NCBI RefSeq assembly: GCF_000009705.1
Contig: NC_003272.1
Span: forward strand, 3,840,001 to 3,872,000
Reading direction: 5' to 3'
Length of the DNA stretch: 32,000 bases
DNA from: Nostoc sp. PCC 7120 = FACHB-418
GTDB lineage: Bacteria; Cyanobacteriota; Cyanobacteriia; Cyanobacteriales; Nostocaceae
Of this stretch, positions 1 to 32,000 are shown piece by piece (positions within the stretch are counted from its first letter, which is position 1; each line of letters starts with the position of its first letter). Position numbers and translations under genes: made by a program. The notes beneath the pieces were generated by a model. That model ran no database searches. It was not told the DNA's origin and was given only the letters and a program-made list of their open reading frames with translations.

Positions 1-27
1 TTCCAGAATTTATTCCCATTGTTCCTC

Positions 28-57
28 TTGACAACCCAAGGTCTGAAAAGTTATCTT
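28..57 (+). promoter_or_regulatory. Candidate sigma70-type promoter in the putative CRISPR leader (TTGACA-N18-TATCTT)
   Basis: A perfect -35 hexamer ttgaca lies at 28-33. It is followed 18 nt later by tatctt at 52-57, which keeps the T1, A2 and T6 positions of TATAAT. The site is about 65 nt upstream of the first repeat and points in the direction implied by the repeat 3' end ATTGAAAC. Motif reading only. Confidence 0.25.
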
Positions 58-119
58 TGCCACAGATTAACGCAACTGAACCTTGAAAACCAAATACAGC
101 AATACTTCTGTAACTAGCC

Positions 120-737
120 GTTGCAACACCATATAATCCCTATTAGGGATTGAAACAAGCTTTTTGCGGGATGGGGCAAGTGTGGGTGAAGTTGCAACAC
201 CATATAATCCCTATTAGGGATTGAAACCGGGCAATGCAGGAGTGCAACCCGACCAAGACCGGTTGCAACACCATATAATCCCTATTAGGGATTGAAACAA
301 GTAAAGACCTATTTTACCTAATAACCAGTCTCTACCAGCTTGGTTGCAACACCATATAATCCCTATTAGGGATTGAAACAAGTAAAGACCCAACCGACGA
401 AGCTCCTTTTTAAGAGTTGCAACACCATATAATCCCTATTAGGGATTGAAACATCATTGATTTCATACACAACTCGCACAGCTATAAGGTTGCAACACCA
501 TATAATCCCTATTAGGGATTGAAACTTGATTTCGGTTATTGCGTTATCCCTCCTAAAAGTTGCAACACCATATAATCCCTATTAGGGATTGAAACCAACG
601 ACTAGGGCATGGAGTCTAGACCAGACGGTAGTTGCAACACCATATAATCCCTATTAGGGATTGAAACCTATTTCCTGAAACGATTTAGACAAGGATCTTT
701 GTTGCAACACCATATAATCCCTATTAGGGATTGAAAC
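120..737 (+). CRISPR. CRISPR array: 9 identical 37-nt repeats GTTGCAACACCATATAATCCCTATTAGGGATTGAAAC and 8 unique spacers
   Basis: Repeats lie at 120-156, 191-227, 262-298, 343-379, 416-452, 489-525, 559-595, 631-667 and 701-737, and all are identical by eye. Spacers are 34, 34, 44, 36, 36, 33, 35 and 33 nt. The repeat has an internal palindrome (AATCCCTA-T-TAGGGATT). It ends in ATTGAAAC, the 8-nt 5'-handle type produced by Cas6 processing, so orientation is assigned to the + strand. Confidence 0.97.
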
Positions 738-823
738 AACATGAAATTTCAAACTCTTTATCCTCTCTGCGTCTCTGCGTGATAGAAATCATCCCGCATT
801 GATGCAACGCGCCCAAGCCCCGA

Positions 824-1738
824 TTAAGTCTTGACTTGTTCCCTGTATACCCTGGGTGTAATACCCATGAGTTTACGAAATACATTTGTGAAGTGGCTTT
901 GGCTTTGAAAGCCGACTTGGGTGCATATTTGCTCTATGGTTTTGTTAGTGCTACCCAGTAACTTTTTTGCGCGTTCAATTCGGCAATTCATAACATACTG
1001 ATGTGGTGCAAAACCTGTTGATTGCTTAAATTGGCGCGAAAAGTAATACATACTCATTCCTACTGCTGTGGAAATATCGACCAAAGTCAAATCTTGGTCA
1101 AGGTTTTCATGAATGTAGGAAATTGCTTGCCTGAGTTTCCAGTGTGAAAGTCCTTTATGATGATGGTCGTCAAGGATTGTTCCACCTGTTACGCAATAGT
1201 GTTTGAGTAGGTGAATACACAGCGTGGTTGTTAGAGACTCAATGTAAATGCTGCTACCTTTATGCTCAGATTCTAGTTCTGTTTGAAGTGCTAGCCCAAT
1301 TTGTTGAACTAAGGGATCTGGTGCAGCAAAACGAGGTTTTATTTCAATTTTCTGTAAATCTCCAGCTTCTATCACCATACGTGTAAAAAAAGCTGGTTCT
1401 ACACTGAGGACTAAAAATTTTGTTTCTGATTGCCAGCGTGATATGTGATGAGTTTGGGCAGGAATGATTGCCACATCGCCCTTAGCTATATTCTCATACT
1501 GCAAACGCCCATCAAGTATGCGCTCTAAACGGACTATTTGCTGGTCTAAGCTAACAGTGAGGACGTGTTGCTGTGGGCTGTGTTCTGGAGTTTCATGGCC
1601 AGGCTGTTGGTGAACATCTAACCGTAGACCTTGCCATTGGGCATGATAACTAGAAACCAGGGGCGATCGCGGTAGAATTTCTGTATAGGCATCTTCTTGA
1701 GTAAAATCAACACTTAAGATTTTCTCTTCCGACATCAT
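824..1738 (-). CDS. AraC/XylS-family transcriptional regulator with an N-terminal cupin-like sensor domain
   Basis: The C-terminal ~100 aa form a typical double helix-turn-helix (LTLVDISTAVGMSMYYFSRQFK...IEQICTQVGFQSQSHFTNVFRKLMGITPRVYR). The track start at 1744 is GTG; the first ATG codons end at 1738 and 1735. Confidence 0.85.
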   Translation of the reverse strand: MMSEEKILSVDFTQEDAYTEILPRSPLVSSYHAQWQGLRLDVHQQPGHETPEHSPQQHVLTVSLDQQIVRLERILDGRLQYENIAKGDVAIIPAQTHHISRWQSETKFLVLSVEPAFFTRMVIEAGDLQKIEIKPRFAAPDPLVQQIGLALQTELESEHKGSSIYIESLTTTLCIHLLKHYCVTGGTILDDHHHKGLSHWKLRQAISYIHENLDQDLTLVDISTAVGMSMYYFSRQFKQSTGFAPHQYVMNCRIERAKKLLGSTNKTIEQICTQVGFQSQSHFTNVFRKLMGITPRVYREQVKT

Positions 1739-1897
1739 TCTCACCCCAAGGTTTTGGGTTTTGGTGTAACAGTATATTCAGTATGCGCCAAAAATTAAGT
1801 TAGTCAAAGCAATTGGCAATTTAACTGAAATTTACTGAATTAATACTATATTAAAATACTTTGTGTACTTAATACTTAAATCAATACAGAAATAGTT

Positions 1898-2299
1898 ATG
1901 AGTTCAATAAGTTACTACGTTATCTATGATGGCAATTGTAATCTCTGCGTTACTTTAGTAAAATTGCTAGAAACCTTAGACCAAGGCAAGATTTTCCATT
2001 ATATCCCTATGCAGGATGAGCAGGCGATCGCTCAATGGGAAATTACGCCCCAAGGTTGTGAACTAGGAGTAATTTTAATTGATGCTAAGGAGCCGCAACG
2101 ACGTTGGCAAGGAAGCGACGCAGCCGAAGAAATTGGTCGTTTATTGCCCCTTGGTAGTATTTTTGTCGATGCTTATCGAGCTTTACCGGGGGTGAAATGG
2201 GTAGGCGATCGCGTTTATGCCCAAGTCCGCGATAACCGTTATACTCTCTTTGGTCAGCGTTCTTGTACTTACCAGTCCCCTTATAGAACCGCTCAATAA
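1898..2299 (+). CDS. DCC-family thiol-disulfide oxidoreductase (DUF393)
   Basis: N-terminal YDGNCNLCVTLVKLLE motif (YDGxCxLC), about 130 aa, ATG start. Confidence 0.7.
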   Translation: MSSISYYVIYDGNCNLCVTLVKLLETLDQGKIFHYIPMQDEQAIAQWEITPQGCELGVILIDAKEPQRRWQGSDAAEEIGRLLPLGSIFVDAYRALPGVKWVGDRVYAQVRDNRYTLFGQRSCTYQSPYRTAQ

Positions 2300-2300
2300 G

Positions 2301-2328
2301 TAATTGGTAATGGGTGATTGGTAATTGT
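2301..2328. repeat. STRR-type heptamer array (taattgg taatggg tgattgg taattgt)
   Basis: Four tandem 7-nt units read directly. GGTAATGGGT (2306-2315) pairs with ACCCATTACC (2341-2350) to give a 10-bp hairpin between convergent genes. Confidence 0.7.
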
Positions 2329-2359
2329 GAAGAAGACTTTACCCATTACCCTGATTAAT

Positions 2360-2791
2360 TCATTGCCTAGCAGTAGACAATTTCCCTAAAAGCCGATTCC
2401 GGATTACTTTTAATTGCTCTTGGTTACTGATTGGGGATCGTGGTGTGGGTAGTTCAGTATTCGGCCAACCTGGTAAACTACCACAGGGACAGGATAATGG
2501 AGGCATACCGAGATTACGCATCGGTACTGGCATGGCGCAACGACCACAAGCTATCATGTCCCATCCGGGGGTTAGCAGCTCGGCAATAGTTTCTTCCGTC
2601 CCTTCGAGATAACAGTCACCAGTTGATGGTGAGAGAATCTTTTGCCAACAGTCTTCAAATTCTTGACTATAGCGATCGCCTTGGAATATAGGTTGAGGCA
2701 ACAAGTGTGTCCCCTCATTACCGACCACTACTTTCTTACCCAACTGAAACCAGTAGGCAAGATATGTTTTCACTTCTTCTTTGGTTGCCAT
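2360..2791 (-). CDS. Conserved-looking hypothetical protein with a Cys-rich C-terminal half
   Basis: 143-aa ORF with an ATG start and no overlap with a better gene. Cys motifs CGRC...CPCG suggest a small metal-binding module. I recognise no family. Confidence 0.55.
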   Translation of the reverse strand: MATKEEVKTYLAYWFQLGKKVVVGNEGTHLLPQPIFQGDRYSQEFEDCWQKILSPSTGDCYLEGTEETIAELLTPGWDMIACGRCAMPVPMRNLGMPPLSCPCGSLPGWPNTELPTPRSPISNQEQLKVIRNRLLGKLSTARQ

Positions 2792-2919
2792 ACCACGATC
2801 TTACAATCGGTATTAGGAATTTTGCAGACTAACTACTTAATTTTCTATTAAGAAAGTGTCTGACTTTGCACAGCAAAATAATAATCAAGTTCTCTTAATA
2901 TTTATTAATTAATACTTAA

Positions 2920-3474
2920 TCATTCGTAATCTGTTGAGTCTGGTAATCGTGTTGCCAAAGCGGTGAGATTGAGAGCATAACCGCCAGTGACTAAGTAAAC
3001 GCTATCGCACATCCCACCTAATTGGCGGACTAAAGCACCAAGGCGATCGCGGAATTTCCTTCCTAAAGGGTATGCTGGCACTATGCCCCAACCAGTTTCT
3101 TCCGCCACAAAAACCATATCAGCCGCAACTAGCTGTACTGTTACCAAAAATTCTGCTACAGTGCTTGCCCAACTAACTTCATCTTGTTCTAAAAGATTCG
3201 CTACCCAAGTTCCCAGAGAATCTACCAAAACACAACTGTTAGCCTTGGTATCTGCCAGAGTCATAGATAATGTAGTTGGAACTTCTAGGGTTATCCAATC
3301 TTGAGGACGGCGGTTTTGATGTTGTTGAATACGTTCTTGCCATTCTGCATCATCCGGGTTACTGGTTGCTGTAGCCACGTAAATCACCGTCTTCCCTGAC
3401 TCTCTTGCCCAAATCTCTGCCCATTCACTTTTTCCAGACCTAGCCGGCCCCGTAATTAAGATCACTTGTCCCAA
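2920..3474 (-). CDS. cobU: Bifunctional adenosylcobinamide kinase / adenosylcobinamide-phosphate guanylyltransferase (CobU/CobP)
   Basis: The P-loop starts at the N-terminus (ILITGPARSGKSEWAE), the length is ~184 aa, and the layout matches the CobU family. The start is TTG at 3474, or GTG at 3465. Confidence 0.85.
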   Translation of the reverse strand: MGQVILITGPARSGKSEWAEIWARESGKTVIYVATATSNPDDAEWQERIQQHQNRRPQDWITLEVPTTLSMTLADTKANSCVLVDSLGTWVANLLEQDEVSWASTVAEFLVTVQLVAADMVFVAEETGWGIVPAYPLGRKFRDRLGALVRQLGGMCDSVYLVTGGYALNLTALATRLPDSTDYE

Positions 3475-3519
3475 AGTTGTTTCCCCAATTGATTTATCGG
3501 ATTAATTTTCTTTTCGGAA

Positions 3520-3646
3520 GGGTGTAATACCAATTCAAAATTCAAAATTCAAAATTCAAAATTAAGAAACCTATATTTTGCAAAGGTTTCTGGGTTCGGA
3601 TTTGTATCACAATTTTAGTGAAATGGTATAAGGGTTTTATACACCC
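3520..3646. mobile_element. MITE-like insertion (~127 bp) with imperfect terminal inverted repeats, carrying a TTCAAAA heptamer array
   Basis: The left end GGGTGTAATACC (3520-3531) faces the right end GGTTTTATACACCC (3633-3646). There is an internal hairpin GAAACCT...AGGTTTC. Sub-terminal segments (TAATACCAAyTCAA... and ...GATTTGT...AAwTGGTATAA) are shared with the element at 27123-27266. Confidence 0.35.
3534..3561. repeat. STRR-type heptamer array, 4 perfect copies of TTCAAAA
   Basis: Read directly. The same unit, reverse-complemented (TTTTGAA), recurs at 7347-7374 and 29782-29802. Confidence 0.85.
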
Positions 3647-3827
3647 ATAAACCTAAACCCCCATACCCCTTACATTAAGAAAATTTAGTGTAAATAAATA
3701 ACTTTTAAGAGATAAAATTATCACCAGCATTATTTATGCCAAAATTGGCACAAGCTAAAAAATCTTAACACCCCCATTTTGAATTATTAATATAGCTTTG
3801 GGGAACGTAGATTTGAGGAATAGGTAA

Positions 3828-4622
3828 ATGAAAGCAGGCATAAAACGCATTGAAGCAACTTTACATGATTTGGGAACAAAGGACACTGCGGCGATAGAAG
3901 TAAGTGATTCTACAAAACGCCCACTATCTTTTAGGATTAGTGTTGCAGGTAAAGACACAGCCGAAAGTGAAAGTAACAGCCCAGAACAGACACAGAATCT
4001 GGACATAGATACCCAGTTTGACCATTCTCCTGAACAGAATTTATTTCCCCACCATAGTTCTGTGCAGACTTTTCCGGCACAGGAGGGGCTAGGCAAAACA
4101 CCAAGCTTGCCAAAATTTAAGACACCTACCTTCAGTAGTCATCGCCACGGCGCAAACCCGGCGTTGGCGATAAATATGCTGCAAGAAATTCAGGAAATCG
4201 TTTCTGGTTGGCAGCAAGAACTACACAATATACTACAACAAATCCAAGATATTTACTTAGAAGGGCCTATTGTTAATGGTTGGTTAGAATCCAATCCTGG
4301 GGAAGCTGAAGCTGTTGGTACTGCTACGTTACGCCACGCAGAAGTTGATCGCCTCATGAATTACGTAGAAGAAATTTGTGCTAATGATGGGAAAGTACCT
4401 CATCAAACTCCCCGCACTGGTTATCATCTTTGTGGGCTGGATAATTCTGGTAGAGTTTGGTCGCGGCCATGTCCAGCAGATCAGTTGGCTAGTGTGAGTA
4501 TGGCGATCGCCCGTTACCAAAAATTACGTCAATTTTTGGGACGCAAGCAATATCTGGAAACTCGCCTCAGTCAATTAGCTGAAACCCTCGTAGTTTTACA
4601 TAGTCACATTCAACAAACCTGA
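3828..4622 (+). CDS. Hypothetical protein (low-complexity N-terminal third, helical and Cys-containing C-terminal part)
   Basis: 264-aa ORF with an ATG preceded by GAGGA. The N-terminal ~110 aa are rich in S/T/P/Q/E. The C-terminal part has heptad-like LQEIQEIVSGWQQELHNILQQIQDIYL. No family recognised. Confidence 0.6.
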   Translation: MKAGIKRIEATLHDLGTKDTAAIEVSDSTKRPLSFRISVAGKDTAESESNSPEQTQNLDIDTQFDHSPEQNLFPHHSSVQTFPAQEGLGKTPSLPKFKTPTFSSHRHGANPALAINMLQEIQEIVSGWQQELHNILQQIQDIYLEGPIVNGWLESNPGEAEAVGTATLRHAEVDRLMNYVEEICANDGKVPHQTPRTGYHLCGLDNSGRVWSRPCPADQLASVSMAIARYQKLRQFLGRKQYLETRLSQLAETLVVLHSHIQQT

Positions 4623-4811
4623 ACTCATAACATTATTTCCGCAAAAACGCGGTTGGTAAGGAGGAAAGCTAAGTATAGATTAAGTTTCAGTAGTTAAGGG
4701 CAAAATTTAAGATTGATTAGCGGCTCAATAATCATCAATACGACTTACTTCGAGTTAGATTAATTACGAATTACAAATTACGAGCGAACGTAAAATCCAC
4801 CACCCATAACC

Positions 4812-5753
4812 ATGCCAGATCCGCAAATCTCTGCCATTATCTGTACACACAATCGAGATACCTATCTAGGTGCAGCGATTGATAGCTTGTTAGTGCAAGA
4901 TTTTGCTGGTGAGTTTGAAGTTGTGGTCATAGACAACGGATCTAGCGATCGCACCCGTGAAGTAGTCGAGCAAAGATCCAGTGATTCTCGTTTAAAGTAT
5001 GTCTTTGAACCCACCATTGGCTTATCTGTAGCCAGAAACACTGGTGCTAAATTTGCCAGCGCCGAAATTCTGGCTTACTTGGATGATGATGCAGTTGCTA
5101 GTACTCACTGGTTACAAGTATTGTACGCTGCTTATCAAAACTATCCTCAACTAGCGATCGCTGGTGGTAAAGTCACCCTCCTATGGCCTCCAGATACCCA
5201 GCCACCAAGGTGGTTATCTTCTGGGTTAGCAGGCAACTTGGGAGCCTATGACTTAGGGGACAAAGTGGTTTACATTCAGCAACCAGGCTTAACACCAAGG
5301 GGATTGAATTACTCTATCCGCCGTACCTTTCTCGAAGAAATTGGAGGTTTTGACCCTCATCTTGGTCGCGTCGGCAAAAACCTCCTATCCAATGAGGAAC
5401 TACAAATGACAGAACTAGCGCTCACAGGGGGTTGGCAAGTTGCTTATCTTCCAGAAGCTTTGGTTGCTCACAACGTTGCGCCAGAACGCCTCAATCGCTC
5501 CTGGTTTTTAAATCGGGGTTGGTGGCAAGGAATTAGTGAGTGTTATCGAGAACAACTATCAGGGAAAGCCGGTGTTGGACAGTTATCAAGGGGTGGGGAA
5601 CGGTTAGCGCGTGGCTTGTATAAAGCATTCCGATATTTTTCTAATCCAGCAGAACGTTTTGATAACTTGGTATATGCTTATGGTCAAATAGGTTACTTAA
5701 ATGCTGTCCTTCAAGGTCTGCTGTTTACAGCTAATAATAAAGGTAGTCAATAG
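4812..5753 (+). CDS. Family 2 glycosyltransferase
   Basis: N-terminal ISAIICTHNRDTYLGAAIDSLLVQ, then VVIDNGSSD, then LDDD, which is the GT-A/GT2 signature. Confidence 0.85.
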   Translation: MPDPQISAIICTHNRDTYLGAAIDSLLVQDFAGEFEVVVIDNGSSDRTREVVEQRSSDSRLKYVFEPTIGLSVARNTGAKFASAEILAYLDDDAVASTHWLQVLYAAYQNYPQLAIAGGKVTLLWPPDTQPPRWLSSGLAGNLGAYDLGDKVVYIQQPGLTPRGLNYSIRRTFLEEIGGFDPHLGRVGKNLLSNEELQMTELALTGGWQVAYLPEALVAHNVAPERLNRSWFLNRGWWQGISECYREQLSGKAGVGQLSRGGERLARGLYKAFRYFSNPAERFDNLVYAYGQIGYLNAVLQGLLFTANNKGSQ

Positions 5754-5773
5754 TCCCTTAAACTAAATTATAT

Positions 5774-6715
5774 ATGTCTTCTAAAGTTCCCGTTTCTGTA
5801 CTCATTCCTGCCAAAAATGAACAGGCTAATCTGCCAGCCTGTCTTGATAGCCTACAAAGAGCAGATGAGATATTTATTGTAGATTCTCAAAGTACTGATA
5901 AGAGCATTGAAATTGCCAAAAACTACGGTGTAAATCTAGTACAGTTCTACTTTAATGGACGCTGGCCGAAAAAGAAAAATTGGTCTTTAGATAACTTGCC
6001 ATTTCGCAACGAGTGGGTATTAATTGTAGACTGTGATGAACGTATTCCCAATGAATTGTGGGATGAAATTGCCCAAGTCATCAAAACAGAAGAATATACA
6101 GGTTACTATCTCAATCGTCGTGTATTTTTCTTAGGTAAGTGGATTCGCTACGGTGGCAAATATCCTGATTGGAATCTGCGGTTATTTAAGCATAAGTTAG
6201 GTCGCTACGAAAATCTGCATACCGAAGATGTACCAAATACTGGTGATAACGAAGTCCATGAACACGTTGTCATGCAGGGCAAAGTTGGTTATCTCAAAGA
6301 AGATATGCTTCATGAAGATTTCCGCGACATTTACCACTGGTTAGAAAGACACAATCGTTATTCCAATTGGGAAGCTCGCGTTTATTACAACCTGATTACA
6401 GGTCAAGATGATAGCGATACTATTGGAGCCAATTTATTTGGTGAAGCCGTACAACGCAAGCGCTTTCTCAAGAGAGTCTGGGTACGTCTGCCATTTAAGC
6501 CACTTTTAAGGTTTATTTTGTTCTACGTTATTCGCTTAGGTTTTTTAGATGGTCGAGCCGGATATATTTATGGCAGGCTGCTCAGTCAATATGAATATCA
6601 AATTGGCGTTAAACTCTACGAATTACGTAATTGTGGTGGTACATTAAATACTGCAAATACATCTAATCCTATCCCGCCATCTCTCACCCAAGAAATCGAG
6701 AAATCTACAACTTAG
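5774..6715 (+). CDS. Family 2 glycosyltransferase
   Basis: VSVLIPAKNEQANLPACLDSL, then IVDSQSTD, then VDCDE. It starts 20 nt after the preceding GT2 gene on the same strand. Confidence 0.85.
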   Translation: MSSKVPVSVLIPAKNEQANLPACLDSLQRADEIFIVDSQSTDKSIEIAKNYGVNLVQFYFNGRWPKKKNWSLDNLPFRNEWVLIVDCDERIPNELWDEIAQVIKTEEYTGYYLNRRVFFLGKWIRYGGKYPDWNLRLFKHKLGRYENLHTEDVPNTGDNEVHEHVVMQGKVGYLKEDMLHEDFRDIYHWLERHNRYSNWEARVYYNLITGQDDSDTIGANLFGEAVQRKRFLKRVWVRLPFKPLLRFILFYVIRLGFLDGRAGYIYGRLLSQYEYQIGVKLYELRNCGGTLNTANTSNPIPPSLTQEIEKSTT

Positions 6716-6743
6716 AAGATGCGGGGGAGATGACTGTTGACTA

Positions 6744-7307
6744 ATGACTAACGACAAACCCTTTGTAGATTTACGCCAGTATGACCAATCTTGGTTTGAT
6801 CGGGGGCGTTCAGCTTGGTATATTTTGTTATGGTGGTTGGTGCAGGCGATCGCATTTCCTCTGACTCCCCATTTTTCTAGTAACATCCGTTGTTGGATAT
6901 TACGTCTGTTTGGTGCGCGGATTGGTAAAGGTGTGGTGGTTCGTCCAACTGCGCGTTTTACCTTTCCCTGGAAAGTCACCATCGGAGATTACAGTTGGGT
7001 TGGCGATGATGTAGTTTTCTACAGTCTAGATGAGATTCACATCGGTCAACACTGCGTAATTTCCCAGAAAAGTTACCTCTGTACAGGTAGCCATGATATC
7101 CAAGACCCGACATTCAGACTAAAGGTAGCAGGGATTACCATTGGTAACGGTGCTTGGGTCGCTACAGATTGTTTCATCGCGCCAGGGGTGCAAATAGGAG
7201 CTAACGCAGTGATTGGCGCTCGCAGCAGCGTTTTTACTAGTATGCCGACTGGGCAGGTTTGCTGGGGTAGCCCTTGCCGTCCCCAGCATCCCAGGTTGAA
7301 GGAGTGA
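6744..7307 (+). CDS. Hexapeptide-repeat (left-handed beta-helix) O-acetyltransferase, WcaF-like
   Basis: The N-terminus (DLRQYDQSWFDRGRSAWYILLWWLVQ) resembles colanic-acid acetyltransferase WcaF. The C-terminal half has hexapeptide repeats (IGNGAWVATDCFIAPGVQIGANAVIGARSSV). Confidence 0.7.
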   Translation: MTNDKPFVDLRQYDQSWFDRGRSAWYILLWWLVQAIAFPLTPHFSSNIRCWILRLFGARIGKGVVVRPTARFTFPWKVTIGDYSWVGDDVVFYSLDEIHIGQHCVISQKSYLCTGSHDIQDPTFRLKVAGITIGNGAWVATDCFIAPGVQIGANAVIGARSSVFTSMPTGQVCWGSPCRPQHPRLKE

Positions 7308-7346
7308 GGGGGAGTAGGGAAGCAGGGGAGGCAGGGGGGAATTGTT

Positions 7347-7374
7347 GAATTTTGAACTTTGAATTTTGAATTGA
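7347..7374. repeat. STRR-type heptamer array (gaatttt gaacttt gaatttt gaattga)
   Basis: Read directly. It is flanked by the G-rich GGGAAGCAGGGGAGGCAGGGG motif, which recurs (either strand) at 8252-8275, 13283-13322 and 28728-28790. Confidence 0.75.
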
Positions 7375-7389
7375 TTCCTCCCCAATCCC

Positions 7390-8193
7390 CTACTGAAGTT
7401 TACGAGAAATCATTGGTTTGGCTACAACGTCATCCAAGCTAATACTAGTGAGTAATTTCCGCCAACGTTCTTGCATTGCTGGGTCTTGAGGATTTTTTTG
7501 CAGCATCTGAAACAGTGTGTTGGCCGCCTCGAACCAAATACCATTTTCCGCGTAGATGGCTACTTGTTGTAATGGTGATGCTGTTTCTAGTTGCTTGGTA
7601 GTTTCGGGTTTAAGCTGGACTCTTTGAACGACTCCTTCAACATAAATTGGGGGTGCTGGCTTTTGTTGGTCGCACTCTACGGTAAAAAACCAGCGATATT
7701 GCTTATCTACAGCTAAACCGACAGCATCCGCAGGCAGAGAAACGCTAATAATTCCTGGCTTGTCAGGTAGGGCGATCGCTTTTTGGTAAATAATATTTGT
7801 ATCCTGGTCTTGCAAAACAAATTCCGTCGGATAGGCAGAATCTTTGGCATACGGCACATAAAACAAGAATGTCGGATGTGCCTTTGTTGTCAATCCCCAA
7901 ACATTGGTGACTGTGGGAGCATCTTGAGTGAATGGTACTAAAGCTGTGAGTTGAGGTTCAACTGATGGGCAAGTACCCCGTTTAGCACCACCACGAACAC
8001 GCCCACCAGGACGACGTTCTGAACTAGGTAGAGGTGGTTGAGTAAAAGTAGTTTTTTTGTGAGCAGTACTTATATTGTTATTGTTATGTGGGTTAACAGG
8101 TGTTGTTGCTAATACCCAGGAATTTGCACTTAATAAACTTGTGTAGCCAATAGTTAAGGCCAATAATAGTTGGATCGGTTTTAAAGTAGACAT
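7390..8193 (-). CDS. Secreted DUF928-family protein
   Basis: From the ATG at 8193 there is a signal-peptide-like N-terminus (MSTLKPIQLLLALTIGYTSLLSA). Family-typical motifs follow: GGRVRGGAKRGTC, LTALVP, PTFLFYVP, YRWFFTVECD, VEGVVQRV and YAENGIWFEA. The track start at 8214 is TTG. Confidence 0.75.
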   Translation of the reverse strand: MSTLKPIQLLLALTIGYTSLLSANSWVLATTPVNPHNNNNISTAHKKTTFTQPPLPSSERRPGGRVRGGAKRGTCPSVEPQLTALVPFTQDAPTVTNVWGLTTKAHPTFLFYVPYAKDSAYPTEFVLQDQDTNIIYQKAIALPDKPGIISVSLPADAVGLAVDKQYRWFFTVECDQQKPAPPIYVEGVVQRVQLKPETTKQLETASPLQQVAIYAENGIWFEAANTLFQMLQKNPQDPAMQERWRKLLTSISLDDVVAKPMISRKLQ

Positions 8194-8214
8194 AGTATGT
8201 AAAACCAAATTCAA

Positions 8215-8249
8215 ATTAGTCAGTTGTCATTAGTCAGTTGTCAGTTGTC
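8215..8249. repeat. STRR heptamer array (attagtc agttgtc attagtc agttgtc agttgtc)
   Basis: Five units read directly, between the CHASE2 gene and the DUF928 gene. The reverse complement of the same two units forms the array at 11914-11955. Confidence 0.85.
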
Positions 8250-8275
8250 TTCCCCTGCTCCCTGCCCCCTGCTTC

Positions 8276-10618
8276 CTATCCCCCCTCTTCCTTGAGAAAC
8301 TTGGAATTTTGAATTGTAACTACGGTAACAGTTGATACTAGGGATAAAGCTGATGGGACAAAGGGAACCCAAAAGCCCCAAACTAGCAGACTCAGACATA
8401 ATAAATACAAAACACTAGAACTAATACCAACTGCTAATGCTAGATGAGGGAGCAAACGCCATTGCCAAGCGAGAAACCCTCCCAATCCAGCCCAAACTCC
8501 AATCCAGGCTATTTCTAACCCAGGTAGCCAAACCCTCAACAAAGACCGTCCATCTAAAACAGCACTAATAATCTGGCTAACCATGTGAGCTTGTACCATC
8601 ACTCCGGGCATTTGCTCGTCTAGAAGATGGCCGTATGGTGTAGCCCAATAGTCGGGGAAGTCGCCTCTGGCTACCACACCAATGAGTATAATCCGGTCTT
8701 TAATAGCGTTGGGATTGATAGGACTAGATAAAAGCTGGGTAAGTGTCACCTGTTCGGCGATTTTCTTGGCAGCGCGATAGTTTAGTAAGATTTGACCACC
8801 ATTGGCATCAATATTTTGATAGGCTCCCATGCGAGATGAAAGACGATGCAGTACGGTATCACCCAACTTTAAATTTTTGATGACTTCTCCAGAGGTGAAT
8901 TTTGGTTGAATGCCTAAGGATGATAGATAGCGAAATGCCAATTGAGAACTGAAGGCATAGGACGCAGAACATAACGAGGCTGTTTCTTGACTCATAAACA
9001 GGAGATGTCGCCGTACTACACCATCATCATCGTGAACAAAATCACTAAATCCCAGGCGTTCTTGGGGAATTTCTGGTGGTGATTCGATGCCTTTAATATT
9101 CTCGCTGGTATCACTGCCCTTGCATATACCAATTAAATTCTCAGTCTGTCGTAGTCGAGAGATTAACTCTGGTTGTTCGGCATGGAAATCACGATAAATA
9201 TCCAAGCCAATAGCTTTTGGTTGATACTGGGATATCCTTGCTAGGAGCAAATTCAGTGATTTCTCTGATATCGAAGTTCCTTTTAAGTACTCGTTGTTAC
9301 GGCGCTGATGAGCTAAATCTTCATCGTCAATGGTGACGATTAATATCCGGGGATCGGGGCCTTCATCGGGACGCGATCGCATCATCTGATCAAATGCTTG
9401 CAGTTCTCCAGTTTGTAAAGCGCCCAAAAACCTTAATCCATAAACGGCGGCGGTCACTAGCAAACTCGAAAATATAGTCCTTTTTAATCCGCGTTTTTTA
9501 GAGACTGGTGGGACATCATTAAATATTGGTTGGGTTGGTGGTTCTGTGAGTTCCTCCCAAGTGAGTGGCTTTTGAGCAGGATTTTGACAAATTACTGGTA
9601 GCCAAGTTGCACAGGGAAATCTATCTTCTAATCCTTGCAATCGCTCCCGTGCGTGCCGGACTGCTTGGTATAAAGATTCACCATTAGCAAAGCTGAGGAG
9701 AAAATATTTCAAAAACTCTTGGGCTACCTGATCGGGAACAGGTTCGCGCATGACGATAATCTGGGGAATGTTTAAATCAGCTAGTTCTTTTGCCAGTCCC
9801 AATCCATCACAAGAGTTGAAAATTGCTAGTTGTAAACCCCTTTCTATCGCTTGTTTCAGGGCATATTTTAATTCACCAATGCTGAGGCTATCAGTTTGAT
9901 TGAGGTAGATTCGCCCAATTCCATCATCTCCCTGACTAGAACTGTGTCCCGCGAAAAATAAAATATCCCAGCTTTTTCCCCACAGATAATCTGTTAATTC
10001 TTTGCGTTGTGGTTCTACTAAAAAGCTAACGTCCGCATTGGGACAATTTTGCAGCATTGCTTGGTCTGCTTGGGTATCAATTCCCTGACTATTACCGACA
10101 ATTGCCAAAATATTCACAGTTGGACTGGAAGTTCGGCGTTTATGAATTAGCTCATAGCTGGGTGAGGAGAGGGCAATTTCTGCCTTGGGATAGCGTTCCA
10201 GTAAATCCCAGATATGCCAAGGCAATCTTTGTAAGTGGCTATTTTCTGATTGTAAAATTACTCTGATTTCATCGGTGGGCTGTAATTTCTCCAGCCATTT
10301 TTCCCGTAAGGGTCGAAACTCTTGTGCTTGCAGCCAAGTATTAAAGCGAGCGCGGACAATTAAGGCTAACTCATGACAATCTTGAGTTACCGACACATTT
10401 GTAACTTGGATTTTGTCAGCATCTAGACGATAACCATTACCAAGCTGTAGATAGCTGGACTGCCAGCGAGAGTAGTAAAGTAAGATTTCGGGACATGGTG
10501 GGAGTTTACCTGTGATTTCCGTCGATGGGCGATCGCTTTCTTCACCAATCTGAAGAGTTACGGTAAACCCTTGCTCAAAACTACCATCTCCAAATTTTAG
10601 TACTACTAACTTTGCCAT
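8276..10618 (-). CDS. Membrane protein: N-terminal caspase-fold (CHAT/HetF-like) His-Cys domain, one TM helix, a CHASE2 domain and C-terminal TM helices
   Basis: Residue numbers follow the track translation. A candidate catalytic dyad is FFAGH(235)SS ... LAIFNSC(280)DGLGLA, encoded at nt 9944-9946 and 9809-9811. A hydrophobic helix lies at ~391-411. A CHASE2-like region spans ~425-700 (ILIVTIDDEDL..., GLDIYRDF, RIILIGV..., MPGVMVQAHMVSQI). It is followed by ~70 hydrophobic residues (705-775) and only ~15 more residues, so no kinase, cyclase or GGDEF output is present. The ATG start MAKLVVLKF is at 10618; an upstream GTG lies at 10648. Confidence 0.75.
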   Translation of the reverse strand: MAKLVVLKFGDGSFEQGFTVTLQIGEESDRPSTEITGKLPPCPEILLYYSRWQSSYLQLGNGYRLDADKIQVTNVSVTQDCHELALIVRARFNTWLQAQEFRPLREKWLEKLQPTDEIRVILQSENSHLQRLPWHIWDLLERYPKAEIALSSPSYELIHKRRTSSPTVNILAIVGNSQGIDTQADQAMLQNCPNADVSFLVEPQRKELTDYLWGKSWDILFFAGHSSSQGDDGIGRIYLNQTDSLSIGELKYALKQAIERGLQLAIFNSCDGLGLAKELADLNIPQIIVMREPVPDQVAQEFLKYFLLSFANGESLYQAVRHARERLQGLEDRFPCATWLPVICQNPAQKPLTWEELTEPPTQPIFNDVPPVSKKRGLKRTIFSSLLVTAAVYGLRFLGALQTGELQAFDQMMRSRPDEGPDPRILIVTIDDEDLAHQRRNNEYLKGTSISEKSLNLLLARISQYQPKAIGLDIYRDFHAEQPELISRLRQTENLIGICKGSDTSENIKGIESPPEIPQERLGFSDFVHDDDGVVRRHLLFMSQETASLCSASYAFSSQLAFRYLSSLGIQPKFTSGEVIKNLKLGDTVLHRLSSRMGAYQNIDANGGQILLNYRAAKKIAEQVTLTQLLSSPINPNAIKDRIILIGVVARGDFPDYWATPYGHLLDEQMPGVMVQAHMVSQIISAVLDGRSLLRVWLPGLEIAWIGVWAGLGGFLAWQWRLLPHLALAVGISSSVLYLLCLSLLVWGFWVPFVPSALSLVSTVTVVTIQNSKFLKEEGG

Positions 10619-10782
10619 GACTGCCGTTTTGCTCCGATTCCCCACCACTGGAGTTCTGATTTACTCAATTTTTTACAAATCAGCAATTCCAGCCCAGTTT
10701 ACTTGAAGTTCCTACATATAAATAATTTAGTTACTTATTGGTATTTACTTATTACCAATTACATAGTAAAAATCTGGTTGCT

Positions 10783-11751
10783 TTAAATTACAAAGCTCTC
10801 TGTAATACTCATATCATCTAATGCGACCTGAACGCTGAACTGTTCCTGAATTTCCCCACGAAATTGTAGTTGTAGGTAGTTGTCAGCACTCCTGGCTTGA
10901 GCTTCTAGAAATACTGCGCCGGAGGTGTCTATTACTGTCAGTTTTACTCCTGCCGGTAGATGTATTTGATTACCTGTGGAGTGTAGTTGCAGACGGACAC
11001 TAGTTTGTCCGTTAGCTTCAGGTGCAATTTCCACAATCAACATCACTGGTTGGTCAACTATTTTGATCCCCAAATCAATGAGTTTTGCCCGTCTGGTAAC
11101 GGCTTCTGCTTGATTAAAAGCTGTATCTGGAGTGCTTACAGGACTACGAAAGCCATAAGCCGGTTTAGCTTCCAGCGAGTTCCACAAAGTTTCTACTGTT
11201 TGCCAACCAGCTTCACACTGCCCGACAAACCACTGACTCAAATTCACCAAAGCATCCACAGGAGAAGTTTTCAGTTGCTCTAGGCGATCGATCAATGCTT
11301 CTATAGGTTGTAGTTGATTTAGAGGTAATGTTTCTTGATTAACTTTTTTAGTAAAACCTAGTAATTTAGCTTCTGTATTGGTTTCATCAACCTGTACAAT
11401 TACATAACCGACTCTTTCGTCCCAAGTTTCTGGGGGAACAGAACATACCTGCTCATGCATCTGAACAGGACGGCACTCTAAACGACCAACTGAGGGAACT
11501 TCTAGATCAGCTACATCTCCACATAACTGCATTAATGGGTTCCAACTGTCACTAGCGATCAAATTAGTCGGAACTTCCATCATTTGCAAATAATCATTTA
11601 CCACTGACACAGCCAAAGTATTGAGCCTAACTTGCTCGGCTTTTTGGGAATTAGGCTGTCTGTTGGCGAACTCCTGGGCAGCAAATCGAGCTGCTTGAGT
11701 AATTGGTAGTGTGATGGCGAAATCGTCTAGCTGGTTGGTAGTGTTAGTCAT
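10783..11751 (-). CDS. DUF1822-family protein
   Basis: The N-terminal pattern is as I remember it for cyanobacterial DUF1822: ...AARFAAQEFANRQPNSQKAEQVRLNTLAVSVVNDYLQMMEVPTNL..SDSWNP...DVADLEVPSVGRLECRP. 322 aa, ATG start. Confidence 0.65.
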   Translation of the reverse strand: MTNTTNQLDDFAITLPITQAARFAAQEFANRQPNSQKAEQVRLNTLAVSVVNDYLQMMEVPTNLIASDSWNPLMQLCGDVADLEVPSVGRLECRPVQMHEQVCSVPPETWDERVGYVIVQVDETNTEAKLLGFTKKVNQETLPLNQLQPIEALIDRLEQLKTSPVDALVNLSQWFVGQCEAGWQTVETLWNSLEAKPAYGFRSPVSTPDTAFNQAEAVTRRAKLIDLGIKIVDQPVMLIVEIAPEANGQTSVRLQLHSTGNQIHLPAGVKLTVIDTSGAVFLEAQARSADNYLQLQFRGEIQEQFSVQVALDDMSITESFVI

Positions 11752-11913
11752 AGTTCAATCCCCAGTGATCAATGCTGCTATATACATATCGCCCGCATTC
11801 ACTAAATTTATGCCACAAAACGCAAAAAAATCAGCGAAATTTTCAGGACTGTTTATCAGTCAGTTGGTATTTATTTTCTTGCACCAGTTGAGGAGGCAGG
11901 GGGAAGAGATATA

Positions 11914-11955
11914 CTGACCACTGACTAATGACAACTGACAACTGACTAATGACGA
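11914..11955. repeat. STRR heptamer array (ctgacca ctgacta atgacaa ctgacaa ctgacta atgacga)
   Basis: Six units read directly. The last unit contains the ATG of rsmG (11949). It is an inverted copy of the unit family at 8215-8249. Confidence 0.85.
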
Positions 11956-12686
11956 ACTTATTGCCAGAAATGGCTGAAATTTGGCAGCAAACTCTCAATT
12001 GGCAACCAACAGACTCTCAACAGGCGCGATTTCAGCAGCTTTATGAGTTAATTCTGGAAGGTAATCGCCAGTTAAACTTAACTCGCATCACTGAACCTCA
12101 AGAGTTTTGGGAAAAACATCTTTGGGATTCGCTGCGAGGAGTTGCACCACAGCAACAATTAATCTCTTCTCTTCAACTGGGTGCATCTGTTATTGATATT
12201 GGCACTGGTGCTGGGTTTCCTGGTGTTCCCGTGGCAATTATTGCCTCTAATTCTACAATTACGCTGGTGGATTCAACGCGCAAAAAGATTACTTTTATCG
12301 ACACTATCTTGAGCGAACTAGCTCTAACTAATGCCAAAACTCTGGTTAGTAGGGCAGAAGAAATTGGTCAACAACCACAGCATCGAGAACAATATGATGT
12401 TGCTTTGATTCGTGCGGTCGGCACTGCTTCGCCTTGTGCAGAATATACTTTACCTTTACTAAAGTTAGGTGGTTTGGCTGTAATTTATCGTGGTACTTGG
12501 ACTGAAGAAGAAACTACATCTGTGGAAAATGCAGCGCAGCAGTTAGGTGGCACAGTTGAATTAATAGACAACTTTACTACTCCCTTAACTAACAGCGTTC
12601 GCCACTGTCTTTACTTACGGAAAGTAGCTAAAACACCAGCTAATTTTCCCCGTGCTGTTGGTGTACCCAGTCAAAAGCCTATTTAG
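11949..12686 (+). CDS. rsmG: 16S rRNA (guanine527-N7)-methyltransferase RsmG (GidB)
   Basis: Motifs NLTRITEPQEFWEKHLWDSL and the SAM-binding VIDIGTGAGFPGVPVAI. Length is typical for the family. Confidence 0.9.
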   Translation: MTNLLPEMAEIWQQTLNWQPTDSQQARFQQLYELILEGNRQLNLTRITEPQEFWEKHLWDSLRGVAPQQQLISSLQLGASVIDIGTGAGFPGVPVAIIASNSTITLVDSTRKKITFIDTILSELALTNAKTLVSRAEEIGQQPQHREQYDVALIRAVGTASPCAEYTLPLLKLGGLAVIYRGTWTEEETTSVENAAQQLGGTVELIDNFTTPLTNSVRHCLYLRKVAKTPANFPRAVGVPSQKPI

Positions 12687-12774
12687 GAAAGATGAACTGA
12701 CTTGTCAGTGCTTGCACTATCGCTCTGACAAATAGTCCTAGAATATAAAGAAATGTATAGTTTATTAATTTTAT

Positions 12775-13236
12775 ATGCCAGTTAAAGTTGGAGACTCTGC
12801 GCCTGATTTTACTTTACCTGCACAAAATGGCTCATCGGTGAGCCTGAGTGATTTTCGGGGTAAAAAGGCTGTGGTGCTGTACTTTTATCCTAAGGATGAT
12901 ACACCAGGATGTACAGCAGAATCTTGTGCTTTCCGCGATCGCTATGAAGTTTTTCAAACTGCTGGGGCGGAAATTATTGGTGTCAGTGGTGACTCTAACG
13001 AATCTCACCAAAAATTTGCTTCTAAATACAATTTACCTTTTACTTTGTTGAGCGACAAAGGCGACCAAGTACGCAAACTATACGGCGCAACAGCCGCTTT
13101 TGGTTTGTTTCCCGGTCGCGTTACTTACGTCATCGACCAACAGGGAGTAGTGCAGTACGTTTTTGATTCCATGTTCAACTTCCAAGGACACGTCGAGGAA
13201 GCGTTGAAAACTCTGCAACAGTTGGCGAGTAAATAG
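12775..13236 (+). CDS. bcp: Peroxiredoxin, Bcp/PrxQ type
   Basis: Active-site motif [22 protein letters not shown], 153 aa. Confidence 0.9.
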
Positions 13237-13270
13237 GGGATTGGGGATTGGGGATTGGGGATTGGGTATC
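13236..13270. repeat. STRR1-type heptamer array (GGGGATT x4 plus a degenerate unit; complement of CCCCAAT)
   Basis: Read directly. It starts at the last base of the bcp stop codon. Confidence 0.9.
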
Positions 13271-13321
13271 GGTGATGAAATTTACCACCTGCCTCCCCTG
13301 CTTCCCCTGCTCCCCTGCTCT

Positions 13322-13344
13322 CCCAGTCCCCAGTCCCCAGTCCC
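13322..13344. repeat. Heptamer array CCCAGTC x3
   Basis: Read directly. It abuts the hpf stop codon (13345-13347) and is preceded by CCCCTGCT-type repeats at about 13293-13322. Confidence 0.8.
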
Positions 13345-13986
13345 TTACCTACTATGAGACTTTTCCGGCATCACGACATGATGAGCTTTGCCATTTTTAC
13401 CGTTGGTATGTCCGTTATTATTTCGGGGTTGAATCACACCATAGCCGCCGTGGTTGCGTTCATAAATAACGTTGATTTCTCCTGTTTCGGCGTTATGGAA
13501 CATATAAAAGTCATGCCCCACTAGTTGCAACTGCTCTAAGGCTTCGGTAACGGTCATGGGGGGCATGGAAAAATATTTGGTGCGGACGACTTCTTCGGGG
13601 AGTTCGGGAGTGCGATCGCCGATTAAATCTGCAACTACTGTTTCTGGTACGATGGTTTCGGTAGTTGGTTGAGCTTGAGTTTTCTGATCTTGTTTTCTTT
13701 CTTTATATTTACGCAGTTGTCGGGAAATCTTGTCTGCTACTAGATCAATGCTTGCGTATAAATTTTCGCTGCTTTCCTCCGCACGGATGACGCTACCATT
13801 TGCATAGATGGTGACTTCAGCCGCTTGCCTGGTATTAATCCGGGGATTGCGCGCCACGCTTAAATGGACATCCACTTCATTGGTGATGTTCTGAAAGTGA
13901 TTAACCGCCTTTTCAATTTTCTGATGCACATATTCTCGAATCGCATCGGTAATTTCTATATTTTTGCCGTGGATGACAAGCTTCAT
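13345..13986 (-). CDS. hpf: Ribosome hibernation-promoting factor, long form (LrtA-like)
   Basis: [28 protein letters not shown]..., with a C-terminal dimerisation-type extension ([28 protein letters not shown]). The ATG is at 13986. The track's upstream GTG at 14010 adds 8 unlikely residues. Confidence 0.9.
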
Positions 13987-14571
13987 GTAAACTCTCCCGC
14001 TCAATAGCACAATATTTGATGTGATGGTGTTTTTGTATGAAAAGAGACTGCGGTAAGTTCTATTTATTGCACCAATACCAAATGTGAACTTTCTTATATA
14101 CGGCTAGCTTGTTCTAAAGTTTTCTGCATCTTTTACCTGATTTCTGAGTTACCAAATGTTCGCTAGACAATTGGATAAGCACATATCTTTCTCAAATAAG
14201 GTATTATAAGCAATGGCTGTTTTGACTTCCTGCTTCATCAAAACAAACTTTACATAACTTGATAGTAGTTACTTTTGGTTTGTTAAAAGAAGTTTGCTCT
14301 CTTGATGATGGATTACACAACTGCTGTAGATGCAAATCACTCGTTTTAGATTCATCAGCCAGTGTATTTGTTCTTTTGAACTTGGCATGATGCTTATTGT
14401 AGAGAATTCCTCCCAACACCTGATGTGGTTATATATTCAAACTAGCACTTTGTATTTGCGATGGCTGATTCCCTTGATGTTCCTTTAAAATCCTTTGCAA
14501 AGCTTGACAATTGTTGACTCAGAAGCTGTGAGTTGAAATATATTTAGTTGTAAAACCTGTTGATTTTTGGC

Positions 14572-15237
14572 ATGATCCGTAGTAATAAACCCCCAGAGAA
14601 CAATTGTTTGTTATATAACAAAGGATTAATGCCATATTTGGCAGCTCACGCATGGCAGCGATCGCTCTTGCGCCAACGCATCGATTACCCTAATCTAGAG
14701 GATGTACTGATATTACTGGAACATCCGCCAGTCTACACTTTGGGGCAAGGCAGTAGTCTAGAATTTCTCAAATTTGACCCTAATCAAAGTGAGTTTGAGA
14801 TACATCGAATTGAACGGGGCGGAGAAGTTACTTACCACTGTCCAGGTCAATTAGTGGGGTATCCGATTTTAAATCTGCACCGCCATCGCCAAGATTTGCA
14901 CTGGTACTTGCGACAATTAGAAGAAGTTATCATCCGTGTACTAGCAGTTTACGACTTAAAAGGCGATCGCCTGCCATCTTTGACTGGGGTTTGGTTAGAA
15001 GGGAGGAAAGTTGCAGCCATCGGCATTAAAGTTAGTCGTTGGATTACCATGCACGGTTTTGCTTTAAATGTCTGTCCTGATATGACAGGCTTTAGCCGAA
15101 TAGTCCCTTGTGGCATTACTGATAAGCCTGTTGGCAGTTTAGCCCAATGGATACCAGGAATTACTTGTGAGGAAGTACGAGTTCATGTTGTCCAGGCTTT
15201 TGCAGAAGTGTTTGGTCTGGAATTAGTTGACAGTTGA
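14572..15237 (+). CDS. lipB: Lipoyl(octanoyl) transferase LipB
   Basis: Motifs [30 protein letters not shown] and [22 protein letters not shown]. The first ATG is at 14572; the track start at 14560 is TTG. Confidence 0.9.
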
Positions 15238-15252
15238 CAGTTAACTGTTGAC
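15225..15252. repeat. STRR heptamer array (agttgac agttgac agttaac tgttgac)
   Basis: Read directly. It encodes the last residues and the stop codon of lipB (tta gtt gac agt tga). Confidence 0.8.
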
Positions 15253-15330
15253 TGCTTCATCATGTAATAGGTGCAATCTACTACGAAAATTTGCATATAT
15301 GAGAATATCCTGGTTCAAGCTAGAATATGA

Positions 15331-15585
15331 ATGCTTACCAGTCTTCAAACCTATTCTTTGCACCCTTCAACTCAGATTTTGTTTGTGAATTATCCAATCA
15401 ATCCTCAGATTTACGCTCCAGTATTTACTTCTCTGAAGGAACGCGACTGGAAGGCTTTATTAGAAATGTTTGATAGAGATGATATAGATGAACTGGAAGC
15501 TGATATCAATGTTAATTTGCAGTTGATGATACCCGAACCTTGCTGGGAAGATGATCCCTTTGATTTCTTGCGTGAATATCTTTAA
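15331..15585 (+). CDS. Small acidic hypothetical protein (84 aa)
   Basis: ATG start and a D/E-rich C-terminal half (FDRDDIDELEADINV...CWEDDPFDFLREYL). No family recognised. Its stop overlaps the stop of the convergent ORF. Confidence 0.4.
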   Translation: MLTSLQTYSLHPSTQILFVNYPINPQIYAPVFTSLKERDWKALLEMFDRDDIDELEADINVNLQLMIPEPCWEDDPFDFLREYL

Positions 15586-16061
15586 CCAATTATGTACTGC
15601 TGGAGTTCCCCAGAGGTTTTACCTGCTTTAACGGTGATGTAATCATAACCCATACCACCAGCGTATAGATGCCATTGTGCGATCGCAATATTTGGGTTGT
15701 TACATAAATCTAGTAAAAAAGATGTTTCTATGGTGTGGTAAACACTGTCTGGGTAGCCGCCATATCCACATTCAATCTTGATGATATGACTATGAATTTC
15801 TATGGAGTGGTAAATCCAGATATTTACCGGGTTTTTTCCTTCTAAGTTTGCCTTAAATGCTTCGGCATGAGATTCATTTACAAACAGGTGATAACAGTCA
15901 TGGTCATGCACCGGAATGTATGTAAATGATGGTAGGGATAATTGAGAAATTACAGCCTCAAGTTGCGGTATGCTTTCAGGGGTCACTTCTACTACACACA
16001 GCCAATCAGGGCCATTTCCTGATGCTGCCAATTCCCAACACCAATTTCTGTTAACTGACAT
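15582..16061 (-). CDS. Hypothetical protein rich in His, Cys and aromatic residues (159 aa)
   Basis: ATG start and an uninterrupted ORF. It is divergent from the bgtB-like gene across a 52-bp gap. No family recognised. Confidence 0.5.
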   Translation of the reverse strand: MSVNRNWCWELAASGNGPDWLCVVEVTPESIPQLEAVISQLSLPSFTYIPVHDHDCYHLFVNESHAEAFKANLEGKNPVNIWIYHSIEIHSHIIKIECGYGGYPDSVYHTIETSFLLDLCNNPNIAIAQWHLYAGGMGYDYITVKAGKTSGELQQYIIG

Positions 16062-16113
16062 ATCTCATCAAAATGTCTGATAATCACCATTGTTATAACA
16101 GGGGAGAAGTTGG

Positions 16114-17619
16114 ATGAGTAAGCGGGTTTTTGGACGTTGGTGTCTGGTGTTGAGCTTAATTTGTTTGTTTCTGACTGGTTGTAGTGGCAATTTAAGTCAG
16201 GGAAAAACTCTACGGATAGCAACAGAACCAGCCTTTCCACCTTTTGAGTTTACAGCACAAGGGGGAAATTTACAGGGTTTTTCTATAGATTTGATGAATG
16301 CGATCGCCTCTGCTGCTAATTTGAAAGTAAATTTCCAAAGTCTGCCTTTTGATGGGATTATCCCCGCCTTGCAAAGTAGAACTGTAGACGCGGCGATTAG
16401 TTCCATCACCATCACCGCCGAACGGGCAGAAACCGTTGCGTTCTCTCGTCCTTATTTTAAAGCAGGGTTAGCGATCGCTATTCGCTCCAGCAATGAAGAT
16501 ATTACAGGCTTTGACAGTCTCAAAAATAAAAAAATCGCCGTGCAGATTGGCACAACTGGCGCAGGAAAAGCCAAAAGTATTCCAGGGGCGCAAATTCGTA
16601 GCTTTGATTCTGCCCCCCTAGCTCTACAAGAATTACTTAATAACAATGTAGATGCAGTCATCAATGATGCGCCTGTAACTTTATATGCCATTAACACAGG
16701 CAATTTACAAGGAATTAAAGTTGTCGAAAAGTTGCTAACAGAAGAATATTATGGTATCGCTACAGCCCAAAATTCACCTTATTTAGCACTAATTAATGAT
16801 GGTTTAAATCGGGTGCTAGCAGATGGTTCATATTCCCAAATTTACCAAAAATGGTTTAAGGTAGAACCCCCATCATTACCAGATAAATCACTCTATGAAA
16901 ATCAAACTAATACTCATAAATCTGGCTCAATTAACCTCATATTACAGTTTCTCCCGACTTTATTACAAGGTGCATTAGTCACCATACAACTGACAATTTT
17001 ATCTACGGTATTGGGTTTAATCTGTGGTACTTTAATTGCCCTGACTCGTCTTTCCCAGTTTACCCCTGCACGTTTATTCGCTAGAGCTTACGTAGATTTT
17101 TTCCGGGGAACACCTCTGCTAGTCCAAATTTTTATGATTTATTTTGGAATACCAGCACTTGCTCAACAACTTGGTTTTACCTTTAACTTTGACCGTTGGG
17201 TGGCTGGAGTTATTGCCTTAAGTGTAAATGCAGCCGCCTACATTGCTGAAATTGTCCGTGCTGGTATTCAATCAATAGAAACTGGACAAACAGAAGCAGC
17301 TAAATCCTTAGGTTTAAATCCTTGGTTGACAATGCGTTTGGTAATTTTTCCCCAAGCCTTCCGGCGAATGTTACCACCTTTGGGTAATGAGTTTATCAGT
17401 TTGTTAAAAGATACGAGCTTAGTTGCTGTAATTGGATTTGAAGAGTTATTCCGCAAAGGGCAATTGATTGTTGCAGACAACTATCGTGCTTTTGAAATTT
17501 ATGCGGCTGTCGCTATAGTTTATTTATGTTTAACACTTTTAGCTTCTCAAGTTCTGAGCCGTTTAGAAATGTGGATGAATCCGACCATGAAAGCTCAACA
17601 ACGAAAAGCAAAAAGATAA
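16114..17619 (+). CDS. bgtB: Fused ABC amino-acid transporter: periplasmic substrate-binding domain plus permease (BgtB-like, basic amino acid/glutamine)
   Basis: Lipoprotein-type signal (LFLTGCSG). A type-3 solute-binding domain follows (LRIATEPAFPPFEF...GFSIDL...). A His/Glu/Gln/Arg-type permease domain has the EAA-like loop (QTEAAKSLGLNPWLTMRLVIFPQAFRRMLPPLGNEFISLLKDTSL). The symbol comes from my memory of Anabaena PCC 7120 alr3187. Confidence 0.85.
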   Translation: MSKRVFGRWCLVLSLICLFLTGCSGNLSQGKTLRIATEPAFPPFEFTAQGGNLQGFSIDLMNAIASAANLKVNFQSLPFDGIIPALQSRTVDAAISSITITAERAETVAFSRPYFKAGLAIAIRSSNEDITGFDSLKNKKIAVQIGTTGAGKAKSIPGAQIRSFDSAPLALQELLNNNVDAVINDAPVTLYAINTGNLQGIKVVEKLLTEEYYGIATAQNSPYLALINDGLNRVLADGSYSQIYQKWFKVEPPSLPDKSLYENQTNTHKSGSINLILQFLPTLLQGALVTIQLTILSTVLGLICGTLIALTRLSQFTPARLFARAYVDFFRGTPLLVQIFMIYFGIPALAQQLGFTFNFDRWVAGVIALSVNAAAYIAEIVRAGIQSIETGQTEAAKSLGLNPWLTMRLVIFPQAFRRMLPPLGNEFISLLKDTSLVAVIGFEELFRKGQLIVADNYRAFEIYAAVAIVYLCLTLLASQVLSRLEMWMNPTMKAQQRKAKR

Positions 17620-17721
17620 AGATGGTGATAAAGTAATTCTGAGGAATTACTTAGGTGAGTTAACGAGGTAGTCTATATTGCACCTAAAAAACCAGCCTAA
17701 GATTACTAAGTGAAAGATAAT

Positions 17722-18510
17722 ATGTTGGGTGCGATCGCAGGTGACATCATTGGTTCAGTTTATGAGGGAAACAGTATCAAAACGAAAGATTTTCCCTTGT
17801 TTAGCAGGCAGAGTCGCTTCACTGATGATACGGTGCTAACTGTGGCGGTAGCAGATGTGATCCTCAACACTGATCAATTTCCTCCGAGCAGTAAATACAT
17901 TGACCAATTTAAGTGGTACTATCGTCGCTACCTATATGCCGGCTATGGACGGAACTTTAGTAACTGGGCTAAATCTAACAGCACCCAACCATACAATAGT
18001 TTTGGTAATGGTGCAGCTATGCGCGTCAGTCCTATTGCCTTTGCCTTCCCAGATTTAAACACTGTCTTGCAACAAGCTAAAGGTAGTGCAGAAGTTACCC
18101 ATAACCACCCAGAAGGGATAAAAGGCGCACAAGCTACAGCATCCGCCATCTTCCTCGCTAGGACAGGCTGGGATAAAGCAGAGATTAAATCCTACATTCA
18201 AAGTAACTTTGGTTACAACCTAGACCAAACTCTAGAACAAATCAGACCTGCCTACCAATATGATGCTACCTGTCCAGGTTCCGTTCCCCCAGCGATTATT
18301 GCCTTTTTAGAATCCTCGGACTTTGAAGATGCAATTCGCAATGCCGTTTCCCTTGGTGGTGATAGCGATACCATCGCCTGTATTACAGGTGCGATCGCTC
18401 AAGCATACTATGGAGGTGTACCCAGAGCGATCGCTGAACAAACCTTGTCTCATTTAAATGAGCATTTATGTACCACTACAGAAAAATTTATGTATAAATA
18501 TTGTCTGTAG
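17722..18510 (+). CDS. ADP-ribosylglycohydrolase family protein
   Basis: Motifs GAIAGDIIGSVYE, FTDDTVLT and GGDSDTIACITGAIAQAYYG (the metal-binding Asp cluster). The ATG is at 17722; the track start at 17710 is GTG. Confidence 0.85.
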   Translation: MLGAIAGDIIGSVYEGNSIKTKDFPLFSRQSRFTDDTVLTVAVADVILNTDQFPPSSKYIDQFKWYYRRYLYAGYGRNFSNWAKSNSTQPYNSFGNGAAMRVSPIAFAFPDLNTVLQQAKGSAEVTHNHPEGIKGAQATASAIFLARTGWDKAEIKSYIQSNFGYNLDQTLEQIRPAYQYDATCPGSVPPAIIAFLESSDFEDAIRNAVSLGGDSDTIACITGAIAQAYYGGVPRAIAEQTLSHLNEHLCTTTEKFMYKYCL

Positions 18511-18985
18511 TCAACCCCTACCTTACAGGACACTACATCTTCAGGTTAAATAGGACTTGCTTTTCCGCCGTAGTCTGAAGGGTGAGGGAAATCTAATATT
18601 CCCTTTTAAATTCTCATAACAATTTGAATGCTTGTAACATCTGTGGGATGAGTAATGGGAAAAACAATTCTCTCTTAGCGATTACCCATTACCAACTAGA
18701 GCAAGCAGATGGAACACAATTAGCCAAACTTTATATAAGACTCCAGATAGAGAATTGTACCAGAAAAATTTTCCACCCTCAGAATGTAACAAATTGTTAA
18801 TATTGTGTAATACTAGGAAATGCAAGATAAATAAATAATTTTTTGGTAACTGTTAATTTTGCCAAAAAGTGAGTAAAAACTTGATTTTTAACTTCAAACT
18901 AAACGAAGTTAAAAGTAAAATCATTACCTTTAATACTTGCAAAATTCCACTGGTAATTCATTAAAAGGTATAACGGGGTAAGAGC

Positions 18986-19762
18986 ATGGTTCAGTGTCAA
19001 CCATCATCTCTGCATTCAGAAAAACTGGTGTTATTGTCATCGACAATCAGAGATGATAAAAATATTAATAAGGGTATATTTATTGCCTGCTTTATCTTAT
19101 TTTTATGGGCAATTAGTTTAATCTTATTACTCTCAATAGATACATCCATAATTCATAAGAGCTTATTAGGTATAGCCATGCTTTGGCAGACCTTCTTATA
19201 TACAGGTTTATTTATTACTGCTCATGATGCCATGCACGGCGTAGTTTATCCCAAAAATCCCAGAATAAATAATTTTATAGGTAAGCTCACTCTAATCTTG
19301 TATGGACTACTCCCTTATAAAGATTTATTGAAAAAACATTGGTTACACCACGGACATCCTGGTACTGATTTAGACCCTGATTATTACAATGGTCATCCCC
19401 AAAACTTCTTTCTTTGGTATCTACATTTTATGAAGTCTTATTGGCGATGGACGCAAATTTTCGGATTAGTGATGATTTTTCATGGACTTAAAAATCTGGT
19501 GCATATACCAGAAAATAATTTAATTATATTTTGGATGATACCTTCTATTTTAAGTTCAGTACAACTATTTTATTTTGGTACATTTTTGCCTCATAAAAAG
19601 CTAGAAGGTGGTTATACTAACCCCCATTGTGCGCGCAGTATCCCATTACCTCTTTTTTGGTCTTTTGTTACTTGTTATCACTTCGGCTACCACAAGGAAC
19701 ATCACGAATACCCTCAACTTCCTTGGTGGAAATTACCTGAAGCTCACAAAATATCTTTATAA
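18986..19762 (+). CDS. crtW: Beta-carotene ketolase CrtW
   Basis: Three His boxes of the CrtW/fatty-acid-desaturase type: AHDAMHG, HWLHHGHP and HKEHHEYP. Four hydrophobic segments, 258 aa. Confidence 0.9.
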   Translation: MVQCQPSSLHSEKLVLLSSTIRDDKNINKGIFIACFILFLWAISLILLLSIDTSIIHKSLLGIAMLWQTFLYTGLFITAHDAMHGVVYPKNPRINNFIGKLTLILYGLLPYKDLLKKHWLHHGHPGTDLDPDYYNGHPQNFFLWYLHFMKSYWRWTQIFGLVMIFHGLKNLVHIPENNLIIFWMIPSILSSVQLFYFGTFLPHKKLEGGYTNPHCARSIPLPLFWSFVTCYHFGYHKEHHEYPQLPWWKLPEAHKISL

Positions 19763-19920
19763 GGTGAAGATTGGATGATTGAAAAATTAGGTTACAGATA
19801 CACTTGTGAGAAAAACTAAAATTTTCTCAGGCAATAAAATTAATTTCTGCTGGAATACGACTATGTAAATTATGCTGATGAGCGTCAGAAAACTTTTGGG
19901 AAGACATATACAAAATTTAT

Positions 19921-19939
19921 TAGGGAAGGTGTTTCCCTA
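19921..19939 (-). terminator. Possible intrinsic terminator of the psaJ-like ORF
   Basis: A hairpin TAGGGAA-(5 nt)-TTCCCTA lies 8 nt after the stop codon. On the minus strand it is followed by AUAAAUUUUG. Confidence 0.35.
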
Positions 19940-19946
19940 AAACTCC

Positions 19947-20099
19947 TTATGGTAGAGGATGGAAAAGAAGATCGGGAAAAATATAGTTAAAAATTGCCCA
20001 TGTAGAAAAGGCAACTGATATGGATATAACAGCAAGAACTGGTGCCAGAGAGAGATATTCGAGGAAATATTTTTTCTCTTTATCTTGTGATTTATTCAT
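19947..20099 (-). CDS. psaJ: Photosystem I subunit IX (PsaJ)-like small protein, 50 aa; not in the supplied ORF track
   Basis: My own translation of the minus strand is [50 protein letters not shown]. It aligns without gaps to cyanobacterial PsaJ as I remember it (…[40 protein letters not shown]), sharing YLSxAPVLA and FN..(F/Y)PDLLFHPL. The ATG is at 20097-20099 and the TAA at 19947-19949. Confidence 0.8.
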   Translation of the reverse strand: [50 protein letters not shown]

Positions 20100-20357
20100 A
20101 TAATAAATATCAAATTAACACTTAAGATGGTACTGACTACTTTTTACTGAAAACTCTATCAAAAGAATAGTTAATACTATCAAAAGTAGGAAAATTGTAT
20201 AAAAGACCTTGATTGATAAGATATGTTTTCCAGGGGCTTTTCAATTCTCATGAATCAAGAATTAAGTAGAGTTTGGATAAACTTGTATTATTATACACTC
20301 AGAAAACCCTACTTAGATTTACTTGATAAATTGTCTCTGACAAATCCACTAATTTTA

Positions 20358-20882
20358 CTATCTACCAACATATCGGCTCATTAACTGCATAGCATCAGCG
20401 ATATCTACATCACCGTCTCCATCTGCATCCAAGAAAGAATTTAAAACAGAATTTCCAGCACCTTGAGGATGTTGAGCGTTAGCGCCGGATTGCAAAAAAT
20501 TCAATACTAAAGGTACTATGACTGGCAATAGTTGCTGAATTGTACCAGCATCTAAACCTGTGTGTTGGGATGCTACCTGTGCTACCTGTTGTTGTATGTT
20601 AGGAGAAAATAGAGAATTAACTGCCTGAGGATTAGAAGAGGTACCGGCATATTCATTAACTAATGCTTGGGTTGCTTCATTACCTTCTGTGGCTTGCTTT
20701 TGTTGTAAAGCGGAACGTACATAGTTACCTACTACACCCACGACAGATTGCATTGTCGAAGGATTTGTGCCAGTTTGATTACTTAGTTGATTGACAGTGT
20801 TAATGATGTTTCCCAGTTGACCTAAACTGCCTTGTTGATTGGGATTGCTAACAGCGCCGAGAATTTGGTCAAATAGCCCCAT
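20358..20882 (-). CDS. DUF937-family protein with a C-terminal EF-hand-like loop
   Basis: The N-terminus MGLFDQILGAV... is typical of DUF937, and the middle is Q/N/G/S-rich. The C-terminal DADGDGDVDIAD fits the 12-residue EF-hand loop pattern DxDxDGx(I/V)xxx(D/E). Confidence 0.65.
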   Translation of the reverse strand: MGLFDQILGAVSNPNQQGSLGQLGNIINTVNQLSNQTGTNPSTMQSVVGVVGNYVRSALQQKQATEGNEATQALVNEYAGTSSNPQAVNSLFSPNIQQQVAQVASQHTGLDAGTIQQLLPVIVPLVLNFLQSGANAQHPQGAGNSVLNSFLDADGDGDVDIADAMQLMSRYVGR

Positions 20883-21206
20883 AATTGTTTTTCTCCCTTG
20901 TTTTTCATGCCATAAAGGCGAACGTGTTGTTGTTGTTATTATGAATAAATTAACTCCGCAATACTAGAAACTCAGGGATGAAAAATTTGTAATTCTTTTG
21001 GCGAGCCAGATTATGAATTATTTTGCAGAAATTAAGTAAATTGGGAATCTCTCGAACTTGCAGCCAATAAGTCTGAAATTTTCAGATTATTACCTTGTAG
21101 CTTGAGAGTTCCCAAAAAGTGAATTACTACTACTGCTAGTAAGCAAAATAACCCTTACTAGATACGCTGACTTCTAACTAAAGTAAGAACTTTTTTTAAC
21201 TGTGGA

Positions 21207-21497
21207 TTACTCGGCATTGAGGATTTTTGGTACTTTAAAAAATTCCCCTTCTTGTTCAGGCGCACTGCTGAGGATAGCTTCTCTGTCAGCATAAGGTTGC
21301 AGGTTATCTTCTCTGGTGATATTGCTGACATCAATTGCCCGCGCTGTAGGCGGTACATTACTCACATCTAGTTCATTGAGCTGCTCGACGTAATCTAAAA
21401 TACTTCCAAGCTGAGTGGTAAATTGCTCTTCTTCTTCGGGGGTCAATTCTAAACGGGCAAGTAGAGCTACTTTGCGGACTTGTTCGCGGTCGATCAT
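21207..21497 (-). CDS. gatC: Asp-tRNA(Asn)/Glu-tRNA(Gln) amidotransferase subunit C
   Basis: [51 protein letters not shown], 96 aa. Confidence 0.92.
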
Positions 21498-21502
21498 ATT
21501 TT

Positions 21503-21544
21503 GTCAGTGGTCAGTGGTCAGTGGTCAAGAACTAATGACTAACG
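21503..21544. repeat. STRR heptamer array (gtcagtg x3, gtcaaga, actaatg, actaacg)
   Basis: Read directly, between gatC and ycf3. The next unit, actaaaa (21545-21551), contains the ycf3 stop codon. Confidence 0.85.
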
Positions 21545-21545
21545 A

Positions 21546-22067
21546 CTAAAAGAATACATCTATTTGCATCCGTCCAGTGGTTTTTAGCCAGTTTTGGGCT
21601 TCTATATAGTTATTTGGAGCCATGCGAATGGCACGAATCCAGTAGTCTGCGGCTTGGTCAAACAGCGCTTCACCACCGTCGTGATCTCCAGTTTCTTTGG
21701 CTTTTTCGCCTTGGTAATGGTAAATTACGGCGATGTTGTTTAAGGCTTGGGGTAGGCGGGGATTCAGTTCGATCGCCTGGTGATATAGTTCTAGAGCTTT
21801 ATCATGGTCGCCGTTGCTAGCATAAATTAGCCCCATGTTGTAGAGAATATAACCGCGATCGTTGGTGTCTTCTTCTAGTGTGAGGGCTTCTTCGTAATAT
21901 TCGAGTGCTTCGGCATATTCGCCTTCTGCTTGAGCTGACATCCCATCTCGGTAATAGACAAAGGCTTCTTTAGCTTTTTTATTAGTTGGCAGTATCTTGA
22001 GAATAATATCCGCCATCACAGTAAAGGATTTGTCAACAAAGTTATCGTTTTTTTGTGTTCTTGGCAT
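21546..22067 (-). CDS. ycf3: Photosystem I assembly protein Ycf3 (TPR)
   Basis: [27 protein letters not shown]...[25 protein letters not shown]... with three TPR units, 173 aa. Confidence 0.93.
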
Positions 22068-22138
22068 ATTTTTTTCTATGGTTGTACCGCTATGTGGGGG
22101 AACTTATGTCTGTGCTTCCCCTAATCCCGTACCTAAAG

Positions 22139-22840
22139 CTAATTTAACTGATTTGGGGAGCTATTCTGCTCTGGGATGGGGATAATACATTCTGGGTTGT
22201 TGTGTTTTGGACTATTGACTAAGGTACTCACTGGGTAGGCGGTCATTTGTGAGGCTGGATAGGGGGATAATAAGTGTTGTAATGCTTGGGGCTTTTGCTC
22301 TTGCGGATCTAACCACAAATCGTAATCTTGGGGAGCGAGGATGACTGGCATTCGGTCATGAATTGGTTGCAGTAGTTCGTTGGCTGCTGTTGTGACGATT
22401 GTACAAGAGGTAATTTCTTCACCAGCAGGTGTTCGCCATTTCTCCCATAATCCCGCAAAGCCAAAGGGTTGACTGTGTTGCAGGCGGAAATAAAAGGGTT
22501 GTTTTTTACCTTGCTGTTTTTGCCATTCAAAAAAACCATCAGCCACTACTAAACAGCGTCGCTGCTTAAATGCTGAACGAAAAGAAGGTTTTTCGGCAAG
22601 AGTTTCGGCTCTGGCGTTGATTAGCTTCGAGGCGATCGCTGGATCTTTAGCCCATGAAGGTATCAAACCCCAGCGTAATCGTTGAAATTCACGTTTATTA
22701 CTTTCAGGGTTATGTAAAACTGTCACCACAGTTTGCGTAGGTGCAATGTTATATTGAGCTTCTAAATCCAGGAGTGGCTGGATATGAAAAAACTCAGCTA
22801 ATGCTTCTGGTGACTGGGTTAAAGTAAATCTTCCACACAT
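22139..22840 (-). CDS. SOS response-associated peptidase (SRAP/YedK, DUF159)
   Basis: N-terminal MCGRF with the Cys2 nucleophile, followed by NIAPTQ, RWGLIPSWAK, NARAETL and HDRMPVIL. Confidence 0.9.
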   Translation of the reverse strand: MCGRFTLTQSPEALAEFFHIQPLLDLEAQYNIAPTQTVVTVLHNPESNKREFQRLRWGLIPSWAKDPAIASKLINARAETLAEKPSFRSAFKQRRCLVVADGFFEWQKQQGKKQPFYFRLQHSQPFGFAGLWEKWRTPAGEEITSCTIVTTAANELLQPIHDRMPVILAPQDYDLWLDPQEQKPQALQHLLSPYPASQMTAYPVSTLVNSPKHNNPECIIPIPEQNSSPNQLN

Positions 22841-23042
22841 ATTTCAATTTTATCTTGTTGCATCAAATAAAACACTTAAATTCAGAATTAATTAATACTA
22901 TTATTTTTATTTTTTCGGATAATTAATAACTAAATATGTGGAAATTATAAATCAGAGAATCATCCTGTTCTTTGAAAATAATTTTGTAAGATATTGTATT
23001 TTAGACCTAAATTTGCCATATATTCTGCATCATAATCTTTAC

Positions 23043-23675
23043 ATGGAAAACTTACATTTGTACGATTTTTTACCCTCAGGCAATGGCTATAAAGTCCGGC
23101 TTCTATTAACACAAATGGGCATACCATTTGAACGAACAGAAGTGAATATTTTAAAGGGAGAGAGTCGCACACCAGAATTTTTAAGTAAAAATTCTAACGG
23201 GAGAATACCAGTTTTAGAAGTTGCACCAGGGAAGTATTTAGCAGAATCAAATGCTATATTGCTTTACCTGAGCGAATATACAGAATTTTTACCTTACGAC
23301 CGCTATTTAAAAGCCCAGGTAATGCAGTGGTTATTTTTTGAACAATATAGCCATGAACCATATATTGCTACATCTCGTTTTTGGGTTTCTATTTTAGGTA
23401 AAGTGGAAGAATATCGTACAGCTTTAGAAGAAAAACGGGAACCTGGTTATGCAGCTCTCAAGGTGATGGAAAATCATTTGAAATGCCATAATTTTTTCGT
23501 AGATGAGCGTTACACAATTGCTGATATTGCCTTATTTGCCTATACCCATGTCGCGGATGAAGGTGGTTTTGATTTAACGCCATTTCCAGCTATTCAAGCT
23601 TGGATAGACAGAGTTAAAGCCCAACCTGGATATATTAATATTACTCATGAACCACAATTATGTTACGATTATTAA
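23043..23675 (+). CDS. Glutathione S-transferase
   Basis: From the ATG at 23043: MENLHLYDFLPSGNGYKVRLLLTQMGIPFERTEVNILKGESRTPEFLSKNSNGRIPVLE (thioredoxin-like GST N-domain), then a helical C-domain. The track's GTG start at 22938 adds 35 AT-rich, implausible codons. Confidence 0.85.
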   Translation: MENLHLYDFLPSGNGYKVRLLLTQMGIPFERTEVNILKGESRTPEFLSKNSNGRIPVLEVAPGKYLAESNAILLYLSEYTEFLPYDRYLKAQVMQWLFFEQYSHEPYIATSRFWVSILGKVEEYRTALEEKREPGYAALKVMENHLKCHNFFVDERYTIADIALFAYTHVADEGGFDLTPFPAIQAWIDRVKAQPGYINITHEPQLCYDY

Positions 23676-23725
23676 CTAGCTAAAGTAATTCGTAATTAAG
23701 AACACTAGATGTATTTTGGATTACT

Positions 23726-23769
23726 GAGTTAGTATTCGTTACCTTATTGGAGAAAATCGATACTAACTC
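23726..23769. terminator. Hairpin between convergent genes (10-bp stem GAGTTAGTAT/ATACTAACTC, 24-nt loop)
   Basis: Read directly, between the GST (+) and DUF167 (-) stop codons. No clean U-tract on either strand. Confidence 0.3.
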
Positions 23770-23809
23770 ATAGCTAAATTTTATTATCTCTTATCTAGAC
23801 CTATTTACA

Positions 23810-24037
23810 CTAAATATCTGTCTCAATCTCAATCAGTTTTTGCTTGGAAGATAAACCAGATTTAATTGTGATGTGGGATTTCGGCACATCAAATTTTTCA
23901 GCTAAAAGTTTGATTAACTCTTCATTAGCTTTACCATCTACTGGTGGGGATTTTAAATGTACAGTTAGGCTCCCATCATCTTGCTCGGCAATTTTTTGTT
24001 GTTTGGAATTAGGTTTAACCTTAACCCTTTTTTGCAT
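23810..24037 (-). CDS. DUF167 (YggU/UPF0235) family protein
   Basis: [12 protein letters not shown]...[48 protein letters not shown], 75 aa. Confidence 0.75.
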
Positions 24038-24399
24038 AATCTATGTTTTTCAGTTGTTTGAGTGAGGCACAACCAAGAATACCAATATATTTTAGAAAAT
24101 ACAGATGCACTGTAGTGGACTGACACGACTAAAATGATGCAATAGACTTGGATGTAATTAAACGCAGATGCACGTAGATAAAGGCGGATAGCACTTCTGT
24201 TATTGCACTATTTTAGCCTTGCCACGCCAGTAGTTATTAAACCACTGGTGAGTAGGCTAATAAAAAGCCCATCGCTACCACAATGAGCAGAGACAGGATG
24301 ATGGTGTTTTTTAAGCTGTGTTGATGGATGAGGGATTTTTCAGGCTAAATAGCAAGATTTTAGCCCTGAAAATTTTCAAGTGGGAGTAGTGACTTTTAT

Positions 24400-24960
24400 T
24401 TAGGGATATCTTCTACTACCTGCACCAACTACGCCAATTTTGTGGCGATAGGAGAGTTCTGCACCAAACCAACCGGAAATGCTTGTTAGAGTACCGACAA
24501 TTACGGAAATTAATAAGCCCCAAGGAAGGATTCTGGCTTCAGCGTCGCCTAAGCGGAGGAGGAAATTTACTAGTGACAGAACGAGAAGAGAGACGTTGAG
24601 GATCAGGTGCGCCCAACCTGCGTTACGTTTGCGGACACGTTCAATTTTCAAGAAGTCACTTAACCCTATGGCGGCGGCGATCGCACCTCCACCTAAACCC
24701 AGTCCAATTAACCATACAGAAGCCCTCGCCCAGAAGTAATCGCGGGTTAACCAATAGCCGAAATCGCTACCCAAGGCGGCTGCTAAGAAGGCTATGGGGA
24801 AAATTACACTGAGGGGATGTAGAGGGTGTCCGGCGATCGCTACTGTACTGGGGACACCTGTATCACGATATTCGCGATCGTCCGTTTCAATCACTGGGGG
24901 AATATTCGGAAATGGAGAGGAAGCGGAGGAACCAGAGGAAGTTGTTTCTGTTGTTTCCAT
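24400..24960 (-). CDS. DUF2231-like integral membrane protein
   Basis: The motif GHPLHPLSVIFPIAFL is followed by four hydrophobic helices. Confidence 0.55.
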   Translation of the reverse strand: METTETTSSGSSASSPFPNIPPVIETDDREYRDTGVPSTVAIAGHPLHPLSVIFPIAFLAAALGSDFGYWLTRDYFWARASVWLIGLGLGGGAIAAAIGLSDFLKIERVRKRNAGWAHLILNVSLLVLSLVNFLLRLGDAEARILPWGLLISVIVGTLTSISGWFGAELSYRHKIGVVGAGSRRYP

Positions 24961-24971
24961 AGTTAAATATC

Positions 24972-25718
24972 CTAGTTTTCATCTGTGGGTATTTGTTCTA
25001 CATAAGCTTCGGCTTGCAAGGTGAGCTTGCCTGTTTCTGCTGCTAATTGCTGCACTCGCAAGCTCATTCCTTCTAAATCGAAGTTGCTTAAGTTTAAAAT
25101 TTCGCTCGTTTGTTTTACTAAAGATTGTGTCAACTCTGGTGAGATTTCTTCACTGTTACCATAGGTGACATTCTCCAGCGTTACTGTTGTGCCATTAGCG
25201 CTAATATGGGGTTCGGCTGTAAAGGCAACTTGCTGCGGTTCGCTATTTTCTTCTAACAATATACTGGCATTTAAGGAAACTTTTCCCTCACCGGGTAAGC
25301 GAAAGTCTATTTGTTGAGGTGTGACTGTTTTTAGTTGCCCATTAATATGGATTTTCTGACTTTGAATTTTGGAGATAATAAACTCAGAATTAAAGGCGCG
25401 GTTAATATCTGCTTCTGTTAAAACAACCCGCGCACTGCCAACTGTAGGTTTAGTAAGTTCAATCTTGCCAAATGCGGCACTTAAAGGATTAATAGCAACA
25501 CTATTGACCTGCATTTTCATTTCCTCCACTCGGAGGTCTTTCTGCATAACCAAACCTTCACCATTAATCTCGACTGTATCCACCTGTCCCTGAACTAGTT
25601 TTAGTGGATCAGTTTTGATACTTACATCCAAGTTATCTACTTCATCTAATTGGCTAGAAAGCCCAATTTCTGCTGCTTTATTCAGCGCTTGTTCTCCTAA
25701 CCCGGTGGAATCCGGCAT
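24972..25718 (-). CDS. DUF2993 (LmeA-like) family protein
   Basis: Pattern ...LDVSIKTDPLKLVQGQVDTVEINGEGLVMQKDLRVEEMKMQVNSVAIN..., with a second similar half. It ends 11 nt upstream of the DUF2231-like gene on the same strand. Confidence 0.5.
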   Translation of the reverse strand: MPDSTGLGEQALNKAAEIGLSSQLDEVDNLDVSIKTDPLKLVQGQVDTVEINGEGLVMQKDLRVEEMKMQVNSVAINPLSAAFGKIELTKPTVGSARVVLTEADINRAFNSEFIISKIQSQKIHINGQLKTVTPQQIDFRLPGEGKVSLNASILLEENSEPQQVAFTAEPHISANGTTVTLENVTYGNSEEISPELTQSLVKQTSEILNLSNFDLEGMSLRVQQLAAETGKLTLQAEAYVEQIPTDEN

Positions 25719-25978
25719 TATTATTTAATCTCCCAAAATTTAAATATCCTTGAGTCAATTTAGACAACTCAAATAAAATTTTTATCTATCTAGAGATGGA
25801 GTAAATATTGAATTGTTGTCTGCCTAGAAGTAGAAGTGTATTCTTCTCTAAAGAAAATCTTTGTTTTCTATCTTGAGTTACGTAGCTAATCGTTCAAAGG
25901 AAGGAGGAAAGTCCACAAAGAACTATGTCACTCTGAGAGAAGTTAAGAATCCGACTACTTTTCTGAGGAGAACATAGA

Positions 25979-27034
25979 ATGGTATCAACTTTAGATGATA
26001 CAAAGCGTAATGCTATTGCTGAGAAATTAGCAGATGCCAAGCTTCTTCAAGAGTTAATAATTGAAAATCAGGAAAGATTTTTAAGAGAATCAACTGATAA
26101 TGAAATCTCTAATCGCATTCGTGATTTTCTAGAAGATGACCGGAAAAACTTAGGCATTATAGAGACTGTCATTGTTCAATATGGTATACAAAAAGAACCA
26201 AGACAAACAGTCCGCGAAATGGTTGACCAAGTTCGCCAATTAATGCAAGGTTCCCAACTAAATTTCTTTGAAAAAGTAGCTCAACATGAGTTGCTGAAGC
26301 ACAAACAAGTTATGAGCGGTTTGCTGGTTCACAAAGCAGCCCAAAAAGTGGGTGCTGATGTGCTGGCTGCTATTGGCCCCCTAAACACAGTTAACTTTGA
26401 GAACCGCGCTCACCAAGAACAACTCAAAGGTATTTTAGAAATTTTGGGCGTTCGTGAACTCACCGGACAAGACGCAGATCAAGGTATTTGGGGACGAGTT
26501 CAAGATGCGATCGCTGCATTTAGTGGTGCAGTTGGTAGCGCAGTTACCCAAGGTTCTGATAAGCAAGATATGAATATCCAAGATGTGATCCGCATGGATC
26601 ACAACAAAGTAAATATTTTGTTTACTGAACTACAACAAAGCAATGATCCTCAAAAAATCCAAGAGTATTTTGGTCAAATCTACAAGGATTTAACTGCTCA
26701 TGCCGAAGCAGAAGAAGAAGTCCTCTACCCCAGAGTGCGTTCTTTCTACGGTGAAGGCGACACCCAAGAACTGTACGACGAACAATCGGAAATGAAGCGC
26801 CTGTTAGAGCAAATCAAGGCTATCAGCCCCTCTGCTCCTGAATTCAAGGATAGAGTTAGACAATTGGCTGATATTGTCATGGATCACGTCCGTCAAGAAG
26901 AAAGCACCTTGTTTGCTGCTATTCGCAACAACCTCAGTTCTGAACAAACTGAGCAATGGGCTACCGAATTTAAAGCCGCTAAGAGCAAAATTCAACAAAG
27001 ATTAGGTGGTCAAGCTACTGGCGCAGGTGTTTAG
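25979..27034 (+). CDS. Hemerythrin (HHE cation-binding) domain protein with an N-terminal helical domain
   Basis: The C-terminal ~150 aa carry DVIRMDHNKV..., LTAHAEAEEEVLYPRVR and MDHVRQEESTLF (H/E metal ligands). A GAGGAG Shine-Dalgarno motif lies 8 nt before the ATG. Confidence 0.7.
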   Translation: MVSTLDDTKRNAIAEKLADAKLLQELIIENQERFLRESTDNEISNRIRDFLEDDRKNLGIIETVIVQYGIQKEPRQTVREMVDQVRQLMQGSQLNFFEKVAQHELLKHKQVMSGLLVHKAAQKVGADVLAAIGPLNTVNFENRAHQEQLKGILEILGVRELTGQDADQGIWGRVQDAIAAFSGAVGSAVTQGSDKQDMNIQDVIRMDHNKVNILFTELQQSNDPQKIQEYFGQIYKDLTAHAEAEEEVLYPRVRSFYGEGDTQELYDEQSEMKRLLEQIKAISPSAPEFKDRVRQLADIVMDHVRQEESTLFAAIRNNLSSEQTEQWATEFKAAKSKIQQRLGGQATGAGV

Positions 27035-27073
27035 AACTTAGCACTAGCTACCGCTAACATAATTGTTTTTGTT

Positions 27074-27115
27074 GCCCGTTCATTCCTTGTTTTATGGAGT
27101 GGGCGGGCTGTTTTG
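27074..27115 (+). terminator. Rho-independent terminator of the hemerythrin-domain gene
   Basis: GCCCGUUCAUUCC (27074-27086) pairs with GGAGUGGGCGGGC (27096-27108). The stem is 13 bp including 3 G-U pairs, the loop is 9 nt, and UGUUUUG follows. Confidence 0.65.
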
Positions 27116-27122
27116 ATGATTG

Positions 27123-27266
27123 CTTATAATACCAACTCAATTGATGATTGCAACACATCATTGGGTAAAGACGCGATGAATTGCGGGGTGAAGAAGACGC
27201 GATGAATCGCGTCTCTACAGATGTTTGATTTGTCGCATTCTTTTTTCAAATTGGTATAACTTATAA
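27123..27266. mobile_element. MITE-like insertion (~144 bp) with terminal inverted repeats CTTATAATACC / GGTATAACTTATAA
   Basis: The ends were read directly. Its sub-terminal sequence is related to the element at 3520-3646. It carries the palindromic small repeat at 27195-27214. Confidence 0.4.
27169..27214. repeat. Tandem pair of a small palindromic dispersed-repeat unit (AGACGCGATGAAT...)
   Basis: The copy at 27195-27214 is AGACGCGATGAATCGCGTCT, with 9-bp perfect arms. The copy from 27169 (AGACGCGATGAATTGCGGGG) has a degenerate right arm. It resembles the small dispersed repeats described in Nostoc genomes. Confidence 0.6.
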
Positions 27267-27298
27267 TTAATAGGACTTGGTCTCAGGAGATTGACATC

Positions 27299-27904
27299 AT
27301 GACACATATCTCCCCAAAAACACTTACTTGTGAAGATTTTCTCTGTCAATACCGAGACAATCCCCGTTATGAATTAGCAGATGGAGAATTAATTGATATG
27401 GAACCCACTGGCCCCCACGAAACGGTGAGTGGCAAGTTGGCAACCCAAATTGGGATCTACCTCGTCTCAGAACAACTCCCTTGGTTTATTCCTCGCACTT
27501 GTTTAATTTATCCCTTCGCAGATACAGCTACAGCTCGTCGTCCTGATATTGTAGTCCTCGATGAAACTGTTCTCGACCGTGAACCCCTTTGGACACGAGA
27601 ACCTGTAATTACAACGGGACGCTCAATTAAACTGGTGGTGGAAGTTGTTAGTACCAACTGGGAAACTGACTATGCTCGGAAGGTTGAGGAATATGCCCTC
27701 TTAGGAATTCCTGAATATTGGATTGTCGATTATCGAGGCTTGGGCGGTGTAACGTTTATTGGTAAACCTAAACAACCTACATTTACTGTTTGTCAGCTGG
27801 TTGAAGATACTTATACTCAGCAACAATACCGACTAAATCAAACAATTAACTCACCGCTTTTGCCTGGTCTGCAACTTCGTTTAGATGACGTTCTGCCTCG
27901 TTAA
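27299..27904 (+). CDS. Uma2-family (DUF820) putative endonuclease
   Basis: Motifs ELIDMEPTGPHETVSGKL, RRPDIVVL, LVVEVVSTNWETDYARKVEEYALLGIPEYWIVD (PD-(D/E)xK-like core), 201 aa. Confidence 0.8.
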   Translation: MTHISPKTLTCEDFLCQYRDNPRYELADGELIDMEPTGPHETVSGKLATQIGIYLVSEQLPWFIPRTCLIYPFADTATARRPDIVVLDETVLDREPLWTREPVITTGRSIKLVVEVVSTNWETDYARKVEEYALLGIPEYWIVDYRGLGGVTFIGKPKQPTFTVCQLVEDTYTQQQYRLNQTINSPLLPGLQLRLDDVLPR

Positions 27905-28024
27905 ATGCAATTTTTACGAGTGCTATTGTAGTCAACATTGCAAAAAATCTGTGAAAGCGATCGCTCTTGGCGGTTCCTATGAATGATAATTTTAAGCATT
28001 GGGAACCCTTAACAATCGAAGTTT

Positions 28025-28711
28025 ATGAACGCAGCCGACGATAAAACCATTGTTCGTGAGTATTTCAATTCCACGGGGTTTGACCGATGGAAACGCATTT
28101 ATGGCGATGGCGAAGTCAACAAAGTCCAACTCGACATCCGCAATGGTCATCAGCAAACGGTGGATAGTGTCATCGGCTGGCTAAAAAATGACGGCAATTT
28201 AGCGGAGTTATCCATTTGTGATGCTGGCTGTGGCGTGGGTAGTCTCAGCATTCCCCTAGCGACAGAAGGGGCTAAAGTCTACGCCAGCGACATTTCCGAG
28301 AAAATGGTGGAAGAAGGCAAGCAGAGAGCCTTAGAAACCTTGGGAAATGCCGAAAATCCCACTTTTGCTGTGCAGGATTTGGAATCCTTGAGTGGTAGTT
28401 ATCACACTGTTATTTGCTTGGATGTACTCATTCACTACCCCCAAGAAAAAGCTGATGAAATGATTTCTCACCTCTGTTCTTTGGCACAGTCTAGAATCAT
28501 TCTCAGTTTTGCACCCAAAACCTGCGCCTTGACTTTACTCAAGAAAATTGGCAGTTTCTTTCCTGGCCCAAGTAAAACCACCCGCGCCTATCTACACCGT
28601 GAAGCTGATGTCATCAAAATATTAGAAAGCAACGGCTTTGCTATTCAAAGAAAAGAGTTCACTAAAACTCGTTTCTACTTCTCCCGCATATTAGAAGCAA
28701 CACGTTCTTAA
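28025..28711 (+). CDS. chlM: Magnesium-protoporphyrin IX O-methyltransferase
   Basis: It is near-collinear with cyanobacterial ChlM as I remember it: DDKTIVREYFNSTGFDRWKRIYGDG, ICDAGCGVGSLSIPLA, VICLDVLIHYP, FPGPSKTTRAY and RFYFSRILEA. Confidence 0.93.
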   Translation: MNAADDKTIVREYFNSTGFDRWKRIYGDGEVNKVQLDIRNGHQQTVDSVIGWLKNDGNLAELSICDAGCGVGSLSIPLATEGAKVYASDISEKMVEEGKQRALETLGNAENPTFAVQDLESLSGSYHTVICLDVLIHYPQEKADEMISHLCSLAQSRIILSFAPKTCALTLLKKIGSFFPGPSKTTRAYLHREADVIKILESNGFAIQRKEFTKTRFYFSRILEATRS

Positions 28712-28791
28712 ATTAGATATTGGAAACTGGGGAAGAAGCAGGGGAGGTGATAAAAAGATTTTCCCTTTTCCCCCTGCACCCTGCCCCTCTG

Positions 28792-28819
28792 CCCATTACC
28801 CATTCCCCATTCCCCAATG
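28792..28819. repeat. STRR1-like heptamer array (cccatta cccattc cccattc cccaatg)
   Basis: Read directly. The last unit supplies the ATG (28817) of the nucleoside hydrolase gene. Confidence 0.85.
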
Positions 28820-29743
28820 CGTAAGTTTATCATCGACACAGATACCGCCTCAGATGATGCTGTAGCCCTCATCATGGCGCATCATTGGCCGGACGTTGAA
28901 ATTGTGGCGGTAACAATCGTCAACGGAAATGTCCCCGTTGAGCAAGGAGTCAAAAACGCCTTATACACAATTCAAGTATGCAACGCCTCTACACCTGTAT
29001 ATGTCGGCTGCACCAAGCCAATACTACGGGAATCTCTTTATGCTGATTGGTTTCACGGCAAAGATGGTATGGGTAATATGTACTACCCTGAGCCAAAAAG
29101 CAAGCCAGAATCAGCACACGCCACTGATGTAATTATTGACATTATCAAACAATACCCTGGTGAAATTACCCTGGTGACCCTGGGGCCGTTGACAAATATT
29201 GCTACTGCACTACTCAAAGCGCCGGAGATTGCCCAACTAGTGCAGCGTTGCGTGATTATGGGTGGTGCAGCGAATACAGTGGGTAATGTCACACCTGCGG
29301 CTGAATATAACATTTGGGTAGACCCAGAAGCCGCTAAGATTGTCTTTCATAGTGGAATGCCGATGGAAATGGTCGGTTGGGAGTTGAGCCGTCACGATGC
29401 GGCGTTGACTTTTGCAGAAGTAGAAACAGTGATGAATTTCGGCACGGAAAGGGCGCGTTTGGCGATGGAGTGTAACAGGACAGCCTTGGATGTTGCCATG
29501 AGAGAGCAAGGTGCTGTTGGTCTCACCTTAGCTGATCCTGTGGCGATCGCAGTTGCGCTTGATCCAGATATTGTTACACGTCAAGGAAAATACTTCGTCG
29601 ATGTGGAAATTACGAGCGAACTAACTAGAGGTGCTACAGTCGTTGATGAGTTAGAAGTGCTAAATAAAAGTCCAAATATGAATGTGATTTGGGCAATAAA
29701 TGTGATGGGATGGAAGGAAATTTTGTATTGTTGTTTACACTAG
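28817..29743 (+). CDS. Nucleoside hydrolase (IUNH family)
   Basis: N-terminal IIDTDTASDDAVAL (DxDxxxDD fingerprint), 308 aa. Confidence 0.85.
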   Translation: MRKFIIDTDTASDDAVALIMAHHWPDVEIVAVTIVNGNVPVEQGVKNALYTIQVCNASTPVYVGCTKPILRESLYADWFHGKDGMGNMYYPEPKSKPESAHATDVIIDIIKQYPGEITLVTLGPLTNIATALLKAPEIAQLVQRCVIMGGAANTVGNVTPAAEYNIWVDPEAAKIVFHSGMPMEMVGWELSRHDAALTFAEVETVMNFGTERARLAMECNRTALDVAMREQGAVGLTLADPVAIAVALDPDIVTRQGKYFVDVEITSELTRGATVVDELEVLNKSPNMNVIWAINVMGWKEILYCCLH

Positions 29744-29781
29744 TCTGGGTTGGAGTAGGGAAAGATTACACCAAATCTCTT

Positions 29782-29802
29782 TAATTTTGAATTTTGAATT
29801 GT
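29782..29802. repeat. STRR heptamer array (taatttt gaatttt gaattgt)
   Basis: Read directly. Same unit family as 7347-7374. Confidence 0.7.
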
Positions 29803-29864
29803 TACTGGAACCTTTGGCAAAGTGAGGTTAAAATCACAAACAAAGTGTAAATCTGGAGTGAAAC

Positions 29865-30353
29865 ATGAAGACTGCTGAAAAGTTAGCTACAGGTTGGCTA
29901 TTAACACTCGGATTCATGTTTTTGACGGTATCTGTCTCTGCGATAATTCAAAGAAATACGATGCTCAAGCCCATCGCCACGGGCGAAAATGAGGAGATGG
30001 TACAGGAGTATGTGAACAGGGATGCTCTTCATGCCCTGGATAATACTGCTACCCAAGGTGTAATTTTCGGCGTACCGACGATGATTTTGGGGATATGGTT
30101 GGGTGTGGGAATGTATTTACAAAACAAAAATTCCCAAAAGGCTCTTCAACAACAATTAAGCGATCGCCTACAGTCTGTTTTTTATCACATGATCCAAGAA
30201 AATCAAGGACGCATCACAGTTTTAGGTTTTGCGATGCAGTCACAACTACCTGCAACCGTTGCTAGAGAATATTTAGATTATAAAGCTAAAGAATTCAACG
30301 CTAATTTTCAGGTCAATGAGGAAGGCTCGGTATCATATCATTTTGATGTCTAA
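29865..30353 (+). CDS. Hypothetical membrane protein (two predicted TM helices plus a soluble C-terminal domain)
   Basis: 162-aa ORF with an ATG start. Hydrophobic segments are WLLTLGFMFLTVSVSAII and VIFGVPTMILGIWLGVGMYL. No family recognised. Confidence 0.5.
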   Translation: MKTAEKLATGWLLTLGFMFLTVSVSAIIQRNTMLKPIATGENEEMVQEYVNRDALHALDNTATQGVIFGVPTMILGIWLGVGMYLQNKNSQKALQQQLSDRLQSVFYHMIQENQGRITVLGFAMQSQLPATVAREYLDYKAKEFNANFQVNEEGSVSYHFDV

Positions 30354-30364
30354 TTCCCCATCTA

Positions 30365-30745
30365 ATGACGCAGATTTTTGTTAGCATAGCTGCCATTTTA
30401 GGCGGTTTGTCCGTTGCCGCCGGGGCTTTCGCTTCCCATGCCCTGCGGGAAAGAATTAGTGAGCGATCGCTGGAAATCTTCGACACTGGCGCTCGCTACC
30501 AAATGTATCATGCCCTCGCGCTTTTGCTAGTCGCTCTCCTCATCAGTCGTACCCCAACCCCACCCACTACCTTATTAGCTAGTGGGTGGTTATTCATCAT
30601 CGGTATAGCAATTTTTTCTGGCAGCCTGTATGCCCTCAGTTTAACTGGAATTAAAATCTTAGGGGCGATCACTCCCCTTGGTGGTGTCGCTTTTTTGCTT
30701 GGCTGGGGCGCGTTAGCTGTTGCCGCTTTTAGTATAAAGCTTTAA
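30365..30745 (+). CDS. DUF423 (YgdD/TMEM256-like) membrane protein
   Basis: Motifs GGLSVAAGAFASHAL and ARYQMYHALALL, four TM helices, 126 aa. Confidence 0.8.
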   Translation: MTQIFVSIAAILGGLSVAAGAFASHALRERISERSLEIFDTGARYQMYHALALLLVALLISRTPTPPTTLLASGWLFIIGIAIFSGSLYALSLTGIKILGAITPLGGVAFLLGWGALAVAAFSIKL

Positions 30746-30774
30746 ATCTCAGTGCTGAGTAATTTATCTCGTAG

Positions 30775-30791
30775 GGTGGGCATTGCCCACC
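30775..30791. repeat. Palindromic element GGTGGGCA-T-TGCCCACC between convergent genes
   Basis: 8-bp perfect arms, embedded in GTAGGGTGGGCATTGCCCACCACATTAC. A second small hairpin CTCAG-TG-CTGAG lies at 30749-30760. It could act as a bidirectional terminator for the DUF423 gene and gltX. Confidence 0.5.
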
Positions 30792-30801
30792 ACATTACGT
30801 T

Positions 30802-32000
30802 CTAGCTAACTGCGATCGCCTGATTCAAGCGTGGCTTATCCAAGCCAATCTGATTCAAGAGCAACCAAGATTGAATTAAGTCTGGGCCATGCACATCACC
30901 GGTGAGGGCGACTCTGAGCGATCGCATGACTAAACCTTTCTTCACATTTTGACCTTTCACCACCTGCTTAATTATGTCTTGGGCAGCCGTTTCTGTGAGT
31001 TGCGCTTGAGTCTCCAAGGCGGCGATAATTGCCTCAAGCACGGCTTTAGAACCTTCTTGCTGCAATTGTTTGCTACCTTCTTCGCTCAATTCCACTGTCT
31101 CAGTAAAAAACAGTTTGCTCATATCTACCGCATCGGTTAACCGGGTCAAGCTGGCGCTAAGTAAACCCACCAACTGTTCTAACCAAGGGCGATCGCGTCC
31201 CCCAGCCAATGAATATCCAGCCGCTTCCCAATAGGGAATGAGTAAATCAGTCAACTGATCAACTGGGGTATTGTGAATATATTGACTGTTCAACCAATCT
31301 AGTTTCGCCCAGTCAAATTTTGCCCCGGCTTTATTCACCCGCTCAAAAGTAAATTCTTTGGCGGCTGCTTCTAAGGTAAATATTTCTTGGGTAGAATCTG
31401 GTGGCGACCAACCAAGCAAGGTCATGTAGTTGACTAAACCTTCGGATGTGAAACCCATTTGCTTAAAGTCAGAAATGGAAGTCACTCCATCCCGCTTGGA
31501 GAGCTTACGCCCTTCCATATTTAAAATTAGGGGAGTATGGGCGAACTCTGGGATTTTTGCCCCAAAGGCTTCGTATAGCAGAATTTGCTTGGCTGTATTG
31601 GCAATGTGGTCTTCTCCCCGGATGACATGACTGATTTGCATATCGATGTCATCAATCACCACAACGAAATTATATAACGGCTGACCAGTATCATTTTCGG
31701 AAGCACGGGCGATGACCATATCACCGCCTAAATCACTGCCTCGCCAAGACATCTTACCCCGTACTAAGTCATTCCAGACGATTTCTCGCTCATCATCGAT
31801 TTTAAAGCGGATGACAAAACTGCGTCCTTGGGCTTTAAATTCGGCTTCTTGTTCTGGGGTAAGGTGGCGGTGACGGTTGTCGTAACGCGGGGCTTCACCT
31901 TTAGCTTTTTGCCCTTCTCGTAGGGCTTCTAGTTCTTCTGATGTGGTGTAGCAGCGATAGGCTAAACCCTGATCTAAAAGTTGTTTTACGGCTTTTTGAT
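30802..32000 (-). CDS. gltX: Glutamate--tRNA ligase, 5'-truncated by the window edge
   Basis: The track ORF (30802..31752) begins at an internal Met. I translated the same frame upstream and it stays open to position 32000: ...[98 protein letters not shown]... The KLSKRDG (KMSKS-type) motif is also present. Confidence 0.92.

Follow-up and report, generated by a model that had tools for sequence, protein, structure and literature searches.

Sensor-coupled bacterial caspase-fold proteases are regarded as precursors of the apoptotic and immune signalling of eukaryotes, and to our knowledge few of them have been worked out, namely Craspase, SAVED-CHAT and DdvA. Among the Nostocales, the CHAT-domain cysteine protease HetF is associated with heterocysts and cell division. 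CHASE2 sensors are not known, in the literature searched, to have a defined ligand.

The closest described systems were predicted computationally by Kaur, Iyer, Burroughs and Aravind (2021, eLife; PMC8195603), who linked an 'EACC2+caspase+variable C-terminus (e.g. CHASE2)' protein to DUF1822 and an ECF sigma factor. Their supplement contains the architecture EACC2+CASPASE+CHASE2+TM+TM in the gene order found here and in related loci; an ECF sigma gene occurs in the majority of their neighbourhoods, DUF1822 is described together with TRADD-N as adaptor-like, and the systems are read as serving immunity or apoptosis, while DUF928 is not named in the text or supplements (PMC8195603). In Craspase, Csx30, a binding partner of the sigma factor RpoE, is the substrate of the CHAT protease Csx29 (PMC9825189). 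Additionally, DdvA of the DdvA/DdvS system of Myxococcus xanthus is a transmembrane TPR-CHAT anti-sigma factor for which signal-induced autoproteolysis has been proposed (PMC11506125). A metacaspase (C14)-CHASE2 protein of Trichodesmium erythraeum comprises an N-terminal cytoplasmic caspase-fold protease, a TM helix, CHASE2 and three further TM helices (Asplund-Samuelsson et al., 2012; PMC3501461), and canonical CHASE2 receptors are kinases, cyclases and GGDEF proteins (Zhulin et al., 2003, as cited in PMC8195603 and PMC3501461).

Comparison with described systems

The locus considered here lies in a window of 32 kb (the whole stretch of DNA analysed) and consists of three minus-strand genes in the order DUF1822, CHAT+CHASE2, DUF928. 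Judged by its domains, it is one of the EACC2-caspase + DUF1822 (+ ECF sigma) systems that Kaur et al. (2021) had predicted, with which it shares the constant alpha+beta and caspase module, the variable C-terminus that includes CHASE2 with TM helices, the DUF1822 neighbour and the gene order, but the ECF sigma and TPR-caspase genes are absent from the window. The locus is thus in itself no new kind of system: its gene set is real, widely conserved and was already catalogued computationally in 2021. The arrangement as such is on record (PMC8195603). A sequence-only reading that preceded this analysis had stated that it knew of no experimental function for the three families in this arrangement, which holds, as literature searches for experimental studies of DUF1822, DUF928, CHASE2+CHAT or sll1891 found none.

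The likeness to type III-E CRISPR Craspase is both structural and organizational: Csx29 is the best structural match, both designs combine a signal-gated CHAT protease with a dedicated partner and an ECF-type sigma factor, and related loci pair CHAT, DUF1822 and a sigma-like gene. However, the trigger of Craspase is target RNA bound by Cas7-11, whereas here it would be a periplasmic cue received through CHASE2; sequence identity is about 11%, and the locus protein lacks the TPR arm and carries a membrane anchor. DdvA likewise joins a CHAT fold to ECF sigma control in a single-pass membrane protein and is recovered by Foldseek (8rot_A), but its CHAT domain lies in the periplasm, has an incomplete His-Cys site and is accompanied by a cytoplasmic zinc anti-sigma domain (PMC11506125), whereas the CHAT domain here is predicted to be cytoplasmic with an intact, invariant dyad, so that the topology is inverted. 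Identity as a DdvA-type anti-sigma factor was rejected on the grounds that the charge pattern places CHAT on the cytoplasmic side of the first TM helix; the exported TPR-CHAT neighbours of related loci resemble the periplasmic part of DdvA more than the receptor-protease does.

The T. erythraeum protein follows an identical design logic, with Peptidase_C14 in place of CHAT and with no DUF1822/DUF928 context reported. Canonical CHASE2 receptors share the CHASE2 domain and the TM helices on either side of it, and DUF928 also accompanies CHASE2-histidine kinases; in the locus protein, however, the output is N-terminal and predicted to be proteolytic, and a C-terminal output is absent.

Architecture of the locus and its predicted receptor-protease

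The open reading frames were confirmed on the minus strand where they had been placed earlier, and all domain matches are far beyond chance (Table 1). The middle frame can be extended to a GTG at 10648, giving 790 aa; the ATG at 10618 is favoured by public gene calls and by the homologue consensus 'MxKLVVLK', and the identical protein is annotated as 780 aa in public assemblies.

Table 1. Coordinates of the genes, gaps and domains of the locus within the window.
Feature	Position	Strand	Basis or remark
DUF1822 gene, 322 aa	10783..11751	-	Pfam PF08852; candidate cytoplasmic partner of the protease module
Gap between DUF1822 and CHAT-CHASE2 genes, 164 bp	10619..10782	-	Intergenic
Receptor-protease gene, 780 aa	8276..10618	-	EACC2-like domain + CHAT + TM + CHASE2 + 3 TM
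N-terminal alpha+beta domain, residues 1-111	10286..10618	-	AF2 model; equated with 'EACC2'
CHAT/caspase-hemoglobinase-fold domain, residues ~112-350	9569..10285	-	Pfam, Foldseek, conservation
First TM helix, residues ~381-401	9416..9478	-	Hydropathy peak 1.59 (382-400)
CHASE2 sensor region, predicted periplasmic, residues ~402-700	8519..9415	-	Pfam PF05226
C-terminal hydrophobic block, residues ~701-769, read as three TM helices	8312..8518	-	Hydropathy
Gap between CHAT-CHASE2 and DUF928 genes, 82 bp	8194..8275	-	7/14-nt tandem repeats
DUF928 gene, 267 aa	7390..8193	-	Pfam PF06051; predicted exported partner of CHASE2

As read from its sequence, the middle protein starts with a cytoplasmic alpha+beta and CHAT module, crosses the membrane by a TM helix into a periplasmic CHASE2 domain, and closes with a hydrophobic anchor; it has no other output. 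CHASE2 is matched almost completely (Pfam PF05226, E=2.5e-63, residues 389-714, model positions 3-256 of 257). The first TM helix is preceded by KKRGLKR, with five Lys/Arg; the CHAT domain lies N-terminal to this helix, on its positive-charge side, and is therefore predicted to be cytoplasmic. Hydropathy peaks at 698-716 and 728-746, with more up to 769, define the C-terminal block, after which an 11-residue tail ends the protein at residue 780 without an output domain there, so that the unusual ending noticed earlier, shortly after the last TM helix, is borne out. One TM helix before CHASE2, a hydrophobic block after it and a cytoplasmic N-terminus are all consistent with hydropathy and charge.

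The cytoplasmic N-terminal region is confidently predicted to adopt a CHAT/caspase peptidase fold. Pfam assigns CHAT (PF12770) to residues 102-333 at 52.4 bits against a cutoff of 24 (E=6.9e-14), and an AF2 model of the region (pLDDT 87.3, pTM 0.85) returned Csx29 (8eey_B, E=5e-11), SAVED-CHAT, separase and DdvA (8rot_A, E=1.8e-7) as top Foldseek matches, with Dronc, MALT1, caspase-3/6, metacaspase and legumain at lower ranks. The putative catalytic residues are His225 (codon 9944-9946, motif ILFFAGHSS) and Cys270 (codon 9809-9811, motif LAIFNSCDGLGLA), numbered from the ATG and equal to the H235 and C280 of the sequence-only reading; both they and their surrounding motifs are invariant in 82/82 homologues, and in the model the beta-strands 219-224 and 264-269 directly precede H225 and C270, respectively. 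Both the caspase/CHAT-style output region and the position of the dyad had been recognized correctly. When the N-module alignment was run as a profile against PDB sequences, nothing matched at E<=1, so that the catalytic residues are equated by fold and position only; the CHAT domain is presumably an active protease.

The preceding N-terminal domain (strands 3-39 and helices 44-111 in the AF2 model, with pLDDT mostly >90 except in the loop 63-73) is equated with the 'EACC2' of Kaur et al. (2021) by its position before CHAT and its predicted fold. The disordered loop carries Arg64 (nt 10427-10429), which is conserved in 80/82 homologues. Furthermore, the N-terminal domain and CHAT are conserved as a pair, at 50-77% identity, among proteins with unrelated C-termini, including CHASE2, PsbP, DUF8082, TPR, TIR, Macro, STAND, NfeD and pentapeptide domains.

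The gaps between the genes had been described as repeat-filled. Their sizes of 164 and 82 bp were correct, and the shorter gap does carry TRF arrays (8215-8283) with an exact 14-nt duplication, but the description is only half right because in the 164-bp gap the repeats are weak and imperfect, none of them above the TRF threshold. Scans for promoters and terminators, which performed no better than on shuffled sequence, revealed no terminator-like or notable promoter-like sites in the 164-bp gap and no terminator in the 82-bp gap, and Rfam and tRNA scans gave no match within the locus.

Partner genes and their conservation

The linkage of DUF1822, CHASE2 and DUF928 proposed earlier is conserved among the loci of the 80 best matches, a sample biased toward close relatives. 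In this set, DUF1822 occurs within 3 kb in 60/64 related loci and immediately upstream on the same strand in 53/64, and DUF928 lies directly downstream of CHAT-CHASE2 in 54/59. Of the 58 loci that could be evaluated, 50, from several cyanobacterial orders, contain the whole trio with order and orientation unchanged. The three refuting outcomes named in the earlier reading that were examined, namely a non-peptidase fold, a His/Cys pair that is not conserved and absent linkage, did not arise, and nearly all its details were confirmed. The intergenic gaps in relatives are small, with overlaps of down to -47 bp, and the gap between the first two genes has a median of 153 bp.

The partners differ in what they accompany. 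DUF1822 travels with the constant protease module, non-CHASE2 forms included, whereas DUF928 travels with CHASE2 whatever the output domain and is missing from 12/12 non-CHASE2 variants (0/7 and 0/5). This co-occurrence pattern fits the earlier proposal that DUF928 belongs with CHASE2 and DUF1822 with the cytoplasmic side. The Pfam match of DUF928 (PF06051) is strong (220.8 bits against a cutoff of 26, E=1.6e-65), and the signal peptide attributed to it is echoed by a signal-peptide-like N-terminus at nt ~8107-8193 and by hydrophobic N-termini in 61/66 homologues, which predict export. Two cysteines, Cys75 (7969-7971) and Cys174 (7672-7674), are conserved in the homologue alignment; comparison with PDB sequences gave no meaningful match. 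A homology search with divergent DUF928 returned 3 proteins only, and the wider census is therefore based on 17 annotated plasmid loci; a single-protein metagenome scan for divergent DUF928 yielded one 1.5-kb contig. DUF928 adjoins CHASE2 in 13 of these 17 diverse plasmid contexts, where the CHASE2 outputs are of five types: CHAT, histidine kinase, TIR, stand-alone CHASE2 and PP2C partner-switching.

DUF1822 is equally well assigned (PF08852, 300.6 bits against a cutoff of 25, E=2e-89), and hydropathy detected no TM-like segment, in keeping with the cytoplasmic location suggested earlier. Its AF2 model, of moderate confidence (pLDDT 72), comprises N-terminal helices, beta-rich regions and a C-terminal Ig-like sandwich, for which Foldseek returned only generic Ig-like sandwiches over the C-terminal ~100 residues, without a functional lead; TRADD-N structures were not among the top 50 matches of this model, and Pfam TRADD_N did not match. 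A 'TPR' label for DUF1822 found no support in the beta-rich model. Nothing meaningful was retrieved among PDB sequences, and no similarity to anti-sigma factors, Csx30 or solved structures was detected. One serine, S69 in the context 'sdSW', is conserved family-wide.

Syntenic relatives carry, upstream of DUF1822, genes for a small sigma-like protein and for exported TPR-CHAT proteins, and the downstream flank of the locus is syntenic with loci L036 and L038, both of which contain such extra genes. As the sigma-like and TPR-CHAT genes were lost here and kept in syntenic relatives, the locus is taken to be a trimmed core. No homologue of the neighbour families F0 or F2 and no sigma-like gene of any kind was found in the window, and the proposed output is therefore missing in cis. 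Among related loci (best 80 matches), 33/58 have an F0 or sigma gene no more than 9 kb away, and the ECF sigma neighbour of EACC2-caspase systems is accordingly typical, not obligatory. The sigma link is supported by a 396-aa protein of related loci that matches TIGR02937 (E=5e-28) and by plasmid neighbours that do so at ~1e-12. F0 (216 aa), the commonest small neighbour and no more than a candidate sigma factor, finds RpoE at E=0.45 in a PDB profile search, shows faint Sigma70_r2 Pfam matches in 4/25 members, reaches a probability of 2.6% in hhalign against a real sigma family and has no NCBIfam match. Each sigma type is paired with its own size class of DUF1822. The sigma-like, exported TPR-CHAT and two-partner-secretion (TPS) genes of related loci lay beyond what the sequence-only reading could see.

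Proposed mechanism, competing explanations and significance

By analogy with Craspase, Csx30 and RpoE, the most likely mechanism leads from a periplasmic signal through DUF1822 proteolysis to a sigma-factor change. A periplasmic cue would be read by CHASE2 together with DUF928 and would make the receptor change its conformation or oligomeric state, which would switch on the cytoplasmic CHAT protease; this would cut DUF1822, perhaps after cutting itself in the Arg64 loop of the N-terminal domain. DUF1822 would act like Csx30 or an anti-sigma factor, its cleavage freeing or altering a sigma factor and eliciting a transcriptional response, and in this genome the sigma factor would have to be encoded elsewhere, or else the protease would have to have other targets. 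We infer the signal, the substrate and the co-transcription of the trio. For the joint proposition that the three genes constitute a conserved cyanobacterial signalling module around a transmembrane receptor-protease and operate by this mechanism, the chances are about even.

The most serious competitor, although on balance unlikely, is a role in conflict or abortive infection, in which CHAT would be a death effector unleashed by envelope attack (phage or competitor toxin) sensed through CHASE2/DUF928, with DUF1822 keeping the protease off. Such a role is suggested by a design in which the effector module stays constant while the sensor C-termini are hypervariable and include TIR, STAND NTPase and Macro fusions, by many paralogues per genome with arrays of N-module genes, by the frequent plasmid location close to transposases and Uma2 genes, by a Kovacikia plasmid that encodes TIR-CHASE2 beside DUF928, and by the immunity/apoptosis interpretation of Kaur et al. 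(PMC8195603). However, the models of catalogued anti-phage defence systems in PADLOC-DB v2 gave no match to the three proteins (E<=0.01), the copy here is chromosomal with a flank of housekeeping-type genes conserved across genera, and the recurring sigma-factor partner suggests a transcriptional rather than suicidal output.

A more elaborate, rather doubtful extension of the sigma-release mechanism would make DUF928 a dedicated periplasmic co-receptor or processed ligand of CHASE2 in general, tying an exported TPR-CHAT protease and TPS surface system to the cytoplasm through a two-caspase relay: the exported CHAT would act on or with DUF928, CHASE2 would respond, and the cytoplasmic CHAT would cut DUF1822 and release the sigma factor. 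It is improbable that the genes are an accessory to a TPS surface system, in which a filamentous-haemagglutinin-like exoprotein would be watched or processed by DUF928, exported TPR-CHAT and the CHASE2 receptor. The cytoplasmic CHAT would then do no more than report secretion or contact, and the copy in the window would be a remnant left orphaned. Exported TPR-CHAT genes do occur within 9 kb in 21/58 loci and TPS genes in 7/58 (best 80 matches), and on plasmids a large CHAT adjoins DUF928 in 14/17 contexts, with TPS, FhaC or haemagglutinin genes in ~9/17, but most trio loci lack a TPS gene within 9 kb, and in the window, as in several relatives, the trio is intact and its catalytic residues are invariant where neither a TPS nor a TPR-CHAT gene is close by.

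A HetF-like developmental protease for heterocyst patterning or cell division, as first suggested from the sequence, is very improbable: HetF is itself a CHAT protease, the family occurs in the same organisms and the host is of Nostoc/Anabaena type, but the local NCBIfam match (NF045509, residues 190-320) scores 25.1 bits against a cutoff of 1200, architecture and taxonomic spread differ so that orthology was rejected, and the module is present in the non-heterocystous Oscillatoria, Moorena, Pseudanabaena, Chroococcidiopsis, Leptolyngbyaceae and Picosynechococcus. Three unrelated neighbours, to which the 164-bp gap upstream of the middle gene might point, or a catalytically dead scaffold are just as hard to credit given the recurrence of order and orientation and the invariance of H225, C270 and their motifs documented above.

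The module offers a compact, chromosomally stable three-gene case in Nostoc/Anabaena-type strains, and with the protease inside and the sensor outside, each with its own candidate partner, sensing and output are therefore separable for dissection. The DUF928-CHASE2 pairing, near-universal whatever the output, is the most useful by-product of the analysis and provides a testable candidate for the missing CHASE2 input. Should the relay between the exported and the cytoplasmic CHAT proteases prove true, it would constitute the first defined CHASE2 input and a new type of proteolytic trans-envelope signalling.

Gene layout and the protease domain

ORF calling reproduced, at the coordinates assigned by the sequence-only reading, the three minus-strand genes for a DUF1822 protein, a CHAT-CHASE2 receptor-protease and a DUF928 protein (table below). 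For the receptor, public annotations of the identical protein start at the ATG at 10618, which yields 780 aa, and the consensus of its homologues opens MxKLVVLK; in this numbering the catalytic pair previously placed at H235/C280 becomes H225/C270. The gaps of 164 and 82 bp were likewise recovered; their description as repeat-filled held for the 82-bp gap between the CHAT-CHASE2 and DUF928 genes, built of 7/14-nt tandem repeats, and failed for the 164-bp gap, which contains weak imperfect repeats only. Heptamer tandem repeats of the cyanobacterial STRR type flank the trio on both sides and occur inside it, the unit ACTGACA/GTCAGTT being common to two of the three sites. Elsewhere in the window, a CRISPR array that may run past the left edge lies ~6.6 kb from the DUF928 gene, with AraC-like, DCC1-like, CobU and GT2 genes between; no link between array and trio is evident in the window.

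Coordinates of the trio and of other features in the window
Feature	Position (nt)	Strand	Support or content
DUF1822 gene	10783-11751	-	Pfam DUF1822, E=2e-89
CHAT-CHASE2 gene, CHAT part (residues 102-333)	8276-10618	-	Pfam CHAT, E=7e-14, 52 bits vs cutoff 24
CHAT-CHASE2 gene, CHASE2 part (residues 389-714)	8276-10618	-	Pfam CHASE2, E=2.5e-63
DUF928 gene	7390-8193	-	Pfam DUF928, E=1.6e-65
Alternative GTG start of CHAT-CHASE2 ORF	10648	-	
H225	9944-9946	-	within ILFFAGHSS
C270	9809-9811	-	within LAIFNSCDGLGLA
Arg64	10427-10429	-	candidate autoprocessing site
STRR-type heptamer repeats, intergenic	7317-7372; 8215-8283; 11913-11958		
CRISPR array	120-737	+	nine 37-nt repeats, Rfam CRISPR-DR5, 54 bits each

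Hydropathy places one TM helix of the receptor at residues ~381-401, with five Lys/Arg just before it, and a hydrophobic block at ~701-769; the C-terminus follows only 11 residues further on, in agreement with the earlier statement that no output domain lies C-terminal to CHASE2. The DUF928 protein shares a hydrophobic N-terminus with 61 of 66 homologues, and two cysteines are conserved across the whole family; both features are consistent with export and a disulfide bond. No TM-like segment was found in the DUF1822 protein.

A profile search of the N-module, the cytoplasmic constant part of the receptor, against PDB sequences gave no match. The AlphaFold2 model of residues 1-380, built from an input alignment of 37 sequences, is confident (pLDDT 87.3, pTM 0.85) and comprises a beta-sheet and helix domain (residues 1-111), an alpha/beta domain (~112-350) and a disordered linker towards the membrane. 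As the proposal of a peptidase fold anticipated, CHAT proteases head its Foldseek matches in the PDB, with Csx29 of Craspase first (E=5e-11), followed by SAVED-CHAT, separase (human, worm and yeast) and the anti-sigma factor DdvA, and at lower rank by caspases, MALT1, metacaspase-9 and legumain. In the model, strands 219-224 and 264-269 precede H225 and C270, respectively, which is the canonical clan-CD arrangement; both residues, together with the flanking G224, N268, S269 and G272, are invariant in 82/82 homologues from genomes, which bears out the expected conservation of the pair. Arg64, conserved in 80 of these 82, lies within loop 63-73, the one loop that this otherwise confident model shows as disordered, and is a candidate autoprocessing site. 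The suggested likeness to HetF was not upheld: the NCBIfam HetF equivalog reaches 25 bits vs a cutoff of 1200, and the receptor, a CHAT protease by fold and sequence, is no orthologue of HetF.

A constant module with variable C-termini and linked partners

Database relatives of residues 1-380 number 1,817; the best 120 of these are 50-77% identical across ~94% of the query, and their mutually unrelated C-termini include CHASE2, PsbP-like, DUF8082, TPR, TIR, Macro, STAND/AAA NTPases, NfeD and pentapeptide repeats. This architecture was named 'EACC2 + caspase + variable C-terminus' by Kaur, Iyer, Burroughs and Aravind (eLife 2021), who explicitly listed CHASE2 among the C-terminal variants and reported an association with genes for DUF1822 and for ECF sigma factors (PMC8195603). 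Their supplementary table contains a Fischerella neighbourhood with the window's gene order plus an extra TPR-caspase gene, in which an unnamed 'TM+beta_rich+TPRs' gene stands where DUF928 does (PMC8195603). The arrangement had therefore already been catalogued computationally, and the window locus is a trimmed member of a kind known from computation alone; no experimental study of EACC2-caspase/DUF1822/CHASE2 systems was found in the literature searched.

PDB sequences include no relative of the DUF1822 protein. Its AlphaFold2 model (pLDDT 72) begins with helices, continues through a region of mixed beta structure and ends in an Ig-like sandwich; only the sandwich yields structural matches, all generic, and the model does not resemble the 'TPR protein' described by Kaur et al. 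(PMC8195603). The TRADD-N domain that these authors assigned to some DUF1822 proteins (PMC8195603) could not be confirmed in the window protein, and S69, the one Ser conserved DUF1822-wide, may correspond to their 'uS' motif.

Scanning one genome per species with the N-module returned at least 596 encoded relatives, whose best 80 loci span Nostoc, Calothrix, Tolypothrix, Fischerella, Fortiea, Scytonema, Chroococcidiopsis, Oscillatoria, Moorena, Caldora, Leptolyngbyaceae, Pseudanabaena, Waterburya and others. These include 66 CHASE2-type focal genes, fewer being evaluable per feature: DUF1822 lies within 3 kb in 60/64 and directly upstream on the same strand in 53/64, DUF928 lies directly downstream in 54/59, and the trio is complete in 50/58, confirming the linkage of the three families elsewhere. 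The gaps have medians of 153 and 76 bp, and in some genomes the CHAT-CHASE2 and DUF928 genes overlap. Among focal genes with non-CHASE2 C-termini, DUF928 accompanies 0/7 and DUF1822 4/7, and among independently looked-up variants 0/5 and 2/5; DUF1822 thus goes with the protease module, and DUF928 with CHASE2.

Some related loci (L-numbers) depart from the simple layout. Several Nostoc genomes carry two paralogous copies of the module back to back in divergent orientation (L021, L023, L024, L031, L032). In Tolypothrix sp. FACHB-123 (L007:10001-12345) the CHAT-CHASE2 gene is broken into ORFs of 465 and 296 aa, probably by a frameshift or as a pseudogene. A 13.7-kb metagenome contig (L098) holds four N-module genes with differing C-termini (none, TIR, PsbP) and pentapeptide-repeat genes between them, flanked by two DUF1822 genes, COP23 and a trypsin-WD40 gene.

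Divergent DUF928 genes (24-42% identical) were sampled more widely in 17 annotated plasmid loci, 13 of which have a CHASE2 protein beside DUF928. The outputs differ: CHASE2 with N-terminal CHAT; CHASE2 with a C-terminal histidine kinase and a response regulator alongside (Gloeothece, Aulosira, Nostoc flagelliforme); stand-alone CHASE2 next to a TIR protein (Calothrix 336/3); and, on Kovacikia minuta plasmid pB (L108:1624-4773), a protein of 1049 aa that starts with three TIR domains and ends with CHASE2, encoded in divergent orientation to a DUF928 gene. The Kovacikia protein is a second case of an N-terminal effector with C-terminal CHASE2. On a Nostoc sp. NIES-3756 plasmid (L104:1360-5621), a STAS anti-sigma antagonist, an anti-sigma kinase-like ATPase and a PP2C phosphatase precede a 499-aa CHASE2 protein and DUF928, so that the pair seems to be coupled to a partner-switching module. 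That the pairing persists across differing outputs is good evidence for DUF928 as a partner of the sensor rather than of the protease. No discussion of it was found in the literature; a CHASE2 gene adjoining a DUF928 gene in N. punctiforme is mentioned in passing (PMC5587647).

The larger cluster in relatives

Clustering of neighbour proteins identified four recurrent families. F0 (~216 aa, no Pfam/NCBIfam match) lies directly upstream of DUF1822 or F1 in 27 loci; F1, a ~900-aa TPR-CHAT protein predicted to be exported from its clear N-terminal signal peptide, lies within 9 kb in 21/58 loci; F2, a ~396-aa sigma-70/ECF-superfamily protein (TIGR02937, E=5e-28), occurs in 13 loci; and F9, TPS proteins with a filamentous-haemagglutinin N-terminal domain, in 7/58. 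In every case the partner of F2 is a longer DUF1822 protein of ~393 aa, and on plasmids sigma-family proteins of 365-522 aa precede DUF1822 genes of ~385-425 aa; sigma type is therefore matched to DUF1822 size class, which suggests that the two proteins interact. F0 combines a region-2-like motif with a C-terminal helix-turn-helix and may be a diverged sigma or HTH protein, the tests run giving no proof that it is a sigma factor.

In close relatives (L012, L014, L016, L020, L022, L025, L029, L038 and others; e.g. L022:2037-2687, L016:2058-4787) the locus is a five-gene cluster of F0, exported TPR-CHAT, DUF1822, CHAT-CHASE2 and DUF928. The 32-kb window contains no homologues of F0, F1 or F2. 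Its downstream flank, with hexapeptide transferase and GT2 genes, is common to L008, L036 and L038; upstream of DUF1822, L036 and L038 have a TPR-CHAT gene, L038 has F0 as well, and the window has rsmG in that position. The window trio is therefore the remnant core of an ancestral five-gene cluster.

A putative periplasm-gated relay

The analysis established the domain assignments, the fold, the conserved and intact dyad, a predicted topology and a co-occurrence specific to each partner, and the reading as a periplasm-gated protease module is supported as far as computation reaches. CHASE2 and DUF928 would sense a periplasmic or envelope cue and thereby switch on the cytoplasmic CHAT, which would cleave DUF1822 or, alternatively, first cut itself at the Arg64 loop; cleavage would alter the activity of a sigma factor. 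Since the window has no sigma gene, this factor would be encoded elsewhere, or the protease would have other targets. In Craspase, Csx29, the best structural match of the window's CHAT domain, cleaves Csx30, which binds the sigma factor RpoE (PMC9825189). In DdvA/DdvS, a TPR-CHAT lies within a transmembrane anti-sigma factor; the DdvA CHAT is periplasmic with an incomplete active site (PMC11506125), whereas that of the window is cytoplasmic with its dyad intact.

The main rival, that the module serves abortive infection or conflict, is favoured by the variability of the sensors, the fusions to TIR and STAND, the arrays of paralogues and the plasmid locations; the lack of any PADLOC match, the conserved chromosomal context and the linkage to sigma genes speak against it. 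For the periplasm-gated protease module, novelty is limited, the same kind of system having been described earlier by computation; of greatest value among the new findings is the pairing of DUF928 with CHASE2 regardless of output, often together with exported TPR-CHAT and TPS genes, a combination that gives a hint of a trans-membrane protease relay.
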